From positions 7,999 through 71,998 of the IMG/VR virus record IMGVR_UViG_3300032247_001802: a stretch of DNA of 64,000 nt; one strand, 5' to 3'. The stretch comes from a virus (Duplodnaviria; Caudoviricetes). Below the pieces are notes generated by a model. The model made no database searches, was not told the origin of the DNA, and saw nothing but the letters and a program-made list of their open reading frames with translations. Position 1 is the first letter of the stretch; each line of letters opens with the position of its first letter. This document shows, in pieces, positions 1 through 64,000 of this stretch. A program made the translations under genes and the position numbers.

Positions 1-2
1 TA

Positions 3-701
3 GATTCTTCTATAAGTGGTGCAAATATTATAAGTGGAGTTTATTTAAATGGAGTTTTTATAACTCCTGGTCAAAATAATTTAAGTGGAATTAACGCTAC
101 AGAAGGTCAGCTATATTTTAGTCAGCCAATCTCAAATCCTACAACAGCATTGAGTGGCAATTATGCTATTAAAGATTATAATATATATTTAACTAGTAAA
201 ACAGAAGAAAATTTATTATTCGAGACTCAATATCAAATTAACCCTAAAACATATCAAAATCCAACTGGATTGCCAATTGGCTCTGAAACATATCCTGTGA
301 TATATTTAAAATATCAAGGTGGTAAAAATAAACCTCTTGCTTTTGGAGGCTTTGATCAAACGGTAGGGAATGTTCGAGCAGTTATATTATCTGATAGTGT
401 ATTTAGTCTTGATGCAGTAACCAGTATAATGAGAGATACTAGTCGAGAATTAATACCATTAATATATCCAAATGAAATGCCCTTTAATTCATTAGGATCA
501 GTAAGTGTTCCAGGCAATAATTTTAATTATATTAAATATACAGCAAATAAAGCTAATACTGATGATTATCTGTATATTAATGAAGTCAATGTTACTAAAA
601 CTGACACAAGGCTACTTAACGCTACCAATAGCTTAAATAGAAATGTATATTCTGCTTTTGTTGATTTTGAGGTAGTAAAAAATAGATATCCAAGGCAATA
701 A
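3..701 (+). CDS. Tail-associated structural protein (tail completion/terminator position), 5'-truncated by the window edge
   Basis: The frame of ORF 150..701 is open back to base 3 (DSSISGANIISG...), so the gene starts before the window; it lies directly upstream of the tail tube gene. Confidence 0.5.
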   Translation, partial: DSSISGANIISGVYLNGVFITPGQNNLSGINATEGQLYFSQPISNPTTALSGNYAIKDYNIYLTSKTEENLLFETQYQINPKTYQNPTGLPIGSETYPVIYLKYQGGKNKPLAFGGFDQTVGNVRAVILSDSVFSLDAVTSIMRDTSRELIPLIYPNEMPFNSLGSVSVPGNNFNYIKYTANKANTDDYLYINEVNVTKTDTRLLNATNSLNRNVYSAFVDFEVVKNRYPRQ

Positions 702-727
702 AAAAAGTAGGAAAAATAAAAAAATCA

Positions 728-734
728 GTGTAAT
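728..734 (+). promoter_or_regulatory. Putative phage late-promoter motif GTGTAAT
   Basis: Intergenic GTGTAAT upstream of the tail tube ATG; the same motif recurs before at least 12 other genes. Confidence 0.6.
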
Positions 735-758
735 AACAATAAATGGAGAATAACTAAT

Positions 759-1907
759 ATGGCAAGAAATCGTATAATTTATCAATCAGAAGCAGTTTAC
801 GCTGGACCAGCCCCAGCAACAGGTTATCACTACGGAACCTACACACCTGGAATCGGTGGAAACAGCAATGTACCAAATGCATCAACAAATCTAGTTGAGC
901 AATTGCAAAGAATTCAAACAGCTAATTATAGTTTTAAAGTAGATCGTACAGATGTTAATCAATTCGGACAATTAGCAGCTATTGATCGTGTAATTTTAAC
1001 AAATCCAACAGTTTCATTAGATTTTAGTTATATCAACTCAAATCTTTCTAATGAATATCTTTTAGGATTTACAATTGCATCTGGAAATAGCGATTCTGCT
1101 ATCTCTGCTATTTCTGGATTCTTGAATAAAACTTCAGATGAAAGAAATTACTTTATTCGCACAACACCAGAAGGTACAGATACAGTAGCGTATACAGATA
1201 ATTCTTCTGGAAATAACGGAGTTATTGGAATCGGTAACGCATTCTTAACATCATATTCAACAGAAGGTTCTGTTGGTAATTTCCCAACAACAACTATTAA
1301 TGTTGAAGGTTTGAATATGAATTTCCAAAATGGAATTAGTGGAAATTTTGTTCCTGCTGTTAATCCTGTTAATGGACAAGGTCTATCAAATTATTATCAA
1401 TTAGATCAAGCTGTTCAAAATGTTGGAATTGGAAGTGGAAATGCAATCAGTGCTTTACGCCCAGGAGATATTACTCTATCATTATACAATTCACTAGCCA
1501 GTGGAGTTGATATAAATACAATGAATATTCAAAGTTATTCATTAAAATTTGATCTTGGTCGTACTCCAATTCAAAGACTAGGAAATAAATTCGCATTCAC
1601 AAGAGAAATTGATTTCCCATTAACAGTAACACTAAGTGTCGATGCTCAAGTTACTACAATGAACGCAGGAAATTTAGCTAATCTTGTAGTTGACGATTCT
1701 GCTTTTTATAGTCCATCAATCACTATTAAAAGCCCATCAGACTCTAATCTAACTATGGCAAAATTCATCCTCAAAGGTGCAAAATTAAATAGTCAAACAT
1801 ATAGTTCTGATATTGGTAAAAATAAAACTGTATCTCTTGAATGGAGTTCACAAGTTGGTGGCCCACAAGACACAGTTAATGGATTATTTATCAACGGACA
1901 ATATTAA
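759..1907 (+). CDS. Major tail tube protein
   Basis: 382 aa, beta-rich, N/S/T/G-rich, with two internally similar halves; SD-like GGAG, late motif upstream, strong terminator downstream; precedes chaperone-like genes and the tape measure gene. Confidence 0.75.
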   Translation: MARNRIIYQSEAVYAGPAPATGYHYGTYTPGIGGNSNVPNASTNLVEQLQRIQTANYSFKVDRTDVNQFGQLAAIDRVILTNPTVSLDFSYINSNLSNEYLLGFTIASGNSDSAISAISGFLNKTSDERNYFIRTTPEGTDTVAYTDNSSGNNGVIGIGNAFLTSYSTEGSVGNFPTTTINVEGLNMNFQNGISGNFVPAVNPVNGQGLSNYYQLDQAVQNVGIGSGNAISALRPGDITLSLYNSLASGVDINTMNIQSYSLKFDLGRTPIQRLGNKFAFTREIDFPLTVTLSVDAQVTTMNAGNLANLVVDDSAFYSPSITIKSPSDSNLTMAKFILKGAKLNSQTYSSDIGKNKTVSLEWSSQVGGPQDTVNGLFINGQY

Positions 1908-1930
1908 TAAATAATACATAATTAAGTTAT

Positions 1931-1966
1931 AAAATAACCCTCACGTTCTCGTGGGGGTTATTTTTT
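1931..1966 (+). terminator. Rho-independent terminator
   Basis: AAAATAACCCTCACG-TTCT-CGTGGGGGTTATTTT stem followed by T-run, just after the tail tube stop; the A-run on the 5' side suggests it may work in both directions. Confidence 0.85.
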
Positions 1967-1973
1967 GTGTAAT
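1967..1973 (+). promoter_or_regulatory. Putative late-promoter motif GTGTAAT
   Basis: Directly after the terminator and upstream of ORF 2012. Confidence 0.55.
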
Positions 1974-2011
1974 TGAAGTTAAGGTAAGGGTTAGATAAAA
2001 GGTAAAAGATT

Positions 2012-2236
2012 ATGGAAAACGATCCTATAAAAGATATGACTCTTTTTCAAATAAAGAGAAAGATTACAAATATATACAAGAATTTCTTTTTTATTCTTGA
2101 AGATTTAGGTGATTCTGGTTATAATATAAATGATGAAACTTATCAAAAAATACGCAAAAGAATCCTTGATAATGCCAATGACGCAGTAAGAGAAATAGAA
2201 GAAAATTTCAGTAAAATCAATATAACACTCAAATGA
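2012..2236 (+). CDS. Hypothetical protein (74 aa)
   Basis: ATG start, AAGG-rich leader, ATGA overlap with the next gene. Confidence 0.7.
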   Translation: MENDPIKDMTLFQIKRKITNIYKNFFFILEDLGDSGYNINDETYQKIRKRILDNANDAVREIEENFSKINITLK

Positions 2237-2508
2237 AAACCAAGAAATTAAATTATAATTTTCCTATAGATGAGATAATTGAAGGAAATCTTTCTGTACA
2301 AAGCATACAAAAAAGCTTAAAAGATAACTTTGGAATTTTAAAGCCAAGCTTAACAACATTTAAAAATCCTAATTTTATTAAAAATTATCAAAACTGGGAT
2401 GACAATAAAAAACACCAATTTATTAAAACAATTGGTGGAGTAGTTTATTATGGTAAAATTAAAAACTATTTACAAGATTTAGTTAATAACAATGGAGAAA
2501 AAATATGA
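2233..2508 (+). CDS. Hypothetical protein (91 aa)
   Basis: ATGA overlaps on both sides. Confidence 0.7.
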   Translation: MKTKKLNYNFPIDEIIEGNLSVQSIQKSLKDNFGILKPSLTTFKNPNFIKNYQNWDDNKKHQFIKTIGGVVYYGKIKNYLQDLVNNNGEKI

Positions 2509-3260
2509 AAACAATGTTTGAATTTGACATTTATCAAGAAAAAGAAATAGAAAAAGTAGATGTTTCTACTAATGAAAAAGGCGAAGAAGTAAAAGTTACT
2601 TCTAAAGTTAAAACTACAGTACCAGTTAAATTAGGTATTAAAAAACCAACAAGAAGCTTATTTGATGAAGCCGAATTGTTCTATGGAGTTAGGCTTTCAG
2701 AGGGAATTAAAGCTGGACTATTAACTCGCGCTTTATTAGCTAAAAGATTTAATAATGATGGTGGAGTTTTAAGTGATGAAGAGCAAAAAGAGTATAATGA
2801 TCTATATTTGGAATTCTTTAATTTACAAACAGAATTTCAAAGATTATCTATAAAAGAAGAAGCACTAAGAACTGATGAAGAAAAGAAGCAAATTCAAAAT
2901 GTTATTGAAAAAATGAATCTTGCAAGAGAAAGACTTCAAAGATATGAAATGGCTCAGGCTAATCTTTTTGAACAAACTGCAGAGAATAGAGCAAGAAATA
3001 AAACTATTATGTGGTGGGTTCTTCAACTTAGCCTTATTCAAGGTGATGATAAAAAATTCAAAGAACTATTCCAAGATGGAACTTATGAAGATAAACTTAA
3101 AAGATACGATGAAATTGAAGAATCTGAAGCTGGAGTAGAAAAAATTGCTATACAAAAACTTCTTTATTTGATCAGCTTTTGGTATATTGGAAGAGCTGCT
3201 TCTCAAGAAGAATTTGAAAAACTTCTTAATAACTTACAAAGTAGCGAAACAAAAGAATAA
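2505..3260 (+). CDS. Probable tail assembly chaperone
   Basis: 251 aa, acidic, helical/coiled-coil; sits between tube and tape measure genes. Call is positional. Confidence 0.45.
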   Translation: MKTMFEFDIYQEKEIEKVDVSTNEKGEEVKVTSKVKTTVPVKLGIKKPTRSLFDEAELFYGVRLSEGIKAGLLTRALLAKRFNNDGGVLSDEEQKEYNDLYLEFFNLQTEFQRLSIKEEALRTDEEKKQIQNVIEKMNLARERLQRYEMAQANLFEQTAENRARNKTIMWWVLQLSLIQGDDKKFKELFQDGTYEDKLKRYDEIEESEAGVEKIAIQKLLYLISFWYIGRAASQEEFEKLLNNLQSSETKE

Positions 3261-3272
3261 AAGGGATAATGA

Positions 3273-4283
3273 TTGCAAACCTTAGACAAAAACAAATTAA
3301 GGCTTTTGTTTATTGATATATTAAAAGGATATTCTTTATCTTATTATAGGGATAATAAATTATACTTCAAGCATAATACTAGTTTTGATTCTGGAGATAT
3401 AGATCAATTAAAACAAGAATTTTTAGAAAAAGCTAAAAAGAATGGTCTTCCTACAGAAGATCAAAAAGAAGAATATTTAATTACAGAAAATCTTTGGTCT
3501 AAAGAAAATAACGAAAAAATTAAAAAATTAAAGTCTGATATCTCTAGTCTAAAACAAACTAAGTCTAAGCTATTTAAAAGTGATGATATAAATGAAATGA
3601 ATAGACAGATTGATGAAAAGAAATTAGAATTAATTAATTTAACAATAGAAAAAAAAGATCTTTTAGGTTTCACTGTAGAAGATTATGCTAACAAAAAAAT
3701 TAATGAATACTATATGTTTAATTCATTATTCAAAGATAAAGATTTAAAAGATAGATATTTTTCTGAACAAGAATTTGATGAGCTAGAGAACAAACAAATA
3801 TCAGAAGTATTAGAAATTTATAATAATATAAATAAAAATTTTATAGAAAATAATCTCAAAAAAATAGCTCTTTCATCATATTATCTAAGTTTATTTAATC
3901 TTTGTGATGAAAATGCTTATAATTTATATGGAAAACCAATTATATATTTAACATTCTATCAAATGGAAGTATTTGGATATGCTAGATATTTCAAAAACGC
4001 ATTATCTGAAGCCAAACATAAACCTAGTGATGAATATTATGAAGATCCAGATAAATTAATTGAATGGCTTGAAAGTAGTAAAAATGTAGAAGAAGTCTTA
4101 AGTAAAAGTGAGAATAATTTAAGTAAAACAGAAGGCGCAATTGCTACTTCTATAGTAGGAGCTAAAAAAGAAGATTTAGCTAAGATAGGTAAAGACGAAA
4201 ATGGTATAAGCTTACATAAAGAAGCTTTGAAAAAAGGTGGAACTTTAAGCATGGAAGATTTAATGAAAATGCATGGAGCTTAG
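3273..4283 (+). CDS. Pre-tape-measure (chaperone-like) protein
   Basis: 336 aa, coiled-coil rich; TTG start with AAGGGA upstream; immediately before the tape measure gene. Confidence 0.45.
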   Translation: MQTLDKNKLRLLFIDILKGYSLSYYRDNKLYFKHNTSFDSGDIDQLKQEFLEKAKKNGLPTEDQKEEYLITENLWSKENNEKIKKLKSDISSLKQTKSKLFKSDDINEMNRQIDEKKLELINLTIEKKDLLGFTVEDYANKKINEYYMFNSLFKDKDLKDRYFSEQEFDELENKQISEVLEIYNNINKNFIENNLKKIALSSYYLSLFNLCDENAYNLYGKPIIYLTFYQMEVFGYARYFKNALSEAKHKPSDEYYEDPDKLIEWLESSKNVEEVLSKSENNLSKTEGAIATSIVGAKKEDLAKIGKDENGISLHKEALKKGGTLSMEDLMKMHGA

Positions 4284-4314
4284 TAGCGAATACTATCATA
4301 ATTAATAATATTTC

Positions 4315-4321
4315 GTGTAAT
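4315..4321 (+). promoter_or_regulatory. Putative late-promoter motif GTGTAAT
   Basis: Intergenic, upstream of the tape measure gene; overlaps an RBS-sequestering hairpin. Confidence 0.55.
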
Positions 4322-4344
4322 TCCTTATAGCAAAGGAATAAGGC

Positions 4345-7300
4345 ATGGCTAGGACTTCAGCTACAATTTCAGTAGGTGCAGATACAAGGCAGCTCGAAAG
4401 AGATATTCAGAGCGCGCTATCTCGTGATTTTAAATTCAAAGGATTTAATGAAAAAGCCTTTACTCAACCTTTAGGACGAATCACTGGTGCTGCAAATGAA
4501 TTTCAAAAATCATTAGATGCATCAAATGCTCGCGTTATTGCATTCGGTGCTAGTGCAGGTTTAATATATACTGTAGAAAAAGCATTTACTTCATTAGTTA
4601 AAAGTACTATAGATGTTCAAAAATCATTAACTGATATTAATGTTATATTAAATGTTAGCACAAAAACTTTAGATCAATTTGGAAATAGTTTGTTTGATAT
4701 TGCTAAAAATACAGGTCAAACTTTTGATGTTGTTGCTCAAGCTGCAACTGAACTTTCTCGTCAAGGTTTAGGATTAGAAGAGACTTTAAAAAGAACTCAA
4801 GATGCATTAATATTAACTCGTCTTAGTGGGCTTGATACTGTAAGTGCCGTAGAAGCTCTTACTGCTACAATTAATAGTTTTAATAAAGCTGGATTAGATT
4901 CAACAGTTATTATTAATAAATTAGCGAATGTTGATGCAGCTTTTGCTGTTAGTAGTGGTGATCTCGCAGAAGCTATTAAACGAGTAGGATCATCTGCGTC
5001 TGATGCAGGAGTTGATTTTGATCAATTGTTAGCAATTGTTACTAGTGTTCAGCAAACTACTGCTAGAGGTGGAGCAGTAATCGGTAATTCTTTAAAGACT
5101 ATTTTTACAAGAATACAAAGAACAGATACTCTGGATCAATTAGAGCAAATAGGAATTAAAGTAAGAGATTTAGAAGGAAATACATTACCAGCAATTCAAG
5201 TATTATCTAATCTTTCTAATACATTTAATCAATTGGGTGATTCACAAAGAGCTCAAGTAGCAGAAACTGTTGGTGGCGTATTTCAAATTAATATTTTAAG
5301 GGCAGCATTAGCAGATCTAGGTAAAGAATATTCTGTTTATGATAGAGCTTTACAAACAGCAAGTAATAGTACTGATCAAGCTATTCAAAGAAATGAAGCC
5401 TTAAATCAAACCCTTTCATCTTTAATTAATCAAACATTTCAAAATTTAACTCGTATTTCTTCAGATATTGGAAAAATAAGCTTAGGACCAACATTTAAAG
5501 GTACTTTAGAATTATTGAATAAAGGATTAGAATCTTTATCTACTGATAGTGAGAGTGTTGGTGGTAAAATTGGTAAAGGAATATTAGAAGGAATTGGAAC
5601 ATTCATCAGTGGTCCAGGGGTCATTTTACTAACCGCAGTATTTGGTAAATTGTTATTAAATTTAGGAAAATTTGCTAGTCAATCTTTACAAACACTTTTA
5701 AATATAAATAGCCAAGCAGAACAAAGAATTCAAATTCAAGCAAAGATAAATGAAGTTCTTGCCCAAGAACCAGGATTAGTCGCTGCAATATATAGTAAAC
5801 AAATTAGTGTTTTAGAGTTAGAAAATAGAATTTTAGATGTTATAAAACTTCAAACATTAGAAAGAGAAAGAGCTGCAACTATATCAACTGCTATTGCTGG
5901 TAATTTAGCTACTCGCGGAGTAACATCTAAGGGCGGATCATTAAAAGCAAAAAGTGCTGGATTCATTCCTAATTTTAGTGCTGCTGAAATTTATGGTGCA
6001 TTAGCTGGAGGATATATGCCAGGAAATATTCGAAAAATGAATATTCCAGGTCAAGGAAATATTACCTATAATAGCGCAGAAACAGTCAAGAATTTTCCAG
6101 GAATGACTCAACCAGCTATTATGCCACCTCAAGGCAGTAAAGCTGGAAAAAATTATCAAAAACAATTTTCTAGCGCTCATGGATTTAATCCTTATATGAG
6201 TAAAGGTTTTATCCCAAATTTTGCAGAAGGAAGAGCAGATGCAGTTAGGTTAGCCGCCCAACGACCTGGAGGATTAAAAAGAATTCCAGGAACTCAAAAA
6301 TTTAAATATGGAGTAGATTCGGCAGGAAACGATTTAACTATATCTGAATCTGAAAAAAATGACATTTTAAGCAGATCTCCCAAAGGTCAAAGAGCAGCGC
6401 GAGCAGCAGGAATTAAACCAGTAGATGCTAGTAATATTGCAAGTGTATTATTACCATTCGTAGGATCTAAAAGAATATTACCTGGACCATATTCACCAAA
6501 AGGTAAATCTGATAAATTTGCAATTAAAAATGTTCCAGTCTATGGAATTAATAGCAAAAAAGTAGAGGGAGATACTTCTGATGATAAGGCAAGATTAGGC
6601 ACAAATATAACTAATAGCATTATAGATGACGTATATAATTTTATAGATACATTAAAACCTTTAGGACAAACTGTAAGTAAAGCAGATTTAAGCCTACGGT
6701 TTCAACGTTCTGGAGAAAAAGGAGCATATGGAGCAGTTCGTGGCGCAGTTGGTTCTGCTTTTGAAGTTGGAATAAAAACAGCATTAGGATATACCGCACA
6801 AGAAACACCAAAAGATTTTGGAGATTTTGATGTTAGAGGAGGAAGAAATTTAATACATTTGCAAAAACTTTTTGGTTTTACAACACCTCTTGCAGATTTT
6901 AAAAGTGGATTATCTGAAGGTAATTTACAAAGTTTTGCAAATAAAGTTTATAGAGAAGAAGGAGCTTTACTTGGGGCAGGAAAATTTTCTACAGCTAAAG
7001 GTAAAAAAGCTTTTGGTGGATTTGTTCCTAATTTTACAGCATTAGATAATGCGATTGGAAGAGAGGTCGCAGCTGGAACATCCACTTCTAGAATAAGAAT
7101 TGGTAAAGACGCAAGATTAACATCTTCTGCAAATCCACTTGGTTTAGGAGTTTATAATACTAAAGATGAACCTAGAGGTCTTGGTCAAGGCATTCAAAGA
7201 TATGGATCAAAAGCTAAAACCGCAGGAGCAGCAGCTGGATTTATTCCTAATTTTGCAGGATTATCATATAATCCTGGAGGTTTAGGCGCACTTGATCCAA

Positions 7301-10300
7301 CAGTTGCAAATAGAGAAGTTGGTGCAGCATTTGGAAAAACATTAGCTCAATTAAAAAAACAAGAAATTACATTACAACAAGCTAATATGAATCTTCAAAA
7401 ATTAAGCGCTGATTATGGATTAACTGCAAACAGTCAAAATAGATTTAATCAAATTCTTCAAAGCAGAGCAACTAAATATGCAGAGAGCGCAAAAAATGCT
7501 GCTCTTGCGCTAGATAAATCTAAAACAACTTTTGAAACCATCAGCAAATATGGTTTAGCATTATCTATAGCTTTGCCAATCGCTACTCAAACAGTAAGTC
7601 AATTTAATGAAAAAAATAAAAAAGCACAAGTTGCTTTAGATGCATTTGGTACATTCTTAAGTATTACTGCTGCTGGTTCATTACTTGGAGCGCCTGGAGC
7701 AATAGTAGCAGGAGGAATTGGCGCGGGAATAGCAACTGCTCAGGTTTTCAAAGGATTGAAAGATATTAAACTTGCAGGTCTTGAGCAAGATTTGCAAGTT
7801 GTAGTTGATAGATATAATGACACTTCAACATCTTTAACTAAAGTTTTACCATTATTAGAAAAATATAAAGAAATTCAATCTTCAAGTTTACCAGATATTC
7901 AAAAAACAGAAGCTTTAGCGGATATTCAAAATCAACTTACTGAAAACTTAAGTAAAGCTGGTCCAGCGATTGTAGAAGGTGTCACACAAGCTTTAGCAAA
8001 ACAAGACTGGACTCAAGCAGCATACAATATAAATAAAGGCGTAACACAAGCTGGAGCAGAAGCAACGAATGAAGGTATAACAACATTATTTAAAAAATTA
8101 CAAGTAGAAGGAGAAGTGGCAAAAGGTAATAAAGTTTTAGCTTCAGGAATTGCCAAAGGAGTCACTGGGTTAGTAACTTCTTCTGGAAGAAATATTATTC
8201 AAGAATTTGCTAGTAAACCAGAAAATCTTCCAATACTAGAAAATACATCAAAAGATTTATATAGATTATTAACTGCAAGAGGAAAACTCGAAAAGGGTCA
8301 ATCTTTAAATAGAACAAAGATACAAGAACTTAGTTATAACCTAAGCGCAGAAAACCCTGAGCTTCAAAGACAAGTCGCAAAAGATATCGAAGAGACAGAT
8401 ATTTTATTGAAAACAAATTTACAAAATATTTTAAAAACAATTCAGCCATTGTATCAAGCTACAGAAGAAACTAGAGCTAAATTTGAAGAATTATCTATGC
8501 GAGCAAGTGGAGTAGGAGCAGGCACAGAAGAAGCTGATATAATAATTAAAGATATAAAACAATACATAGATAGCACCAGAAAAACTGCAAAAAAAATTGA
8601 TTATGCCTTAAAAACAGATGGAATAAAAGATGTTGCAACGTATATTGCTGCTTTTAAAAGTGGAAAATTAAATGCAAAAGATGCTCAAAAATATTATAAA
8701 GAATTTATATTTGCAAATCAAGACCCAATGGATGTTTTAGCTAAAAATCAAGATGCTTTAAATATGAGTGTTCAAACTACATTTTTAACTCGAAGCAGTC
8801 AAGATAAAGTAATAGAGCAATTAACAGTAGAAGAAGATAAACTAAGACAAAAACTAACAAATAGACAAATAACAGAAGACCAATATAATAAAGCTCTTGA
8901 AGGATTAAAAGATAAAATAATTCTTGAACAAAGAAAGCGAGGAACAATTTTTGCAGAAGATTTTAGAAGTGGAAGACAGCAAACTAGAGAAGCAAATGCG
9001 TTAGCTAATGAAACAAAATTATCAGATTTTGCTGGAGCATTTTTTGATGAATTTGATAATAGTGCTGCTGATTCATTTAGACAAGCTCAACTAGGCGCTA
9101 AAGATACTGCTAATACAATTAAAAGTGAATTCAATAATGCCTTCTTATCTTTTGCTAATGGAACAGCTACAGCTAGTGATGCTTTCACAAAAATGGCTCT
9201 TAATATTAGTGACAAAATACAACAATTGGCTATTGAATTTAGTACAAATCAAGTTTTTGGTGCGCTTTTTGGTACTACTAGTAATGTATTTGGTAAAGTA
9301 GGTGGAGGTGGTGGAGGTATTGGAGACTTTTTTAGTTCTTTGTTCAAATCAAAAGGTGGAATTATTAAAGGTTATTCCACAGGAGGACATGTTCTTGGCG
9401 GATCAGGAAATAAAGATGATGTTCCAGCTATGTTAAGCGGTGGAGAATATGTTATAAGAAAAAATGCAGTTAAAAAATATGGTCCAGAATATTTGCAAAT
9501 GTTAAATGAAGGAAAAGTTGGAAAACACTTTGATGGAGGAGCTTTTGGCCAGATGAGTGGTGGGGTCACTGGGACCTTAACGATAGCTAACCTTGGGCCT
9601 CAGCACGATCCAACCTCTAGTAGCTATATAGGTCCGAGATCATTTTTTGCAGCTCCTCTTGTAGCGGGCATGAACAGAAGAGAAAATAATTATTTTAAAT
9701 ACGGTGGAAGAGTCCAAAGATTCGCAGCTGGAGGAGAAACTTCGTATCTTGGAACAAATGTTTATAGATATAACGATCCTCTTTACCCAACCGCTGGACA
9801 AGAACTTTTTAGTTCAAATTTAAGTGGGCGAGCTGTTACTGATCCAAATAATCCTCAAAATAGAATTAGGCAAGATAGAGAAAAAGCGTTATATGATTAT
9901 TTGAATTATGTTGAAGGAGTTAGATTAGAAAATGAAAGAGCATTACAAGAAAATATAGCTCTAAATAAAAAAATTCAAGATGAATACAATCAACAAAAAA
10001 GTGCAAAAAGTAGAGGCGCATGGATGAGCTTCGGTTTTGGTCTTCTTGGAGCAGGAGCAAGTCAATTTTCATCAATGGGAGGATTTGGAGGACTTGGAGG
10101 AGCAGGTGAAAAAGCATCTAATCAAGTTGGTTTGAGATCACCTTATGTTTCTCCATCTCTTGGTACATCTCCAGCGCCAAATCCATCTGCAAGACTAAAA
10201 GTAGGTAAAGCTATGGGAGGATATATTAGAGGTTTTGCAAATGGTGGGTCAAGTGGTAAAGATGATATTCCAGCTCTTTTAATGGGCGGTGAATTTGTAA

Positions 10301-10653
10301 TGAGAAAAGAAGCGGTTAATATGTATGGTAAAAAATTCTTTGATGATCTTAATTCTGGAAGAGCAAGAAAATTTGCAGAAGGTGGATCAGTTGGTAACGA
10401 TAATACAGGAAACTCAAGCAATTATTCTCCAACTAATAATATCAATGTAACAGTTAACTTAAATCAAGAAAAAATAGTATCAGAAAATAAAGATGAAAAT
10501 TCATCTGTAAATACAAATGAAGATAGAAAATTAGAAAATGAAAGAACAAAACAATTAGCGAAAAAAGTTAGAGATCAGGTTCTTCAAGTAATCACCGAAC
10601 AGCAAAGACCAGGCGGATTATTAGGTTCTAATATGTATAGCAAAAGATCATAA
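4345..10653 (+). CDS. Tail tape measure protein (TP901-like N-terminal domain)
   Basis: 2102 aa; N-terminal A/T/L-rich TP901-type region (TELSRQG, LANVDAAFAV, VIGNSLKTIFTRI), G/A-rich hydrophobic segments, C-terminal D(V/I)PA(M/L)LxGGE(Y/F)V repeats. Confidence 0.92.
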   Translation: MARTSATISVGADTRQLERDIQSALSRDFKFKGFNEKAFTQPLGRITGAANEFQKSLDASNARVIAFGASAGLIYTVEKAFTSLVKSTIDVQKSLTDINVILNVSTKTLDQFGNSLFDIAKNTGQTFDVVAQAATELSRQGLGLEETLKRTQDALILTRLSGLDTVSAVEALTATINSFNKAGLDSTVIINKLANVDAAFAVSSGDLAEAIKRVGSSASDAGVDFDQLLAIVTSVQQTTARGGAVIGNSLKTIFTRIQRTDTLDQLEQIGIKVRDLEGNTLPAIQVLSNLSNTFNQLGDSQRAQVAETVGGVFQINILRAALADLGKEYSVYDRALQTASNSTDQAIQRNEALNQTLSSLINQTFQNLTRISSDIGKISLGPTFKGTLELLNKGLESLSTDSESVGGKIGKGILEGIGTFISGPGVILLTAVFGKLLLNLGKFASQSLQTLLNINSQAEQRIQIQAKINEVLAQEPGLVAAIYSKQISVLELENRILDVIKLQTLERERAATISTAIAGNLATRGVTSKGGSLKAKSAGFIPNFSAAEIYGALAGGYMPGNIRKMNIPGQGNITYNSAETVKNFPGMTQPAIMPPQGSKAGKNYQKQFSSAHGFNPYMSKGFIPNFAEGRADAVRLAAQRPGGLKRIPGTQKFKYGVDSAGNDLTISESEKNDILSRSPKGQRAARAAGIKPVDASNIASVLLPFVGSKRILPGPYSPKGKSDKFAIKNVPVYGINSKKVEGDTSDDKARLGTNITNSIIDDVYNFIDTLKPLGQTVSKADLSLRFQRSGEKGAYGAVRGAVGSAFEVGIKTALGYTAQETPKDFGDFDVRGGRNLIHLQKLFGFTTPLADFKSGLSEGNLQSFANKVYREEGALLGAGKFSTAKGKKAFGGFVPNFTALDNAIGREVAAGTSTSRIRIGKDARLTSSANPLGLGVYNTKDEPRGLGQGIQRYGSKAKTAGAAAGFIPNFAGLSYNPGGLGALDPTVANREVGAAFGKTLAQLKKQEITLQQANMNLQKLSADYGLTANSQNRFNQILQSRATKYAESAKNAALALDKSKTTFETISKYGLALSIALPIATQTVSQFNEKNKKAQVALDAFGTFLSITAAGSLLGAPGAIVAGGIGAGIATAQVFKGLKDIKLAGLEQDLQVVVDRYNDTSTSLTKVLPLLEKYKEIQSSSLPDIQKTEALADIQNQLTENLSKAGPAIVEGVTQALAKQDWTQAAYNINKGVTQAGAEATNEGITTLFKKLQVEGEVAKGNKVLASGIAKGVTGLVTSSGRNIIQEFASKPENLPILENTSKDLYRLLTARGKLEKGQSLNRTKIQELSYNLSAENPELQRQVAKDIEETDILLKTNLQNILKTIQPLYQATEETRAKFEELSMRASGVGAGTEEADIIIKDIKQYIDSTRKTAKKIDYALKTDGIKDVATYIAAFKSGKLNAKDAQKYYKEFIFANQDPMDVLAKNQDALNMSVQTTFLTRSSQDKVIEQLTVEEDKLRQKLTNRQITEDQYNKALEGLKDKIILEQRKRGTIFAEDFRSGRQQTREANALANETKLSDFAGAFFDEFDNSAADSFRQAQLGAKDTANTIKSEFNNAFLSFANGTATASDAFTKMALNISDKIQQLAIEFSTNQVFGALFGTTSNVFGKVGGGGGGIGDFFSSLFKSKGGIIKGYSTGGHVLGGSGNKDDVPAMLSGGEYVIRKNAVKKYGPEYLQMLNEGKVGKHFDGGAFGQMSGGVTGTLTIANLGPQHDPTSSSYIGPRSFFAAPLVAGMNRRENNYFKYGGRVQRFAAGGETSYLGTNVYRYNDPLYPTAGQELFSSNLSGRAVTDPNNPQNRIRQDREKALYDYLNYVEGVRLENERALQENIALNKKIQDEYNQQKSAKSRGAWMSFGFGLLGAGASQFSSMGGFGGLGGAGEKASNQVGLRSPYVSPSLGTSPAPNPSARLKVGKAMGGYIRGFANGGSSGKDDIPALLMGGEFVMRKEAVNMYGKKFFDDLNSGRARKFAEGGSVGNDNTGNSSNYSPTNNINVTVNLNQEKIVSENKDENSSVNTNEDRKLENERTKQLAKKVRDQVLQVITEQQRPGGLLGSNMYSKRS

Positions 10654-12063
10654 TATTAATTTTGCAGAAAAATTAATTAAGTCTTTATCTGATATAATTT
10701 GCGATTTATTTATAGAAGGATTTTCGTTTAAATATTCATTTAAACTTTGTAATTCATAAGAATATTTGAATAATAAAGTAATATAGTCTTTTCCATCGAT
10801 ATTTGTCTTGTATTTTTCACTATATTTAAGGTTATTACTGGTTTCTATATAGAACTTCTCATTGTTATAAAAAGTGGTTATATATTCAATATAAATATTG
10901 CAAGTATCGGCATTTTCTTCGATTTCAATGATTTTAGCTTGAAGTATACCTTGGTTTTGAAGATAATCTACATCAATTGCTACGTCTTCATAAGAAGTTA
11001 AATCTTTACCATAAAAGCCCAAATATCCTTTTTGTAAGTTATAATTATTATCAAGCACATCATCTGTATTTAAATCATTTGACAAGCATATAGTTTTATT
11101 AGTTTGATCTTTATTTAAAAGTGGGAAATAACGATTAAATATCATGTCATTAATTGATAAATCTGAAATTAAGCTATTTGAATTTAAGCTTTGATTATTG
11201 AATAGATATAAATAGTTTTGATAAAATATTACAGTTTCATTGTTTATTGCTTGTTTGTATATTTTACCAATATTAAATGTTTGATTGGCGAAATATTCTT
11301 GATATAAATTATTAATGTCTTGTTGAGATTCTTTTTGTTTTAAGAAATTATATAATTCAGATTGAAAATAATTAAGTGGAATAATTTTAATATTTAAATT
11401 TTCTGAAATTTCTACTACATCGGTTTCAATAAATGGGACAGTAAGTAAAGTCGTAGATTCATTTACATCTAACCATTTTTCTTTTATATTTTCTACAAAT
11501 AAATTATTTAATTGTTTGTTTTTTAAAATTTTATTAGAAACTTCGCTTAAAATTAAAAAAGAATGAATATTTTTTTCATTAAAATAATCTTTATTAATTA
11601 ATAATTTTACGCTAACATAATCGCTGCTTCTATAAATTTTATTAAATAAAGTATTTTTATTTAAATCTTCAATTTCTTCATATTCAACATTTATATTAAA
11701 ATCACCTTTTCCATCATTGTTAAAATCTATGGAGAAAAATACTTCTTTAAAAAATCCTAATTTATTATTTAATTCTTTAAATTTATTGTAATTATTTTCA
11801 AAATTATATTTAAAATTACTTTTAACTCTATTTTTTGATAAATTAATTGAATATTTAACTTTTGGAGTTCTATGTATTGTTTGGGATTTTATTTCTAAAA
11901 TTGGTTCATTATTTTTTATGTTAAAATATTTTTCTATTAAATTATTATTTTTATCTTTTACGCATACATTATACGAAGGAAATTCTTTAGAGATTTCTAA
12001 ATAGTTAGGAATATCTCTTAATGTATCCCATTCTAACGTTAAATTTAATTTATTAATTTTCAT
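10648..12063 (-). CDS. Hypothetical N/K/I-rich protein, last gene of the tail-tip cassette
   Basis: 471-aa ORF starting 2 nt after the gpJ-like stop; its end overlaps the tape measure stop convergently. Confidence 0.6.
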   Translation of the reverse strand: MKINKLNLTLEWDTLRDIPNYLEISKEFPSYNVCVKDKNNNLIEKYFNIKNNEPILEIKSQTIHRTPKVKYSINLSKNRVKSNFKYNFENNYNKFKELNNKLGFFKEVFFSIDFNNDGKGDFNINVEYEEIEDLNKNTLFNKIYRSSDYVSVKLLINKDYFNEKNIHSFLILSEVSNKILKNKQLNNLFVENIKEKWLDVNESTTLLTVPFIETDVVEISENLNIKIIPLNYFQSELYNFLKQKESQQDINNLYQEYFANQTFNIGKIYKQAINNETVIFYQNYLYLFNNQSLNSNSLISDLSINDMIFNRYFPLLNKDQTNKTICLSNDLNTDDVLDNNYNLQKGYLGFYGKDLTSYEDVAIDVDYLQNQGILQAKIIEIEENADTCNIYIEYITTFYNNEKFYIETSNNLKYSEKYKTNIDGKDYITLLFKYSYELQSLNEYLNENPSINKSQIISDKDLINFSAKLIL

Positions 12064-12065
12064 AA

Positions 12066-15000
12066 TTAGTATACATTGATTCCCGATGCAACTACAGTGA
12101 ATGAAGAAACTTGATTTAAAAGAGTATAAACGCCAGTCGCAGGACTAGACCTTTCTCCTATACTATTTTCTTCAAAAACTCTAAAATAATAACTACCAGT
12201 ATAAATTGGAGTAAAAAATGGCGGAAATACTGGTTTATAAATTGATTGTCCTTCATCATACCAATAAGTTATGCCAGTTCGCAAACCATTTAAAGAAAAA
12301 GTATTTAAAAGAGTAGATTGTGGAGTAGTTGTTCCAAAATTAACTCCAGAATTAACATATACATAATATAAACTATTGGAAGAAGGCGAAGTTAAGGTGG
12401 ATGGAATTATACTATAAATTATACTATTAATTCCACTTTGATTAGATGTATAGTGTCCTTTTGTGAAATCAGATGGATCTTTAAGGAAATTTCCACTAGA
12501 GTTTCTAAATAAGCCACTTAAATTTAATCTTGGAGTATTTGGTGCTGGAGGTCTATTGGGTACATTTATTAATGTAGCGACATTATCTATATCTTTAAAT
12601 TTATTTTCATTGTATTCTAGTGCATTTACATAAAAAATTGATGGTTCAGTTTCTGTAATATTTAATACTCTATATTTTTTAGGTTTATTCAAATAAGATT
12701 CAAGATAATATCCTGGATAAGCAGTATTTGTTGGATTGTTCATTTGAGATCTAGTATTAATTCCTGCAGTTGCATAACCAGTAGTACTTATATCTATGTT
12801 CCAAACTGTATTTTGTGGTAAATTATAGCCAGAATTATATAAAGTACTTGGAAAATTAATTCTTATATTATTAGCGTATATTCCAGATCCACTTGTTAAC
12901 CAATTTTGTGGATTATTTATTGTAATTGATTGTAATTGGCTTTTTCTAAAAAATGAACTATTTAATCCAGAAATTCCAGAAGAAGTTACCCCAGCGTTAC
13001 CTGTGGCATATGAGTCGCCAAGTTGAGTACCGAAATTTAAATTATAAGTTGGAGTTAATACATTGAATGTAAATGAATTTTGTCGATTAACTCCTGTAAT
13101 CGCATCTGTATTTGTGAAATTATATGGAAGATCTAACACTGCGTATCCAGTAGTTAATTCGACAGTTCTTCCTGCATAAGCTGTATTTTTTCTATATTGA
13201 TCATATATAGAAATAACATCTCCTGGTCTTAAATAATTACCTTCCAGACCTAATTTAAAATCTACAAGTTCTGTTTCATTATTTTGAGTTGTAAGAAGCC
13301 ATTTACCAACTCTTCTTGCTTGATTTTTACTTGTACAGCCGAATGCTACTATTTCTGTTTCTCTTATGCCAAATTTTAAAATTGAAGATTTATCTTCTAC
13401 ATATTCAATTCCAGGTTTATAATTATCTGTTTCGTCATTAAATCTAACTAAGGCTACAGTCTTTCTAGATTTTTTAGAAGCATCAGAATAATTAAATGAA
13501 CCATCTATTATATTACTATTATTAAAAAGATATATTGGATCTTTTGGAGAATCTTGAGTTAAAGTTATTTGTCCAGCCGAATAGTAAGTAATTGCTAAAA
13601 ATATACTAGCCATATCATTTAATACTTTATAAGCTTCTTCTTTTGTAGAAATATAAACATTGCATCTAAATCTTGGTTCTAAACCTCCAACTCCATCGGT
13701 AACTAATTGATCGCAATATTGAGCGATTTCATACAAGTTCCATTTATCTGCTAAATCTGCGTTTATATATTTACCTAAACCAAATCTATTGTTTGTTATT
13801 AAATCATAAAAACACCAAGCAGGATTATCTGTCCACGCAATTTTAAATTTTCCATTCCAAGGACCAGTATAAGTTTTAGCTATAGGATCATAATTAACTG
13901 GAATTTTAACTTTTAAAAGGTTCATCAAATAAGATCTTGTGGGCACTTCATTAAAATACCTTGCATCAAAATTTGAAAATACTAAAGCTGCATCTGGATA
14001 TACAAATCTATCAGAATAAACTTCAGTTATACTATGAACTTCAGTAGAACTACTTAATGAAGAGGTAGTGAACTCTCTGGATATTTTTGTAATATCTACT
14101 GCCCATCCTATTTGATTTGGAAATAAATTAAAAAATGGTTTATTTTCTGCAAAAGGCCTAAAAGCAATCTCATAAGTCCAAATAACTGGAGAATTAGCTA
14201 TTTTGCCTTCCATAGTTATAACATCACTTGACCAAAATCCAGGTAAAAATGGTGAATATTTTGAAGTATCTAAAAGAACAAGATTTCCATTATTTAATAT
14301 TCTATAAATTTGAAATCTTAATTGCAAAAATTGACGTTCTACATCTCCAGCATTTGAACCACTTACAATCTGTTCGTAAAGTGAATTAATTTTAATATTT
14401 ATTTTTAATGATGAAATTTCTGTATTATATACATAATAAGTTTTTGGAGTAGTAATTTGATTATTTCCACTTATAACATAATAACCATACAAAGTTTCAC
14501 CAATAGAAGTTGTAGTAGAAGTTTGTATTGGGTATTTATTTTTATCAACCTGTTTACCGAAATAATCTCTTCTATCTTCATAAAGATTCAAATATGGATT
14601 ATAAACTGTATGATCATTAGTTTTTTCTCCATATGTAAATCTATAATTTGCAGATTGAAAATTATAATAACCATGAAGATCTGAAATGGGAACATCATTC
14701 CAATATATTGATCTTGACTCTGGATTACTAAAAGTTGAACTAAATGGTTGGAATGTAACACTATTAAATCCAATACTTCCAGTAGTTTTTCCATCTAAAT
14801 TTGGAATATAAATTCCAGTAACAAAACCTTCAATTGGTCCTTCGCAAATTAAATCTAATATATTAATTTGAGAAATTGAATTAAATGCTGATTGATTTTT
14901 AATACTTCCATATGACGCTTCTGTTGCTGGATTACCATTAACTTTATAAATAGTCCTTAAATCGGGAGTATTAGGATCAACATCTTTATATACGATATAA

Positions 15001-15287
15001 TCTGTAAGAAAATTATTTGCTCGCCAATCATAATAATCAGAACCATTTAAGTTTGCTAATGGAGTATAATTTGATAAAAATCCACTTGGACCATACCCCC
15101 AAGCACTAACATTGCTGTTAGAATATGGTATTTGCGAACCACTAAAAGATAAAGATATCGAACCAGCTCCTCCGCCATCATCTTGTGCAGTACTTTCTGG
15201 AAAATTATAAGAAGCAAATCCATATCCTAACATTCCAGGAAATAAAAGATAAGCTAAACCATCTGCGTATTTATTTGAATTTCCCAT
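12066..15287 (-). CDS. Tail tip attachment / central fibre protein (lambda gpJ-like)
   Basis: LDLICEGPIEG, W(T)DNPAWCFYDLITNNRFGLG, EPRFRCN, FGCTSKNQARRVGKWLL and PGDVI motifs typical of gpJ. Confidence 0.88.
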   Translation of the reverse strand: MGNSNKYADGLAYLLFPGMLGYGFASYNFPESTAQDDGGGAGSISLSFSGSQIPYSNSNVSAWGYGPSGFLSNYTPLANLNGSDYYDWRANNFLTDYIVYKDVDPNTPDLRTIYKVNGNPATEASYGSIKNQSAFNSISQINILDLICEGPIEGFVTGIYIPNLDGKTTGSIGFNSVTFQPFSSTFSNPESRSIYWNDVPISDLHGYYNFQSANYRFTYGEKTNDHTVYNPYLNLYEDRRDYFGKQVDKNKYPIQTSTTTSIGETLYGYYVISGNNQITTPKTYYVYNTEISSLKINIKINSLYEQIVSGSNAGDVERQFLQLRFQIYRILNNGNLVLLDTSKYSPFLPGFWSSDVITMEGKIANSPVIWTYEIAFRPFAENKPFFNLFPNQIGWAVDITKISREFTTSSLSSSTEVHSITEVYSDRFVYPDAALVFSNFDARYFNEVPTRSYLMNLLKVKIPVNYDPIAKTYTGPWNGKFKIAWTDNPAWCFYDLITNNRFGLGKYINADLADKWNLYEIAQYCDQLVTDGVGGLEPRFRCNVYISTKEEAYKVLNDMASIFLAITYYSAGQITLTQDSPKDPIYLFNNSNIIDGSFNYSDASKKSRKTVALVRFNDETDNYKPGIEYVEDKSSILKFGIRETEIVAFGCTSKNQARRVGKWLLTTQNNETELVDFKLGLEGNYLRPGDVISIYDQYRKNTAYAGRTVELTTGYAVLDLPYNFTNTDAITGVNRQNSFTFNVLTPTYNLNFGTQLGDSYATGNAGVTSSGISGLNSSFFRKSQLQSITINNPQNWLTSGSGIYANNIRINFPSTLYNSGYNLPQNTVWNIDISTTGYATAGINTRSQMNNPTNTAYPGYYLESYLNKPKKYRVLNITETEPSIFYVNALEYNENKFKDIDNVATLINVPNRPPAPNTPRLNLSGLFRNSSGNFLKDPSDFTKGHYTSNQSGINSIIYSIIPSTLTSPSSNSLYYVYVNSGVNFGTTTPQSTLLNTFSLNGLRTGITYWYDEGQSIYKPVFPPFFTPIYTGSYYFRVFEENSIGERSSPATGVYTLLNQVSSFTVVASGINVY

Positions 15288-15291
15288 AAAA

Positions 15292-16062
15292 TTAAAAAGG
15301 TAAAGTATTCAAAGGGGTTTGGGTAATTAAATAACACTTAGAATTAAAAGTGTATTGATTACCTTGGATTTCATTTACTACTTGATTTGTTGTAGTTGAT
15401 ACGCTAGCGTTATATGCTCTATATATAATATCATAATTTGCGTATACATTATTTCCTCCTATAAGGAGTCTGCCATACCCAACTGGAACTGGTCCGCCTT
15501 CTCCAACTGTATTTACTGGACCATTAAAAAGATAAGAAGTTGGACCACCGCTTTCACCTTCTCCGCCAATTGGGTTAACTTGTTGCGCTGTAAATGGAAT
15601 ATTTGGTGGAGGTTTAGATAATAATTCGCTAGTTCCAGCTGCAATTAAACCTAAACCAGCTATACCAACTCCAACCGCAAGTGGTATTAATGGAGGAAAA
15701 AATACGCCAACTACAACTGCGGCAGCGAGACCCAAAGCTCCAGTCGCTATTTTTCCAACTGCACCTGATCCTATAATACAAGGAACAATATCTATTGTTT
15801 CAATTTTATCATCTAAATTAATAAATAATTCTGAATTTTTTATTTCTTCTATAGATTTAAAATTAGGTTTTTCAGAAAATAAATTACTTTTATCTACTAA
15901 TATTTCATATTCATATTCATTTGCATATTTTAATATCCATTTTCTAAATTTTCTTGTATTAGATTCAATCGCTCTAAAAGCTTCAGCAACGCTAGAAACT
16001 TCAAGATCCCAAGATTCCCCTATATCTTCTCCTAGTTTACCATGTAAATTAATTCTTATCAT
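15292..16062 (-). CDS. Tail assembly protein (lambda gpI-like)
   Basis: MIRINLHGKLG...SVAEAFRAI and SYLFNGPVN...GGPVPVGYGRLLIG; start moved to ATG 16062 (track ORF starts at 16179). Confidence 0.8.
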   Translation of the reverse strand: MIRINLHGKLGEDIGESWDLEVSSVAEAFRAIESNTRKFRKWILKYANEYEYEILVDKSNLFSEKPNFKSIEEIKNSELFINLDDKIETIDIVPCIIGSGAVGKIATGALGLAAAVVVGVFFPPLIPLAVGVGIAGLGLIAAGTSELLSKPPPNIPFTAQQVNPIGGEGESGGPTSYLFNGPVNTVGEGGPVPVGYGRLLIGGNNVYANYDIIYRAYNASVSTTTNQVVNEIQGNQYTFNSKCYLITQTPLNTLPF

Positions 16063-16762
16063 ATTTTGCCCTAAATAATAGTTTTGTGTGTCTTTTATAA
16101 AAATTACAATAATTTTCAATCTTTGAGAAAGTATTGATTGGCTGATGTAGTATTTTATTATCTCCCAAATAAATTGCACAATGACTTGAATCTTTTATAC
16201 CATCAATAAGTAATATATCATAATTGCGAATTTGTTTAATATCATCAATTAATATAAGATTTTTATTAATATAATTTTCAAGAAATAATTTTTTAACATT
16301 AATCTTATCTAAATCTTCATATTCTATAGATAAATCAATATTCATTTGTTTATAATAAAAATCTCTTATTAAAGTAAAGCAATCGTATTTTTTATATTCA
16401 TAAAATCTTCCAATTAAATCGTCTTGAATTCTAACTGGATTATGGATTTTAAATATATTTTTCTTTATATTATATAATATAATTGGTAAATTTAAATTTT
16501 CAGAACAAACTTTATCTGTTTCAGAAAAATCGCAATTTTCATTTGTATGACTATGATATATATAATATATTTTATTATAAATTTTTTTAATTTTTAAAAA
16601 ATCAATAGAAGAAATTTTAAAAAATTGCTCTGGGTCTTTAGAGGTATTTTTGCATGGAATACAAATAAAATTATCTTTAAAAACTATAAATCCACAGGTT
16701 TCTTTTGGAGAATCTTGAATAGATTGTTTTATAATAAAATTTTTTATTTTTTTGTCAATCAT
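16049..16762 (-). CDS. Tail tip assembly protein (lambda gpK-like; JAB plus NlpC/P60 domains)
   Basis: ETCG...HSH...SxxD JAB motif and YDCFTLIRDFY...HCAIYLG...ILH NlpC/P60 motif; start moved to ATG 16762, 1 nt after the gpL stop. Confidence 0.85.
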   Translation of the reverse strand: MIDKKIKNFIIKQSIQDSPKETCGFIVFKDNFICIPCKNTSKDPEQFFKISSIDFLKIKKIYNKIYYIYHSHTNENCDFSETDKVCSENLNLPIILYNIKKNIFKIHNPVRIQDDLIGRFYEYKKYDCFTLIRDFYYKQMNIDLSIEYEDLDKINVKKLFLENYINKNLILIDDIKQIRNYDILLIDGIKDSSHCAIYLGDNKILHQPINTFSKIENYCNFYKRHTKLLFRAKYDKN

Positions 16763-16763
16763 T

Positions 16764-18128
16764 TTAAATTTGAGGTTTATTTGTTCCAGGAAAACCTCCA
16801 AATGGTAAAAATCCATTTAAATAATTTCCACTTGCATCTTTAGGTATGCCATGAGATTGTTCTGAAATTGGATTTTCGCATCCAGGTCTTCTTGGGAAAT
16901 AAACTGGTTGACCATTAACTCCAGTTAACCAGCTTGTATTAATATTATCTGCTGGGTATTGCCAATAAATTCTACGTTCTGTAGTTTGAAAATTTTCTCC
17001 ATTTCTATTAATTGGCCAAATAACAGGTCTAAAGGCAGGATTTTTTAACCATCTTAGTCTACATGCAGTTATGCTTTTAGAACAAGAGTCTGCTGTCCAA
17101 TAATTTGTATTCGGCGGAGAATTAAAAACATCTGATTTATTATTATTTATGCAAACATAATAAAATTTTAATCCTCTGTTTTGAAAGTAAACAAAATCTC
17201 CAGAAACATAATTAGCATTTTCTATCCAAAGTCCAGAATTGCCAAAGGTACCAGTTAATCTAAATATAGCAGTATTCGTAGCTGTTCCAGCTACGCCAGT
17301 AGCAAAAATTCCTCCAACAAATAATTGATCATTATCATTAGCTACTGGTGGAGCAGTTTGCAGACCTTTTACAGTAATTGGAGAATTTTCTATATTGGCA
17401 TAAATTCCGCTATGTAAATATGTTAATCTACTGTTGTATTCATAACAACATCCTTCTCCTCTATATTGAAATGGACATTTTTTTGCTAAAATTGTTCTTC
17501 CTGGAAGCGTTAAATTTTCTACATCTAAAATTGTATTTAATTGATATTCTATTACGGATTGATTTTCTGTAGTTTTTCTATCTATATAATATATATCTCT
17601 AGGTAATTCTATTTCATAAATTCCAGTATTTGTTGCAAATATATTATATCCTTCAGAAAAATTTGCACCATCTAAATATTTTAAAAAAGTTTTAATTCTT
17701 GTAAATTTACCACCGACAATATCACCTAATGATTGCATTTGCATTCTAATATAAGAATAAAAAGAATTTACTGAGTAATCTGGAGATAAATTAGATATCG
17801 AAACTTTTGGAGTTGGTAATGTTCCAGCGGAACTATATTCAAATCCTTCAGCAAATATAGGGAATGGATAATAAAAATTATTTTGCCATTTGATTCTTCC
17901 ATATGAATCTGATGTTATTTTATATAAATTATAATCATTATAAACGCGTAGAAGTCCACGATTCATAGGTTGTTTTCCGTCATAGTCAAAATTTATTGTA
18001 GAAGGAGAAACTTCAGATAGATCTATTTCATAAAGTTGAACTAAAGAAGATGGAGTTAATGAACTTATTTCTGTATTAATATCTAAACTACCGCTTATTA
18101 CTGTATTAAAAGTTGAAGGTGTTAGCAT
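16764..18128 (-). CDS. Minor tail protein (lambda gpL-like)
   Basis: LYEID, PFPIFAEGFEYS..G.LPTPKVSISN, RIKTFLKYLD..NF, YYIDRK, LP.R....CPFQYRGEGC, C-terminal CSK...CRLR and LPFGGFPG. Confidence 0.88.
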   Translation of the reverse strand: MLTPSTFNTVISGSLDINTEISSLTPSSLVQLYEIDLSEVSPSTINFDYDGKQPMNRGLLRVYNDYNLYKITSDSYGRIKWQNNFYYPFPIFAEGFEYSSAGTLPTPKVSISNLSPDYSVNSFYSYIRMQMQSLGDIVGGKFTRIKTFLKYLDGANFSEGYNIFATNTGIYEIELPRDIYYIDRKTTENQSVIEYQLNTILDVENLTLPGRTILAKKCPFQYRGEGCCYEYNSRLTYLHSGIYANIENSPITVKGLQTAPPVANDNDQLFVGGIFATGVAGTATNTAIFRLTGTFGNSGLWIENANYVSGDFVYFQNRGLKFYYVCINNNKSDVFNSPPNTNYWTADSCSKSITACRLRWLKNPAFRPVIWPINRNGENFQTTERRIYWQYPADNINTSWLTGVNGQPVYFPRRPGCENPISEQSHGIPKDASGNYLNGFLPFGGFPGTNKPQI

Positions 18129-18129
18129 A

Positions 18130-18672
18130 TTATTTTGCTACTTCTAAAAATAAAGCATCAATAGAATAATTATTATAAGAAATAAAATTAGCAGACCATT
18201 CTGGACAAATAAACATAGTGTTTAAATTTAAATTTGATTTTGAGTAAATTGTAGGTAAATTATAAATAAAACTTTGTTTACCATTCATTTGTTGTAAGAA
18301 ATGTAAAATTGAAACAGTTTCTTTTTCGCTTCTATTTTCAAAATTTAATGTAAATTCTATTAGGCTTGTATTTAAACCATCAGTTATTCTTTGTTGATAA
18401 CCATTTCCAAATTGATTTATCTTTACTCTTGGTTTATTGTTTATTTTAGCATTATAAGATGCTTTCCACCAAAAATTAGGATATAATACACCATTTAAAA
18501 CAATATATCCATCCCACTCAATTTGAAGATTATTTGTATCGGTTGGATTTTGATTAATATTTAAATCTATACTTGAATAATAGTATCTGCCATCACTACC
18601 TAATACTATATTATACTTGTTATAAGTACTTCCAGAATCCCAAGTTGGAACTGTATCATAAATACTTGCCAT
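18130..18672 (-). CDS. Minor tail protein (lambda gpM-like) with N-terminal extension
   Basis: PRVKINQFGNGYQQRITDGLN...FxLxF...G..SF motif; AGGAGG SD upstream. Confidence 0.82.
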   Translation of the reverse strand: MASIYDTVPTWDSGSTYNKYNIVLGSDGRYYYSSIDLNINQNPTDTNNLQIEWDGYIVLNGVLYPNFWWKASYNAKINNKPRVKINQFGNGYQQRITDGLNTSLIEFTLNFENRSEKETVSILHFLQQMNGKQSFIYNLPTIYSKSNLNLNTMFICPEWSANFISYNNYSIDALFLEVAK

Positions 18673-18692
18673 ATACCTTTTACCTCCTATAT

Positions 18693-18699
18693 TTTACAC
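18693..18699 (-). promoter_or_regulatory. Putative late-promoter motif GTGTAAA driving the tail-tip cassette
   Basis: TTTACAC on the + strand, upstream of the gpM-like SD and ATG. Confidence 0.55.
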
Positions 18700-18708
18700 T
18701 TAAAAGTA

Positions 18709-18715
18709 GTGTAAT
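18709..18715 (+). promoter_or_regulatory. Putative late-promoter motif GTGTAAT
   Basis: 8 nt before ATG 18724; back-to-back with the minus-strand copy. Confidence 0.55.
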
Positions 18716-18723
18716 TATAGTTA

Positions 18724-19530
18724 ATGTTTAATGTATATTCTATAGAAAATCAGAACTTTTATCTAAATGATTCTTTGGTATCTGGTGTGCAGAGTTTAGA
18801 TATTAATTATAATAATAATATTAACCCATCTTTAGCTATAAATGACCCTAATATAAATTACTTGGTAACTAGTCCAGTTGTTGCTAATCTTGATTTAAAT
18901 TATATATTAAGTTCTAATGATAACTTTATAAGTTATACTGGATCTAGACCATTTAGCGGTAAAGTTGAATATGGTAATAATTATTTTACGTTTTCTAGTG
19001 GATATTTAACGAATTATAGTATATCCTATTCTTTTGGTGAGTATCCAATTGTTAGCGTAAAAAATTTGATTTTAGGAGAATTAGGAAATCGATCAGGAGT
19101 ATTCAACTATACTCCAAAAATTTTAAATAATTTTAATGTAGCAGATAATTGTTATGTTGATTTAAACTTAAAAGAAGCTAATGAAAATAGATTACAAAAT
19201 TTTCAATTAAATATAGATATTCCAAGACAAGCAGTTTATACTGTTGGAAATTATCTTCCAGATAATGTTATTATAAAATATCCAATATCTGTATCTTTAA
19301 ACTTTCAATTTTCTATGAGTAATTATAATCAAGAAAAAATTACAAATATACTAACTGGGATCAGTCAAAGAAATTTAAACTTATCTTTTAGAAAATACAA
19401 TACCAATGATTCAATATTATCGTTTAATTTATCTAATTTAATTAATAGTCAAACTCAATTAAATTATGGTATTTCTGACGATGCAAAATTAAATCTTAGT
19501 TTTCAGACATATATATTGAGTGGTTTATAA
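18724..19530 (+). CDS. Tail tube paralogue (baseplate/initiator tube protein-like)
   Basis: Aligns by eye with ORF 759..1907: GYLTNYSISYSFGEYP vs AFLTSYSTEGSVGNFP; RQAVYTVGN...IKYPISVSL vs RTPIQRLGN...IDFPLTVTL. Confidence 0.65.
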   Translation: MFNVYSIENQNFYLNDSLVSGVQSLDINYNNNINPSLAINDPNINYLVTSPVVANLDLNYILSSNDNFISYTGSRPFSGKVEYGNNYFTFSSGYLTNYSISYSFGEYPIVSVKNLILGELGNRSGVFNYTPKILNNFNVADNCYVDLNLKEANENRLQNFQLNIDIPRQAVYTVGNYLPDNVIIKYPISVSLNFQFSMSNYNQEKITNILTGISQRNLNLSFRKYNTNDSILSFNLSNLINSQTQLNYGISDDAKLNLSFQTYILSGL

Positions 19531-19570
19531 AAATTAGAATATTTGTATTTATTATATAATAATATTATAT

Positions 19571-19861
19571 ATGTATTTACCTAAAAAGTGCTTTAAATCA
19601 AGAATACTTTTAAATACTATACTTAAAGATGATGCATCATTTGATTCTTTAAAAAATAAATTTCCAGAAATTTTAGGAGATTTAACTAGCGCTAGAATTA
19701 ATCCATCGTGCTCTTGTGTTAATAAAGTTAAGCTTTATTTAATATCAAAAATAAAAAAGGAAAAAGAATATTTTAATTTTTTTTTTAAAAATAATAATCT
19801 TAGATTAAAATTAATAAAAATCATAAAATCTGAAAATGATAAATTAAGAAAGATTAATTAA
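19571..19861 (+). CDS. Hypothetical basic protein with NPSCSC motif
   Basis: 96-aa ORF; stop abuts the next ATG. Confidence 0.6.
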   Translation: MYLPKKCFKSRILLNTILKDDASFDSLKNKFPEILGDLTSARINPSCSCVNKVKLYLISKIKKEKEYFNFFFKNNNLRLKLIKIIKSENDKLRKIN

Positions 19862-20158
19862 ATGTTTTATTATTTTTTTATTTATTTATTTTTATGTTTA
19901 GCTGTATCTTATTGTTGGAGCGATACGGATATTGTTAGACCAATTAGAAATTTAATAGCTAAAATACCTTATATGAATAAATCTTTACTTTGTCATGAAT
20001 GCTCTAGTTTTTGGATATCTTTAATGATTAGCATTTTTATAAATCCATTACAACAATTGACTTACCCAATTTTAAGCAATATTCTAAGTGCTTTTTGTGG
20101 ATTTTTTATTAATTTTTACTTTGTAAGAAATCAATTAATTAAATATAAAGATTATTAA
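19862..20158 (+). CDS. Small membrane protein with CxxC motif (DUF1360-like)
   Basis: Hydrophobic helices flanking LLCHECSSFW. Confidence 0.55.
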   Translation: MFYYFFIYLFLCLAVSYCWSDTDIVRPIRNLIAKIPYMNKSLLCHECSSFWISLMISIFINPLQQLTYPILSNILSAFCGFFINFYFVRNQLIKYKDY

Positions 20159-20979
20159 TCTTTAATTTTCTTAATTCGATCTATCAGTTCAAATAGTTTA
20201 ACTTTAGGTATATCTGAGATAGAATTGAGATTTTCTGCATTATCAAAATTATCTTTAATTAGTCTTTTTTTTAGTGCTTCAAAATTAACATTCTTTTCTT
20301 TCATGACTTTTTCAAGTAATGATTGTGGAGAAGTCGGATTTTCATTTCCAGAAGAAGAATCATCAAGAAGCTTTGCATCTCCAAGTTCTTCTTGAGAAAC
20401 AATATTAATCTTTAAGAAGTTTCGCACGCAACGCACAAATGCTCTATTCTCAGCGATTGCAGCTAAGAAGAATCTGGCGAAACTCTTTGTATTATTTAAA
20501 GTGGCATCAGCAAGCGATTCAAAAACCACCTCTTTTCCGCCAGTTTCATAATTTGGTAGCCAAGTAATTCTACAGCTTGTTGCGAAATAATTTTCAGAAG
20601 CTGCAACTACTTTATATTCAACGCTAGTATATCCCCTAATTTGAGCTAGCTCTTTAATTCCACCTAAAAGTATAAGAAGATCTTTGTCTTGAAGTTTTGA
20701 AACATCTGTTTCTTGAGTTTTTTGTCTATTAGGAACAAGATGTTCGACTTTAACCATCTTACGCCAATTAATTGTGCCGTCATCATTAAATACATAATTT
20801 AAAGTTTGATCTTCAATCAGGCCATATTTATTTCTAGTTACTAACTTTGGAGGAGTAACTTGAGGTGTTGGAGCTGTTACATTTTCAATTTGGACATTTA
20901 ATTTATTATCAATAACATTAAATAATTCTGAACTACCAATTGAAACTGTATTTTCTTCTGATTTGATTTTTGGGCTCAT
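20155..20979 (-). CDS. Putative single-strand DNA annealing protein (Rad52/ERF/RecT-like)
   Basis: LLGGIKELAQIRG...AENRAFVRCVRNFL pattern typical of phage annealing proteins; replication neighbourhood. Confidence 0.5.
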   Translation of the reverse strand: MSPKIKSEENTVSIGSSELFNVIDNKLNVQIENVTAPTPQVTPPKLVTRNKYGLIEDQTLNYVFNDDGTINWRKMVKVEHLVPNRQKTQETDVSKLQDKDLLILLGGIKELAQIRGYTSVEYKVVAASENYFATSCRITWLPNYETGGKEVVFESLADATLNNTKSFARFFLAAIAENRAFVRCVRNFLKINIVSQEELGDAKLLDDSSSGNENPTSPQSLLEKVMKEKNVNFEALKKRLIKDNFDNAENLNSISDIPKVKLFELIDRIKKIKD

Positions 20980-20985
20980 TTAACA

Positions 20986-21014
20986 ATGATACTACGTATT
21001 GTATGTTAAGTCAA
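20986..21014 (-). promoter_or_regulatory. Sigma70-type promoter TTGACT-17-TATCAT (predicted +1 = A of ATG 20979)
   Basis: Direct reading of hexamers and spacing. Confidence 0.7.
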
Positions 21015-22157
21015 CTTAAAAATATAAAAATTATCTGCCTCTTTCCAAAATTCAATATCATCTACTACTTTATTGCCAGTTCCATTTAACCAGTCGTATT
21101 TCGAAATATTTTTCCCTTTAGAGGAATATAATGTTCGTGAGGAATTATAATAAAGATTGTTAATATTTGATATTTTAGCATCTTCTTTAGTCTTATGCTT
21201 CCTATTAACGATTAAATTATAATCCATATAATCAATTTTAAATTTATTTAAAACTTCTTCTGGTAGAAATGATAGTAGAACATAATTAATAGAATTACTC
21301 TTTAATAATTTAACGAAATTTACGCTATTATTTTCTTCGATAATATAGATTAATTGATTAATATTTTGCTTATATTTTTCAATTATATCTTTTTTGATAG
21401 GTTTATTAGTGAAAATTATGCTTTTTCTTTGAGATAGAATTGATTCTAAAGCTTCTTCATTGAAAGAGTAATCTAATCTAATAATTGGATTTTCAACTGG
21501 TATTGAACTAAGATCTAGGGGTTGATCTGGTATAATTTCAAAACTTTTAACATTAAAATCTTGACCAATAAATATTGTTTCTGGCATTTTTGGAAATTCA
21601 ATATTCAATAATTTTAATATGCCTTCTGCAATTTCTTCTGGTTTTATAGTATCAATAGATTTAGGATTCTCTACTTGCGAATAAGATGGTTTTTTATTAC
21701 CAATTCTCTCGTACCCTTTTAATAAAATATGGTTATCTTTGTTTCCGAAATGTGGCCCTGCAACGCTAGGATTACTAATACTATATAATGAAACAATAGG
21801 GAGATCAAAACTTGAAGCTAAATGTACACAAAAACTATCCGCTCCAAAATGTAATTTAGAATTTTGAATAACATAAGCTAATTGATTTATATTAGTTTGA
21901 CCTATTAAGTTAATTGCTCCATTTAATGGTTTTTCATCTTTTGTTCCTACTTGAATAATTTGAATATTAGCTTTTAATAATAATGGTTGTATCAAATTGA
22001 TGACTTCTTGCCAATAAGAGTAATTTCTAGAATCATAAGGAGTTTGGGCTTGGATAGTTATATAAGCTTGTAGTGGAAGTGGAAAATATTTTGTATATAT
22101 AAATGGTTTATCTATTTTTGATCCTGTGTTCGTGGCGTATGTATCTAAAAGTCTCAT
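21006..22157 (-). CDS. Glycosyltransferase family 9-like protein (C-terminal GT-B domain plus extra domain)
   Basis: SRNYSYWQEVI, IIQVG, LAYVIQNSKLHFGADSFCVHLA, VSLY resemble the heptosyltransferase C-domain. Confidence 0.6.
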   Translation of the reverse strand: MRLLDTYATNTGSKIDKPFIYTKYFPLPLQAYITIQAQTPYDSRNYSYWQEVINLIQPLLLKANIQIIQVGTKDEKPLNGAINLIGQTNINQLAYVIQNSKLHFGADSFCVHLASSFDLPIVSLYSISNPSVAGPHFGNKDNHILLKGYERIGNKKPSYSQVENPKSIDTIKPEEIAEGILKLLNIEFPKMPETIFIGQDFNVKSFEIIPDQPLDLSSIPVENPIIRLDYSFNEEALESILSQRKSIIFTNKPIKKDIIEKYKQNINQLIYIIEENNSVNFVKLLKSNSINYVLLSFLPEEVLNKFKIDYMDYNLIVNRKHKTKEDAKISNINNLYYNSSRTLYSSKGKNISKYDWLNGTGNKVVDDIEFWKEADNFYIFKLT

Positions 22158-22171
22158 CTATTTATAATATA

Positions 22172-24088
22172 TTAAGTTAATTGAAATTCTACTTTATCTA
22201 AACCATTGTGAAGATAATTTAAATTTCTTTGAGTACAAGTATACGGCAAATAAGCAATATTAAAATATCCATCATGTTGATTATTACCTTCTAACCAAAT
22301 TAGATTATCCATCATTGAGTTGTATTCAATCCATCTATGAACATACGGATTACCATCTAAAATGTCTTTATACTGTGGTTTCGTAGCAACGTATAAATTA
22401 TAATCTGGATATCTATTTTTAATAGATTTGAATAACGCTGTGCTTAGGAAAATATCTCCAGCACTTTCTGGCATAACATAAATCACTCTACCCTTATCGT
22501 TTTGATCTAAAAGATCTTCAAATTTTATTTGTTTACTTTGCTCGCTTTCTTTTAAAGCTACGTTTCTAAAATAATTTTCTATATCTTGTTTTTTTGTCCC
22601 TTTATTTAATTCATTCATCCAGTATAAATATCCCGAATCATTTTTATCAACACTCTTCATTTTAAGAATATTATGATACATAAATAATATCCAATCGCCA
22701 TCATCTGCAATATTAGGTATTTGACAATATGGATCTTTTTTATCTTCAGAATTTTCTAAAATTTTAGTCCAATCCGCAAATGGTTGTTCGTCTATAAATT
22801 CTTCTATAGATTTTCCTACATTTTGAATACCAAAATTTTTGATAGTCCATTCTCTGGATTTTTTTCCCATTTCAAGTCTTTTATGTTCTGGCATTTTATA
22901 TACAATATTTAATTGTTTAGCTATTGATTCTGGATAGGTGGAAGCTTTTATAAATTCCGTACCATGTTCTCTATATTCATTCCACTCCAAAGCGAGAGAG
23001 TTGGCTTCTGGCTCGCACATTTCTTCTCCACAACTATAATTCGTAACAAGAGTGATGAGTTCAGTTAATTTCGCTTCTTGAATTGGTATTTCTTGTCCAC
23101 CGCTTGTAAATGGGTGACAATAAACATCCATGAAATTATAAACTTCATTTAATTGTTGTTCCGTCACTCCAACGGATACATTTGTTGTAGTTTGACTTTT
23201 TTGCGTACCACAAAACTTACAATCTGTATCTAATCCAGAAAATCGCTTAATTTGATATTCTCCGCAATTTTTGCAAACATGAGTTGTCAATATTTCATTA
23301 TGATCCACTCCAAATTCTGAAGCAAGTTTATGAATATTCCAACCTTCTCCCCAATGAGTATGTAAAAGAAGATATGTATTTTTAATTTCTGGATTATTCT
23401 TTTTCCATAGAGCATAACCTTGTAATAAATTTGGAACACTTTTTCTTAATTGATTTCTAAAAACAAATCCAATTATAAATGCATCTTGTGGGATATTATG
23501 TTTTTTTCTAAGTTGATTTCTATCAAAATCTGATAAACGATAAAATTCCTTATCTTCGAGAGAGCCATGCATAGTCTTGACATGACTATATCCAAGCTTA
23601 TGTAAAGCTTTTGTGGCAAAATTACTCCAAATCCAATAATTCTTAATTTTTGGGGCACTTGTAACAGCAGATTGAAGAATGGGAAGAGAATCTAATGTAG
23701 TCCAAATTACGGATGTAATTTTATTAAACCAAGATTTTTCGATAGCAAAATCTACTCCCCAAATATCTTGAACAGCAATATAAACATCTGGTTTTTCATC
23801 GCCAATTATTTTATCCAGAAGGTGTGCACCATAACTTGCCATTCGAGCTAAATTAGGATCTCTGTTTAATTGATCTAATTCTTGCTGAGTATTAGGCAAA
23901 GAACCTACTGTTTTCCAAGGAGTTTTTTTGAACTCTGGATGATCGTAAGTCATTCCACACGAATAGTGAACTAGATCATATTTATTTGTAGAATATAAAT
24001 ATTTAAGTAAAGTTTTAGCATTTCTTCCAAAACCAGTTTTGGCTAAAGAAAAATCTGTTTGTATTAAAACTTTCTTTTTTCGTTCCAT
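22172..24088 (-). CDS. Multidomain GT-B (GT4-like) glycosyltransferase
   Basis: TGFG N-terminus, FRNQLRK, HPFTSGGQEIPIQEA donor motif; CxxC...CxxC insertion; C-terminal GT9 N-domain-like segment (AGDIFLSTALFKSIKNRYPD). Confidence 0.75.
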   Translation of the reverse strand: MERKKKVLIQTDFSLAKTGFGRNAKTLLKYLYSTNKYDLVHYSCGMTYDHPEFKKTPWKTVGSLPNTQQELDQLNRDPNLARMASYGAHLLDKIIGDEKPDVYIAVQDIWGVDFAIEKSWFNKITSVIWTTLDSLPILQSAVTSAPKIKNYWIWSNFATKALHKLGYSHVKTMHGSLEDKEFYRLSDFDRNQLRKKHNIPQDAFIIGFVFRNQLRKSVPNLLQGYALWKKNNPEIKNTYLLLHTHWGEGWNIHKLASEFGVDHNEILTTHVCKNCGEYQIKRFSGLDTDCKFCGTQKSQTTTNVSVGVTEQQLNEVYNFMDVYCHPFTSGGQEIPIQEAKLTELITLVTNYSCGEEMCEPEANSLALEWNEYREHGTEFIKASTYPESIAKQLNIVYKMPEHKRLEMGKKSREWTIKNFGIQNVGKSIEEFIDEQPFADWTKILENSEDKKDPYCQIPNIADDGDWILFMYHNILKMKSVDKNDSGYLYWMNELNKGTKKQDIENYFRNVALKESEQSKQIKFEDLLDQNDKGRVIYVMPESAGDIFLSTALFKSIKNRYPDYNLYVATKPQYKDILDGNPYVHRWIEYNSMMDNLIWLEGNNQHDGYFNIAYLPYTCTQRNLNYLHNGLDKVEFQLT

Positions 24089-24633
24089 TACCAGAGTTCG
24101 CTATCTTCTTCTTGATTACTTTCGCCAGCTTCTTTGGTTTCTTTTGTTGAATTTTTTGCTTTCTTAATAGCTTCAATTCGTTGAGCTTCAAAAACAGAAT
24201 TTAAAGAATAGGTTAAAAATTCTTTTAATAGTCTTGCTTCATTAAAATAAAAACCAATCAAATAAGATTGTTTGTTTTCAACATTTTGCTTATCTTCTTT
24301 ATTAACACTATATGAAAAGCCAACTTGCTTTTCATCTCTAATATAAGGAGCTAGTTTAATTTTTGTAATTTGTTTTTCAGAAGTATGATAAGCTGAAAAT
24401 TCTGTGTTTCTTTCTAGAGCATCAAGAAGTCCAGCTGCTTCTGTAAGTGAAAATTTAACCTTAACACTTTTATTTGGATTATTTTGGTTATCTGAAAAAG
24501 ATCCGATCTTTTTAGCATCATTCCAAGAACTTTGCTTGATTAATGATCCCCATACTGAATTATCTTTTGAATTTACGCTGAAACTACAAGCTGTGCCTGT
24601 ATTCTTGCTATTTGGTTTATAAAATGATATCAT
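24088..24633 (-). CDS. Hypothetical protein, possibly ssDNA-binding
   Basis: Beta-rich 181 aa with acidic C-terminal tail (EEDSELW), directly downstream of dnaE; fold not verified. Confidence 0.35.
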   Translation of the reverse strand: MISFYKPNSKNTGTACSFSVNSKDNSVWGSLIKQSSWNDAKKIGSFSDNQNNPNKSVKVKFSLTEAAGLLDALERNTEFSAYHTSEKQITKIKLAPYIRDEKQVGFSYSVNKEDKQNVENKQSYLIGFYFNEARLLKEFLTYSLNSVFEAQRIEAIKKAKNSTKETKEAGESNQEEDSELW

Positions 24634-24641
24634 ATTACTTT

Positions 24642-24670
24642 ATGTTACTATCTATATTTAGAAATGTCAA
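24642..24670 (-). promoter_or_regulatory. Sigma70-type promoter TTGACA-17-TAACAT
   Basis: Predicted +1 about 24635, ATG at 24633. Confidence 0.65.
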
Positions 24671-27249
24671 TTATTTTTATCTGTCTTTTTTAAGTCATTT
24701 AATTTCATATAAATTTGATGATCTTGAATAGCTATCAAGTCGCCAAATATACAATCATCTCTCTTTGAACCCTTGGCAATAACAATATTTCCTTCTTCAA
24801 AAGCTTTATTATTTAATAGTTTATTATTCTCAATATTATCATTGAATATTAATACGCTAATTGAACTGGTTTCATCTGATATTTTTAATCTTACATATCT
24901 TGTTTTCTTTTCATTTTTTGATACGCCAGTATATACTTCTTCTATTTGACCAACAAATGCTACTTTGCTATTAACTGGTTCATCTATAATATCGCTAATA
25001 TATTTAAGATTTTCTCTCTTCTCAGCGAAAATATCTCTTAGATTTTTATTGTAGGTATATCCCAAAAGTTTCTTTTCATAATACCAGTTAGCAAAACTTT
25101 CACTTTTACTATTTTGGTTATAGATTTCAAGATATGGCGCATATTTTGCTTTAATAGTATTTAGTCTTGCATCTTTAATAACTAAATGATTCTTTTCGTC
25201 AGTAAATTTATTAAGATGCTTAATAATTTTAATTAAGTCATAATCAAACTTATCTGCGAATGAAATTGAATATTTCTTCTCTTTAGCAGTTAAAATATTC
25301 CACAATTGAGCTTCTAGTACGATTTTACTTCTAGACTGATTAAAACCACTCAATGCTCCTGCTTGAATTAAGGAAGATAATACTCCAATATTAAGATTAG
25401 CTTCTTCGGCTGCTTGGAAAATTTCAAACTTATTAGAATACTTGTTTCTAAAGCTATTTAGTTTCTCGATAGATTTATCACTAATACCTTTGATTGACAA
25501 TAATCCGAATCTAATATCTTTATCTTCTGTTGAGAAGTCCATTTCTGATTTAATAATATGCGGAGGAAGAAGTTTAATATCAAATTCATGCATTTCTTTT
25601 TGAATCTTAGAAATTTCACCAATTGGGTCTGGTTCGTTTCTGCTCATTTTTAATAAAGATAAAAAGAATTGTTGAGGATAATTGAATTTTAAATAAATTG
25701 TAACTGCGGCTAAAGCTGCATAAGCAAGTGAATGACTCTTATTAAATGAGTAATTCGCAGAGTCTTCTAGAATCTTCCATAGAATTTCTCCTACTTCTTT
25801 TGGTATTTTATTTTCTTTAATCTTTGATTCAATCTTCTTTTTCCAAGCTTTGATCTCTTCGGTTTTCTTTTTACCTACGATTCTTCTTAAGATTTCTGCT
25901 TCATCCAAAGTAAATCCAATTTTATTCGCCATCTTCATCAATTGCTCTTGATACAACGCTACTCCACCAGTTTGCTTTAGAATATCATCAAAGAATGGAT
26001 GAATACTTTCTGATTGTTGATAATTTGTATGGGCAGCATATTTATCTACGAATTGTAATGCTCCAGGTCTTGCTAGAGCTAGTACTCCACTAAGTTCTTC
26101 GAGATTCTTTGGTTTTACTTTTTGGCAAACTCTAAAATTAGTTTCTGCTTCGATTTGAAACAAGCCATGAGGGGATTTTAAGTCTTGTAGATTTCTATAG
26201 ATAGATTCATGATTTAAATCAATATCTTCTACTTTAATACCAATATTTTTACAAACATCATCCACTACCGAAACACTTCTTAATCCTAAGATATCAAGTT
26301 TAATATTAAATAAACTAACCCAATTCATATCAAAACTTGAAACTGGTTCTTTATCAGAAGAAAATTCTGTTGGACATACTGTTTCTAAATCGTAATAAGA
26401 AAGAAGAACTCCAGATGGATGAACTCCTTTGTTTTTAATTAAATCTCTTAACTTTAAAGCAATTTGAAATGTTTCTTTATTCTCATCGCACCAATCTTTA
26501 AATTTTTCTACTTCTTCATATGCAGTATTAATATCTTTAACTTGGCCGAATACTTTTGGAATTAAAGAAGATATATTAGTCATTTCTTCTTCTGTCTTTT
26601 CTCCAACGATTTTACCACATTCTTTAATTAAGAGTTTTCCACTCAAAGTATTAAGAGTTAAGATTTTGCTAGTTTTGCCTTTGAATTTAGATTCTAAATA
26701 CTGTAATACTTTTTGACGATTATAATAACAAATATCCAAATCAACGTCGCACATCAAACTACCATCAAGATATGTTATGTCATCAATAACTTGCTTTTTA
26801 GCTCGAATCTTGGATATAAATCTTTCGAAATAAAGATCATACTTAACTGGATCAATTCTAGTTACGCCAATTAGATAAAGAATAAGTGAACCAGCAGCTG
26901 AACCTCTACCTAGACCAACTGGTATATTATTTGTTTTACAGAAATTAATAACATCCCATACCAATAACACATAATCTGTAAATCCTAGTTCTTTTAATGT
27001 TTCAAGTTCGTATTTTGCTCTATCAATATATTTCTTGTACTCTTTATTATCTTTTTCTATCTTTAAATCCTTAAAGCCATTTAACGCTAATGCTCTAAGA
27101 AAATCATAATTAGAAACATCTTCGCTAATATTAAGATGTCTTTTTAAAGATCCATCAATATTAAACTCTGGAAGTCTGACTCCATGTAATCCAAGGTCAG
27201 TAGTCGTGAACTTACTAGAAAATAATTCGTCTTTTAAAATATTACTCAT
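24667..27249 (-). CDS. dnaE: DNA polymerase III alpha subunit, catalytic part lacking the PHP domain
   Basis: GRGSAAGSL, DVDLD, HPSG, KLDILGL, FQIE, RPG, YQEQLM, YSFNKSHS motifs and C-terminal OB fold; start set at ATG 27249 overlapping the upstream stop (track gives TTG 27270). Confidence 0.93.
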   Translation of the reverse strand: MSNILKDELFSSKFTTTDLGLHGVRLPEFNIDGSLKRHLNISEDVSNYDFLRALALNGFKDLKIEKDNKEYKKYIDRAKYELETLKELGFTDYVLLVWDVINFCKTNNIPVGLGRGSAAGSLILYLIGVTRIDPVKYDLYFERFISKIRAKKQVIDDITYLDGSLMCDVDLDICYYNRQKVLQYLESKFKGKTSKILTLNTLSGKLLIKECGKIVGEKTEEEMTNISSLIPKVFGQVKDINTAYEEVEKFKDWCDENKETFQIALKLRDLIKNKGVHPSGVLLSYYDLETVCPTEFSSDKEPVSSFDMNWVSLFNIKLDILGLRSVSVVDDVCKNIGIKVEDIDLNHESIYRNLQDLKSPHGLFQIEAETNFRVCQKVKPKNLEELSGVLALARPGALQFVDKYAAHTNYQQSESIHPFFDDILKQTGGVALYQEQLMKMANKIGFTLDEAEILRRIVGKKKTEEIKAWKKKIESKIKENKIPKEVGEILWKILEDSANYSFNKSHSLAYAALAAVTIYLKFNYPQQFFLSLLKMSRNEPDPIGEISKIQKEMHEFDIKLLPPHIIKSEMDFSTEDKDIRFGLLSIKGISDKSIEKLNSFRNKYSNKFEIFQAAEEANLNIGVLSSLIQAGALSGFNQSRSKIVLEAQLWNILTAKEKKYSISFADKFDYDLIKIIKHLNKFTDEKNHLVIKDARLNTIKAKYAPYLEIYNQNSKSESFANWYYEKKLLGYTYNKNLRDIFAEKRENLKYISDIIDEPVNSKVAFVGQIEEVYTGVSKNEKKTRYVRLKISDETSSISVLIFNDNIENNKLLNNKAFEEGNIVIAKGSKRDDCIFGDLIAIQDHQIYMKLNDLKKTDKNN

Positions 27250-27460
27250 CGTCTTCATCTTGTTTATCAATATTATCTATTTCTTTATTAAAAGCAGCTA
27301 ATCCAGTTGCTAATATTTTCATGGATGCTTTATCTTTTAAACTAAAAAATACGTCTGCTTTACCTTGTTTCTTACCTTTTTGGACAGTAATAAGTAAATA
27401 TTCTATTCCACCATCTTCTAGTTTTTGAATTATATCATAAATATCGTCTAATGATGCCAT
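27242..27460 (-). CDS. Hypothetical protein (72 aa)
   Basis: ATG start 1 nt after the exonuclease stop; stop overlaps the dnaE start. Confidence 0.65.
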   Translation of the reverse strand: MASLDDIYDIIQKLEDGGIEYLLITVQKGKKQGKADVFFSLKDKASMKILATGLAAFNKEIDNIDKQDEDDE

Positions 27461-27461
27461 A

Positions 27462-28100
27462 TTATACCTCTAGTTGCCATTTCAATTTATTCCATACTTT
27501 TAAATTCAAGTCAAGATCATTAATAGCATCATGAAGTTTTTCGTAATCATGTTCTATTCCATTTTCTTTACCCAAGAAGGTTAAAGAACTTTTAACATTC
27601 TTTTTTCTAGTATGAAGAATTTTATATTGATATTCAGTTAAGTTATCTTTTGAATTGTAAGGCATCTCATATTTTATACCTCTTGCGATTGCGTTTGTAT
27701 CAATAAATTTACTTACAAGATGATCCCAATTGCAACCCATGTATTTATAATACTCTTTTATAAGATAAATGTCAAATCCAAGGGTATTGTGACCAATAAT
27801 ATAATCTGCATTGTCTAGCCAATCTTTAATTGTTGGAAATATTTCCTTGGGATCAAAACCTTCTTTTTGAACTTTCTTATGGTCATATCTGGTGATTCTA
27901 GCTGCATCTTGACTAATCTTTAAATCTGTTTGCCATTTTAAATAAAAATTCTTTTGATCAATTTTCTTATCACCTTGAACTTTAAGCATAGCAATTTGCC
28001 AAGGAAGATTGTGGCAAAAGTTTAAACAAAGATTGAATGTTTCACAATCTATAAAAACCAAAGTCTTATTCTTATCATATCTTAAGAGATGTTCGTCCAT
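27462..28100 (-). CDS. DEDDh 3'-5' exonuclease (Pol III epsilon-like)
   Basis: FIDCETF, GHN..GFD, IDT and HDA..D motifs; lies between the two Pol III alpha parts. Confidence 0.85.
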   Translation of the reverse strand: MDEHLLRYDKNKTLVFIDCETFNLCLNFCHNLPWQIAMLKVQGDKKIDQKNFYLKWQTDLKISQDAARITRYDHKKVQKEGFDPKEIFPTIKDWLDNADYIIGHNTLGFDIYLIKEYYKYMGCNWDHLVSKFIDTNAIARGIKYEMPYNSKDNLTEYQYKILHTRKKNVKSSLTFLGKENGIEHDYEKLHDAINDLDLNLKVWNKLKWQLEV

Positions 28101-28103
28101 ATA

Positions 28104-28682
28104 TTATACGTCAATTATAAATGATTGTTGTTTTCTATTCAAGATTTTATGTCTTTCATAAAAATCATCTGGAATTTTTTGGTTTCTTATTTTATAATGC
28201 CATCTTAAGTGGGCTGGTTTATTTTGATAAAGCCATTTATTATTATCTTTAGTTAAATTATAAAGATAAAAATGCATTAAATCCTTGGAAAATGCTACAA
28301 TAATAGATGGTGCGCCAGCTTTATTTGCGATAAACACACTCAACTTGCCTTGCCCCTGATTTCTATATCTTGTAACAATTGATTTAAAAAAATTAAGTGA
28401 TGGTCTAGTTTCAATAGTGGTTTTCCATTCTTGATCATCTATCATTTCGACATCATATCTTGACTGATAGTTATTTATTAAAGTAAGCTCAAGTCCAGCA
28501 ACAATAGTTGGCACTCTAGGTCTTTCATATTTTACGCACATTAAATCTACGTCAATTGAATAAAGGCTATCTTCATCATAAAGCATATTTTTATAATCAT
28601 AGGATCTATCTTCCCTACTTTGTATTTGTCTTGCTTTATTGCCATACTGATTGACAATTACTTCTGGATTTTGAATTTTCAT
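28104..28682 (-). CDS. Hypothetical protein, weak PD-(D/E)XK-like pattern
   Basis: SIDVD...IVAGLELT; start set at ATG 28682, 1 nt after the PHP stop. Confidence 0.45.
   Translation of the reverse strand: MKIQNPEVIVNQYGNKARQIQSREDRSYDYKNMLYDEDSLYSIDVDLMCVKYERPRVPTIVAGLELTLINNYQSRYDVEMIDDQEWKTTIETRPSLNFFKSIVTRYRNQGQGKLSVFIANKAGAPSIIVAFSKDLMHFYLYNLTKDNNKWLYQNKPAHLRWHYKIRNQKIPDDFYERHKILNRKQQSFIIDV
28114..28142 (-). promoter_or_regulatory. Sigma70-type promoter TTGAAT-17-TATAAT
   Basis: Upstream of the exonuclease ATG 28100. Confidence 0.55.
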
Positions 28683-28683
28683 A

Positions 28684-29427
28684 TTATTTATTTTTCCAAC
28701 TTTCAAAACAAAACTCATTACTACTCATATGCTCAATATCTGGTTTATTCAAAACGCTTCTGTTGTTGATACATCTGAATGTTAAGTATGTTTTAAAATC
28801 TTTTCTATCAGTATAGTAAATACTTTTTGCATTAAAAATTTCTAGTTTATTCTTTTCTGCAAATGATAGCATTTTATTTTTAATAATAAAATCAAAAGGT
28901 AATTCATTTTGTTCAATGAAAACTACTGGTTTTGTGAAATCTATCTGAGGAACACATATGCTATTTTTCAAAGTATTATTAAATATGAAAGAATCATAGA
29001 ATGGAATACCCATAATTAAATCATCTGACCAATTATTTTTTATTGTTGTATAATCTAGTCTAGGTTCATAATAAAATCCATCTTTTGCACCAATACTAAA
29101 TAATTTAGTTAAAGATTCATAACCTTTTTTATTTTTAAAGAAAAGTATCAATTTTGAATTTTTGGCTCTTGATTCATCAGTTTTATCAGTCATCGACTCT
29201 GTAACTGAAATTCTTAATCCATAATTCAATTTAATGTCATTATTCTTACAATTGGTATAAGCTTCAAGAAATGACGACATATTATCTTCTACTAGGAATA
29301 TTTCTTTTAATTTATTTTGTTTGGCTATTTGAATAATAGAATCCGGATACTCATCTCTTTCAGACTTATCCTCTAGAGTAAGGATAGATCTTCCTAAAGA
29401 ATAATGAGATTTAAATAAAGGTATCAT
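28684..29427 (-). CDS. Stand-alone PHP domain of DNA polymerase III alpha
   Basis: FKSHYSLGRSIL, YTNCKNNDIKLNYG, KNKKGYESL.KL.S.G, GFYYEPRLD match the DnaE N-terminal PHP region; start set at ATG 29427. Confidence 0.8.
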   Translation of the reverse strand: MIPLFKSHYSLGRSILTLEDKSERDEYPDSIIQIAKQNKLKEIFLVEDNMSSFLEAYTNCKNNDIKLNYGLRISVTESMTDKTDESRAKNSKLILFFKNKKGYESLTKLFSIGAKDGFYYEPRLDYTTIKNNWSDDLIMGIPFYDSFIFNNTLKNSICVPQIDFTKPVVFIEQNELPFDFIIKNKMLSFAEKNKLEIFNAKSIYYTDRKDFKTYLTFRCINNRSVLNKPDIEHMSSNEFCFESWKNK

Positions 29428-29434
29428 TTTTACC

Positions 29435-29463
29435 AATATAACAAGAGTTTATAAATATATCAA
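29435..29463 (-). promoter_or_regulatory. Sigma70-type promoter TTGATA-17-TATATT
   Basis: Predicted +1 about 29428, ATG at 29427. Confidence 0.55.
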
Positions 29464-30425
29464 TCTAAAAATTCATCTTTTGAATCATCAGGAAAATCAT
29501 CTTTAGCCGAACTGATTTGAAATTTCGGACATCCTTCATATGTTCGAGTTTCTACTTTAAATCCTTTAATATCTTTAAAATTATCTTCTAAACTAGTTTC
29601 TACAACTTCACCCTTATCATTTAGTTTAACATAATATTTATATGGATCTTTATATGGACATTTCCATCCACCAACTTGACACATCCATTTATTCTTAGCG
29701 CTATCTACTGCGAAGTTTGATCTAGCAGATTCTTCATCAAACTTATTAATATAATCATTAATATGTTCAAGATAATGCTCGAACCCCTTAATTTGATTAT
29801 CATCAAATACTAACTCTTGAATTGGCTGTTTAGGAAACCTAAGAAACAAGAACTTTACTATTGGTTTTAATTTTGGCCACAATTTTTTACTTGCTAGACT
29901 ATACATCATGGCTTGAATATTTGCTTCAAGGTCGTCACCCCTAAACTTATATTTGGAACTTTTATAATCAATTATATGCATTTCTTTTTTGATTTTAACT
30001 GGCTTGTCTATAAAGCCACGAATATGATATTTTGGTTCATCATTTTTAATATCAAAATCATACTCTGGTTTAACTATTTCCCCACCTTCTCCAAAAAAAT
30101 CGTTTTTAAGCCCAACTAAAATCATATCATTTAATAGTTTATAATTGCTTTCGTCGAGCTTGACCTTTGCTGATAGTTTTTTAACTAACCTATTTATTCC
30201 CTTATCACCATCAATTGAATTCTTTTTTATTATTCTTTTATAATTTTTAAGATGCCTTTTATTTAAGAGTAATTCAAAAACTGTATGACAAATCGTTCCT
30301 CTTAATGCTCCGTCATTTTGACTTTGAGGAACTTTGGTATGATAATTGTTCCAATAAACCCAAGAGCAAGTCTCAAGAGTTTTAATTCTAGATGCTGATA
30401 ATACTTTTAAAGATTGTTTTTCCAT
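29460..30425 (-). CDS. PD-(D/E)XK exonuclease (RecB/Cas4-like)
   Basis: LSASRI...C, GTICH...E, IRGFID, IIDYKSS, Q..MY and C-terminal cysteines. Confidence 0.82.
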   Translation of the reverse strand: MEKQSLKVLSASRIKTLETCSWVYWNNYHTKVPQSQNDGALRGTICHTVFELLLNKRHLKNYKRIIKKNSIDGDKGINRLVKKLSAKVKLDESNYKLLNDMILVGLKNDFFGEGGEIVKPEYDFDIKNDEPKYHIRGFIDKPVKIKKEMHIIDYKSSKYKFRGDDLEANIQAMMYSLASKKLWPKLKPIVKFLFLRFPKQPIQELVFDDNQIKGFEHYLEHINDYINKFDEESARSNFAVDSAKNKWMCQVGGWKCPYKDPYKYYVKLNDKGEVVETSLEDNFKDIKGFKVETRTYEGCPKFQISSAKDDFPDDSKDEFLD

Positions 30426-31312
30426 TGAATTATTTCTTCTCTAGTCATCTCACCAAAATCTTTTTTTGCTGGCAAAGCTATTTTTAGTTGGGTATTATCA
30501 AAATATCTACTCAATCTGGCTTGAGTTTTTTCTGCTGCAATATTTCCAGCGTTGTTTTTGTTTGAGTCATTATTTAAACTAATATAGATCTTTTTTGGAT
30601 CAAGTTTTAAAGAGTAATTTAAAATTGCTAAACTTAAACTAGTTCCAAATGTAACAAGAGTATTCTTAACTCCAGCTTGCCATAAACTCAACATGTCTCC
30701 TATACTTTCAACCAAGATTATTTCTTTTTGTTGTTGTATGATTTCTGAGTTGACGAATAATGGATAAACAAACTCTGTTTTCTCACCAATATGTTTCCAT
30801 TTTATCTTGGAAAGATTAGTGATATCTCTTCCAGAAAATCCTATAATATTATTCTTTGCATTAAAAATAGGAAATACATACCTATTCTTCATCTTGCCCA
30901 TTTTTGCAACTCCACCTTTAAAAATTTTTAATGTTTCAAGATCTACTTCTCTTTTGAGCCAATAGTCTTGATCGTCTTCTAGTCTAGAAAGAATTTGTGT
31001 ATCAAATTTTTTAGAAGATTTTATAAGGGGTTTCTTAACTTCTGTAGGATTCTTAAATGCAAAATTTTTATTCTTAAGCCATTCTTGAGCTTCGCTTGAG
31101 TCTTCTAGCTTTAGTGTTAATTTAACTAAGGAATTTATATCTCCACTTATATTTTGTTTGAAATCTACCCATTTTCCACTATCTTTATAAATTCTTAATA
31201 CAGAATCATTGTCACTATCCCTATATAAAGGTTTAGCTCTAAATTCTTTTCCACAATCTTTTAATTTGTAACCAAGATCTGTTAAGATTTGATATACGTT
31301 TAATTCTTCCAT
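30407..31312 (-). CDS. dnaG: DNA primase (DnaG/TOPRIM)
   Basis: RYVFPI, GFSGR, KWK, IILVESIGDMLSL, GTSLS, LNND, KDFGE motifs. Confidence 0.85.
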   Translation of the reverse strand: MEELNVYQILTDLGYKLKDCGKEFRAKPLYRDSDNDSVLRIYKDSGKWVDFKQNISGDINSLVKLTLKLEDSSEAQEWLKNKNFAFKNPTEVKKPLIKSSKKFDTQILSRLEDDQDYWLKREVDLETLKIFKGGVAKMGKMKNRYVFPIFNAKNNIIGFSGRDITNLSKIKWKHIGEKTEFVYPLFVNSEIIQQQKEIILVESIGDMLSLWQAGVKNTLVTFGTSLSLAILNYSLKLDPKKIYISLNNDSNKNNAGNIAAEKTQARLSRYFDNTQLKIALPAKKDFGEMTREEIIQWKNNL

Positions 31313-31956
31313 TCTAAAGCCTCACTTATTGTAGGAAATTCTTTAATAAAGATCTTCTTGCATCTTTCTGCAATTATTCTATGTTCTTTTTGAGTATTTT
31401 GTTCTGTTCTCAATTCAATGTAATGAATCCAATTTCTCAATGAACCCTTCATATACATTGTGGTTTGAGTCGTTAAAGGTAGTATCATTCTTGCTACTTC
31501 TTTTGCGACTCCATTTTCAATCATCGTATCATAACAATGTTGAGAAAGTGATAAGGATTCTATTAAAAGTTCATTAACTTTGTCGTATGCATCAGTATTT
31601 GTATTCATAAGAATTTCGCCTACTTGTCTATTCTTGTCTCCTTGTAGTCGAAGCTCGATATCTTCGAACTCATTTGCGACACTATATCTTTGACTAAACT
31701 CTTGAAAACTAAATGATCTATGTCTAAGAATTTGAGCTGCAATTCCTCTACTAGTTTTAATTTCAACACACATATCAACAAGCTCAAATGGGCTCCAATG
31801 TTTATGTTTAATTAAGAATTTTAATAGTTTTGGTGCAGTTTCAACATTCATTTGATTAGATGGATTACTAACTCTAGCGCAAAATGCCACCAAGTCTTCT
31901 GGATTTTTAATTCCTTTAATTTCTGGTTTTGTAATTGATACTAAGTCTACATTCAT
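31300..31956 (-). CDS. thyX: FAD-dependent thymidylate synthase
   Basis: HWSPFE, QILRHRSFSFQEFSQRY signature, EVARMILP, LRNWIHYIELR, AQKEH-like TQKEHR. Confidence 0.96.
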   Translation of the reverse strand: MNVDLVSITKPEIKGIKNPEDLVAFCARVSNPSNQMNVETAPKLLKFLIKHKHWSPFELVDMCVEIKTSRGIAAQILRHRSFSFQEFSQRYSVANEFEDIELRLQGDKNRQVGEILMNTNTDAYDKVNELLIESLSLSQHCYDTMIENGVAKEVARMILPLTTQTTMYMKGSLRNWIHYIELRTEQNTQKEHRIIAERCKKIFIKEFPTISEALEWKN

Positions 31957-33437
31957 AATAGTTCTCCATCATTTGCATTTGCATCGTTAAGTTCGTATTG
32001 TTCTCTTTGTCGCTCTGCTACGTCTGCGAGCGATCCTCTTTCTTCGATGTTGAAGTTTTGAACATTATAATTTAAATAATTTTGTGACCAGATTTCCTTA
32101 CCAGTACAATCTAGCCTTCTAACTAAATCTTGATGACCAGCTGCATCTTTTCCTTGGAATCTAGTTTTAGTAGGAATCAATTTATGAGTTCCAAATGCTT
32201 GACCGTCAAGAGTAATTTCGTCTAGAGTTTTTCTTCTAAAAATTGCTACAAATGATGCAAACCATTGTAATCTATCTGAAAGTGAGATTACAGAACTATC
32301 ATCAATAACTTCTGAACCTTTTCTATTGAAACTTTCACCAGTTCTATTTAATTGCATAGCAGTAATAATTGGGCAATGAATTTCTTCTGAGATTCTTTTT
32401 AGTTTATCAATTTTATCTCCAATTGCTTGATGCTCTGCCCAATTTTGGCCTACTTTTTCTCCAGTTAATTTAATATAATCATAAGCTATCATAGCTTGAT
32501 TTCCTCTTCCAACTTTAGAAAGATACCATCTACGAATAATTGAACATACTTGATCAATGTTTTTATTTCCTACATGATAATGAAAATATTCATATTTCTT
32601 AACTTTATCCCAAGCTTCTCTGACCTTTTTGGTCATTTCTTCATTTTTACGCCAATTACCAGTTTCAAGATACCAAACTGGAACACCACTCAAAGATGCA
32701 ACCATTCTTAATTGAATATCTACACTTTGCATTTCGGTATCAAGAATAAGAGTTTTAGTTTTATTCTTAGGATTAATAGAAGTTTTAAAACAAATATCAT
32801 TTAACCAAGTTGATTTTCCTTGACCTGGCCTACTTGCAATAGCATAAATATTGCCATTCTTTAAACCACCATACATTCTGTTAAATTCAGAATATGGAGT
32901 TATAAGTCCAGTGTCTTCTTTTGGACTATTTCCAATTTCTTCGATAAGATCTTCAACTCCTTCAAAAATATTAATTGGCATATCATTTTCAGAATAAGAG
33001 GATACTTTTTTATTATAAATCTGATCTATTTTAGAAATAATAGAATCGAGAGATTCATCTGAGTTTTTCGTTACATATTCTTTAAGCTTATCTGCCGTTA
33101 AAGATATCTCTCTTCTCACTCGTAACTTAATAAGTTCCTTGCATGCTTCCATGGTTGCTTCTTCCGTAATTTGCGAGAAGCTTAAGTTGTCAATATAATC
33201 AAAGATATTAATCTCATCTTTAAATGAGATTCCAAGATTCTTGATCTTTTCGGCTAATAGTACTTTATCTACATTTTCGCCTTTATGTTTAATATTTTTA
33301 AATATTGAATAAATAGTGGAATGGACATCATTGTAGAAGTCATTTTCTGTTAAAAACACATCAATATCTGCGAATAAATCTTGATGCTTTAATAGACCAC
33401 TTAATACGTGTCTTTCTACTTGTAAAGAATAAATCAT
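31953..33437 (-). CDS. dnaB: Replicative DNA helicase
   Basis: ASRPGQGKST Walker A, DTEM, YDY, QLNR, SDRL, KTRFQG motifs. Confidence 0.93.
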   Translation of the reverse strand: MIYSLQVERHVLSGLLKHQDLFADIDVFLTENDFYNDVHSTIYSIFKNIKHKGENVDKVLLAEKIKNLGISFKDEINIFDYIDNLSFSQITEEATMEACKELIKLRVRREISLTADKLKEYVTKNSDESLDSIISKIDQIYNKKVSSYSENDMPINIFEGVEDLIEEIGNSPKEDTGLITPYSEFNRMYGGLKNGNIYAIASRPGQGKSTWLNDICFKTSINPKNKTKTLILDTEMQSVDIQLRMVASLSGVPVWYLETGNWRKNEEMTKKVREAWDKVKKYEYFHYHVGNKNIDQVCSIIRRWYLSKVGRGNQAMIAYDYIKLTGEKVGQNWAEHQAIGDKIDKLKRISEEIHCPIITAMQLNRTGESFNRKGSEVIDDSSVISLSDRLQWFASFVAIFRRKTLDEITLDGQAFGTHKLIPTKTRFQGKDAAGHQDLVRRLDCTGKEIWSQNYLNYNVQNFNIEERGSLADVAERQREQYELNDANANDGELL

Positions 33438-33446
33438 CCTTTATAT

Positions 33447-33475
33447 ATGATACCAAACTAGAAATTAAAAGTCAA
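33447..33475 (-). promoter_or_regulatory. Sigma70-type promoter TTGACT-17-TATCAT
   Basis: Predicted +1 about 33440, dnaB ATG at 33437. Confidence 0.65.
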
Positions 33476-33478
33476 GTT

Positions 33479-33736
33479 TTAATCTTCTTCTGAATCTTCT
33501 TCATTTTTTCTAGCTATTAAATCGGTGGTAGCTTCTAAATTAAGTTGATCTATACTTTGTCCCCATGTATTTAAATAATATAAAAGAGCCATAGCATTTA
33601 TTTGATTATCGAATTTGGTATATACTTGGGGTTCACCTTTATTAGAGAAATTAAAAAGAATATAACCACCAAAACTGCATTCATCAATTTGCTTTAAAAG
33701 GGCAGGTGGAAAATTAAATTTTTTCTTATTTGTCAC
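33479..33736 (-). CDS. Hypothetical protein (85 aa)
   Basis: GTG start 8 nt after a GTGTAAA motif. Confidence 0.65.
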   Translation of the reverse strand: MTNKKKFNFPPALLKQIDECSFGGYILFNFSNKGEPQVYTKFDNQINAMALLYYLNTWGQSIDQLNLEATTDLIARKNEEDSEED

Positions 33737-33744
33737 TACAAAAT

Positions 33745-33751
33745 TTTACAC
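33745..33751 (-). promoter_or_regulatory. Putative late-promoter motif GTGTAAA
   Basis: 8 nt before GTG 33736. Confidence 0.5.
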
Positions 33752-34171
33752 TTAAATAATTAATATTCCGCACTTTTCTTCTATATATTGTGGTGATAGA
33801 TTTTTCAAGTCATTTTCATAGAGTTCCAGGAATTTAAATCCATTCATCTCTAACCATTTTTCTTTTTTAACATCTCTTTTTATACTTTGAAGATATTTTA
33901 ATCTAGAATTATCATGAAAGAACTTATTAAAGCTCTCGTGCTGATTACCTTGTATCTCAACTGCTATCTTTTTTGTTGCATTTAATAAATCTACTTTAAG
34001 CATGCTTCCATAAACAGGAAACTCTTCATAAACAATATGATTTTTCCAGTACGGATAAAAGAACTGCTTGAATTTAAATTGCAATTTGCTTCTGCATTTT
34101 TTATCCCAATCAATTTCGTAGTTTGTTACGTTTTTATTAACGAGCTTCCCGTTAATATTTAATAGTCTCAT
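33752..34171 (-). CDS. PD-(D/E)XK endonuclease (DUF559/Vsr-like)
   Basis: EEFPV...LKVDLL....VEIQGNQH...RD..K..W pattern. Confidence 0.7.
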   Translation of the reverse strand: MRLLNINGKLVNKNVTNYEIDWDKKCRSKLQFKFKQFFYPYWKNHIVYEEFPVYGSMLKVDLLNATKKIAVEIQGNQHESFNKFFHDNSRLKYLQSIKRDVKKEKWLEMNGFKFLELYENDLKNLSPQYIEEKCGILII

Positions 34172-35310
34172 GAGGCAAGAGTATTAATAAATTTGTTGTA
34201 AAAATAATCTACGATTGGTTTATTTTCTTCAAGATAAGATCTTAAATTGTCTATTCCTTGATGTTGTTTCTTAAGTTCTAGATCTACTTTTTTGAGTTCT
34301 TCGATAATTTCATCAGAAAAAGTAACCCATGCTCCTTTTGCAGTTGCAAATTCCCAAGCCAAAATTTGATCAATAATCTCATACTCTTTCCAAACTGAAG
34401 AACCATCTTTGCGACCATATTTAATTGGATATTGAATCTTGGAGTTTGTAGATTCATTTGTGGATTTTTTAATAATAATTTTAACATTATGTCCAATGAT
34501 TTTATTCTTGACTGGATCGTATTTATCGTTTGGTTTTTCAAGAATAAGATCTTTATTAAACTTTGGTTCAAATTCAAGAATCCAATTAGCGAAATGCAAT
34601 AATGCATTTCCACCAGTTGCGGTAGTTTGACGAATATCCTTGTTTGCTGCATAAGGATCAAGCTTAATATCAGATCGAACTTGACTAATAAAGATTGCCA
34701 TATGACCACGCTTGGAAAGTGCAAGAGAAATTCTCTTCATCAACATCGAAGAAATAACCGCTCCACCAGCAACCTTTGTTGCTTCGGTCATGCTCTTTTG
34801 AGCATCGCCTTTTGTCATCAAGCCATCAACTGAATCAAGAATAAAAATATATCTTTTATTTTCATGATTAGACTGAATGAGGTCTTTCATCAATTCCGAA
34901 ACTGTTTCAAAAATATTACATTCGAATACGAAGCAAGTTCCATCAACCCATTCTTTAGGGTCAGTTACAAACTTAATTCCAGAACGCTCTTTAATTTCTT
35001 TACTTAATCTTCCCTCTGCTTTAAAAAGTAATGCTCTAGAGTTTTGTACTGTTTTAAGAAAATTCTTTGTTACTTCAAGTGCTTCTGAAGTTTTTCCACC
35101 TTCATTCATACCAATAAATCTATGCAAACCTGGACATAAACCACCGCTTGTAGCGATATCCAGATTTAAGCTACCTGTTGATACTTTATAATAAACTTCC
35201 TCTTCAAAATTATAATGATCGTCTTTATTTTCCTTTAAAAAGGATAATAGTCTATCTGATGCGCTTGGACCAGATGGTTGTTCGATTTCTTCTTTAGGTT
35301 TTCTTCCCAT
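34168..35310 (-). CDS. recA: RecA-family recombinase
   Basis: STGSLNLD, GMNEGGKTS Walker A, FILDSV Walker B, IFISQVR, TGGNAL. Confidence 0.9.
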   Translation of the reverse strand: MGRKPKEEIEQPSGPSASDRLLSFLKENKDDHYNFEEEVYYKVSTGSLNLDIATSGGLCPGLHRFIGMNEGGKTSEALEVTKNFLKTVQNSRALLFKAEGRLSKEIKERSGIKFVTDPKEWVDGTCFVFECNIFETVSELMKDLIQSNHENKRYIFILDSVDGLMTKGDAQKSMTEATKVAGGAVISSMLMKRISLALSKRGHMAIFISQVRSDIKLDPYAANKDIRQTTATGGNALLHFANWILEFEPKFNKDLILEKPNDKYDPVKNKIIGHNVKIIIKKSTNESTNSKIQYPIKYGRKDGSSVWKEYEIIDQILAWEFATAKGAWVTFSDEIIEELKKVDLELKKQHQGIDNLRSYLEENKPIVDYFYNKFINTLAS

Positions 35311-35638
35311 ATCTTATAAATTCTAGCAGAGTTTTAGGTTTTTTGCAAATGTTTTTATCTTCATTTACTTTAATTTCCTGTAATTCCACTTTCTCCTTAT
35401 TTAAGTTTAAATTAAAACTTTCATATTCTTTCAATACAAAAGCTTTTCCTTCTGGCTTGAGAAACCAAGCTAGCGATGGAGGTGGGCTCCCTAGCTCTTT
35501 AAGATTATCCCAAAAATCAAAAGAATTAAATTTTTTAACTAGCCTTTGAGCAATTTTAATCTCTCTTGGCCAATTAATATTTCCTTTAACAAATTTTTTA
35601 ACTACAAATTGACAAAGTTTATGATTTGAGATTTTCAA
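35294..35638 (-). CDS. Hypothetical protein (114 aa)
   Basis: Overlaps gmd stop and recA start. Confidence 0.6.
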   Translation of the reverse strand: MKISNHKLCQFVVKKFVKGNINWPREIKIAQRLVKKFNSFDFWDNLKELGSPPPSLAWFLKPEGKAFVLKEYESFNLNLNKEKVELQEIKVNEDKNICKKPKTLLEFIRYGKKT

Positions 35639-36764
35639 TATCCCAGTTTACCATCTTTTCTATTAATTTGTCAAATGAAATTTTTGGTTGCCAGTTTAAC
35701 TCTTTTCTAGCTTTATCCGAATTACCAAGAAGAAGTTCCACTTCTGCTGGTCTATAGAATTTAGGATTAATTTGAATTAATACCTTTTTATCCTCGGAGA
35801 CATATACTTCATGTTCTTTTTCTCCAATCCATTCGCCATTAATTCCAGCGTAAGCAAAAGCTTTTTCTGCGAACTCTTTAATTGTATGCGTTTCATTTGA
35901 TGAAAAAACATATTCTTTCGGATTTCCATCGTAATTCCTATTATATTTATCTTGATTTAACATCATCCAAACACCTTCTATAAAATCTTCTGCATCACTC
36001 CAATCTCTTTTCGCATCTATATTTCCTAATTCAAGCGGTTTAAATTCTTGATTATTTTTAATTGCAGTATAAATTCTTGCTACATTTTTTGTAATTTTTC
36101 TAGTAACAAATTCCTCACCTCTTCTAATTCCTTCATGATTAAATAACCATCCTTGAATTGCATAAGTATTATAAGATTCTCTATATACTTTAACTAATTG
36201 TCTAGAGGCTGCTTTACTTGCTCCATATGGGCTTCTTGGTTTTAGTGGATGATTTTCATCTTGAGGAGTATATTGAACATTTCCAAATTCTTCGCTTGAA
36301 CCAGCTTGATAAAGTCTGCAAGATGGCTTATAAAGTCTTATAGCTTCCAAAATATCAAGAACTGCTGTAGAATTGGTTTGCCAAGTTTGTCTAGCAAAAT
36401 CCCAACTACTTGCAACAAAACTTTGAGCAGCAAAGTTAATAAAATAATCTGGTTGAAGTTTTTCTACGGTTCTAGAAATTGCATGAGAATCAGTTAAATC
36501 AAAATTAATCAGATAGAATTTATCAGATTTAATATGCTTAATATTTTCATGATTATAAACGCTTAATCTTCTCACTCCGCCAAAAATAAGATAATCTGTA
36601 TTTTTAAGCAAAAAGTCCACCATATGACTTCCATCTTGACCAGTTACTCCAGTTATGACTACTGTTTTTCTTCCATTAATTATTTTACTGGCATCTTCAA
36701 TATTAAGAATATTTGAAGTATCTATTTTTTTGCCATAATACGTATCTTTTATATTTTTGTTCAT
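35619..36764 (-). CDS. gmd: GDP-mannose 4,6-dehydratase
   Basis: ITGVTGQDGS, NFAAQSFV, YQAGSSEEFG, PRSPYGASK, LFNHE, RGEEFVTRKI, LGN.DA.RDW, YRPAEV. Confidence 0.95.
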   Translation of the reverse strand: MNKNIKDTYYGKKIDTSNILNIEDASKIINGRKTVVITGVTGQDGSHMVDFLLKNTDYLIFGGVRRLSVYNHENIKHIKSDKFYLINFDLTDSHAISRTVEKLQPDYFINFAAQSFVASSWDFARQTWQTNSTAVLDILEAIRLYKPSCRLYQAGSSEEFGNVQYTPQDENHPLKPRSPYGASKAASRQLVKVYRESYNTYAIQGWLFNHEGIRRGEEFVTRKITKNVARIYTAIKNNQEFKPLELGNIDAKRDWSDAEDFIEGVWMMLNQDKYNRNYDGNPKEYVFSSNETHTIKEFAEKAFAYAGINGEWIGEKEHEVYVSEDKKVLIQINPKFYRPAEVELLLGNSDKARKELNWQPKISFDKLIEKMVNWDIENLKS

Positions 36765-37720
36765 TTTTCTATTTGATTCTTAATCCATTCGAATGTTTTT
36801 TCTATTCCAATTTTTAATGGTTGTGATGGAACCCATCCTAATTTTTCTTTAATTAATTTATTATCAGAATTTCTTCCTCTGACTCCAAGTGGTCCAGGAA
36901 TATTTTTAATTTTTATATTTTTTCCACTTATACCAATGATCATATTTGCGAAATCATTTATTGATATCATTTCTTCTGAACCTATATTTACAGGTCCTTC
37001 AAAATTTGATCTAGTTAGTTTAATTGTTCCTTCTAAACATTCGTCTACGTATAAAAATGATCTGGTTTGTTTTCCGTCGCCCCAAATTTCTATTTCTCCA
37101 GCATCTTTCGCTTGTATAACTTTTCTACAAAGTGCTGCTGGGGCTTTTTCTTTACCGTCTTTGTATGTACCTTCTGGTCCAAAAATATTGTGATATCTTG
37201 CAATATGAACATTTAATCCATAATTTCTTTTATATGCTAAATACAATCTTTCACTAAAAAGTTTTTCCCATCCATATTCACTATCTGGTGCTGCTGGGTA
37301 AGCTGATTCCTCTGAGCATTTTGGATTATTTGGGTCTAATTGATTATGCTCTGGATAAGCGCAAGCGGAAGAACTATAAAAAACAGATTTGGCTTTTTTA
37401 ATGACAGCTTGATGAGCTATATTTAAATTAATTAAAGCTGAATTATGCATTACATTTGCATCATTTTCTCCAGTAAAAATATATCCCGCGCCCCCCATGT
37501 CTGCAGCTAATTGATATAATTCATCTATATCCTCACATATCGCTTGATCGGCAAATTTTGGATCGGTTAAGTCTCCAACTAAAAATTCATCTGCTTTTGT
37601 TTTTGAAAATGGTGGATTTTTTATGTCAACACCTCTTACCCAAAAACCTTCACTCTTTAATTTATTTACTAAATGACCACCAATAAATCCACCTGCACCG
37701 CATACAATAGCTTTTTTCAT
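36761..37720 (-). CDS. GDP-mannose 3',5'-epimerase-like NAD-dependent epimerase
   Basis: GAGGFIG, QLAADMGGAG, YSSSACAYPE, PDSEYGWEK, R.HNIFGP, EKAPAALCRK, WGDG.QTRSF. Confidence 0.85.
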   Translation of the reverse strand: MKKAIVCGAGGFIGGHLVNKLKSEGFWVRGVDIKNPPFSKTKADEFLVGDLTDPKFADQAICEDIDELYQLAADMGGAGYIFTGENDANVMHNSALINLNIAHQAVIKKAKSVFYSSSACAYPEHNQLDPNNPKCSEESAYPAAPDSEYGWEKLFSERLYLAYKRNYGLNVHIARYHNIFGPEGTYKDGKEKAPAALCRKVIQAKDAGEIEIWGDGKQTRSFLYVDECLEGTIKLTRSNFEGPVNIGSEEMISINDFANMIIGISGKNIKIKNIPGPLGVRGRNSDNKLIKEKLGWVPSQPLKIGIEKTFEWIKNQIEK

Positions 37721-37739
37721 AATATAATATTATATAATA

Positions 37740-38723
37740 TTATTTAATTTTATCAAGCCAATATTTTAATAAATCTTCTAGAGTTTGTTCGATTTTATAA
37801 TTAGCTTTCCAGTTAGTTAATTCAACTAAATTAGATGAATCGCCATGCTGATAATGTATATCAATTGGTCTATATAATAGAGGACAGATTTCTTGTTTTA
37901 TATTTTTAATACCACTTATTTCTATTAATTTTTCTGTAAAAAATCTCATTTTAAATGGTTCATCTCCGCAAACATTAAATATTTTTCCATTAACTTCTGA
38001 ATGCATCATAGCTAAATAATAAGCATTAACTGTGTCTCTTACGTCAAGAACAACTCTTACGCTTTCTAGATTACCTACTTTAAGTACTGGTTCCTGCATG
38101 CCTTTCATAATTCTTGCTATTTGAAATGCATCAGAAGAAATTGAAAAGTTTTTCCCTCTGCGTGGGCCAGTATGAGAGAAGGCTCTAGTTATAAATCCTT
38201 TAATCTTCTTGTTTTCAATTCTTTCTTGCATATAAATATCTATAGCAGCTTTAGATACTCCGTATGGATTTGATGGAGCTAATTGATCTTTCCATGTTAT
38301 TTTTCTACCATCAATTCCTATGTTGCCATATACTTCTGATGTAGAACAAAACATTAACATACATTCTGGTTGATTATCTGAAATAGCTTGTATTAAATTA
38401 GCTGTTCCCATTATATTTTCTTCAAATGTTCCTAATGGATCTAGAAAGCTTGATGGAGGGTGAGATTGTGCGGCTAAATGAAAAACTCCATCAAATTGGT
38501 GTTCCTTAAAAATATTTTGTAAAGTTCTATGATTTTTTAAATCAGAATACAAGAAAACTATATCTTTGTATACTTCATCGCTAATTATATCTCTAATGTC
38601 ATTCTCTCTTCCGTTTGTGCTTCGAATTAAACAATAAACTTGATGACCTTCTTTGTGAAGAAGATTAACTAAATTAGGTCCAGCAAATCCTGTGACTCCT
38701 GTTATTAAGAATTTTTTTCTCAT
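37740..38723 (-). CDS. GDP-4-keto-6-deoxy-mannose reductase / second Gmd-like SDR
   Basis: ITGVTGFAG, HLAAQSHP, STSEVYG, PSNPYGVSK, RAFSHTGPRR, VGNL...R...DVRD. Confidence 0.75.
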   Translation of the reverse strand: MRKKFLITGVTGFAGPNLVNLLHKEGHQVYCLIRSTNGRENDIRDIISDEVYKDIVFLYSDLKNHRTLQNIFKEHQFDGVFHLAAQSHPPSSFLDPLGTFEENIMGTANLIQAISDNQPECMLMFCSTSEVYGNIGIDGRKITWKDQLAPSNPYGVSKAAIDIYMQERIENKKIKGFITRAFSHTGPRRGKNFSISSDAFQIARIMKGMQEPVLKVGNLESVRVVLDVRDTVNAYYLAMMHSEVNGKIFNVCGDEPFKMRFFTEKLIEISGIKNIKQEICPLLYRPIDIHYQHGDSSNLVELTNWKANYKIEQTLEDLLKYWLDKIK

Positions 38724-39448
38724 ATTATATGATATTGTATATTATCAAATAGAAAACGTCCATTTTTTTTATGGAAATCAAACCAATTTCTATCCATTAG
38801 ACAAATGCTTTTTAGATCTGGATTGTAAGCTTTTAAGGCTGAACTTAAATGACTAGAGCCACTACTTAAAGCTATAAAAACGAAAGCAGATATTATCGCG
38901 TCACAGTATTCAAAAATATTATCAATAATTAAATTGTCATCTAATTCTATTGAATAATTATTAAATTTATCTTTAGTTGGAATATTTTTAAATGAAATAG
39001 AGACAAATTTTTTAGTTTTAAATTGTTTTCTGTAGTTATTAATAGCTAATTGAATTTGAGATTTGTCATAATCTATACTTATAGATGATAAATCTACGAA
39101 TATTGTATCTTTGTGTTTTGATATAAATTTTGGATTGTAATAAATTTTGGGATATCTATTTGTAGGTTTTAAGCCATGATGATACTCCCAGTTTAATATG
39201 CAATTATCATATATGTTTTCATTTTTAATTTCTGGCAAATCTCCAGCATTCCAATTTCCTTCTTTTCTGCCAAGAATATATGGATTTTTTCCCCAAATTA
39301 AATCATATATTTCTTGATTTCTAAATGGTGCACTTTCCAAAATATAAGTTTGTTTGCCTTGTTGCTTGGCAAATTCTTCTGGTAGCGTGGAGAACTGTAA
39401 ATTATCCCCTAATCCGCCGTGATAAGCTTTTAAAAAAATATCTGACAT
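38720..39448 (-). CDS. Putative GT-B (GT9-like) glycosyltransferase
   Basis: GGLGDNL...LP N-terminal motif and SSGSSHL C-terminal motif. Confidence 0.5.
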   Translation of the reverse strand: MSDIFLKAYHGGLGDNLQFSTLPEEFAKQQGKQTYILESAPFRNQEIYDLIWGKNPYILGRKEGNWNAGDLPEIKNENIYDNCILNWEYHHGLKPTNRYPKIYYNPKFISKHKDTIFVDLSSISIDYDKSQIQLAINNYRKQFKTKKFVSISFKNIPTKDKFNNYSIELDDNLIIDNIFEYCDAIISAFVFIALSSGSSHLSSALKAYNPDLKSICLMDRNWFDFHKKNGRFLFDNIQYHII

Positions 39449-39460
39449 CTAAACTTATTT

Positions 39461-40090
39461 TTACAAAACCCATACGATTTGATAATCTTCATGAATCAAA
39501 TTTGCATTAATATCTTTCATAAATTCTTTTATATAATTACCTTTTCCAAAATTAATATTAGGCATATTTGGAAAAGCGTTATGATCATCTACTGCAATAA
39601 TAGTACCCTTTTTAAGTTTATCTATTACAGCGCAAAGTTCTTTTATATGATGCATCATAGATGGATGTGGGTTTTTCATTTCAATATCATAAGAATCTAA
39701 ATATAAAAAATCAATTTTTCTCTCTTTAGGAAGATTCCATAAAAACTTTACAGAATCAGAACAAAAAACTTTTGTTTTTTCAGAAACAATACTTTTGCAG
39801 TAATTAACATTTAATTGATTTATGTCAACAGAATGGACTTCCCCATCATAATGATTGATAAATTTATCAAAAATATATGTAGAAGCGCCATCATCTCCAA
39901 ACGCAAGATGACCATGATCATTTCTTGTAGTTCCAGTTTCTACTATATAAAATATTTTATTTTTTTTTTCTTCTAATAATTGGAATATTTTTAAAAAACT
40001 ATCCGCGCGATTTCTAATTGGGTTATTTGGGTGTTCAGGAATTTTAAGTTTATTATAATACTCCGTTTTGAATAGTTCTGAAAAAATCAT
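39461..40090 (-). CDS. Class I SAM-dependent methyltransferase
   Basis: IVETGT, SVDI, DSV.FL, DFLYLDS, AVDD motifs. Confidence 0.75.
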   Translation of the reverse strand: MIFSELFKTEYYNKLKIPEHPNNPIRNRADSFLKIFQLLEEKKNKIFYIVETGTTRNDHGHLAFGDDGASTYIFDKFINHYDGEVHSVDINQLNVNYCKSIVSEKTKVFCSDSVKFLWNLPKERKIDFLYLDSYDIEMKNPHPSMMHHIKELCAVIDKLKKGTIIAVDDHNAFPNMPNINFGKGNYIKEFMKDINANLIHEDYQIVWVL

Positions 40091-40097
40091 AATTAAC

Positions 40098-40784
40098 TTA
40101 GCATATTTCTTTTTTTCCTATTGTACATAAAATATTTCCATCAAGTATTTCTATATTATAGTTTAAATTTTTTAATTTATCTAATATATTATTAAGAGGA
40201 ATATCTCCAGTTTCAATTAATCCTAATCTATCATTATTGGGTCTTGGGTATGGTTTTTCAAAATAAATAATTTTTGGATATATTTTCTCTTGAATAAATT
40301 GTTTTATAATTTCGATATCATATCCTTCGGCATCAATTATTAATGCGTCAATAATTTTATCCTTATTAAGCATAAATTTATAAATTGTAATTCCTTCAAC
40401 AATTTCATAGCTTTCTTCACTAAATTTGCAATTCTGTTCATCTTGTCTAAGAAGAAGTGAGGAATGTCCAGGATTGCCGTTTGCATCAATATTCTTATAT
40501 AGTTTTATTGGTCCATTTTTATCTGCAATTGCAAAATTAAAGAATTGAACTCTATCCTCATATCCTTTATAGGTTTTTTTTAGATTTTCAAATTCTATTT
40601 TTTGTGGCTCTATCAAAATAGCAAAAATTTTATAATTATTTTTTACAAAATTTCTTACTGGATCTTCCATACCCATTTGAGCATTATCAGATCCATCATT
40701 AGCTCCAATTTGGATAAGTGAAATTTTATTTTGATCTGCACATATATTATTTATTGCATATTCTAATTTATTAATATCTCTCAT
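40098..40784 (-). CDS. FkbM-family methyltransferase
   Basis: IQIGANDG, IEP, FAI, IDAEGYD, FE motifs. Confidence 0.85.
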   Translation of the reverse strand: MRDINKLEYAINNICADQNKISLIQIGANDGSDNAQMGMEDPVRNFVKNNYKIFAILIEPQKIEFENLKKTYKGYEDRVQFFNFAIADKNGPIKLYKNIDANGNPGHSSLLLRQDEQNCKFSEESYEIVEGITIYKFMLNKDKIIDALIIDAEGYDIEIIKQFIQEKIYPKIIYFEKPYPRPNNDRLGLIETGDIPLNNILDKLKNLNYNIEILDGNILCTIGKKEIC

Positions 40785-40797
40785 TGTGATAATTATA

Positions 40798-41634
40798 TTA
40801 ATTTAAAATCCTATTTTCAATAATTCTTCTATTAGTTAAAATATCCATATGATTTTCGGCTAAAATCCTTGTGTTTTTATGATGAGCTTTCAATAGCCAG
40901 CTCGCTGGATTTGATCCGTCTGGTCTTGTTCCTCCCCATCCTAAATCACTTGTATAATCTATCCAATAACATCCACACAATAATCCAAATTTTTTGAATA
41001 CTCTATAATTTAAATCTGCATCATCTTGATCTTGCGGGCTAAAATTTTCATTAAGGTATCCAACTGATTGCAGAATATCATGTCTAATCAATAGTGGGCC
41101 TCTATTAACGGAGTTTCTTATTGCAAAAGTATTTCTATCTAAGCCATTTTCTCTTTGAGCTTGATCTACGCAAGTTGTTATATCGCTCCAACAGTTATCT
41201 ATAGACAAATCCTCTTCTTTGTTTAATTTTAAATGCGAGCTATTAGAATTTAATATATAATTATAAGCTGTCCTTGCTGTAACAGCATAAACATCATTAA
41301 AATTTTCAATTGGCCTTGACAATCTAGTATTCCAATCTGGTTCATTTATAACCATATCGTCTTGAACTATTATAATATACTTACCAGAACTATTTTTTGC
41401 TGCAATATTATTAGCTTTTGTTTCAAAAACATTATTCGCATATAATATTTTATGAGAAATATTTTGATTTTCTTTAAAAAAATTTAATACATTTTTTTCA
41501 CTATTATCCGTGCATCCATCTAATACAACTACTACTTCATAATTACCTTTCGTATTATTTTTGATTGAGGATAAAACTTGATTAATTAAAAAATCTTTAT
41601 TAAAAACTGTAACATTTATACTATAATCTATCAT
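40798..41634 (-). CDS. Glycosyltransferase family 2
   Basis: TVFN, VLDGCTDNS, ANNIAA, VQDD, YLNE.F.....DD.DL. Confidence 0.85.
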   Translation of the reverse strand: MIDYSINVTVFNKDFLINQVLSSIKNNTKGNYEVVVVLDGCTDNSEKNVLNFFKENQNISHKILYANNVFETKANNIAAKNSSGKYIIIVQDDMVINEPDWNTRLSRPIENFNDVYAVTARTAYNYILNSNSSHLKLNKEEDLSIDNCWSDITTCVDQAQRENGLDRNTFAIRNSVNRGPLLIRHDILQSVGYLNENFSPQDQDDADLNYRVFKKFGLLCGCYWIDYTSDLGWGGTRPDGSNPASWLLKAHHKNTRILAENHMDILTNRRIIENRILN

Positions 41635-42374
41635 ATTTTTTCTCCCATTTCATTCCATCTAGCCGTACCATTAGAATAACTTTCTCCGTCTTTATGGTAG
41701 AGAACGTTTGTTTCAATATATTCTCTGGCATGATCATTCATTGGTATTGAATATTTTGTTTTAAGTAGGCTTATAACGCTTTGGTCATGTCTATGATCTA
41801 TAAATTCTGGTAAATTTGGTAATCCACATGCATTTGGAATATCAGTTAAAATTTTTTCATTTTTACAAAAATGTAACCATTCTTCAACGAATTCAATATT
41901 TGAATTACTTTTCTTTAAAGCTATAAAACCATCCTCTTGCTGAATATCTTTCCAATATCTAGGTTCATCGCAATCCATTAGTATGAATGTATCTCTCTTG
42001 GTGTACATTCCTTGAGTATTCTTAAGTCCGCTTAAAAAATATTTTTCATTATATTTTTGAATATAATCTTTAACGTGTTGATTTATTTTATTATTAAATG
42101 GTCGATCTCCACAATCCATATAAACAATGATATCATCATTTTTTGATGCCTTGAGGGTTTCTAATATTATATACGGTTTCCATAATGCATATCCGCATAA
42201 TCTCTGACGATCTAATATGTTTTTATTTTCTTTATAAAAATTAGTAGTAATCAACCATTCCTTAGTAAATGCTATTGCATCATCAAACATATTACTTGTT
42301 TTAACGTGATCTATCAGAAAATTTTGATGTTGTCTGTAATTTAAATCTGCAAAATTACAATAAATTGTATTCAT
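41631..42374 (-). CDS. Putative GT-A glycosyltransferase
   Basis: LWKPYII, YMDCGD (DxxD), HRHDQS motifs; inside the glycosylation operon. Confidence 0.55.
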   Translation of the reverse strand: MNTIYCNFADLNYRQHQNFLIDHVKTSNMFDDAIAFTKEWLITTNFYKENKNILDRQRLCGYALWKPYIILETLKASKNDDIIVYMDCGDRPFNNKINQHVKDYIQKYNEKYFLSGLKNTQGMYTKRDTFILMDCDEPRYWKDIQQEDGFIALKKSNSNIEFVEEWLHFCKNEKILTDIPNACGLPNLPEFIDHRHDQSVISLLKTKYSIPMNDHAREYIETNVLYHKDGESYSNGTARWNEMGEKI

Positions 42375-43132
42375 ATAGGATTATAGTACTTTAAAAGATT
42401 TTCTTTATCTAGAATTTTTAAGTAATTAAATAAATTCATATTTGAGTTGTGATGTTGATGATTTTCTCCAGAATTTATTTTTCTTTCATGCTCAAGATGA
42501 TAAACATATGAGTTTTCTAAAAACGATACTCTTTCTGTTATTTTTTTAAATCTAAGATATCTTTCCTTATCTTCTGGTCCATAAGAAATAAAATTTTCAT
42601 TTTCTCCTCCAAGTCTTTTATAAATTTGTGTATTAAAAAATTGGCAATGTCCATATTGGCTATCATAATTAATAAGAGAAAAATCCTCATCTTTAAGATC
42701 TTCTAATTTGAAATCATTTTTTAATTTACTCTTACCATTCAAATTTATTTGATTTTGCATTTTACCAAAAGTAAATGGGTATACTAGATCAAAGTCTTCG
42801 TTTAATATTAAGTCTTGAGCTTTAATATAGGAATTTACAGGCAAAAGAACATCTATATCATAATTAATAACGCATTTAGTTTTTACCATATTCAACATGA
42901 TATTTAAAAATTTTGTTCTATGAAATATAGGGTTTTCATCTAAATTAAATATATAATTGGTATTGTTTTTAATAGAATCTACAACTTTGCTTTCTTTATC
43001 TGATTCAAATAAAATAATATTAGTATCAAAATTATTAAGTAAATAATTAATTGTTATATTTAAATTCTCTTCTCTGCTTTTTGAATCTATCCTAAGTGGT
43101 ATTATGAATGTTGAATTTTTTAAGTTTATCAT
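42371..43132 (-). CDS. Galactosyltransferase-like (GT2/GT7C) protein
   Basis: IPLR, R...LN, YDIDV, GGENENF.SYGPED, YHLEH. Confidence 0.75.
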   Translation of the reverse strand: MINLKNSTFIIPLRIDSKSREENLNITINYLLNNFDTNIILFESDKESKVVDSIKNNTNYIFNLDENPIFHRTKFLNIMLNMVKTKCVINYDIDVLLPVNSYIKAQDLILNEDFDLVYPFTFGKMQNQINLNGKSKLKNDFKLEDLKDEDFSLINYDSQYGHCQFFNTQIYKRLGGENENFISYGPEDKERYLRFKKITERVSFLENSYVYHLEHERKINSGENHQHHNSNMNLFNYLKILDKENLLKYYNPI

Positions 43133-43944
43133 ATGATGATCCAGTTTTTAGGTATAATATCTTCTATATTCCAAGTGTTTGCGTAAGCTGGACCAAGCCA
43201 ATTTGATGGAGCTATAATTTTTTTATTGTTATTTTTATTTAGCCATGCTGCCCACCAGCTAAAAGTGCTATTAGCAATAATATTATCTGAGCAGAGAGAC
43301 ATCATACAAAGATCTTCGAATGGATGATTGTCTTCGATATAAATAATATCTAGACCATTAAGTGAAGAAAAAACTTCTTTTGCTTTATCTGTGCTATCAG
43401 AAAAAATTAAATATTTTTTATCATTAATAATACTAATTGCTTTTTGATAATAGTTTTTATCCATAATTGGATGATGATTTTCTTTTCCTATGTAATCTCC
43501 ACACCTTAAATGAATCGCACAAAAATCTTCAAAATTTAAAGAATATTTAGAATAAATATTTTTTAATATTTCGTCGTTAAAAATAAATTGATCTTTAATA
43601 TCCTTCTCTATATCATTAAAATATTTATAAGATTGAAAATATCCTTCTAAATTTGAAAAATCTGGTATATTAAATATATTTGGATTAAAATATGATTTAA
43701 TCCAACTTACATTATGTAAAATATTTTTCTCATCTTCTTTGGTTAATTCTTCCGCTAAAATATTTTTAAAAGCATTTTTAAAATAAAAAAATGTTCTATT
43801 TGCTTCCACCAGGAAATACTCCTTTACATTGTATGGTATTTTTACTGTATAATTATTTTTTTTTGCTATAGCGTATAAAGTCGCATATTGAAAAAGTTGA
43901 TTACCGATTGCTCCATATCTACCTAACTTGGAGAAAGTTATCAT
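43129..43944 (-). CDS. Alpha-1,2-fucosyltransferase (GT11)
   Basis: G..GNQLFQYA, GYFQS, IHLRCGDY, YY..A, FSD, NSTFSWWAAWL. Confidence 0.9.
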   Translation of the reverse strand: MITFSKLGRYGAIGNQLFQYATLYAIAKKNNYTVKIPYNVKEYFLVEANRTFFYFKNAFKNILAEELTKEDEKNILHNVSWIKSYFNPNIFNIPDFSNLEGYFQSYKYFNDIEKDIKDQFIFNDEILKNIYSKYSLNFEDFCAIHLRCGDYIGKENHHPIMDKNYYQKAISIINDKKYLIFSDSTDKAKEVFSSLNGLDIIYIEDNHPFEDLCMMSLCSDNIIANSTFSWWAAWLNKNNNKKIIAPSNWLGPAYANTWNIEDIIPKNWIII

Positions 43945-44639
43945 TCTGGTTTAAATTTATAAAAATTTTTCATTATATCTTTGCCATGCGATGCATGACC
44001 TAGATTAATATCTGAAAAACTGTCTCTTTGAGACGCTAAGTATTCGTTTGTACAAAAAGCCTTGTTTTTACTTAGAAAGTTTCTCATTAAAAATCCATCA
44101 TATGATTCATTTTTCATTTGCCATGGTATTATTTCTTGTCCATCTGGTATTGTATCTAGCAGAATTTTAAAAGATGAATTGTTATATGCTATTGCATGTG
44201 TTGTTAGAGCGCAATTTACTTTTAATAAGTTTTCACTTACTCTTTCTAAAGGTTTTTCATGCTTTTCATTTGTTGGGCTCATTCCAAGATAAAATATATC
44301 CCATGCATTGTCTTTTAATTCGCCTACTGATAATGATAAATTCTTTATTGGGTCATTATGAAATTCTACATCATCCTCTAAGACTAATACATTTTTTACA
44401 TTATCTTGATTACATAATTTTATAATTTGCCTATGAGAAGCTGTACATCCAAGTGCTCTAATATTAAACCATCTATATTGAGGAGGCAATTCGCCAGTAA
44501 ATTTGATTGCATCAAATTTTATTACTTTATCTTGTATATTTAATCTACTAAATTCTTCTAGACATTGCTGCCACTTATCTGTTCTTTCTGGAAGATTAAT
44601 GCAATATATTCTATCAAAAAAATCAAATGGATTATTCAT
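43941..44639 (-). CDS. Glycosyltransferase family 25
   Basis: YCINL..R..KW, GCTASH, LVLEDD, WDIFYLG, TTHA. Confidence 0.85.
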   Translation of the reverse strand: MNNPFDFFDRIYCINLPERTDKWQQCLEEFSRLNIQDKVIKFDAIKFTGELPPQYRWFNIRALGCTASHRQIIKLCNQDNVKNVLVLEDDVEFHNDPIKNLSLSVGELKDNAWDIFYLGMSPTNEKHEKPLERVSENLLKVNCALTTHAIAYNNSSFKILLDTIPDGQEIIPWQMKNESYDGFLMRNFLSKNKAFCTNEYLASQRDSFSDINLGHASHGKDIMKNFYKFKPE

Positions 44640-45531
44640 ATATGAGTATTTTATGTTTTTCTTTTTCTTTTTCTAAGATATCTGGATATATTTGACATTT
44701 ATTTGCATTTCTAATCCAATTGCCTGATTTAGCGGTTACAAAGTCTATAAACAATTCTTTATTATTAAAGTCAAGTATTTTTATTGGCTCTGATGAAAAG
44801 GGGCTTTTAAGGTCTCTTATTGTATTATTAATAAATTCTTTGGATTGGTCTTCTTCCTTAAGGTATGAATCTGGATTACCTTCGTATATGGATACGACCT
44901 TTTCGCTCATTGTTTTTGCTCCACCCATATAAGAGTAATGCCAACCTCCATTCTCTATCCTAATCATATAATCTTTGTGTCTTCTTAAGACTTGTAGCCC
45001 TAAATTTTGAGTATTATTATTTATTTGTTTTATTTTTTTATACTTTACGCTAATGGTTCCTGTTATGTTTTTATTGGTATAGATGTTAATATAATGAACA
45101 AAGAACATTTGGTTTAAAGCTACGGCTTCGTAATCTTTTAATTGATTAAATACATTTTTATTTGGTATCTCATCGCAATCAGAGAAAAGAATGATGTCTT
45201 CATCGGATAAATTTAATTCTTCTATTTGATCCATTAGCCTTAATCTTTGCTCGTGCTCGGCCCAGCTTCCAACAAAATGTGAAGAATCTTTAAAATACGT
45301 GTTAAATAATAAATCGTATCTATGATCAATATCAATGAATTTATATTTTATCTTATCTTTGAATTTTTCTAATCTCTCATCTTCCCAAAATATACTTTTT
45401 CTTTTAATTCCTTTATGGCTTGTAGATAATTCGTTAACTACAAAGTGGTCCACGGAATCATATAATTCATTTATTCTTAAATATGCAACGTCTTTTTCAT
45501 TAAAAAACATGAAGCAATCGACTACTCTCAT
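44632..45531 (-). CDS. Glycosyltransferase family 17 (beta-1,4-GlcNAc transferase-like)
   Basis: DCFMFFNE, FVVNE, E..QR, SDCDEIP, GGWHYSY; start set at ATG 45531 (ATGA overlap). Confidence 0.85.
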   Translation of the reverse strand: MRVVDCFMFFNEKDVAYLRINELYDSVDHFVVNELSTSHKGIKRKSIFWEDERLEKFKDKIKYKFIDIDHRYDLLFNTYFKDSSHFVGSWAEHEQRLRLMDQIEELNLSDEDIILFSDCDEIPNKNVFNQLKDYEAVALNQMFFVHYINIYTNKNITGTISVKYKKIKQINNNTQNLGLQVLRRHKDYMIRIENGGWHYSYMGGAKTMSEKVVSIYEGNPDSYLKEEDQSKEFINNTIRDLKSPFSSEPIKILDFNNKELFIDFVTAKSGNWIRNANKCQIYPDILEKEKEKHKILIYE

Positions 45532-46364
45532 TCTAGTCTCCATTCTTCTGATGAGTCAATTTGTTCTAATGAATGATTTAAAATATTTAGTCTATAAAAT
45601 CTTCTGATTATTCTTTCATTATTGATAAAAAATTTCATAGTTTCATCAATCATATTATTTCGCCAATATTCTTTTAATGAATCTAGATTGAATTTTATTG
45701 CTAAATCTTGACATAGAGATCTAAACGCTTGTCTTATATTTTCTTGTTGTTGGTATTTTTCTGGAGTTTTGCCATTATCATAATAATGAAGCACACAATG
45801 ATTTGATCTTCCGTAAATAAAGTAGTATTTCATATCACTATCAATATAATGCTTTCTTTGAGATGGTCTTTCTTCCCATCCAAACATCTTTTGATTTTTC
45901 GCATAATATTCATAAAGATCCATATATCCAGGTCTCATTCCTTGAAGCCCCCAGTGAGGACTTCCTTGGAATATCATATCATCAAAATATTTAACAAGAA
46001 AAGCTTTTTGTCTATCTACGCAACTATTTATTTTATTCTTTTCTAGAAAATTTTCTATAAAATTACGTAAATTCTTTACCCAGTCTAAATCTAATCTTTC
46101 ACAGCTATCTCGAATAATAAACCAATCGCCACTTTGCATTACATTTGCTCTTAAAAAGCCATTCATTTGAAGATCGTGATCATTTGACCATTCTCGGTTT
46201 ATAATCTTTCCCTGACCTTTTCTTGCATTTAATACTTCTAGTGTGCCATCTGTTGATCCGCCATCTACAAAAATTAAACCATCAAAATATTGATATATAT
46301 CTTTTGTCATATCGTCAATATTCTGCTTCTCGTTTTGAGTAATGCCGCAAAGCCAAATTTTCAC
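45528..46364 (-). CDS. Glycosyltransferase family 2-like
   Basis: ITQNE, DGGSTDGT, DSCER, H motifs; GTG start. Confidence 0.7.
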   Translation of the reverse strand: MKIWLCGITQNEKQNIDDMTKDIYQYFDGLIFVDGGSTDGTLEVLNARKGQGKIINREWSNDHDLQMNGFLRANVMQSGDWFIIRDSCERLDLDWVKNLRNFIENFLEKNKINSCVDRQKAFLVKYFDDMIFQGSPHWGLQGMRPGYMDLYEYYAKNQKMFGWEERPSQRKHYIDSDMKYYFIYGRSNHCVLHYYDNGKTPEKYQQQENIRQAFRSLCQDLAIKFNLDSLKEYWRNNMIDETMKFFINNERIIRRFYRLNILNHSLEQIDSSEEWRLE

Positions 46365-46375
46365 AATTTAATAAA

Positions 46376-47341
46376 TTATACTAAATTATTAAGAAAATGT
46401 CCAAGCTTTTCAGTTTCTTTATTATTATCAATAATTTGTCTTATAACATTAGCTGTTGTATATTGAAGAAAATGTCTATATTCTTTGCTATCGTATAATG
46501 CTTTTAATTTTGCTATATATTCATATTCACTTTCAAAAAATAAAGCTGTTACATTTTCAATGCTCCAATTCATTAGGCTTTTATTTTGAGCCATTTTGCG
46601 ATGCATAAATACTGGTTTGCCGCATGCCATGCTTTCAATTACTGCTATTCCATATCCTTCAAGGTGTTTAATATGCTGAGTTGCAATACTTGATTTTAGA
46701 CTTTTGGTTAATTCTTCTTGAGAACTATCTGTATGATAATGATAATCTATATATGGAGTAATTTGCTGTAAAGCTTTGCTCATATTATATTCTTGATTAA
46801 AATTCTTTTCATATTCTGAAATATAAATTCCAACTATATTTCCATCTGTTGGTCCATCGAAAGTGCATCTGTCATAATCTATCCAAGGCTTATAATACAA
46901 ATGATTTACTTTGTATTTATTTGCTAAGATATATCCAATATAATCGGCGCAAAGATAATTTTTAATAATATAAAATGGATAAGCTCCATCCCAGTAATCA
47001 TTCCCACTATAGCAAGCTAATTTACTTTTATCTTTAAGATGTGGCCATATCTCGTTGAGAATTTCAAATTGACTTTCAAAGGATGGTATAAAAATAACTT
47101 CTGGTTTGAGATCTAATATTTGTTCTTTATTTAAGACTTTAACATTTTTTGTTGCGAATTCTTGATCTACTTTTTCTTGGGTCCACCTTATGCTCCATGC
47201 CCATTGATTAAATTGTTTTGGTGGTAAATTTGTTGGTATATAATCTGAACTTGGAAGTATTAATGTATGACCTAACTTATCAAAAGCTTTAGCTATATTT
47301 TTAGTAAGATTTTTATGTATATCTGGCCAAAGTATATTCAA
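46376..47341 (-). CDS. GT-B (GT4-like) glycosyltransferase
   Basis: K..EGYGIAVIESMACGKPV donor-binding motif. Confidence 0.8.
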   Translation of the reverse strand: MNILWPDIHKNLTKNIAKAFDKLGHTLILPSSDYIPTNLPPKQFNQWAWSIRWTQEKVDQEFATKNVKVLNKEQILDLKPEVIFIPSFESQFEILNEIWPHLKDKSKLACYSGNDYWDGAYPFYIIKNYLCADYIGYILANKYKVNHLYYKPWIDYDRCTFDGPTDGNIVGIYISEYEKNFNQEYNMSKALQQITPYIDYHYHTDSSQEELTKSLKSSIATQHIKHLEGYGIAVIESMACGKPVFMHRKMAQNKSLMNWSIENVTALFFESEYEYIAKLKALYDSKEYRHFLQYTTANVIRQIIDNNKETEKLGHFLNNLV

Positions 47342-47382
47342 TAAAATATTATAAAATAGAAAAATTTAAAATCTAATATTTA

Positions 47383-48213
47383 TTATCTATTCGGCCTTGG
47401 AATAAGAGGAAGTCTTCCTCCAACTGAACCACCGCCTGCTGTAGTTTGAGTTTGACCAGTAGTTGATATTGGTCTGCCAGAATTTAATTGAGCTTGTCCT
47501 GCTGCCGCAGAAGTCGCACCTGTTGCCCCTTGAGCAGCTGTTTGTGTATTTGGATTGAGTTTCGATCCTTCTGGAGCATTAACACTTTGTGGTTTAGGAT
47601 TTCCGTTTATAAGCAATCGAGCTTGTGGCACTACCCCTTCTAAACTCTGTTTTATTGCATCTCTTGGACTATAATAACCTTCGCCATAAGCTTGTAATTT
47701 TCCACTTGAATCGTTAAGTTTCAGTACTAATCCAGCTGGAGTTCCTTCTGGACCAACTGTATTTGGGGTAGCCCCAGGAATATTTGCAAGAACTGGATCT
47801 CCATCTTGAATTGATTTATATCCAAGTGGATTTGGTCCGTCGCCTGGGGATGGCATTCTTTCATTGTTTAGCATTCTCTCAAAAGTCTCTTTTGCCCTCA
47901 TCTCTTCTGTCGCGAGGACACCCCATCCAGGTTCTGGTGGGTTATTTCTTAATTCTATTTCTCTATCTAAATTTCTTAATTCTCGTTCTCTTGTCTTTTC
48001 GCTTATGCCTGGATCTTTTAAAATATCACTTCTTCTTTTTGCATCGCTAGCTGTATCGTTAGGATGACCAGGATCTTGTATGACTTTTTTGGCACAAAAT
48101 TCTGGAATTCCTCCAGGACAGTATGGATATCCACTTTGTTGACCAACTAAATATTGTTCTAAATTTTTTTCCCAAACTGAATCAATTAATTCTTTAATAA
48201 AATTATCATTCAT
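47383..48213 (-). CDS. Hypothetical P/G/A/T-rich protein, probably virion-associated
   Basis: 276 aa, higher G+C, low-complexity C-terminus; co-transcribed with the FN3-like gene. Confidence 0.55.
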   Translation of the reverse strand: MNDNFIKELIDSVWEKNLEQYLVGQQSGYPYCPGGIPEFCAKKVIQDPGHPNDTASDAKRRSDILKDPGISEKTRERELRNLDREIELRNNPPEPGWGVLATEEMRAKETFERMLNNERMPSPGDGPNPLGYKSIQDGDPVLANIPGATPNTVGPEGTPAGLVLKLNDSSGKLQAYGEGYYSPRDAIKQSLEGVVPQARLLINGNPKPQSVNAPEGSKLNPNTQTAAQGATGATSAAAGQAQLNSGRPISTTGQTQTTAGGGSVGGRLPLIPRPNR

Positions 48214-48217
48214 AAAA

Positions 48218-49516
48218 TTATGGATTTGTATCTGTCATATTTGGATTTCCGAGCACATCTTCTGGAGTTCTTACGCTATATAAAGGCAAATAAGAAAAAC
48301 AAGAGAAATTTTGTGGATAATTTATAGATATTGCTAAATTATTTTGCCCTTGTTTTAAGTTCTTTCCTCTACTGTTTTTTAAGGTATAGCCAAATGCCGT
48401 AGCAGATGAGTGATGAGCCGCAATAATTTTAGGATTTACAAAAATTGATCCTATATATGAAATTTTAAGAATTTTAGGAGTAACCTTCACATCTCTTGTA
48501 GCTAAAGTTAATAAATTTAAAAAACTTCTATAAGTTGGAAGAGATCTCATTAAAACATTTTGATTTTCCATTAACATTTTTTTTATTTTCTTATTAAGAA
48601 AAGGTTCAGCTTTTACATATTGTCTTCTTAGATGATACTCTATTATTCTTTCTTGTCCAATATCCATGTTTGGATTATTCTTTCCAAGGCTATCTCTTGC
48701 TGCGTTAAAAGCTGATGCTATTCCTCTGTTTCCATCTGTACCCAAAAGAATATTATATGGACTAAGTACTTTTACATCTATATCTGTAAAACTATAGTCT
48801 ACAAACCAACCATTTGTGCCATCTATTGCACTATCTATTAGTCTAGTGTCTATATATATCTTTGCATTGAATGCTCCGATAGATACGTTTGGATTGAATG
48901 GTATTGGATCATATGAATTACCGCCGTAATTATATTGTGATGAATAATTAAAATTTGAATCGGTGAATGATCCTACAGATAAACTAATAATATTTCCATT
49001 TTCAAATTCAGATAATTGTCTTTGATGTGTATGATTAGCAAGATTGGGAGTTGGACTAGCCATTACTTGGTTACTAATTAATCCGCGCGTAGCATTATTT
49101 AAAGTTCCATTTAAATTATATGTTACATATAGGGCTTGTAATTGAATTTGATGATCTTCATTATTTACTAGTCCTCCAATTACGATTTTTCCAAAACCAG
49201 CTGCTATCCATCCTGCTTCTTGATATGCTCTATATGCTCCATAATATATTCCATCAACGTATGCAGCAAATTTATAATTTGTTAAGTCAGTTGCGTTTAA
49301 GACTGTAAATGAAAGTGTTGCTACTTGATCTCCATTTTCAACATTAGTAATATCTACATAATTATATGTGGGGTCTGCATCGGTATAGCCTCTTCTATAA
49401 TATCCAACTGGATATTCTAGTCCATTTGTTAGGATTGAGTTGTCTATTCCATCGTATGCATTCTCAAGTTGTGGTGGTAATGGCGCAGCAAAATTATAAT
49501 TAATAGGAATCGTCAT
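48218..49516 (-). CDS. Probable virion protein with fibronectin type III-like domain
   Basis: GLVNNEDHQIQLQALY...GLISNQVMASP resembles an FN3 C-terminal end; late motif 7 nt upstream. Confidence 0.5.
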   Translation of the reverse strand: MTIPINYNFAAPLPPQLENAYDGIDNSILTNGLEYPVGYYRRGYTDADPTYNYVDITNVENGDQVATLSFTVLNATDLTNYKFAAYVDGIYYGAYRAYQEAGWIAAGFGKIVIGGLVNNEDHQIQLQALYVTYNLNGTLNNATRGLISNQVMASPTPNLANHTHQRQLSEFENGNIISLSVGSFTDSNFNYSSQYNYGGNSYDPIPFNPNVSIGAFNAKIYIDTRLIDSAIDGTNGWFVDYSFTDIDVKVLSPYNILLGTDGNRGIASAFNAARDSLGKNNPNMDIGQERIIEYHLRRQYVKAEPFLNKKIKKMLMENQNVLMRSLPTYRSFLNLLTLATRDVKVTPKILKISYIGSIFVNPKIIAAHHSSATAFGYTLKNSRGKNLKQGQNNLAISINYPQNFSCFSYLPLYSVRTPEDVLGNPNMTDTNP

Positions 49517-49523
49517 ATCAAAT

Positions 49524-49530
49524 ATTACAC
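49524..49530 (-). promoter_or_regulatory. Putative late-promoter motif GTGTAAT
   Basis: 7 nt before ATG 49516. Confidence 0.55.
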
Positions 49531-49551
49531 GAAATTTAATAAAAAGTAACT

Positions 49552-49938
49552 TGGACGCGAAAGGAGTTGAACCTTTGTCTTTTAAAAATTTAAATTAAAA
49601 TCCTACAAGTTTAGTCGCTTTTATTTTAGCCTTGTATTGATAAGCAACAACATACTTTGGCGATCTTATTTTTAATACTTAATATCAATAGAATAAACAA
49701 ACTATAAATAATAAGACATCTAATTACGCAACTATCCAATAGATGTGTCAAGGTAGTCACGCTGTAGAACTTAAGCTACAGAAACAGTCAACTCAACAAG
49801 AGAAGCTCTTGCGGAGATATGACCTTTATATTTTGCTGTTTTGGCAGTTAATATAAGTGAAACTTTTTAAGGAGTCCTCGGTTCAACCTCCACTTGCATT
49901 TTAATTGTAATCTCTAAAATCGAAACCAGTACGCGCCC
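49552..49938 (-). ncRNA. ssrA: tmRNA (transfer-messenger RNA)
   Basis: 5' GGGCGCGTACTGGTTTCGA; 3' GGTTCAACTCC T-arm and CGCGTCC-A; G3.U70 alanine pair; internal tag ORF 49845..49771 after TAACT; CCA not encoded. Confidence 0.93.
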
Positions 49939-49959
49939 AATGTTAAAGAACTAACTAAT

Positions 49960-49966
49960 CTTACAC
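49960..49966 (-). promoter_or_regulatory. Late-motif variant GTGTAAG upstream of tmRNA
   Basis: 21 nt upstream of the mature tmRNA 5' end. Confidence 0.4.
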
Positions 49967-49967
49967 A

Positions 49968-50177
49968 TTATAAAGCTTTTAATAATCTTTGGCAATCTTT
50001 TTTATAAACAAAATTAAATTTGATTCTTGATCCATTAATATCTGAAATTAATTGAGGTATGGCAATACATGGATATTCACTTGGTCGATCATAAATATTC
50101 TCATTAGAGATATTGTAATGCTTTACGCATTTATATGAGTAAACTGTCCATCTAGCTTTATTTTTTATAATCTTCAT
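49968..50177 (-). CDS. Hypothetical protein (69 aa)
   Basis: ATG-initiated ORF with TATAAT 9 nt upstream. Confidence 0.55.
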   Translation of the reverse strand: MKIIKNKARWTVYSYKCVKHYNISNENIYDRPSEYPCIAIPQLISDINGSRIKFNFVYKKDCQRLLKAL

Positions 50178-50199
50178 TTACATGTATTATAAATAAAAT

Positions 50200-50228
50200 T
50201 TGACAAAGGTTTAAAATTAAAATATTAT
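50200..50228 (+). promoter_or_regulatory. Near-consensus sigma70 promoter TTGACA-17-TATTAT
   Basis: Direct reading; predicted +1 about 50235; no protein gene follows on this strand. Confidence 0.75.
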
Positions 50229-50234
50229 ATAAGT

Positions 50235-50460
50235 ACATAGTTCCCAATTAGAGCAGTTTGTTGATGTCAAAAAATCAACTATCAATCCCTGAGATAGCAA
50301 TGTCATAAGGGCTGACAACTATTAAAACCTTCATTTGTACATTATATGGCTAAAGAAGGAAATGTAGCTATAGGCATCGCAGAATGTAGTGATCGAAGCT
50401 ACCTCTGATCCATAAGTGCGATGGCCCGTTTACTGCTGAAATCGCGGTAAAATTTGGAGT
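50235..50460 (+). ncRNA. Candidate structured non-coding RNA of unknown family
   Basis: Promoter upstream, no substantial ORF, elevated G+C, at least six helices found by eye including a GCAA tetraloop and a 5'/3' closing stem. Confidence 0.6.
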
Positions 50461-50561
50461 CAAAAGAAAAGTTGGATTGATAATACTTAACTTTAGATAT
50501 AATAAATCTGGAGGTAAAGCCCTTTTGGATATCAAAGAAAAGTTATAAATAAAGAAAAGAA

Positions 50562-50891
50562 CTATTTCTTCATTAAATGATTCTGTATTATATCAAAATT
50601 ACGATCTAGTTTAGTTTCTATTCTGTCAAAGTAATCATCAAAAGATTCTTTAGTAACATAAGTTGTGCTGATTTTTAATGCTAAATCTGATATTTCTTGT
50701 TGATGTTTTCTACTATCTGCTTCCATTTCTTTTCTTAAAGCTATGAAATCATGGAAAGTCTTATCGTTAATTTCTTTCATAAGATTTTCTTGTTTGTCAA
50801 AAAGAGAGAATACTCTAGTAAACAACCATCCACCCAAAAAGGATAGAGCGCCCAATATTAAATTAAATAATACTGTAATATCTAAATTCAC
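50562..50891 (-). CDS. Small N-terminally anchored membrane protein with coiled coil (holin/XhlA-like architecture)
   Basis: One TM helix (LFNLILGALSFLGGWLF) then coiled coil ending RIETKLD; late motif upstream. Confidence 0.45.
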   Translation of the reverse strand: MNLDITVLFNLILGALSFLGGWLFTRVFSLFDKQENLMKEINDKTFHDFIALRKEMEADSRKHQQEISDLALKISTTYVTKESFDDYFDRIETKLDRNFDIIQNHLMKK

Positions 50892-50898
50892 ACATATA

Positions 50899-50905
50899 TT
50901 TACAC
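50899..50905 (-). promoter_or_regulatory. Putative late-promoter motif GTGTAAA
   Basis: 7 nt before GTG 50891. Confidence 0.5.
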
Positions 50906-50961
50906 TATATTATAGTGCTATGTATCTAATTAGTATATTACTTTAAATTAAGTAAAATCTA

Positions 50962-51954
50962 TTAAATGTTCTCTTTATTTCCAGAGAAAATTACTTCTAC
51001 ATAGTCGTTTGTATTATGAATTATATAGGATTTTATAAAACATTGCATAGCTTGTAGTGTGTTAAATTTGTGTAAATTATTATTTTGATATAACTTGTAA
51101 GTATGAATTTTATCTAGAATATCACATTTATTAATAATAAGTTTTGTTACGCCAGAAATCCTAACTGCATCAATTAGTTTATTTAAATTCAGCCAATTAA
51201 CTATTCTTTTTCTACCAGTTGTAGAACCAAATTCTTGACCAATTTCTATAAGCATATTTAATTCATCATCTTGCCAAAGAGTTTCTGGAAAAAACGGATC
51301 TACCCCACTTTTAGTGTCATAAATTTTTGCCACCCCAATAATATCTTTAATTTTTTTAGGTGAAAATCCTAAAGAGCAAGCAGAATAAGGAAGAGTTTCG
51401 CTACTTGTGACATATGGATAATCTCCATAATTTAAATCTAACCAAAAACTTTGAGCACCTTCGCATAGTACGTTTCCATAAAGCTCTCCATCCCAAAGAT
51501 ATTCTTTATCTAAATAGTCTTTAGCAAGTTTGCCAACCCTTAATGCTTTATCTGCATAACATGGAGCAATACCTTGACCAGTTGTACCAAGTTTTGATTT
51601 TAAAAATTTCAGATCATATTGAATATGTTTTTCAGTAATAATATGAGCTTTTGGACTTACTTTGATTAATGATGAATTAAATCCTCCGCTTTTAAGATAA
51701 TCTATTTCATCAAAAAATTTATCAATGTTAATAACGCAATTTGGACCAATAATACTAAGTTTATTTTGAAAAACTCCGCAAGGAATAATATGAGTTTTAT
51801 ATTTTTTATCATTGATATAAACTGTATGACCTGCATTGGGACCACCATTCCAACGGCAAACAATATCATAATTCTTACTAATAGCATTACTTATTTTTCC
51901 TTTTCCTTCGTCTCCCCAAGCTAATCCAAAGATAATATCTACTGAATTTATCAT
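50962..51954 (-). CDS. purA: Adenylosuccinate synthetase (short form)
   Basis: WGDEGKGK, NGGPNAGHT, GTTGQGIAP.Y.DK, EGAQ...LD...G.YPYVTSS, G.TTGRKR. Confidence 0.93.
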   Translation of the reverse strand: MINSVDIIFGLAWGDEGKGKISNAISKNYDIVCRWNGGPNAGHTVYINDKKYKTHIIPCGVFQNKLSIIGPNCVINIDKFFDEIDYLKSGGFNSSLIKVSPKAHIITEKHIQYDLKFLKSKLGTTGQGIAPCYADKALRVGKLAKDYLDKEYLWDGELYGNVLCEGAQSFWLDLNYGDYPYVTSSETLPYSACSLGFSPKKIKDIIGVAKIYDTKSGVDPFFPETLWQDDELNMLIEIGQEFGSTTGRKRIVNWLNLNKLIDAVRISGVTKLIINKCDILDKIHTYKLYQNNNLHKFNTLQAMQCFIKSYIIHNTNDYVEVIFSGNKENI

Positions 51955-51964
51955 TTAATAAAAT

Positions 51965-51993
51965 ATTATATAATAAATATATAAGAAATACAA
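51965..51993 (-). promoter_or_regulatory. Sigma70-type promoter TTGTAT-17-TATAAT
   Basis: Predicted +1 about 51958, purA ATG at 51954. Confidence 0.6.
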
Positions 51994-52000
51994 GTGTAAA
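51994..52000 (+). promoter_or_regulatory. Putative late-promoter motif GTGTAAA
   Basis: 8 nt before ATG 52009. Confidence 0.5.
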
Positions 52001-52008
52001 TTATTAAT

Positions 52009-52995
52009 ATGTTTAAATATATACTTGGATTATCAGCTTTTTTATTAGCTTCTTGCGCTGCATTTTTTTCAGTTAAAGGAATAGCTCTTTTATTCGCGGC
52101 TAGTTTTTGGAGCGTTGGCATAATGGCTGGAAGCTTAGAGGTAGCTAAATTAGTTAGCGCAAGTTATCTTTATAGGTATTGGTCATCAATACATGATTTG
52201 CTTAAAAAATATATGTTATCTGCAACTATATTACTAATGTGCATAACAAGTCTTGGTATTTTTGGTTTTCTTTCAGATGCTTTTCAACGTAATTTTTCTC
52301 AATATTCTTTAAATTTAAATAAGATTGAAAGTTTAAAATCTCGACAAAACTTCTATATTTCTCAAATAGATTTTAATAAAAATAAATTAAAAGATCTTAT
52401 AGACTTACAAAAGACATATCAAGCATCTTTAGATAACGCTGTGAAACAAGATGTAACCACAACAAAAACTACTGGTGGTGGATTTTTTAGCTCTGCTAAA
52501 ACAGAAAAAGTAACAGACATTAAGTTAGTGGAAAGTAAAAATAAAATAGTTGAAGGATCTCAAAGTAATATTAATAGCTTATTCTCTCAAATATCTACAG
52601 TAACTTCTAATCTTCAAAATCTAGAAAAACAAAGTTTAGAAAATAACCAAGAAATAATGAAGCTTGAAAGTGATAACAGTAAAGGTGAAATTGGCACATT
52701 TAAATTTGTAGCAGATGCATTTGGATTAAAAATAGAAACTGCTGTAAGAATATTTATCATATTAATAGTTATCGTTTTCGATCCACTAGCTGTATGTTTA
52801 GTTATAGCCTATAACTCAATGATCAAAAAAACAGAAAATCAAGAAATCTCAAAACCAGAACAGGTAGTTCAAAATATTATAGAAAAACCATTGGATACAT
52901 TTAAAGTATTATATGAAAACCTGCATAAGAATTTCAAGCGAGGAACCAAAGCTAAACACAATCCAGATCTAGCAGATCCAAATATTGGGGATTAA
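52009..52995 (+). CDS. Membrane protein with three N-terminal TM helices, coiled coil and C-terminal TM helix
   Basis: Hydrophobicity pattern; SCAAFFSV.G, SLEVAKLV, IVFDPLAV motifs. Confidence 0.7.
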   Translation: MFKYILGLSAFLLASCAAFFSVKGIALLFAASFWSVGIMAGSLEVAKLVSASYLYRYWSSIHDLLKKYMLSATILLMCITSLGIFGFLSDAFQRNFSQYSLNLNKIESLKSRQNFYISQIDFNKNKLKDLIDLQKTYQASLDNAVKQDVTTTKTTGGGFFSSAKTEKVTDIKLVESKNKIVEGSQSNINSLFSQISTVTSNLQNLEKQSLENNQEIMKLESDNSKGEIGTFKFVADAFGLKIETAVRIFIILIVIVFDPLAVCLVIAYNSMIKKTENQEISKPEQVVQNIIEKPLDTFKVLYENLHKNFKRGTKAKHNPDLADPNIGD

Positions 52996-53171
52996 TATTT
53001 TTTGATTTTATAATTTTTATTAGAAGGATCTATCTTAAGCATATGAGCTTTGGCTTTAATTAATCCTTCTTTAGACGGAGGAAATACCCCATGAAGAAAG
53101 TTATCGCTTTTACTATAAACAGCGTAATATTTAGCTGGTTTCTGTTTCTTTGTTTTGATTTTCTTTTTCAT
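52992..53171 (-). CDS. Small basic hypothetical protein (59 aa), absent from the ORF track
   Basis: MKKKIKTKKQKPAKYYAVYSKSDNFLHGVFPPSKEGLIKAKAHMLKIDPSNKNYKIKKY; fills an otherwise empty gap. Confidence 0.55.
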   Translation of the reverse strand: MKKKIKTKKQKPAKYYAVYSKSDNFLHGVFPPSKEGLIKAKAHMLKIDPSNKNYKIKKY

Positions 53172-53382
53172 TTACCATTTTCATAAGATGCTCTTTTAGA
53201 GAGTCTTTAGCTTTTTCACAAAAATCTTGATTTAACTTACCACAACAATGTTTGAATTTTTTACCAGTAGATTGACAAATAGTATTTCTTGGTACTTTCG
53301 GATATATTCTTACTATTGGACTAAATTCCGTAGCCCTAGCATATTCAATTGAGGTTAATTTATCTATATTTTCTTTATTCAT
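53131..53382 (-). CDS. SEC-C motif (SecA C-terminal zinc-binding-like) protein
   Basis: PRNTICQSTGKKFKHCCG resembles RNxPCPCGSGKKYKxCCG. Confidence 0.7.
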   Translation of the reverse strand: MNKENIDKLTSIEYARATEFSPIVRIYPKVPRNTICQSTGKKFKHCCGKLNQDFCEKAKDSLKEHLMKMVNEKENQNKETETS

Positions 53383-53388
53383 TTTAAT

Positions 53389-53417
53389 ATTATAATGCCT
53401 TTGTTAATTTAAATCAA
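53389..53417 (-). promoter_or_regulatory. Sigma70-type promoter TTGATT-17-TATAAT (predicted +1 = A of ATG 53382)
   Basis: Direct reading. Confidence 0.7.
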
Positions 53418-54527
53418 TTATTTTCCATGAGCAAATCCCTCATACATGCTATTTGGGCTATTTCTAACAGCTTGTATAGTATTATTCCATAGACCACCAC
53501 GCATATCTTCTACATTTCTAAATCCAAGATAACTCATAGAACTTCTTAAACCATTAGTAAAATCATAAACAATATCTTCTATAGTTTTATTTTCAATAAT
53601 TGGAATTAAAGTATTATCTCCTTCTACGAATAGATTCTTTTTAGTTCCATCGTATAGATCATAATCTTCAACAACATCTTGACTTGCCATGCCTCTATAT
53701 TTAGCGAATCTCTTACCATCTATTTCAATGATATTTTCATCATCAACAACATCAAATAGTCCAGCAAAAATTCTACCACAAATAACAGCATCACATCCAC
53801 TAGCAATAGCTTTAACTAAATCTTTTGGATATCTAATTCCACCATCAGCAAGAATACTTGGTCTATGAGAAGGATTAGGTTTATCTTGTTTAAATAAATC
53901 AATTTGAGAAAGTTCCCAATTTCTTACAGCTTTCCAAGCGTAATAATTTCCAGTTAAACTTGGACATCCAATTCCAGTTTTAACTTGGGTTAAGCACATA
54001 GAACCTGGACCAATCAAATGCCTAAAACCATCGGCTTTAAGATTAGCAAGCCTATAAACACTTTCTTTTGTTAATGTATTACCTACTATAACATCTTGGG
54101 AAAATCCAGCCGTCTTATACCATCTAAGAAAATCTTCAACATTTTTAGCTAAACCATTAGCAGTATCCAAAAAATAAACATTAGTAAATGTACTGGTAGC
54201 TCTAATTCTTTCTTCTGCGTCTTTTAGACCAATAGCAGTAATGCAAAAATCACTTGCATCTTTAATAAGTTTAGCTTTAGATCTTTGATCATCAACAGAC
54301 ATGAATCTGTGCAAAACTCCAGCAGCACCAAGTTTATTCATCTTGATACACGACTTAACAGAAGATACCGTGTCCATTGGAGAAAGGATAATTGGAATTT
54401 TTATATTGCAATTTCTTGATATCTTGGTAGTGGTATCTACTTCTTTTCTAGAAGTGATGTCTGAAAAATTTGGCAGTAACGAAATATCATCGTAACTTAA
54501 AGCTTCTTTAAATTCTTGTTTTTGCAT
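53418..54527 (-). CDS. guaC: IMPDH/GMP reductase family enzyme, GMP reductase-like
   Basis: LSYDDI.LLP, SPMDTV, IGPGSMCLTQVKTG.G.P, ADGGIR, YRGMAS, GLRS.MSY.G; no CBS domain and no flap Arg-Tyr dyad. GuaB is not excluded. Confidence 0.7.
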   Translation of the reverse strand: MQKQEFKEALSYDDISLLPNFSDITSRKEVDTTTKISRNCNIKIPIILSPMDTVSSVKSCIKMNKLGAAGVLHRFMSVDDQRSKAKLIKDASDFCITAIGLKDAEERIRATSTFTNVYFLDTANGLAKNVEDFLRWYKTAGFSQDVIVGNTLTKESVYRLANLKADGFRHLIGPGSMCLTQVKTGIGCPSLTGNYYAWKAVRNWELSQIDLFKQDKPNPSHRPSILADGGIRYPKDLVKAIASGCDAVICGRIFAGLFDVVDDENIIEIDGKRFAKYRGMASQDVVEDYDLYDGTKKNLFVEGDNTLIPIIENKTIEDIVYDFTNGLRSSMSYLGFRNVEDMRGGLWNNTIQAVRNSPNSMYEGFAHGK

Positions 54528-54533
54528 TTATTT

Positions 54534-54562
54534 ATATTAAACTATTCTTTATAAACAATCAA
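54534..54562 (-). promoter_or_regulatory. Sigma70-type promoter TTGATT-17-TAATAT (predicted +1 = A of ATG 54527)
   Basis: Direct reading. Confidence 0.65.
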
Positions 54563-54570
54563 GAAAATAA

Positions 54571-54599
54571 TTGACTTAAAAATAAAAAACATTTAAGAT
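54571..54599 (+). promoter_or_regulatory. Sigma70-type promoter TTGACT-17-TAAGAT
   Basis: Divergent from the guaC promoter; predicted +1 about 54606. Confidence 0.65.
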
Positions 54600-54607
54600 A
54601 TCATCTT

Positions 54608-54682
54608 ATGCTACAAACAATTATATGCATAGCTATAGGAATTGGAATAGCCATAAAGTGGCATTTTTTTCAAAATGAATAA
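54608..54682 (+). CDS. Putative 24-aa membrane micropeptide
   Basis: MLQTIICIAIGIGIAIKWHFFQNE; ATG 2 nt after predicted +1; end overlaps the dCMP deaminase ATG. Confidence 0.45.
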   Translation: MLQTIICIAIGIGIAIKWHFFQNE

Positions 54683-55088
54683 TAGAATATCATTTATAGA
54701 AGCTGCGATTGAAACAGCTACGATATGGTCAAATAGATCAGAAGATCCATATAAAAAAGTTGGAGTATGCATCTTGAATAAGGATGGTAGGGTATTATCT
54801 GTAGGTTATAATGGTTTATTGCCAAAGTTTAATATTAATGAAGACTTCTTTAGCGATAGAGATAACAGAAGAAAATATATGATCCATGCTGAAATCAACG
54901 CTTTATCTTTGGTTAAAAGAGGAGATAAACCACATTTACTAGCTTCGACTTTATTACCTTGTTCAAATTGCGCTACTAATATTGTTGCATATGGAGTTAA
55001 AAGTGTGGTATACTCAGAAGAATATGAAAAGGATTCTATTGCAAAAGAGATATTTAAATTCTACAATATAGAGTTAATTAAAATATGA
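54675..55088 (+). CDS. dCMP deaminase
   Basis: S.DP..KVG, GYNG, HAEINAL, PCSNC zinc-deaminase motifs. Confidence 0.9.
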   Translation: MNNRISFIEAAIETATIWSNRSEDPYKKVGVCILNKDGRVLSVGYNGLLPKFNINEDFFSDRDNRRKYMIHAEINALSLVKRGDKPHLLASTLLPCSNCATNIVAYGVKSVVYSEEYEKDSIAKEIFKFYNIELIKI

Positions 55089-55570
55089 AATATATAATAC
55101 TATTATCATTTATAGGTAATTTAGCATTCGCCCAATCTGGAGCCGTATACGAAACATACAAAACTACAGGTGGCGGAACTAATCAATCTGATGGTACAAT
55201 TTTTAATAAACCATTTCAAGAATATAATTATGTTAAAACCGCTAGAGGAATAGAAGTATATCAGACTTATAAAACTGGCAGTGGAAACGGAACTAACCAA
55301 TCTCATGGTACTATATTTTCTAAACCATTTCCAGAGTATTATATAGTTAATAATAAAATATACAGAACATATAAAACTGATTATAAATCTACTAATCAAT
55401 CTCGTGGGACAATATTTGCTCAACCATTTGAGGCAAAAAATATCGATCCAAGCATTAATACTAAAGCTTTAAAAGAAAATATACAAACTCAAGTCCGAAC
55501 TCAACAAATTCGTACTGGGCAAGATTATCCAAGATACGACGGAACTGGAGATATATCTTATGGAGAATAA
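55085..55570 (+). CDS. Secreted repeat protein
   Basis: Signal peptide-like MKYIILLSFIGNLAFAQ followed by three repeats. Confidence 0.6.
   Translation: MKYIILLSFIGNLAFAQSGAVYETYKTTGGGTNQSDGTIFNKPFQEYNYVKTARGIEVYQTYKTGSGNGTNQSHGTIFSKPFPEYYIVNNKIYRTYKTDYKSTNQSRGTIFAQPFEAKNIDPSINTKALKENIQTQVRTQQIRTGQDYPRYDGTGDISYGE
55145..55432 (+). repeat. Three tandem protein repeats, YxTYKT...TNQSxGTIFxxPF
   Basis: Repeats start at 55145, 55256 and 55358; DNA core ACTAA(T/C)CAATCT is conserved in all three. Confidence 0.85.
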
Positions 55571-55573
55571 CAA

Positions 55574-56161
55574 ATGATTGGATTAACTGGAGTAGCTCGG
55601 TCTGGAAAAGATACTTTTTATTCTATCTTAAAAAGATATTTGAAAGAAAAGGGTATCAAATCTCAAAGACTAGCTTTTGCTGATGCATTAAAAAATGAAT
55701 TATATGATTTTACTAAAGATAAATTCAAAATAGATTTATTAAACTGCACACCAGAAAACAAAGAAATAGTGCGACCACTTATGGTTGCTTACGGAAAATG
55801 TAGAAGAATTCAAACAGAAGGAAAGTATTGGACTTCTACAATTCAACCAGAAGTAAACAAATTAATTGATAGAAATATTGTGCCAATTGTAACAGATGTA
55901 AGATATATAGAATATAAAGATGACGAATACTCTTGGATAAAATCACATAATGGTATTTTAGTGCATATTTCAAGAAAGCTGGACGATGGCTCTTTTGTCC
56001 CTCCAGCTAATATAGAAGAAAAATCTAATGACAATAAACTCAAAGCTGTATCTGATATAAGTATAGCTTGGGAAACTTGTCAAGATGCTAACTTCTTGTA
56101 TGAGTTAATGCAAAAACAATTAAAAAATGTTTACGAAAAATATTTACAGAATAAAAAATAA
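55574..56161 (+). CDS. Deoxynucleoside monophosphate kinase
   Basis: IGLTGVARSGKDT P-loop, AFADALK, R, DVRY..E. Confidence 0.85.
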   Translation: MIGLTGVARSGKDTFYSILKRYLKEKGIKSQRLAFADALKNELYDFTKDKFKIDLLNCTPENKEIVRPLMVAYGKCRRIQTEGKYWTSTIQPEVNKLIDRNIVPIVTDVRYIEYKDDEYSWIKSHNGILVHISRKLDDGSFVPPANIEEKSNDNKLKAVSDISIAWETCQDANFLYELMQKQLKNVYEKYLQNKK

Positions 56162-56162
56162 T

Positions 56163-56753
56163 ATGAATATAATAGATGACATTACTTTGGTAAAGAATAT
56201 AAAAGAAAAGAATGACGAAGAAGCATTAAAAACTTTAATCGAAAAACACTCTGCTCTTTGTAATTCTTTATATAAAAAATACTCTAGCCCTATGATTGCA
56301 TCTGGAGTGCATCTTCAAGATGTTATAGATCAAAAGGAGTATATAGTATATAAATCAGCCTTGAGCTTTGATGAGAATAAAAACTCTAAATTTTCAACTT
56401 GGTTATATAATCAAGTGAGATATCAATGTTTAAATTGCATGAATGAAAATAGCCATTACTTAACACTAGAAACAGATAAATTGAATTATCTTATTGAGAA
56501 ACATACTCCAATTCAAAAAGAATATAAAAATATTAATGAGTACATTATGAATATTATTGAATCTTGCGCTGATAAAAGAGTAGAGAAAATATTTAAAATG
56601 AGATACATGAATGGTACAAACAAAAAGACTCCTTGGAATAAAATAGCTAAAAAATTAAAGATAAGCACGCAAACTGCAATTAATATTCATAATAAAGCTA
56701 TTAAATTATTAAAAACTAAAGTTCAAAGTAAAAATTCTTTTGACAAAATATAA
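56163..56753 (+). CDS. Phage RNA polymerase sigma factor (sigma70 family, group 3/4-like)
   Basis: A...LI..H, FD..K.SKFSTWLY..VR region 2, C-terminal HTH (WNKIAKKL.ISTQT); start set at ATG 56163. Confidence 0.8.
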   Translation: MNIIDDITLVKNIKEKNDEEALKTLIEKHSALCNSLYKKYSSPMIASGVHLQDVIDQKEYIVYKSALSFDENKNSKFSTWLYNQVRYQCLNCMNENSHYLTLETDKLNYLIEKHTPIQKEYKNINEYIMNIIESCADKRVEKIFKMRYMNGTNKKTPWNKIAKKLKISTQTAINIHNKAIKLLKTKVQSKNSFDKI

Positions 56754-56768
56754 TAAAGAAAGTACAAT
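56740..56768 (+). promoter_or_regulatory. Sigma70-type promoter TTGACA-17-TACAAT (predicted +1 = A of ATG 56775)
   Basis: Direct reading. Confidence 0.72.
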
Positions 56769-56774
56769 ATAAAA

Positions 56775-57080
56775 ATGAATAATACAAATCAAAACACAAA
56801 CAAGAACCAAAATGAGCTAGGTGCACTTTGGAAGAAGAAAAGCAAAGCAGGAATGTCATTTCTATCTGGTTATATTAATGACCACGATGGTCAAAGAATT
56901 GATGTCGTAGTTTTTGCTAATAGCAAAAAGACAAATGAAAAAGCTCCAGATTACAGACTATATGTGTCTAAGCCTCTAGACAATCAAAACAAGCCTACGG
57001 CTTCTGGATCAGTAACTAAAAGTGCCCCAGCCAAGAAAGCTCAACCAGTAGTTGAAGAGGATGAAGATGACATCCTATGA
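56775..57080 (+). CDS. DUF736-like probable ssDNA-binding protein
   Basis: GALWKKKSKAG..FLSG.I, K..EKAPDYRLY, acidic tail EEDEDDIL. Confidence 0.65.
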   Translation: MNNTNQNTNKNQNELGALWKKKSKAGMSFLSGYINDHDGQRIDVVVFANSKKTNEKAPDYRLYVSKPLDNQNKPTASGSVTKSAPAKKAQPVVEEDEDDIL

Positions 57081-58162
57081 GTTTAGCGTTTAACTTACCA
57101 ATAAATTCAGTAAGTTTTGGTCAGATATCTACATTAATTCTTAGAGAGCTTTGTATTTCTAAGTTTAATGTAGGTATTTTACCTATTGGCAACGTTGATC
57201 TATCGACTCAATCCGATTTAACTCAAGAATTTGGAAATTGGCTACAGCAGTCAATTAATTCATCTCTAGAAACATTTAATCGAAATAATAAAATATTTAA
57301 ATTATGGCACCTTAATGGTTCATTTGAAAGTTACTCTAACGAACAAGTTCTGCTTAGCTTTTATGAATTAGATCAACCAACAAAAGTAGAATTAAATACT
57401 GTAAAAAATAATCATAAAGTACTTTTCTCGTCAAAAGAGACAGTAGAAATATTTAAGAACCTTGGATGCAAGAATGTTGAATATACTCCATTGGCATTTG
57501 ATAAGTATAATTTCAATAGAATAGATAAGTCTTATTTCGTTGATGATAGAATTGTTTTTAATTTAGTTGGAAAACTTGAAAAGAGAAAGCATCACCTAAA
57601 GCTAATTAAACTTTGGGCTAAAAAATTTGGTAATAATAAAAAGTATGCACTACAATGTTGCATCTTTAATCCATTTATGAAGCCAGAAGATCAAAATAAT
57701 CTTATCTCTCAAGCTTTAGAAGGTAAAACTTATTTTAATATTAATTTCTTACCATTTATGGGACAGAATAAAATCTATAACGATTTCTTAAATAGTGGTA
57801 ATATTGTACTAGGAATGAGTGGCGCAGAGGGATGGGGGCTACCAGAATTTCATTCAGTAGCTATGGGTAAACATGCAGTAATAATGAATGCTCATGGATA
57901 TAAATCTTGGGCAAATGAAAATAATAGCGTACTAGTACAACCTAACTCTAAAATTGAAGCTTATGATGGAATGTTCTTTAATAAAGGCGCACCATATAAT
58001 CAAGGCAATATTTATGACTTCAGTGAAGAAGAATTCATTAATGGTTGCGAATTAGCAATCAAAAAAGTAGAAAGCGATAAATTAAATAAAGAAGGACTTA
58101 AACTTCAACAAGAATTTACTTCTGAAAAATTTATTGAAAATGTACTAAGTCATTTAAAATAA
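57077..58162 (+). CDS. GT-B (GT4-like) glycosyltransferase
   Basis: GKLEKRK, SGAEGWGLPEFHSVAMGK, WA motifs. Confidence 0.78.
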   Translation: MSLAFNLPINSVSFGQISTLILRELCISKFNVGILPIGNVDLSTQSDLTQEFGNWLQQSINSSLETFNRNNKIFKLWHLNGSFESYSNEQVLLSFYELDQPTKVELNTVKNNHKVLFSSKETVEIFKNLGCKNVEYTPLAFDKYNFNRIDKSYFVDDRIVFNLVGKLEKRKHHLKLIKLWAKKFGNNKKYALQCCIFNPFMKPEDQNNLISQALEGKTYFNINFLPFMGQNKIYNDFLNSGNIVLGMSGAEGWGLPEFHSVAMGKHAVIMNAHGYKSWANENNSVLVQPNSKIEAYDGMFFNKGAPYNQGNIYDFSEEEFINGCELAIKKVESDKLNKEGLKLQQEFTSEKFIENVLSHLK

Positions 58163-58509
58163 TGCCACTATATACATACATTAATCCTAAAACAAAACAA
58201 ACAATAGACATTGTTCAATCGGTACATGACGAACATACTTATATAGATAAAAATGGATTGCAATGGAATCGAGTTTTTACCGCTCCAGAAGTTAATACCC
58301 ATGGAACATTAAAAGCAGAAACTTCAGAAAAGCAATTTTCAGAATTTACAAAAAATCGTAAAGGTACAATTGGAGATCTTTGGGACCAAAGCGCAGAGCT
58401 TTCAGAGAAAAGAAAGAAAGTTTATGGTGGGCAAGACCCAGTAAAAAAGAAGTATAAGAGTGATTGGAGCAAAAAAAGAAAAGGTCGCGTACACCCTAAA
58501 GACGACTAA
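58162..58509 (+). CDS. FmdB-like zinc-ribbon-derived protein (cysteines absent)
   Basis: MPLYTY N-terminus and RVFTAP; TAATG coupling to the upstream gene. Confidence 0.55.
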   Translation: MPLYTYINPKTKQTIDIVQSVHDEHTYIDKNGLQWNRVFTAPEVNTHGTLKAETSEKQFSEFTKNRKGTIGDLWDQSAELSEKRKKVYGGQDPVKKKYKSDWSKKRKGRVHPKDD

Positions 58510-58591
58510 AAACAAATTGTTTATAACTTATTAAAATTTTCTTTCTTTAATTTAAAAAAAGATGTAATATAGTTTTTGTACTAGTTACATT

Positions 58592-60853
58592 ATGAATAAG
58601 AATACAAACGTTAAAAAAAGAAATGGCTCGACTGAAAAGTTTAATATAGAAAAAATAAATAAAGTAATCAACTGGGCGATTGATGGTTATAGTGGAGTTA
58701 GTTTAACAGATATTGAAATTAATGCTAAGATTAATATTCACGACGGAATCAACACAAAAGAAATTCATAATCTTTTAATTGAAAGTGCGGCAAATTTAAT
58801 TTCAACTGAAAAACCAAATTATCAATATGTTGCAGCAAGGTTATTGAATTACCAGCTCAGAAAAGATGTTTGGAAAGGTAAGCATGCTCCTAGATTATCG
58901 GAATTTTTAAATCAAAATATTAAAAATAAAGTTTATGACTCAAGCATTTTAAATCATTACTCAGAAGATGAGATAAATAAAATTGGGGAATTTATTGATC
59001 ACGATAGAGATTTTATTTTTACTTACGCTGGAATCAAACAGCTTTGTGATAAATATTTAATTAAGAATAGAACTACTGGAGAAATTCACGAAACCCCACA
59101 ATTCGCTTATATCTTGATATCAACTTATGCTTTTGCAAAATATCCAGCAGAAACAAGACTTTCTTATGTTAGAAAATTTTACGATGCTATTAGTAAGCAT
59201 AAAATTAATCTTCCAACACCAGTAATGGCAGGAGTTAGAACATCTAGCAGAAATTACGCTAGTTGTTGCTTAATTGGAGTAGATGATACAAAAGATAGCA
59301 TTACTGCTAGTGCTACTGCAGTTAGTATGGCTACTGCTAATAGATGTGGAATCGGAATTGATGTAAGCAAAATTAGAGCTATTGGATCTTCTATTAAGAA
59401 TGGAGAAGTTGTTCATACTGGTTTAATTCCATTTTTAAAAATCTATGAAAGTAGCGTAAAGGCATGGCAACAAAATGGATTGAGAGGTGGTAGTGCAACC
59501 TGCAATATTCAATGGTGGCATTATGAAATTGAAGATATTGTTGTATTGAAAAATAATGCAGGAACAGATGACAATAGAGTTCGCAAACTTGACTATACAG
59601 TTGGTATGAGCAAGTTATTTTATGATAGAATATTAAAAGATGAAGATATTACTCTATTTAATAATGCAGAAGTTCCAGAGCTTTATGAGGCATGGGGAAC
59701 AAAAGATTTCGATAAAGTATATAAAGAATGTGAATCTAAAAAATTAAAATTAAAAAAGAAAATGTCTGCTCGCAAATTATTCTCTCTTATTATTAAAGAA
59801 AGAGTTGAAACTGGTAGAATTTATATTCTAAATGTAGATCATGCAAACAATCACGGAGCATGGTTAGATAAAGTCACAATGAGTAATCTTTGCACAGAAG
59901 TTATTCATCCTACTATTCCATTAAATGATTATCACGATAAAGAGGGCGAAATCGGAATGTGTATTCTTTCAGCGGTAAACATGCTAGAAATAAAAAACTG
60001 GCAAGATCTTGAAAAGACCTGCGATCTTATCGTAAGATTTCTAGACGAAATCATTGAGCTTCAAGATTATTTTAATATTGCTGCTGAAAATTTTGCTAAA
60101 AAAAGAAGAAGCCTTGGAGTTGGAATTACAAATCTCGCGGCTTTTTTGGCGAAAAATGAATTAAAATATAGTTCAGACAAATCACTATCTGTAGTTGATG
60201 AATGGATGGAGCATTTCCAATACTACTTATTAGAGAGTAGTGTAGAATTAGCTAAAGAAAAAGGCAAATGCGAAAAATTTGATAGAACTAAATACGCTAA
60301 AGATATATTACCTATTGATACATACAAAGACAAAGTAGACGAATTGGTTAAAAGAAAATTATCTCTTGATTGGGATAAACTAAGAAAAGATATCAAAGAA
60401 TTTGGCTTGAGACATTCTACATTATCTTCTTGTATGCCATGCGAGAGCAGTTCTGTAATTCAATGCTCAACAAATGGAGTCGAACCTATTCGTAGTCTTA
60501 TAACATATAAAACTAGCAAAATGGGTAAACTTCCAGTTATGGTTCCAGGAATTGGAAAATATCACGAGAATTATGAATTAGCCTATGATCTAAAAGATAA
60601 TACTGGATTACTTAAAATTAATGCAGTAATCCAAAAATATATTGACATGGCTATATCAACTAATGTATACTACAACTATAGTCATTATGAAAACAATATT
60701 CTTCCAGACGCAAAGGTTATGAAAGAACTTATTTATGCTTATAGCCTTGGATTAATTAGTCTCTATTATAATAATACAGATGATGGAGATAAAGAGCAGT
60801 CTTTGAATCAAAAAGAAGATAGAGATTGTTCAAGTGGTGCGTGTAAACTATAG
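58592..60853 (+). CDS. nrdA: Ribonucleoside-diphosphate reductase class Ia, alpha subunit
   Basis: N-terminal ATP cone (VKKRNG...EKFN), ETPQ, PTPVMAG, ASCC, NLCTE, CILS, MPCESSS, C-terminal CSSGAC. Confidence 0.97.
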   Translation: MNKNTNVKKRNGSTEKFNIEKINKVINWAIDGYSGVSLTDIEINAKINIHDGINTKEIHNLLIESAANLISTEKPNYQYVAARLLNYQLRKDVWKGKHAPRLSEFLNQNIKNKVYDSSILNHYSEDEINKIGEFIDHDRDFIFTYAGIKQLCDKYLIKNRTTGEIHETPQFAYILISTYAFAKYPAETRLSYVRKFYDAISKHKINLPTPVMAGVRTSSRNYASCCLIGVDDTKDSITASATAVSMATANRCGIGIDVSKIRAIGSSIKNGEVVHTGLIPFLKIYESSVKAWQQNGLRGGSATCNIQWWHYEIEDIVVLKNNAGTDDNRVRKLDYTVGMSKLFYDRILKDEDITLFNNAEVPELYEAWGTKDFDKVYKECESKKLKLKKKMSARKLFSLIIKERVETGRIYILNVDHANNHGAWLDKVTMSNLCTEVIHPTIPLNDYHDKEGEIGMCILSAVNMLEIKNWQDLEKTCDLIVRFLDEIIELQDYFNIAAENFAKKRRSLGVGITNLAAFLAKNELKYSSDKSLSVVDEWMEHFQYYLLESSVELAKEKGKCEKFDRTKYAKDILPIDTYKDKVDELVKRKLSLDWDKLRKDIKEFGLRHSTLSSCMPCESSSVIQCSTNGVEPIRSLITYKTSKMGKLPVMVPGIGKYHENYELAYDLKDNTGLLKINAVIQKYIDMAISTNVYYNYSHYENNILPDAKVMKELIYAYSLGLISLYYNNTDDGDKEQSLNQKEDRDCSSGACKL
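60841..60847 (+). promoter_or_regulatory. Putative late-promoter motif GTGTAAA within the end of nrdA
   Basis: 9 nt before the nrdB ATG. Confidence 0.4.
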
Positions 60854-60856
60854 TCC

Positions 60857-61921
60857 ATGAAAACAGTATTAAATTTTAAAAATGTAGATACCACCAAGCA
60901 ACCATTGTTTCTTGGTGAAGACCTCAACCTTCAAAGATATGATCGTTTTAAGTATCCAATATTCTTTGAATTATTTAAAAAGCAAAACGAAAACTTCTGG
61001 TGGCCTCATGAAATAGCATTAGGAAAAGACAGAAGTGACTATAAGAATTTAACTGACACAGAAAGATTTGTATTTGATAGTAATTTAAGATTCCAAACTC
61101 TTGGAGATAGTATGCTTTCTCGTAGTATTCACTCCTTGAAAGATTACGTCAGTAATCCAGAACTTGAAATTTGCATGAATACTTGGGCACAATTTGAAGG
61201 TATTCATAGTTATTCTTATTCTTATCTTTTGAATAATGTATATCCAGATGCTACTAAATTCTTTGATAGTATTATGGAAGATAAAGAGATTACAAGTCGC
61301 GCCGAATTGATTAGAAATAATTTTGATAAGATTCTTGGGGATGACGAAAAGAAAGATCCTAAACAAAAGATTTTTGATGCTATTCTTTCTATTAATGTAA
61401 TGGAAGGACTTGTATTTTACGTTTCTTTCGCTTGCTCTTTCTATTTTGGATATAGAGGTAAGATGGAAGGTAACTCTAAAATTATTAAATTCATTCAGCG
61501 AGATGAAGCACTACATTTTGCAGTAAGTCAAAATCTACTCAAGATCTTAAAAGAAGAAGATAAAGAAGGCTTTACTTCTATAGTTAAGAAAAGCGAAGAT
61601 AAGATTTATGCTTTCTATGAACAAGCAGCAAAAAATGAAAGCGAATGGTCTAAATATTTATTTAGCAAAGGCAGTTTACTTGGCTTAAATGCAGAAGTAT
61701 TAGATGGATATTCTAAATGGCTTTGCGATAGTAGACTACGCAGTTTAGGCTATAAGAAAATATTTAATCAAAAAGATAATCCCATCTCTGGATGGTTAGA
61801 TAGTTACCTTGATAGTAGTAAAGTTCAAGTTGCACCACAAGAAACAGAAATTTCAAGTTATAAAGTTGGAGCAAGAAAAACAGACATATCAGATGATGAC
61901 TTTGGTGATTTAAAACTATAA
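60857..61921 (+). CDS. nrdB: Ribonucleoside-diphosphate reductase class Ia, beta subunit
   Basis: FWWPHEI.L..D, FEGIHS.SY, EG..FY.SF, RDEALH, QVAPQE.E.SSY. Confidence 0.97.
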   Translation: MKTVLNFKNVDTTKQPLFLGEDLNLQRYDRFKYPIFFELFKKQNENFWWPHEIALGKDRSDYKNLTDTERFVFDSNLRFQTLGDSMLSRSIHSLKDYVSNPELEICMNTWAQFEGIHSYSYSYLLNNVYPDATKFFDSIMEDKEITSRAELIRNNFDKILGDDEKKDPKQKIFDAILSINVMEGLVFYVSFACSFYFGYRGKMEGNSKIIKFIQRDEALHFAVSQNLLKILKEEDKEGFTSIVKKSEDKIYAFYEQAAKNESEWSKYLFSKGSLLGLNAEVLDGYSKWLCDSRLRSLGYKKIFNQKDNPISGWLDSYLDSSKVQVAPQETEISSYKVGARKTDISDDDFGDLKL

Positions 61922-61933
61922 TTACGCATAAAA

Positions 61934-61940
61934 GTGTAAT
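61934..61940 (+). promoter_or_regulatory. Putative late-promoter motif GTGTAAT
   Basis: 8 nt before ATG 61949. Confidence 0.55.
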
Positions 61941-61948
61941 TATTAGTA

Positions 61949-62161
61949 ATGAATAATCAAAGCCATGTTTTGGCTATATGTTCTGAATTTGCGGATGAAT
62001 ATGGATTCGACTCAGAAGATAAGAGAACTTTAATAGTTTATATGAAAAGTGAATATATAAATGAATTAAAAAATATGCTCGAAGTTAAAAAATATAAATT
62101 AAAAAAATTTCAAGTATATGGTGATGAAGCGATAGTATACTTTGTTCCAAATAAAAAATAA
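61949..62161 (+). CDS. Hypothetical protein (70 aa)
   Basis: ATG-initiated ORF after a late motif. Confidence 0.6.
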   Translation: MNNQSHVLAICSEFADEYGFDSEDKRTLIVYMKSEYINELKNMLEVKKYKLKKFQVYGDEAIVYFVPNKK

Positions 62162-62162
62162 G

Positions 62163-62234
62163 AGCCAGAAATCGGATTCGAACCGATGACCTACGGTTTA
62201 CAAAACCGTTGCACTACCGCTGTGCTATTCTGGC
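62163..62234 (-). tRNA. tRNA-Thr(TGT)
   Basis: GCCAGAA/TTCTGGC acceptor, ACGGT-TTTGTAA-ACCGT anticodon arm, GGTTCGAATCC T-arm; no CCA. Confidence 0.95.
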
Positions 62235-62248
62235 ATATTTTAATTATA

Positions 62249-62277
62249 TTGACTTTTTTATAAAATTTATATAATAT
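62249..62277 (+). promoter_or_regulatory. Sigma70-type promoter TTGACT-17-TAATAT (predicted +1 = A of ATG 62284)
   Basis: Direct reading. Confidence 0.68.
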
Positions 62278-62283
62278 ATTAAT

Positions 62284-62478
62284 ATGAGACTAGTATTATC
62301 ATATATTCTATATTTTATAGGTGATATTATAAGTAGAACACTAATGCTTTGGGGTTATGGATTTAAAATATATAACAAAATAATGCTTTGGAGCGTTGAT
62401 TTGGATAATAAAGGAAAAATTTGGAAACATGTTAAACCCAAGAGCAAATTAAAAAATAATAGGAAAAATAAAAAATGA
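62284..62478 (+). CDS. Hypothetical protein (64 aa)
   Basis: Leaderless-type promoter upstream; ATGA overlap with the next gene. Confidence 0.65.
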   Translation: MRLVLSYILYFIGDIISRTLMLWGYGFKIYNKIMLWSVDLDNKGKIWKHVKPKSKLKNNRKNKK

Positions 62479-63122
62479 ATAAAGAAACATTAGGTCTATT
62501 TTATAAACATGTAAAATCTATACAAAGATATGATAAAAAATTTTTAGATGAATTTTATCAAACAATCAATACAACAGAAGGATGGTTATGGCCTTATCAA
62601 GCGTATACATTATATGCTGTGGCATCTCATTTAAAGGGTAAATTAGTAGAAATTGGTAGTTGGAAAGGCAAGTCTGCTTCTGTTTTCTGTTTTGCAACAG
62701 AGCCCTCCGATGTTCAAATATATTGTGTTGATACTTGGAAAGGTAGCAAAGAACATAAAGATTTAGATACATCTAATTTATTAAATGAATTTAAAAATAA
62801 TTTACAAAAATTTAATTTCTTAAATAGAGTAAATATACAACAAGGACCATCTTTAGAAATTTCAAAACTTCATGAAAATGAAAGCTGTGATTTGATCTTT
62901 ATTGATGCTGCTCACGATTATGAAAATGTAAAAGCCGATATTTTAGCTTGGTATCCAAAACTTAAAAAACAAGGAATAATGATTGGTCATGATTATCCAG
63001 ATCCATCTGCAACAGACTTTAAAGAATTAAAACAAGCAGTAAATGAAGAAGTAAGAGATAAGAAAAATTTATTCGAAGATTTCGGATATTTTGCTGGCAT
63101 ATGGGGTGCAATTAAAAAATAA
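62475..63122 (+). CDS. Class I SAM-dependent O-methyltransferase (Methyltransf_24-like)
   Basis: EGW, VEIGSWKGKS, VDTW.GS, FIDAAHDYE.V..D, GHDY. Confidence 0.85.
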   Translation: MNKETLGLFYKHVKSIQRYDKKFLDEFYQTINTTEGWLWPYQAYTLYAVASHLKGKLVEIGSWKGKSASVFCFATEPSDVQIYCVDTWKGSKEHKDLDTSNLLNEFKNNLQKFNFLNRVNIQQGPSLEISKLHENESCDLIFIDAAHDYENVKADILAWYPKLKKQGIMIGHDYPDPSATDFKELKQAVNEEVRDKKNLFEDFGYFAGIWGAIKK

Positions 63123-63415
63123 TGAATATGATTAAAATATTAGATTTTATTGACGGAATTTTTAAAGAGCAAAAAGAACAACCAGTATTAGGCACTCTTT
63201 ATAAAATCAAAGGCGAAGTTTTGCCATTCAGATATATTAGATTTACTAATGAAGTTTATTCAAATAAACCAGTGTATCATTTTAAGCATCATCAATTAAA
63301 AGAATATAAATTCAATAATCTTTCTAAAGTTGAAAGAAGAGCTAATAAAGAAGAAGTAAGGATATATAATCTAATAAAAGAACATGTAAATGAAGTTGCA
63401 GAAAATAATGATTAA
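63122..63415 (+). CDS. Hypothetical protein (97 aa)
   Basis: TAATG coupling to the upstream gene. Confidence 0.6.
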   Translation: MNMIKILDFIDGIFKEQKEQPVLGTLYKIKGEVLPFRYIRFTNEVYSNKPVYHFKHHQLKEYKFNNLSKVERRANKEEVRIYNLIKEHVNEVAENND

Positions 63416-63420
63416 TTTTT

Positions 63421-63492
63421 TGCCTAATAACACAACGGTAGTGTGCTTCACTGTTAATGAAGATGTTCTAGGTTCAAATCCTAGTTAGGCAG
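63421..63492 (+). tRNA. tRNA-Asn(GTT)
   Basis: TGCCTAA/TTAGGCA acceptor with G discriminator, CTTCA-CTGTTAA-TGAAG anticodon arm, CTAGG-TTCAAAT-CCTAG T-arm. Confidence 0.93.
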
Positions 63493-63495
63493 ATT

Positions 63496-63582
63496 GGAAC
63501 GATGGCTGAGTGGTCTAAAGCAGAAGTTTACTAAACTTCCGATGGGTAATTCCATCCGTGGGTTCGAATCCTACTCGTTCCG
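63496..63582 (+). tRNA. tRNA-Ser(ACT), class II with long variable arm
   Basis: GGAACGA/TCGTTCC acceptor, G73, GAAGT-TTACTAA-ACTTC anticodon arm (ACT at 63530-63532), GATGG/CCATC variable stem, GGTTCGAATCC. Confidence 0.92.
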
Positions 63583-63583
63583 A

Positions 63584-63944
63584 TTATCTAAAATATTCAG
63601 ATATAGTTACTACGCCAGCGTATCCACCTGCTGACTGCGTATAGTTTCCTGTAGGCGGATCAGTAGGATTAGAAGATGATCCCTTGGTCCAGCCTCTCGA
63701 AGGAGGAGTGACGAGACTAAAAGGTAATGGTCTTATAGCGAATTGAGCTCCAAATGGAGTGTAATATAACTCATAAGTATTCGTTTCATCCCGAAATGAT
63801 AGATTTCCTTGAGCATTGATTCCAGATAAATAAAATCTCAAACCATTTATATTCGGTGATAATGCTGTCCCAGTAGCTATATAAATATCTTTTCTTAGTA
63901 GTTAATTTTCCAGTTCCACCACCTTTAATTATATTTCTTGGCAT
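63584..63944 (-). pseudogene. Probable virion protein gene with an apparent +1 frameshift near 63901
   Basis: ATG 63944 (after AAAGGT and a late motif) reads MPRNIIKGGGTGKL; the S/T/G/P-rich body (LRKDIYIATGTALSP...) is in the +1 frame, joined if one base is removed near 63901. Confidence 0.5.
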
Positions 63945-63952
63945 ACCTTTAA

Positions 63953-63959
63953 TTTACAC
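63953..63959 (-). promoter_or_regulatory. Putative late-promoter motif GTGTAAA
   Basis: 8 nt before ATG 63944. Confidence 0.5.
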
Positions 63960-64000
63960 TCTTATTTGCTAATAAGAAAATAGCAAATATAACTTTAAAA

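What the first reader, a model, noticed from the sequence alone, without database searches (positions are those of the whole stretch)
50200..50460. Promoter-driven, multi-helix non-coding RNA of no recognisable family, divergent from the tmRNA
Seen: a near-consensus TTGACA-17-TATTAT promoter (50200-50228) fires into about 330 nt with no ORF over 20 codons and higher G+C than its flanks. Helices found by eye on the + strand: closing stem TCCCAATT 50242-49 / AATTTGGA 50451-58 (7 of 8 pairs); GTTGAT 50260-65 / ATCAAC 50274-79; CCCT 50287-90 / AGGG 50308-11 enclosing GATA-GCAA-TGTC (GNRA tetraloop); TATGGCTA 50345-52 / TAGCTATA 50365-72; CATCGCA 50375-81 / TGCGATG 50417-23 enclosing GTAGT-GATCGAA-GCTAC; TTACTGC 50430-36 / GCGGTAA 50444-50. 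Loop-to-strand complementarities (GTCA 50266-69 with TGAC 50313-16; GAAGG 50355-59 with CCTTC 50328-32) suggest pseudoknots. Several G.U pairs and the GNRA loop favour a + strand RNA. The RNase P, SRP and hammerhead signatures I know are absent. Inference: a phage structured RNA (ribozyme, RNA polymerase or ribosome decoy, or anti-defence RNA) clustered with the tmRNA.
Basis: partly seen in the sequence, partly recalled or inferred. Interest (0 to 1): 0.78.

Follow-up and report, generated by a model that had tools for sequence, protein, structure and literature searches.

The report
New knotted RNA gene, lake phages
The gene-free gap beside this uncultured lake phage's tmRNA is a separately transcribed gene for a 311-base, pseudoknotted non-coding RNA. 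It matches no catalogued RNA family, is kept more constant than the tmRNA, and displays two identical single-stranded tracts, but its job is still unknown.

Summary
The gap holds a real RNA gene, window 50235-50545 (+ strand, about 311 nt).

- **Promoter:** TTGACA-17-TAnnAT sits at a fixed distance in every relative, while its spacer varies.
- **Relatives:** 60 distinct copies from lake-phage contigs form two lineages.
- **Fold:** eleven helices keep pairing through compensatory changes. A long-range helix (50280-88/50474-82) is crossed by a loop-to-3'-tail helix (50307-13/50518-24), which makes a true pseudoknot.
four of his ten hold through compensatory changes. Two are unverified, and four fail: the closing stem, CCCT/AGGG, GATA/TGTC and GTCA/TGAC.
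- **Family:** no Rfam family matches either lineage.
- **Conservation:** the RNA is more conserved than the neighbouring tmRNA (91.6% against 84.2%). The link to the tmRNA is not conserved.
- **Twin tracts:** two 19-nt single-stranded tracts (50455-73 and 50526-44, NGGA..UCAAA(A)GAAAAGUU) are near-invariant. They changed in parallel at two positions.

Function is not shown. My best guess is a trans-acting scaffold that offers two identical landing sites to one host or phage factor, possibly ribosomal protein S1 or the 30S subunit. This scan had already noted the same RNA family on other genomes.

The parts
50200..50228 (+). Sigma-70-type promoter: -35 TTGACA 50200-05, 17-nt spacer, -10 TATTAT 50223-28. 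The likely start is near A50235.
   Evidence: 11 of 12 matches. The -35 is invariant, the spacer varies and the -10 is TAnnAT in 31 relatives. The same layout is kept in the second lineage.
50235..50545 (+). The RNA gene (about 311 nt), from ACAUAG to GAAAAGUUA
   Evidence: Conservation has sharp edges in alignments A2 and A3. The covariance model R1 matches full length in 71 loci. Lake metatranscriptome contigs cover 50253-50548.
50240..50254 (+). Hairpin Hd: GUUC 50240-43 / GAGC 50251-54
   Evidence: Five strand variants, all complementary. Also predicted independently by RNAalifold.
50260..50279 (+). Hairpin He: GUUGAU / AUCAAC, with the conserved loop GUCAAA
   Evidence: Compensatory A-U in three copies. 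It is rebuilt as GUGAGUU/AAUUCAC in L148.
50280..50288 (+). 5' strand of long-range helix Hc (UAUCAAUCC). It pairs with 50474-82.
   Evidence: Fourteen variants. Seven lineage-1 variants are all paired, and lineage 2 has an extended complementary helix.
50293..50323 (+). Stem-loop Hg: GAUAG 50293-97 / CUAUU 50319-23 and UGUC 50301-04 / GACA 50314-17. Its loop carries AAGGGCU.
   Evidence: U-A changes to C-G at 50301/50317 (33 against 27 copies). A-U changes to G-C at 50296/50320 between lineages.
50307..50313 (+). 5' strand of pseudoknot helix Hh (AAGGGCU, in the Hg loop). It pairs with 50518-24.
   Evidence: Five strand-pair variants. Four are fully complementary (AAGGGCU/AGCCCUU, GAAGGCU/AGCCUUC, AUAGGCU/AGCCUAU, GAGGGCU/AGCCCUU). 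The fifth (UCAGGCU/AGCCUGU) is complementary except for its outermost pair.
50328..50359 (+). Helix Hf: CCUUC 50328-32 / GAAGG 50355-59
   Evidence: C-G, A-U and U-A all occur at 50332/50355. It is replaced by GUUGU/ACAAC and UCAC/GUGA in lineage 2.
50375..50423 (+). Helix Hi (CAUCGCA 50375-81 / UGCGAUG 50417-23), enclosing the inner hairpin GAUC 50391-94 / GAUC 50407-10
   Evidence: Hi has seven variants, five fully paired and two with a mismatch only at an end pair. The inner hairpin has nine variants, all paired, including GGAA/UUCC, GGUA/UACC and GGUC/GACC.
50429..50451 (+). Hairpin Ha: UUUACUGC / GCGGUAAA, loop UGARAUC
   Evidence: Six of its eight pairs show changes on both sides. There are 21 variants.
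50455..50473 (+). Twin tract 1: UGGAG-UC-AAAAG-AAAAG-UU, single-stranded
   Evidence: GGAGU and AAAAGAAAAGU are invariant in 60 copies. No partner within the RNA is kept. The core has an unpaired probability of 0.79 when the proven helices are enforced.
50474..50482 (+). 3' strand of long-range helix Hc (GGAUUGAUA)
   Evidence: See the entry for 50280-88.
50491..50513 (+). Hairpin Hb: CUUUAGAU / AUCUGGAG
   Evidence: 23 variants. It is rebuilt as CUUGCAAA/UUUGCGAG and CUUAUAAA/UUUAUGAG in lineage 2.
50511..50524 (+). Near-invariant GAGGUAAAGCC, running into the 3' strand of Hh (AGCCCUU 50518-24)
   Evidence: AGGUAAAGCC 50512-21 is invariant in all 60 copies. The Hh pairing is covered above.
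50526..50544 (+). Twin tract 2: UGGAUAUC-AAAG-AAAAG-UU, the single-stranded 3' tail
   Evidence: GGAUAU and AAAGAAAAGUU are invariant. It changes in parallel with tract 1 at two positions: U to A before GGA in lineage 2, and C to U before AAA in L023, L102, L156 and L073.

Best explanation
Window 50235-50545 (+) is a stand-alone gene for a stable, about 311-nt non-coding RNA of a family not in Rfam, transcribed from its own sigma-70-type promoter.

The fold is shown by comparison. Two 5' hairpins are followed by a multi-branched core closed by a 9-bp long-range helix. A hairpin loop inside that core pairs with a strand near the 3' end, giving a pseudoknot.

On this scaffold sit two near-identical 19-nt single-stranded tracts (NGGA, 2-4 nt, UCAAA(A)GAAAAGUU). 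One lies just before the 3' strand of the closing helix. The other is the 3' tail.

The mechanism is inferred, not shown. The RNA acts in trans by offering these two identical tracts to one partner with two equivalent sites, or to two copies of one partner. The knotted core fixes their spacing and protects the RNA. The partner I think most likely is part of the host's translation-initiation machinery: ribosomal protein S1 or the 30S subunit, which bind single-stranded GGA plus A-rich leaders. That would make the RNA a decoy or competitor for mRNA leaders.

Odds for each part:
- Real structured RNA gene: about 0.95.
- New family relative to Rfam 15: about 0.9.
- Two-site trans binder of any kind: about 0.45.
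- S1/30S specifically: about 0.15-0.2.
For: **Gene and promoter**
- Promoter consensus.
- The hexamers and their spacing are conserved while the spacer varies, across both lineages.
- The conservation edges are sharp.

**Strand**
- 139 G.U cells against 9 A.C cells in the helices.

**Structure**
- 99.1% of cells are paired. 15 pairs changed on both sides, against 6.6 +/- 1.4 in shuffles (0 of 500 reach it) and 1-5 in slid controls.
- The compensations hold across lineages in every major helix, including the crossing pair Hc and Hh.

**Not coding**
- The 55-aa ORF on the - strand is frame-shifted or stopped in 25 of 60 copies, and variation shows no third-position bias.

**Constraint**
- Mean pairwise identity is 91.6% for the RNA and 84.2% for the adjacent tmRNA. 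The RNA is the more conserved in 53 of 55 genome pairs.

**Expression hint**
- Contigs from lake metatranscriptomes of four studies cover 50253-50548.

**Twin tracts**
- They are invariant over lineages that otherwise differ widely, and changed in parallel at two positions.
- They are predicted unpaired.
- No complementary site is enriched in four phage genomes.

**S1 lead**
- S1/RegB sites are 11-nt single strands with GGA at the 5' end followed by an A-rich run. GGA and A-rich motifs also mark other S1 ligands, including SELEX pseudoknots (PMC1702504).
- The phage uses few Shine-Dalgarno sites and has A/U-rich leaders.
Against: - No experiment or direct computation links the RNA to any partner.
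- The tracts fit the T4 RegB/S1 consensus GGAGRAYARAA poorly. Tract 1 has U, C and A at positions 5-7.
- No RegB gene is found in four related genomes, one of them complete.
- The parallel changes amount to two events only, so chance or shared descent is not excluded.
- No neighbouring protein gene travels with the RNA in all lineages.
- In the one run where both are seen, contig depth over the RNA (about 29) is far below that of the tmRNA pieces (hundreds to thousands). One contig reads through the 3' edge. Neither abundance nor a discrete 3' end is shown.
- No intrinsic terminator follows the gene.
- The near-total conservation of many junction nucleotides would suit a ribozyme or a ligand pocket as well as a scaffold.
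Confidence: 0.5

Rival explanations
1. Self-assembling architectural RNA, as GOLLD, ROOL and OLE turned out to be. Several copies would join into a symmetric RNA-only particle. The twin tracts, the palindromic GAUAUC (50528-33) or the conserved loops would serve as contacts between molecules.
For: - GOLLD, ROOL and OLE form homo-oligomers (PMC12286853).
- This is a large, ornate, highly conserved phage RNA with its own promoter, with tRNA genes 12 kb away in the window and a tmRNA next to it in this lineage.
- GAUAUC in tract 2 is self-complementary and near-invariant.
- RNAalifold proposes a pairing of 50261-68 with 50528-35 that competes with hairpin He and could instead form between molecules.
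Against: - At 311 nt it is much smaller than ROOL or GOLLD.
- There is no sequence or model similarity to them.
- No covariation supports any contact between molecules.
- Tract 1 is not palindromic.
- Oligomer formation cannot be tested with these tools.
Confidence: 0.15
2. Base-pairing guide or regulator. The twin tracts would be seeds that pair with a pyrimidine-rich host RNA (complement AACUUUUCUUUGA), such as a tRNA anticodon arm, an rRNA segment or an mRNA. Their parallel changes would track a change in that target.
For: - The tracts are single-stranded, invariant and identical.
- The C to U change in both tracts would keep pairing with a G through a wobble pair.
- AAAAG is complementary to CUUUU. 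From my own knowledge, that sequence occurs in tRNA-Lys(UUU) anticodon loops.
Against: - Complementary sites in four phage genomes are no more frequent than in the reversed-pattern control or in shuffles.
- The host is unknown, so no host target could be searched.
- The U to A change before GGA needs a matching change in the target, and none is known.
Confidence: 0.15
3. A ribozyme or RNA-processing RNA, for example a reduced RNase P-like enzyme for the phage's tRNAs and tmRNA, or a new self-cleaving or ligating RNA.
For: - Single-stranded junction nucleotides are very highly conserved (runs CAGUUU, GGCUGAC, AUUAAAA and AGGUAAAGCC).
- GAGGUAAAGCC paired with GGCU, directly after a hairpin, resembles the RNase P motif GAGGAAAGUCC/GGCU of helix P4 after P3 (resemblance recalled from my own knowledge).
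- The phage carries tRNA and tmRNA genes.
Against: - No RNase P model scores at all, at E<=10, in either lineage.
- The universally conserved bulged U of P4 is absent, and the ACAGAA motif is absent.
- The two strands come in the reverse order.
- Helices Hc and Hh cross, whereas P2 and P4 are nested. No circular permutation converts one topology into the other.
- There is no specificity domain.
Confidence: 0.08
4. A cis-acting element rather than a free RNA: a leader that controls nrdA-nrdB, or a DNA-level site such as a replication origin or packaging signal.
For: In the second lineage the RNA ends 116-137 nt upstream of nrdA on the same strand.
Against: - In this window and most of lineage 1 the next gene downstream is convergent, and nrdAB lies 8 kb away or is inverted.
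- Compensatory changes with many G.U pairs point to folded + strand RNA, not duplex DNA.
- The element has its own conserved promoter.
Confidence: 0.04

Closest known systems
ROOL (RF03087) and GOLLD (RF01998) RNAs
   Same: Large, ornate, highly conserved non-coding RNAs carried by phages and prophages, often near tRNA genes, promoter-driven, and of unknown biochemical function. GOLLD was first seen in lake metagenomes.
   Different: There is no sequence or covariance-model similarity. This RNA is about 311 nt, against roughly 580 and 800 nt. Homo-oligomer formation, shown for those RNAs (PMC12286853), is untested here. The twin single-stranded tracts have no described counterpart.
tmRNA (RF00023)
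   Same: A phage-borne stable RNA rich in pseudoknots, adjacent to and divergent from this gene in this window. It carries A-rich single-stranded stretches and is a known ligand of ribosomal protein S1.
   Different: This RNA has no tRNA-like domain, no tag reading frame that is conserved, and no model match. The adjacency is lost in the second lineage and in many relatives.
Bacterial RNase P RNA (RF00010, RF00011)
   Same: Similar size. A hairpin is followed by GAGG(U)AAAG and a strand that pairs at long range with GGCU, as in P3, J3/4 and P4.
   Different: There is no model match and no bulged U. The strand order is reversed, the topology is crossing rather than nested, and the other conserved regions are absent.
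Protein-titrating decoy RNAs (CsrB/RsmZ, 6S RNA) and S1 target sites (GGA plus A-rich single strand; PMC1702504)
   Same: It may work like them: repeated, exposed GGA-containing purine tracts on a structured carrier.
   Different: There are only two conserved sites, and they lie in single strands rather than hairpin loops. The fit to the RegB/S1 consensus is poor, no binding has been shown, and there is no homology.

Membership tests
Any Rfam 15 family (4227 models) | Covariance-model match at or near the gathering score | tested here: not met
   Nothing overlaps 50229-50550 at the gathering score. At E<=10 there are only noise hits of 12-14 bits against cut-offs of 40-60. The lineage-2 copy L137 gives a different set of noise hits.
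RNase P RNA | P4 helix with GAGGAAAGUCC (bulged U) paired to ACAGAA..GGCUUA | tested here: not met
   GAGGUAAAGCC 50511-21 pairs with GGCU 50310-13, but without a bulged U, without ACAGAA, and with the strands in reverse order (read).
RNase P RNA | Topology: P2 nested around P3 and P4 | tested here: not met
   Hc (50280-88/50474-82) and Hh (50307-13/50518-24) cross, and both are supported by compensatory changes. Nested helices cannot become crossing ones by circular permutation.
tmRNA | tRNA-like acceptor/T-arm domain and a tag reading frame with a resume codon | tested here: not met
   ARAGORN and Rfam find only the neighbouring tmRNA at 49551-49938. Indels in hairpin Hb shift the 29-codon open frame at 50459-50548 among copies (read from the alignment).
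ROOL / GOLLD | Match to RF03087 or RF01998 | tested here: not met
ROOL / GOLLD | RNA-only homo-oligomeric particle | not testable with these tools
   It needs native gels or cryo-EM (PMC12286853 describes the known cases).
RegB/S1 target site (T4) | 11-nt single strand GGAGRAYARAA | tested here: not met
   Tract 1 is GGAGUCAAAAG and departs from the consensus at positions 5, 6, 7 and 11. Tract 2 is GGAUAUCAAAG and departs at positions 4, 6 and 11. The consensus is from PMC1702504.
RegB/S1 target site (T4) | RegB endoribonuclease encoded by the phage | tested here: not met
   PF10715 has no match in G000, G001, G002 or the complete G009. No control genome matched either, so the sensitivity of the search is unproven.
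CsrB/RsmZ-type sponge | Many GGA motifs in hairpin loops | tested here: not met
   Only the two GGA motifs of the twin tracts are conserved across lineages, and both lie in single strands.

The most novel reading that the evidence does not exclude
The RNA is a new kind of phage weapon against, or shield for, the translation apparatus: a rigid knotted carrier that shows two copies of an mRNA-leader-like tract. It would capture ribosomal protein S1 or 30S subunits, or a host nuclease that attacks phage leaders. The two tracts would be kept identical because they serve one partner.
Probability: 0.15. Interest if true: 0.85.

Novelty: categorically new. Interest (0 to 1): 0.7.

Why it matters
Large, tightly conserved structured RNAs are rare, and almost every one that has been understood (ribosomal RNAs, RNase P, tmRNA, SRP RNA, riboswitches, 6S) does something fundamental.

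This one is widespread in uncultured lake phages and is held more constant than the tmRNA next to it. It has a proven long-range pseudoknot. It also carries an unusual and testable signature: two exposed tracts that evolution keeps identical.

Finding its partner would show a new way in which phages use RNA, rather than protein, to act on the host. It would also add a compact (311-nt) subject for RNA structural biology.

Tried and rejected
- **Rfam.** Searched at the gathering score and at E<=10 on the window and on a lineage-2 copy. Only noise came back.
- **Single-sequence folding.** Not better than shuffles on either strand.
- **Cultured phages.** BLASTN of the RNA and of 8 kb around it found no match. 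tblastn with the PurZ-like protein gave at most 40% identity and no host clue.
- **The 432-aa neighbour as bait.** No related loci were found.
- **Exact-pattern hits that were chance or artefact.**
  - L067, L087, L088, L099, L105, L106, L118 and L122 are chance matches in unrelated sequence.
  - The one CM hit among bacterial MAG contigs (L127/L138, Actinomycetota bin) is a contig end. Its last 130 nt or so equal the lineage-1 RNA, behind unrelated GC-rich sequence, so it is probably a chimera.
- **RegB link.** No PF10715 in four genomes.
- **Target of the twin tracts inside phage genomes.** No excess of complementary sites.
- **Does the base before GGA in the tracts follow the phages' own ribosome-binding sites?** Upstream of genes, UGGAG:AGGAG is 12:6 in lineage 1 and 3:6 in lineage 2. 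The numbers are too few to tell.
- **A partner protein gene travelling with the RNA.** None. The neighbourhood is mosaic.
- **Coding reading of the - strand 55-aa ORF.** Rejected.
- **Metatranscriptome contigs.**
  - Three contigs begin at 50253-55, but Logan contigs break at variable sites, so this is no start site.
  - Parts of the stretch without cover say nothing, and one contig runs on past 50548.
- **Supplement of the IMG/VR structured-RNA catalogue (PMC10690425).** It is not held, so I could not check whether this family is among its 10,000 unnamed candidates.
- **Parallel-stranded self-pairing of the two tracts.** Considered as a reason for their identity, and dropped. In the ungapped register the two C to U changes do not face each other.

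Full report
**What is in the window**

The window is part of a 72-kb IMG/VR virus record, estimated at about 48% complete. A tmRNA gene lies at 49551-49938 on the - strand (104 bits). A 69-codon ORF follows at 49968-50177 (-). On the + strand a promoter, TTGACA (50200-05), 17 nt, TATTAT (50223-28), is the best of nine promoter-like sites in the region.

From 50229 to 50560 no + strand ORF of 30 codons exists. G+C rises to 0.34-0.46, against 0.17-0.29 beside it. The next gene, 109 codons at 50562-50891, is convergent.

One sequence therefore proves nothing. Rfam finds no family here at the gathering score or at E<=10.

**Relatives**

A short adenylosuccinate-synthetase-like gene 400 nt downstream (50962-51954) was used as bait and brought in 63 related viral contigs. 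Six of them hold the stretch at 90-96% nucleotide identity, although their bait proteins are only 75-91% identical.

Three exact-pattern scans of viral contigs and one of metagenome contigs, followed by a covariance model (R1), gave 71 full-length matches. These are 60 distinct sequences.

Most belong to the window's lineage (312-411 bits). Seven form a second lineage (139-166 bits): L119, L120, L137, L148, L183, L203 and L250. That lineage was first reached by searching whole records of related phages that lacked the exact words.

All sources are lake or freshwater samples as far as they are labelled. Nothing similar is present among 50,697 deposited phage records.

**Borders and promoter**

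Conservation starts sharply at ACAUAG (50235) and ends at GAAAAGUUA (50545). Outside these edges the alignments fall apart.

The -35 hexamer is invariant, the 17-nt spacer is free to vary, and the -10 keeps the form TAnnAT. The distance to ACAUAG is fixed in both lineages. That is the pattern of a working promoter.

No intrinsic terminator follows, so the 3' end may be made by processing.

**Structure**

On 37 distinct lineage-1 sequences the structure I derived has these properties:

- 99.1% of cells are paired.
- 15 pairs changed on both sides. Column shuffles give 6.6 +/- 1.4 (0 of 500 reach 15).
- Sliding the 3' partners by 1-3 columns gives only 1-5 such pairs.

Across lineages the helices are rebuilt with different letters:

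| Helix | Window positions | Support |
|---|---|---|
| Hd | 50240-43 / 50251-54 | 5 variants, all paired |
| He | 50260-65 / 50274-79 | compensatory changes; rebuilt in L148 |
| Hc (long-range closing helix) | 50280-88 / 50474-82 | 14 variants |
| Hg, outer part | 50293-97 / 50319-23 | A-U changes to G-C between lineages |
| Hg, inner part | 50301-04 / 50314-17 | U-A in 33 copies, C-G in 27 |
| Hh (loop to 3' tail) | 50307-13 / 50518-24 | 5 variants; 4 fully complementary, 1 with an end mismatch |
| Hf | 50328-32 / 50355-59 | rebuilt in lineage 2 |
| Hi | 50375-81 / 50417-23 | 7 variants; 2 with an end mismatch |
| Inner hairpin | 50391-94 / 50407-10 | 9 variants, all paired |
| Ha | 50429-36 / 50444-51 | 21 variants |
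| Hb | 50491-98 / 50506-13 | 23 variants |

Hc and Hh cross each other, so the RNA contains a genuine long-range pseudoknot. RNAalifold recovers most of the nested helices on its own.

In these helices G.U cells outnumber A.C cells 139 to 9. This fixes the + strand as the folded one.

- Four are confirmed: He, Hf, Hi and Ha.
- Two are unverified. GUAGU/GCUAC is kept only in the main lineage. UAUGGCUA/UAGCUAUA shows uncompensated mismatches.
- Four are rejected: the closing stem, CCCU/AGGG, GAUA/UGUC and GUCA/UGAC.

**Not a protein gene**

The longest frame, 55 codons on the - strand, is shifted in length or interrupted in 25 of 60 copies. Variable columns are spread 20/16/23 over its codon positions.

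**Constraint and expression**

Among 11 genomes that carry both genes, the RNA is 91.6% identical on average and the tmRNA 84.2%. The RNA is the more conserved in 53 of 55 pairs.

Contigs assembled from lake metatranscriptomes of four independent studies lie on 50253-50548. This agrees with transcription but does not prove it. Such libraries can hold DNA, the flanks are too diverged to serve as a silent control, and one contig reads on past the 3' edge. In the single run where both are seen, the tmRNA pieces have far greater depth than the RNA.

**The twin tracts**

Two 19-nt stretches are alike: 50455-73 (UGGAG UC AAAAG AAAAG UU) and 50526-44 (UGGAUAUC AAAG AAAAG UU). Each follows an 8-bp hairpin with a 7-nt loop.

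Their cores are invariant in all 60 copies, while the helices around them are rewritten. No partner for them is kept inside the RNA. With the proven helices enforced, their cores are predicted about 80% unpaired.

They differ among phages at two positions, and each time both tracts carry the same change. The base before GGA is U in lineage 1 and A in lineage 2. The C before AAA is U in L023, L102, L156 and L073.

These are only two events, but they point to one partner that reads both tracts. Other invariant single-stranded runs are CAGUUU, GGCUGAC, AUUAAAA and AGGUAAAGCC.

**Context**

The tmRNA adjacency is not a rule:

- In lineage 2 the RNA sits between an unknown 343-363-codon gene and nrdA-nrdB, 116-137 nt upstream of nrdA on the same strand. 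The tmRNA of those genomes lies near the PurZ-like gene, 10-20 kb away.
- Many relatives have a tmRNA with no copy of the RNA beside it.
- Three related records, 57-70% complete, have no copy at all.
- No protein gene accompanies the RNA everywhere.

The window encodes a lambda-J-like tail tip protein, a minor tail protein, a DnaB-type helicase, a DNA polymerase and NrdAB. I could not confirm the label 'T4-like' that earlier notes of this scan gave to carriers of this RNA.

**What it does**

Nothing here shows the function. The anatomy is a rigid knotted core, two identical exposed tracts, and extreme conservation without a dedicated protein gene. That best fits an RNA that acts in trans on a conserved host component through the tracts.

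Single strands that begin with GGA and continue A-rich are the ligand type described for ribosomal protein S1, with and without the T4 nuclease RegB (PMC1702504). The phage's own genes have mostly A/U-rich leaders and few Shine-Dalgarno sites. I therefore rank an S1/30S decoy first among specific ideas.

The odds are low, for three reasons:

- The tracts fit the T4 consensus poorly.
- No RegB is encoded.
- Nothing was measured.

The rivals are an RNA-only assembly like GOLLD and ROOL (PMC12286853), a base-pairing guide for a host RNA, and a ribozyme. No target of the tracts is enriched in the phage genomes.

The RNase P idea deserves a word. The motif GAGGUAAAGCC paired with GGCU behind a hairpin looks like P3/J3-4/P4. 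But the models do not score, the bulged U and ACAGAA are missing, the strand order is reversed, and the crossing topology cannot be derived from the nested one of RNase P.

**Novelty**

The family is absent from Rfam 15. I could not check the unnamed candidates of the IMG/VR survey PMC10690425, because its supplement is not held. Earlier agents of this scan described the same family on other genomes and reached a similar view. I re-derived the gene, the fold, the parallel change of the tracts and the rejection of RNase P independently here.

- the second lineage's nrdAB context;
- the loss of the tmRNA linkage;
- the extension of helix Hg;
- the demotion of two supposed pseudoknot stems;
- the negative RegB and target searches.

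Noticed in passing
window 49551-49938 (-), promoter 49995-49967: A phage-borne one-piece tmRNA (Rfam 104 bits) with its own TTGCCA-17-TATAAT promoter. ARAGORN reads the tag as AKTAKYKGHISARASLVELTVSVA. Pieces of it reach contig depths in the hundreds to thousands in one lake metatranscriptome.
   Followed up: partly
window 50962-51954 (-) and 53418-54527 (-): A short (330 aa) adenylosuccinate-synthetase-like gene (PF00709; PHROG 1211, the PurZ-type family) lies near an IMPDH/GMP-reductase-family gene. This may be purine salvage or a modified-base pathway. The closest cultured-phage relatives are at most 40% identical.
   Followed up: partly
window 63495-63583 (+): ARAGORN calls a tRNA-Ser with anticodon ACU, an unusual unmodified-A wobble anticodon, next to tRNA-Asn(GUU). 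A tRNA-Thr(UGU) lies at 62162-62234.
   Followed up: no
L138 1529-1757 (contig end of an Actinomycetota MAG, RGER01000055.1): The last 130 nt or so of this 9.5-kb GC-rich contig equal the 3' half of the lineage-1 RNA, while the sequence before it is unrelated. It is probably an assembly chimera and not evidence for a host.
   Followed up: partly
window, upstream of several genes (list): The few clear ribosome-binding sites read UGGAGAAUAAC or UGGAGAAAAAA. That is close to the T4 RegB/S1 site GGAGAAUAAAA (PMC1702504), although no RegB gene was found in four related genomes.
   Followed up: partly
loci L002-L064 around the PurZ-like gene: Gene order around the PurZ-like gene, the GMP-reductase-like gene, tmRNA, the 109-aa gene and nrdAB is highly mosaic among otherwise close phages. 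The tmRNA occupies at least three different positions relative to the PurZ-like gene.
   Followed up: partly
window 4345-10653 (+): A single 2102-codon ORF lies beside tail genes: a lambda-J-like protein at 12066-15287 and a minor tail protein at 16764-18128. It was not examined.
   Followed up: no

Follow-up and report, generated by a model that had tools for sequence, protein, structure and literature searches.

The DNA analyzed here (hereafter, the window) forms the terminal 64 kb of a linear virus record in IMG/VR that is 72 kb long (~29% G+C, estimated 48% complete). It encodes a 2102-a.a. tape measure protein, a gpJ-like tail protein, a DnaE-like polymerase, DnaB, and NrdAB, alongside a sigma factor, a set of purine and pyrimidine metabolism genes, and a tmRNA. 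Taken together, the tape measure and gpJ-like proteins and the polymerase and metabolism genes identify the source of the window as a large siphovirus-like phage. Three tRNA genes are present, on which ARAGORN and Rfam agree. The first, tRNA-Thr(UGU) (62162–62234, minus strand; Rfam, 74 bits), completes the small tRNA set of the phage and lies apart from the other two, which form a pair on the plus strand. This pair comprises tRNA-Asn(GUU) (63420–63493; Rfam, 68.2 bits) and, directly downstream of it, the gene of main interest, a class II tRNA-Ser(ACU) (63496–63582) with a long variable arm, a G73 discriminator, and no encoded CCA. The tRNA-Asn(GUU) gene adjoins tRNA-Ser(ACU) in most related loci. 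We did note that a class I SAM methyltransferase (62475–63122, plus strand; Pfam Methyltransf_24, 82.6 bits) lies just 5′ of the Asn-Ser pair, and that it is kept beside the pair in relatives at 81–89% identity.

A nucleotide-metabolism block occupies positions 50962–61921 of the window and comprises a PurA-like adenylosuccinate synthase (50962–51954), an IMPDH/GMP-reductase-like gene (53418–54527), a dCMP deaminase (54675–55088), a kinase-like ORF (55574–56161), and NrdA/NrdB (58592–61921), with a phage sigma factor (56127–56753) inside the block. The tmRNA is of the one-piece type (49552–49938, minus strand; ARAGORN; Rfam RF00023, 104 bits), carries the 24-residue tag AKTAKYKGHISARASLVELTVSVA, and is conserved in 13 related loci, in which every tag variant ends in -SVA. 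Searches for the host via single genes gave no assignment: cultured relatives of the DnaE-like polymerase all shared ≤32% identity, the look-alikes of PurA belonged to viral clusters, and the tmRNA tags of three CPR genomes showed no clear link. The two CPR tags that were read are of 26 residues (Magasanikbacteria, likewise long) and 12 residues. Verrucomicrobia share the acceptor stem GGAACG- in their Ser(GCT) genes but were rejected as the host given their mismatched G+C content.

The tRNA-Ser(ACU) gene was called by ARAGORN as tRNA-Ser(act) at 63495–63583 on the plus strand, and Rfam model RF00005 matched it at 63496–63582 with 54.4 bits (gathering score of 29; E = 6e-9). The acceptor stem (GGAACGA/TCGTTCC) supplies the pairs G1-C72, G2-C71, and A3-U70 and is followed by G73, while the D stem has 3 bp, including C11-G24. 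The anticodon stem (GAAGT/ACTTC; 63523–63527 and 63535–63539) closes a 7-nt loop (TTACTAA, 63528–63534) corresponding to U32-U33-A34-C35-U36-A37-A38, in which the anticodon ACT (A34, C35, U36) occupies 63530–63532 and A34 is position 63530. The remainder of the molecule consists of an 18-nt variable region, in which GATGG/CCATC forms a 5-bp stem, and a T arm (GTGGG/TTCGAAT/CCTAC). Without constraints, free-energy folding returned the cloverleaf (−30.2 kcal/mol, z = −3.2). A preliminary description of the locus had reported a complete serine-type cloverleaf with a long variable arm, G73, and the loop TT-ACT-AA, and the sequence, both programs (Rfam and ARAGORN), and the fold all confirm it. In E. 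coli tRNA-Ser, the identity elements of the acceptor and D stems are G1-C72, G2-C71, A3-U70, C11-G24, and G73, and all of these are present in the window gene. By these features, the gene has everything characteristic of a bacterial class II tRNA-Ser and would be a substrate of seryl-tRNA synthetase. It is not the tRNA-Ser(GCU) isoacceptor, which has G34, as position 63530 is A. The argument in the preliminary description that A34 is uncommon in bacteria, being usually a property of tRNA-Arg(ACG) and of four-codon boxes, was right in our judgment.

The gene is one of a large family. An exact scan with position 34 set to N recovered the same gene in three further IMG/VR contigs, one with different flanks, and a looser scan with positions 31, 32, 34, and 39 free recovered 62 metagenome and 41 IMG/VR loci, some contigs being present in both collections. 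With position 34 free, all 116 matches of this looser scan (~100 lake-phage loci) carried A34. A third scan used the acceptor and D arm only, leaving the anticodon arm unconstrained, and fetched 43 IMG/VR stretches, all of which (43/43, including three new ones) carried Ser(act). Contigs of four other runs (three of lake water and one of sediment, by label) showed no other letter at 63530, while they do vary at positions 63546, 63550, 63551, and 63553 in the variable loop. Among the 36 distinct tRNA sequences, 99.4% of pair cells were kept, and double-sided changes occurred at three pairs (3-70, 4-69, and 31-39), values that none of 500 shuffles attained. Pairs of the variable arm and T stem alternate between G-C or A-U and G-U across the 36 variants, and other family members have compensated anticodon stems (GCGGT/ACCGC and GAAAT/ATTTC).

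These results dispose of the reading that A34 is an assembly or sequencing error or that the gene is a decaying pseudogene, the probability of which we regard as negligible. The identical allele occurs in many independent metagenomes and in the contigs of four other runs, and compensatory changes preserve the structure. The preliminary description had allowed for an assembly error at 63530 and suggested a search for the same allele in related phages; given that the same A34 gene is present in ~100 other loci, and that the contigs of the four runs show no variant, such an error is excluded. As judged from its conservation, Ser(ACU) is a working tRNA under purifying selection with A34 fixed, and neither an error nor a product of decay.

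Some variation was seen at the discriminator, as five of the 36 family variants (e.g., L052, L069, L080, L102, L128) have A73 in place of G73, and one of the five also shows a mismatch at G2-A71. Bacterial tRNA-Leu and tRNA-Tyr have A73 as their discriminator, and the charging fidelity of these variants may therefore merit attention.

ARAGORN called Ser(act) 102 times across the related loci, followed by Asn(gtt) (61), Thr(tgt) (30), tmRNA (13), and Pro(tgg) (6); Ser(gct) was absent from the calls across the ~100 family loci. Ser(ACU) is the sole tRNA in the relative G009 (136 kb, 87% complete), whereas 11 tRNAs were found in the relative G010 (132 kb, 86% complete). U34 or A34 anticodons account for nine of these 11, and the set includes Arg(UCU) and Ser(ACU) and lacks Ser(GCU). 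Ser(ACU) is thus the core and most persistent tRNA of the clade. In one 22-kb record classed as having inverted terminal repeats (IMGVR_UViG_3300032321_001533), an Asn-Ser(ACT)-Thr cluster is present at both ends in opposite orientation; this could reflect a genuine terminal repeat or a fold-back in the assembly.

Codon usage was counted in the 63 long ORFs of the window (19,383 codons), which contain 356 AGT, 171 AGC, 529 AGA, and 44 AGG codons. The preliminary description had proposed A34 as an adaptation to codon bias, with AGT being common in this genome. The first half of this idea stands, as AGT does outnumber AGC. The idea is only partly supported, however, because AGY is 68% T-ending, compared to 80–91% in most NNY pairs, and so is among the least T-biased pairs of the genome. 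Furthermore, the phage tRNA-Asn keeps G34 despite AAT making up 87% of Asn codons, and in the viral sample described below, carriers of ACT and GCT were alike in AGT/(AGT+AGC) (0.62 vs. 0.59, p = 0.57; a comparison of low power, as the loci are short and related). AGT richness as the cause of A34 is, hence, unsupported both within the genome and across carriers. The structural module is somewhat enriched in AGT, AAT, ACT, and ACA. Phage tRNAs are usually thought to aid late-protein synthesis, and this enrichment fits that idea yet leaves A34 unexplained.

We favor a better-supported form of the codon-bias idea, to which we give a probability of roughly 0.6: the gene would be a functional phage tRNA-Ser in which A34 replaces the G34 of Ser(GCU), and its product would be charged, left unmodified, and restricted to AGU, with AGC left to the host. 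Such a specialist would be affordable since the host still supplies Ser(GCU). Under this reading, tRNA-Ser(ACU) would be co-transcribed with the upstream genes and tRNA-Asn, processed, and provided with its CCA by the host. The host seryl-tRNA synthetase, which recognizes its tRNAs by acceptor stem and long variable arm and not by the anticodon, would charge it. A34 would remain unmodified because U36 stands where the TadA substrate tRNA-Arg(ACG) has G36, and the unmodified base would consequently pair with AGU in Watson-Crick fashion, with essentially no other codon being read. AGC would be left to the host tRNA-Ser(GCU) and AGA to tRNA-Arg(UCU). Because the phage need not cover the whole codon pair, it could afford, and presumably benefit from, a one-codon specialist, unlike a cell that has just one Ser(GCU) gene. 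As a counterpoint, the same logic predicts A34 for Asn, Asp, His, Tyr, Phe, and Cys, where it is nearly absent from the viral sample.

Work in E. coli provides a close experimental parallel for this decoding. An orthogonal M. jannaschii tRNA with ACU in a tRNA-Arg2-type loop contained no inosine, read AGU at 9.4% and AGG at 0.36%, and read AGC and AGA below detection (PMC11066159). Overexpression of Ser-tRNA(ACU) improved the growth of E. coli, where engineered ANN tRNAs are mostly near neutral (10.64898/2026.05.15.725136). These decoding results are possibly not transferable to the host of this phage.

The main question about the wobble base is whether A34 is edited. A host TadA could convert it to I34, by which AGU and AGC would both be read, plus AGA, with serine being placed at arginine codons. 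The anticodon loop shares U33-A34-C35 and A37-A38 with tRNA-Arg(ACG), and in some relatives (loop CTACTAA), C32 as well; yet it departs from the TadA-substrate loop C32-U33-A34-C35-G36-A37-A38, being U-U-A-C-U-A-A in the window, with U36 in place of G36 in all relatives and U32 in place of C32 in most. E. coli TadA partly edits tRNAs with some non-Arg anticodons, e.g., AUG and AAG (PMC5137457, PMC11066159), and this editing of other anticodons is lost upon change at position 32, 37, or 38 (PMC5137457). One viral Ser(act) array also has Arg(acg), which makes a TadA-bearing host likely in that case. Against editing, ACU went unedited in E. coli even in an Arg2-type loop (PMC11066159), and relatives have a dedicated Arg(UCU) beside Ser(ACU). 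A was also found at 63530, with no A>G change, in contigs from two metatranscriptome libraries, a weak point given that such contigs may derive from DNA or unprocessed precursor RNA and drop minor variants.

The codon counts bear directly on this alternative. AGA is the main arginine codon of the window (529/670, 79%; 27 per 1000 codons), and its inosine-based misreading as serine would therefore be costly, which bears out the relevance of the earlier remark that I34 could miscode AGA. As the misreading-prone codons AGA and AGG (573) exceed the cognate AGT and AGC (527), discrimination by A34 must be good. Inosine is, accordingly, disfavored both by the heavy use of AGA and by what was found in E. 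coli, and we consider it quite unlikely. A TadA-like gene was found in none of three near-complete relatives searched whole (G009, G010, and G011). In the window, a single ORF has a deaminase motif (54675–55088; HAE...PCxxC); it was tried as a phage-encoded TadA and rejected, given a full-length ComEB match and PDB relatives that are all dCMP deaminases.

Ser(ACU) is not confined to this family. We scanned IMG/VR with a generic Ser D-arm pattern and T-R-CTAA and listed 120 stretches; among the matches listed, 41 Ser(RCU) genes had A34 (ACU) and 78 had G34 (n = 119). ARAGORN called Ser(act) only in 39 of these listed loci and Ser(gct) only in 74, with none containing both. The ACT genes among these matches have many different tRNA bodies, and their loci range from 27 to 56% G+C. 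A scan of bacterial genomes with a narrower D-arm pattern gave 117 genes with G34 and three with A34 among the matches listed. Since the two scans used different D-arm patterns, the viral excess among the matches listed (41/119 vs. 3/120) is indicative and not a measured value; the narrow bacterial pattern applied to the viral sample gave nine matches (two A, seven G). With regard to the arrays themselves, viral Ser(act) arrays (in the IMG/VR sample and in G010) often also have Ile(tat) and Arg(tct), the former being an anticodon listed as lost in prokaryotes by a 2021 review (PMC8007984). Other A34 genes among the viral matches listed were Leu(aag) (four), Thr(agt) (four), Phe(aaa) (one), and Tyr(ata) (one).

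The three bacteria with A34 (one Paceibacterota, one Saccharibacteria, and one Magasanikbacteria) are all members of the CPR, and a generic ACT pattern matched two of 300 further Patescibacteria genomes (even sample). In all three, Ser(ACT) shares a contig with a Ser(GCT) gene of different sequence, 0.2 to ~5 kb away, and the sporadic two-codon-box ANN tRNAs of bacteria are likewise reported to sit beside a GNN gene (10.64898/2026.05.15.725136). ACT without GCT in phages, and beside GCT in cells, is the arrangement expected because a supplementary tRNA can specialize, while the sole AGY reader of a cell cannot. In these three incomplete assemblies, no TadA was found above the cut-off, the best matches to the TadA model resembling dCMP deaminases, and the pattern used detected no Arg(ACG), with Arg(GCG) being present in one. 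These results count further against inosine, and suggest that wobble A-to-I editing may be missing altogether from cells with Ser(ACU).

Among cultured phages, eight matches were checked from a similarity search using a common viral ACT tRNA as the query (phiA8-29, Fifi067, Bellamy, A3Wally, S-CBWM1, Bastille, RAS14, and a first match in 121Q), and all were rejected, as each either proved to be a Ser(tga) or Ser(gct) gene or lacked ACT by pattern. A pattern search of the whole record of Escherichia phage 121Q was the only route to its tRNA-Ser(act) (KM507819.1, 75464–75555), which is annotated as such in GenBank, was confirmed by ARAGORN, and has Asn(gtt) close by. Ser(ACU) is, thus, kept within lineages that include the lake-phage family, 24 further viral clusters, three CPR genomes, and phage 121Q.

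The substitution of ACT for GCT in phage tRNA sets, never in company with GCT among the matches listed, could also be understood as a means of evading host defense. A defense or toxin nuclease that cuts the anticodon loop of tRNA-Ser(GCU) would spare an A34 copy, and the phage tRNA would restore AGU reading. Resistant phage tRNAs are an established idea, with anticodon nucleases having been reviewed as antiviral defense in 2026 (PMC13191261), and the idea would fit with Ser(ACU) being more persistent than any other tRNA of the clade and standing alone in G009. Nevertheless, destruction of the host tRNA would leave the 171 AGC codons of the window without a reader, the neighboring Asn and Thr tRNAs have ordinary anticodons, and the literature searched yielded no nuclease specific for tRNA-Ser(GCU). 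With ACU found in unrelated phages of 27–56% G+C and in CPR bacteria, such a nuclease would also need a very wide spread. We therefore hold nuclease escape to be unlikely.

Another view is that A34 is tolerated without being useful, the G-to-A change having become fixed since the host covers AGY and the tRNA adds little. Such neutrality would be in keeping with the failure of codon usage to separate ACT from GCT carriers and with the near-neutral behavior of most engineered ANN tRNAs in E. coli (10.64898/2026.05.15.725136). A neutral site, though, is expected to revert or vary. A34 is invariant in 36 variants while the stems change with compensation, no cluster mixes A34 and G34, and Ser(ACU) is the last tRNA retained in a near-complete relative. 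Neutral tolerance is contradicted by this invariance, and we deem it very improbable.

A34 in Ser(ACU) could have arisen once or many times. Clustering of the genes at ≥88% identity gave 28 clusters with ACT only, 95 with GCT only, and none that were mixed. A quick maximum-likelihood tree required 16–19 changes between A34 and G34, compared to ~39 with shuffled labels, and a single clade of all ACT genes was not rejected (p-AU of 0.67 with the anticodon arm and 0.16 without it). G30-C40 was present in 28/28 ACT cluster representatives, as opposed to 34/95 of those with GCT (Fisher p = 1.4e-10, with relatedness being ignored), although two members of the lake-phage family have A30-U40. Sequences of 88 nt do not separate common descent from a functional tuning of this stem. 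We propose tentatively, at somewhat less than even odds, that Ser(ACU) is a distinct, long-lived, and mainly viral isoacceptor lineage and not a set of scattered G34A mutants. If that is true, phages routinely use a textbook-forbidden anticodon, with A34 unmodified, as a one-codon reader, and the "prohibition" reflects the need of a cell to cover the AGY pair with a single gene and no defect of A34.

Several known tRNAs resemble Ser(ACU) in part. The closest is the standard AGY reader of bacteria and phages, tRNA-Ser(GCU), with which it has in common the class II body, G73, the pairs G1-C72, G2-C71, and A3-U70, and the loop N-U-N-C-U-A-A; among cultured phages, cyanophage S-SKS1 (HQ633071) provides the best match with its GCT gene, at 81% identity across the 3′ half. 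Ser(ACU) differs from it in A34, by which the reading of AGC should be lost according to wobble rules and the E. coli data (PMC11066159). tRNA-Arg(ACG), the one near-universal bacterial A34 tRNA, which TadA converts to I34, shares the encoded A34, U33, C35, A37, and A38, but has G36 where Ser(ACU) has U36 and serves a four-codon box where Ser(ACU) serves a split one. The Leu(AAG) and Thr(AGU) of Leuconostocaceae, lactic acid bacteria, and Mollicutes are cases in which A34 has likewise been kept evolutionarily (PMC8007984, 10.64898/2026.05.15.725136). These tRNAs read four-codon boxes, in which third-base misreading is harmless, whereas AGN is split between serine and arginine; moreover, they replace the GNN gene of a cell, while the phage Ser(ACU) would leave AGC to the host.

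Two sources offer the same anticodon. The ACU tRNAs engineered in E. coli (PMC11066159; Ser-tRNA(ACU) of a G34A library, 10.64898/2026.05.15.725136), of which the library member also has the same amino acid, are laboratory constructs that proved functional, specific for AGU, and non-toxic, with the unedited state being shown for the orthogonal tRNA. The Ser(act) of phage 121Q has the same anticodon and amino acid in a different tRNA body, within a 349-kb jumbo E. coli phage that has many tRNAs.

Split-box ANN anticodons were described as universally missing, phages included, in a 2021 review (PMC8007984), and a 2026 preprint repeats their absence, with only sporadic bacterial cases that are always beside GNN (10.64898/2026.05.15.725136). 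Our literature search found no paper on a natural phage Ser(ACU), nor any discussing the gene of 121Q, the one example annotated in GenBank. New here are how large and how strictly conserved the lake-phage Ser(ACU) family is; its status as the core tRNA of the clade; the finding that ACT and GCT exclude each other in phage sets (among the matches listed) but coexist in cells; the negative outcome of the codon-usage comparison; the G30-C40 signature; and the failure to detect a TadA in the carriers that were examined.

With a phage clade whose Ser(ACU) is under clear purifying selection, the rule that split-box ANN tRNAs are absent fails for viruses. In annotation, Ser(ACU) genes should not be set aside as errors or pseudogenes. 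Since Crick's wobble paper, the question has reportedly stood of why tRNAs avoid an unmodified wobble A, and Ser(ACU) is a natural test case for why cells avoid A34 tRNAs. Given that 121Q carries such a gene, its modification state, decoding range, and fitness value are measurable in a standard laboratory host.
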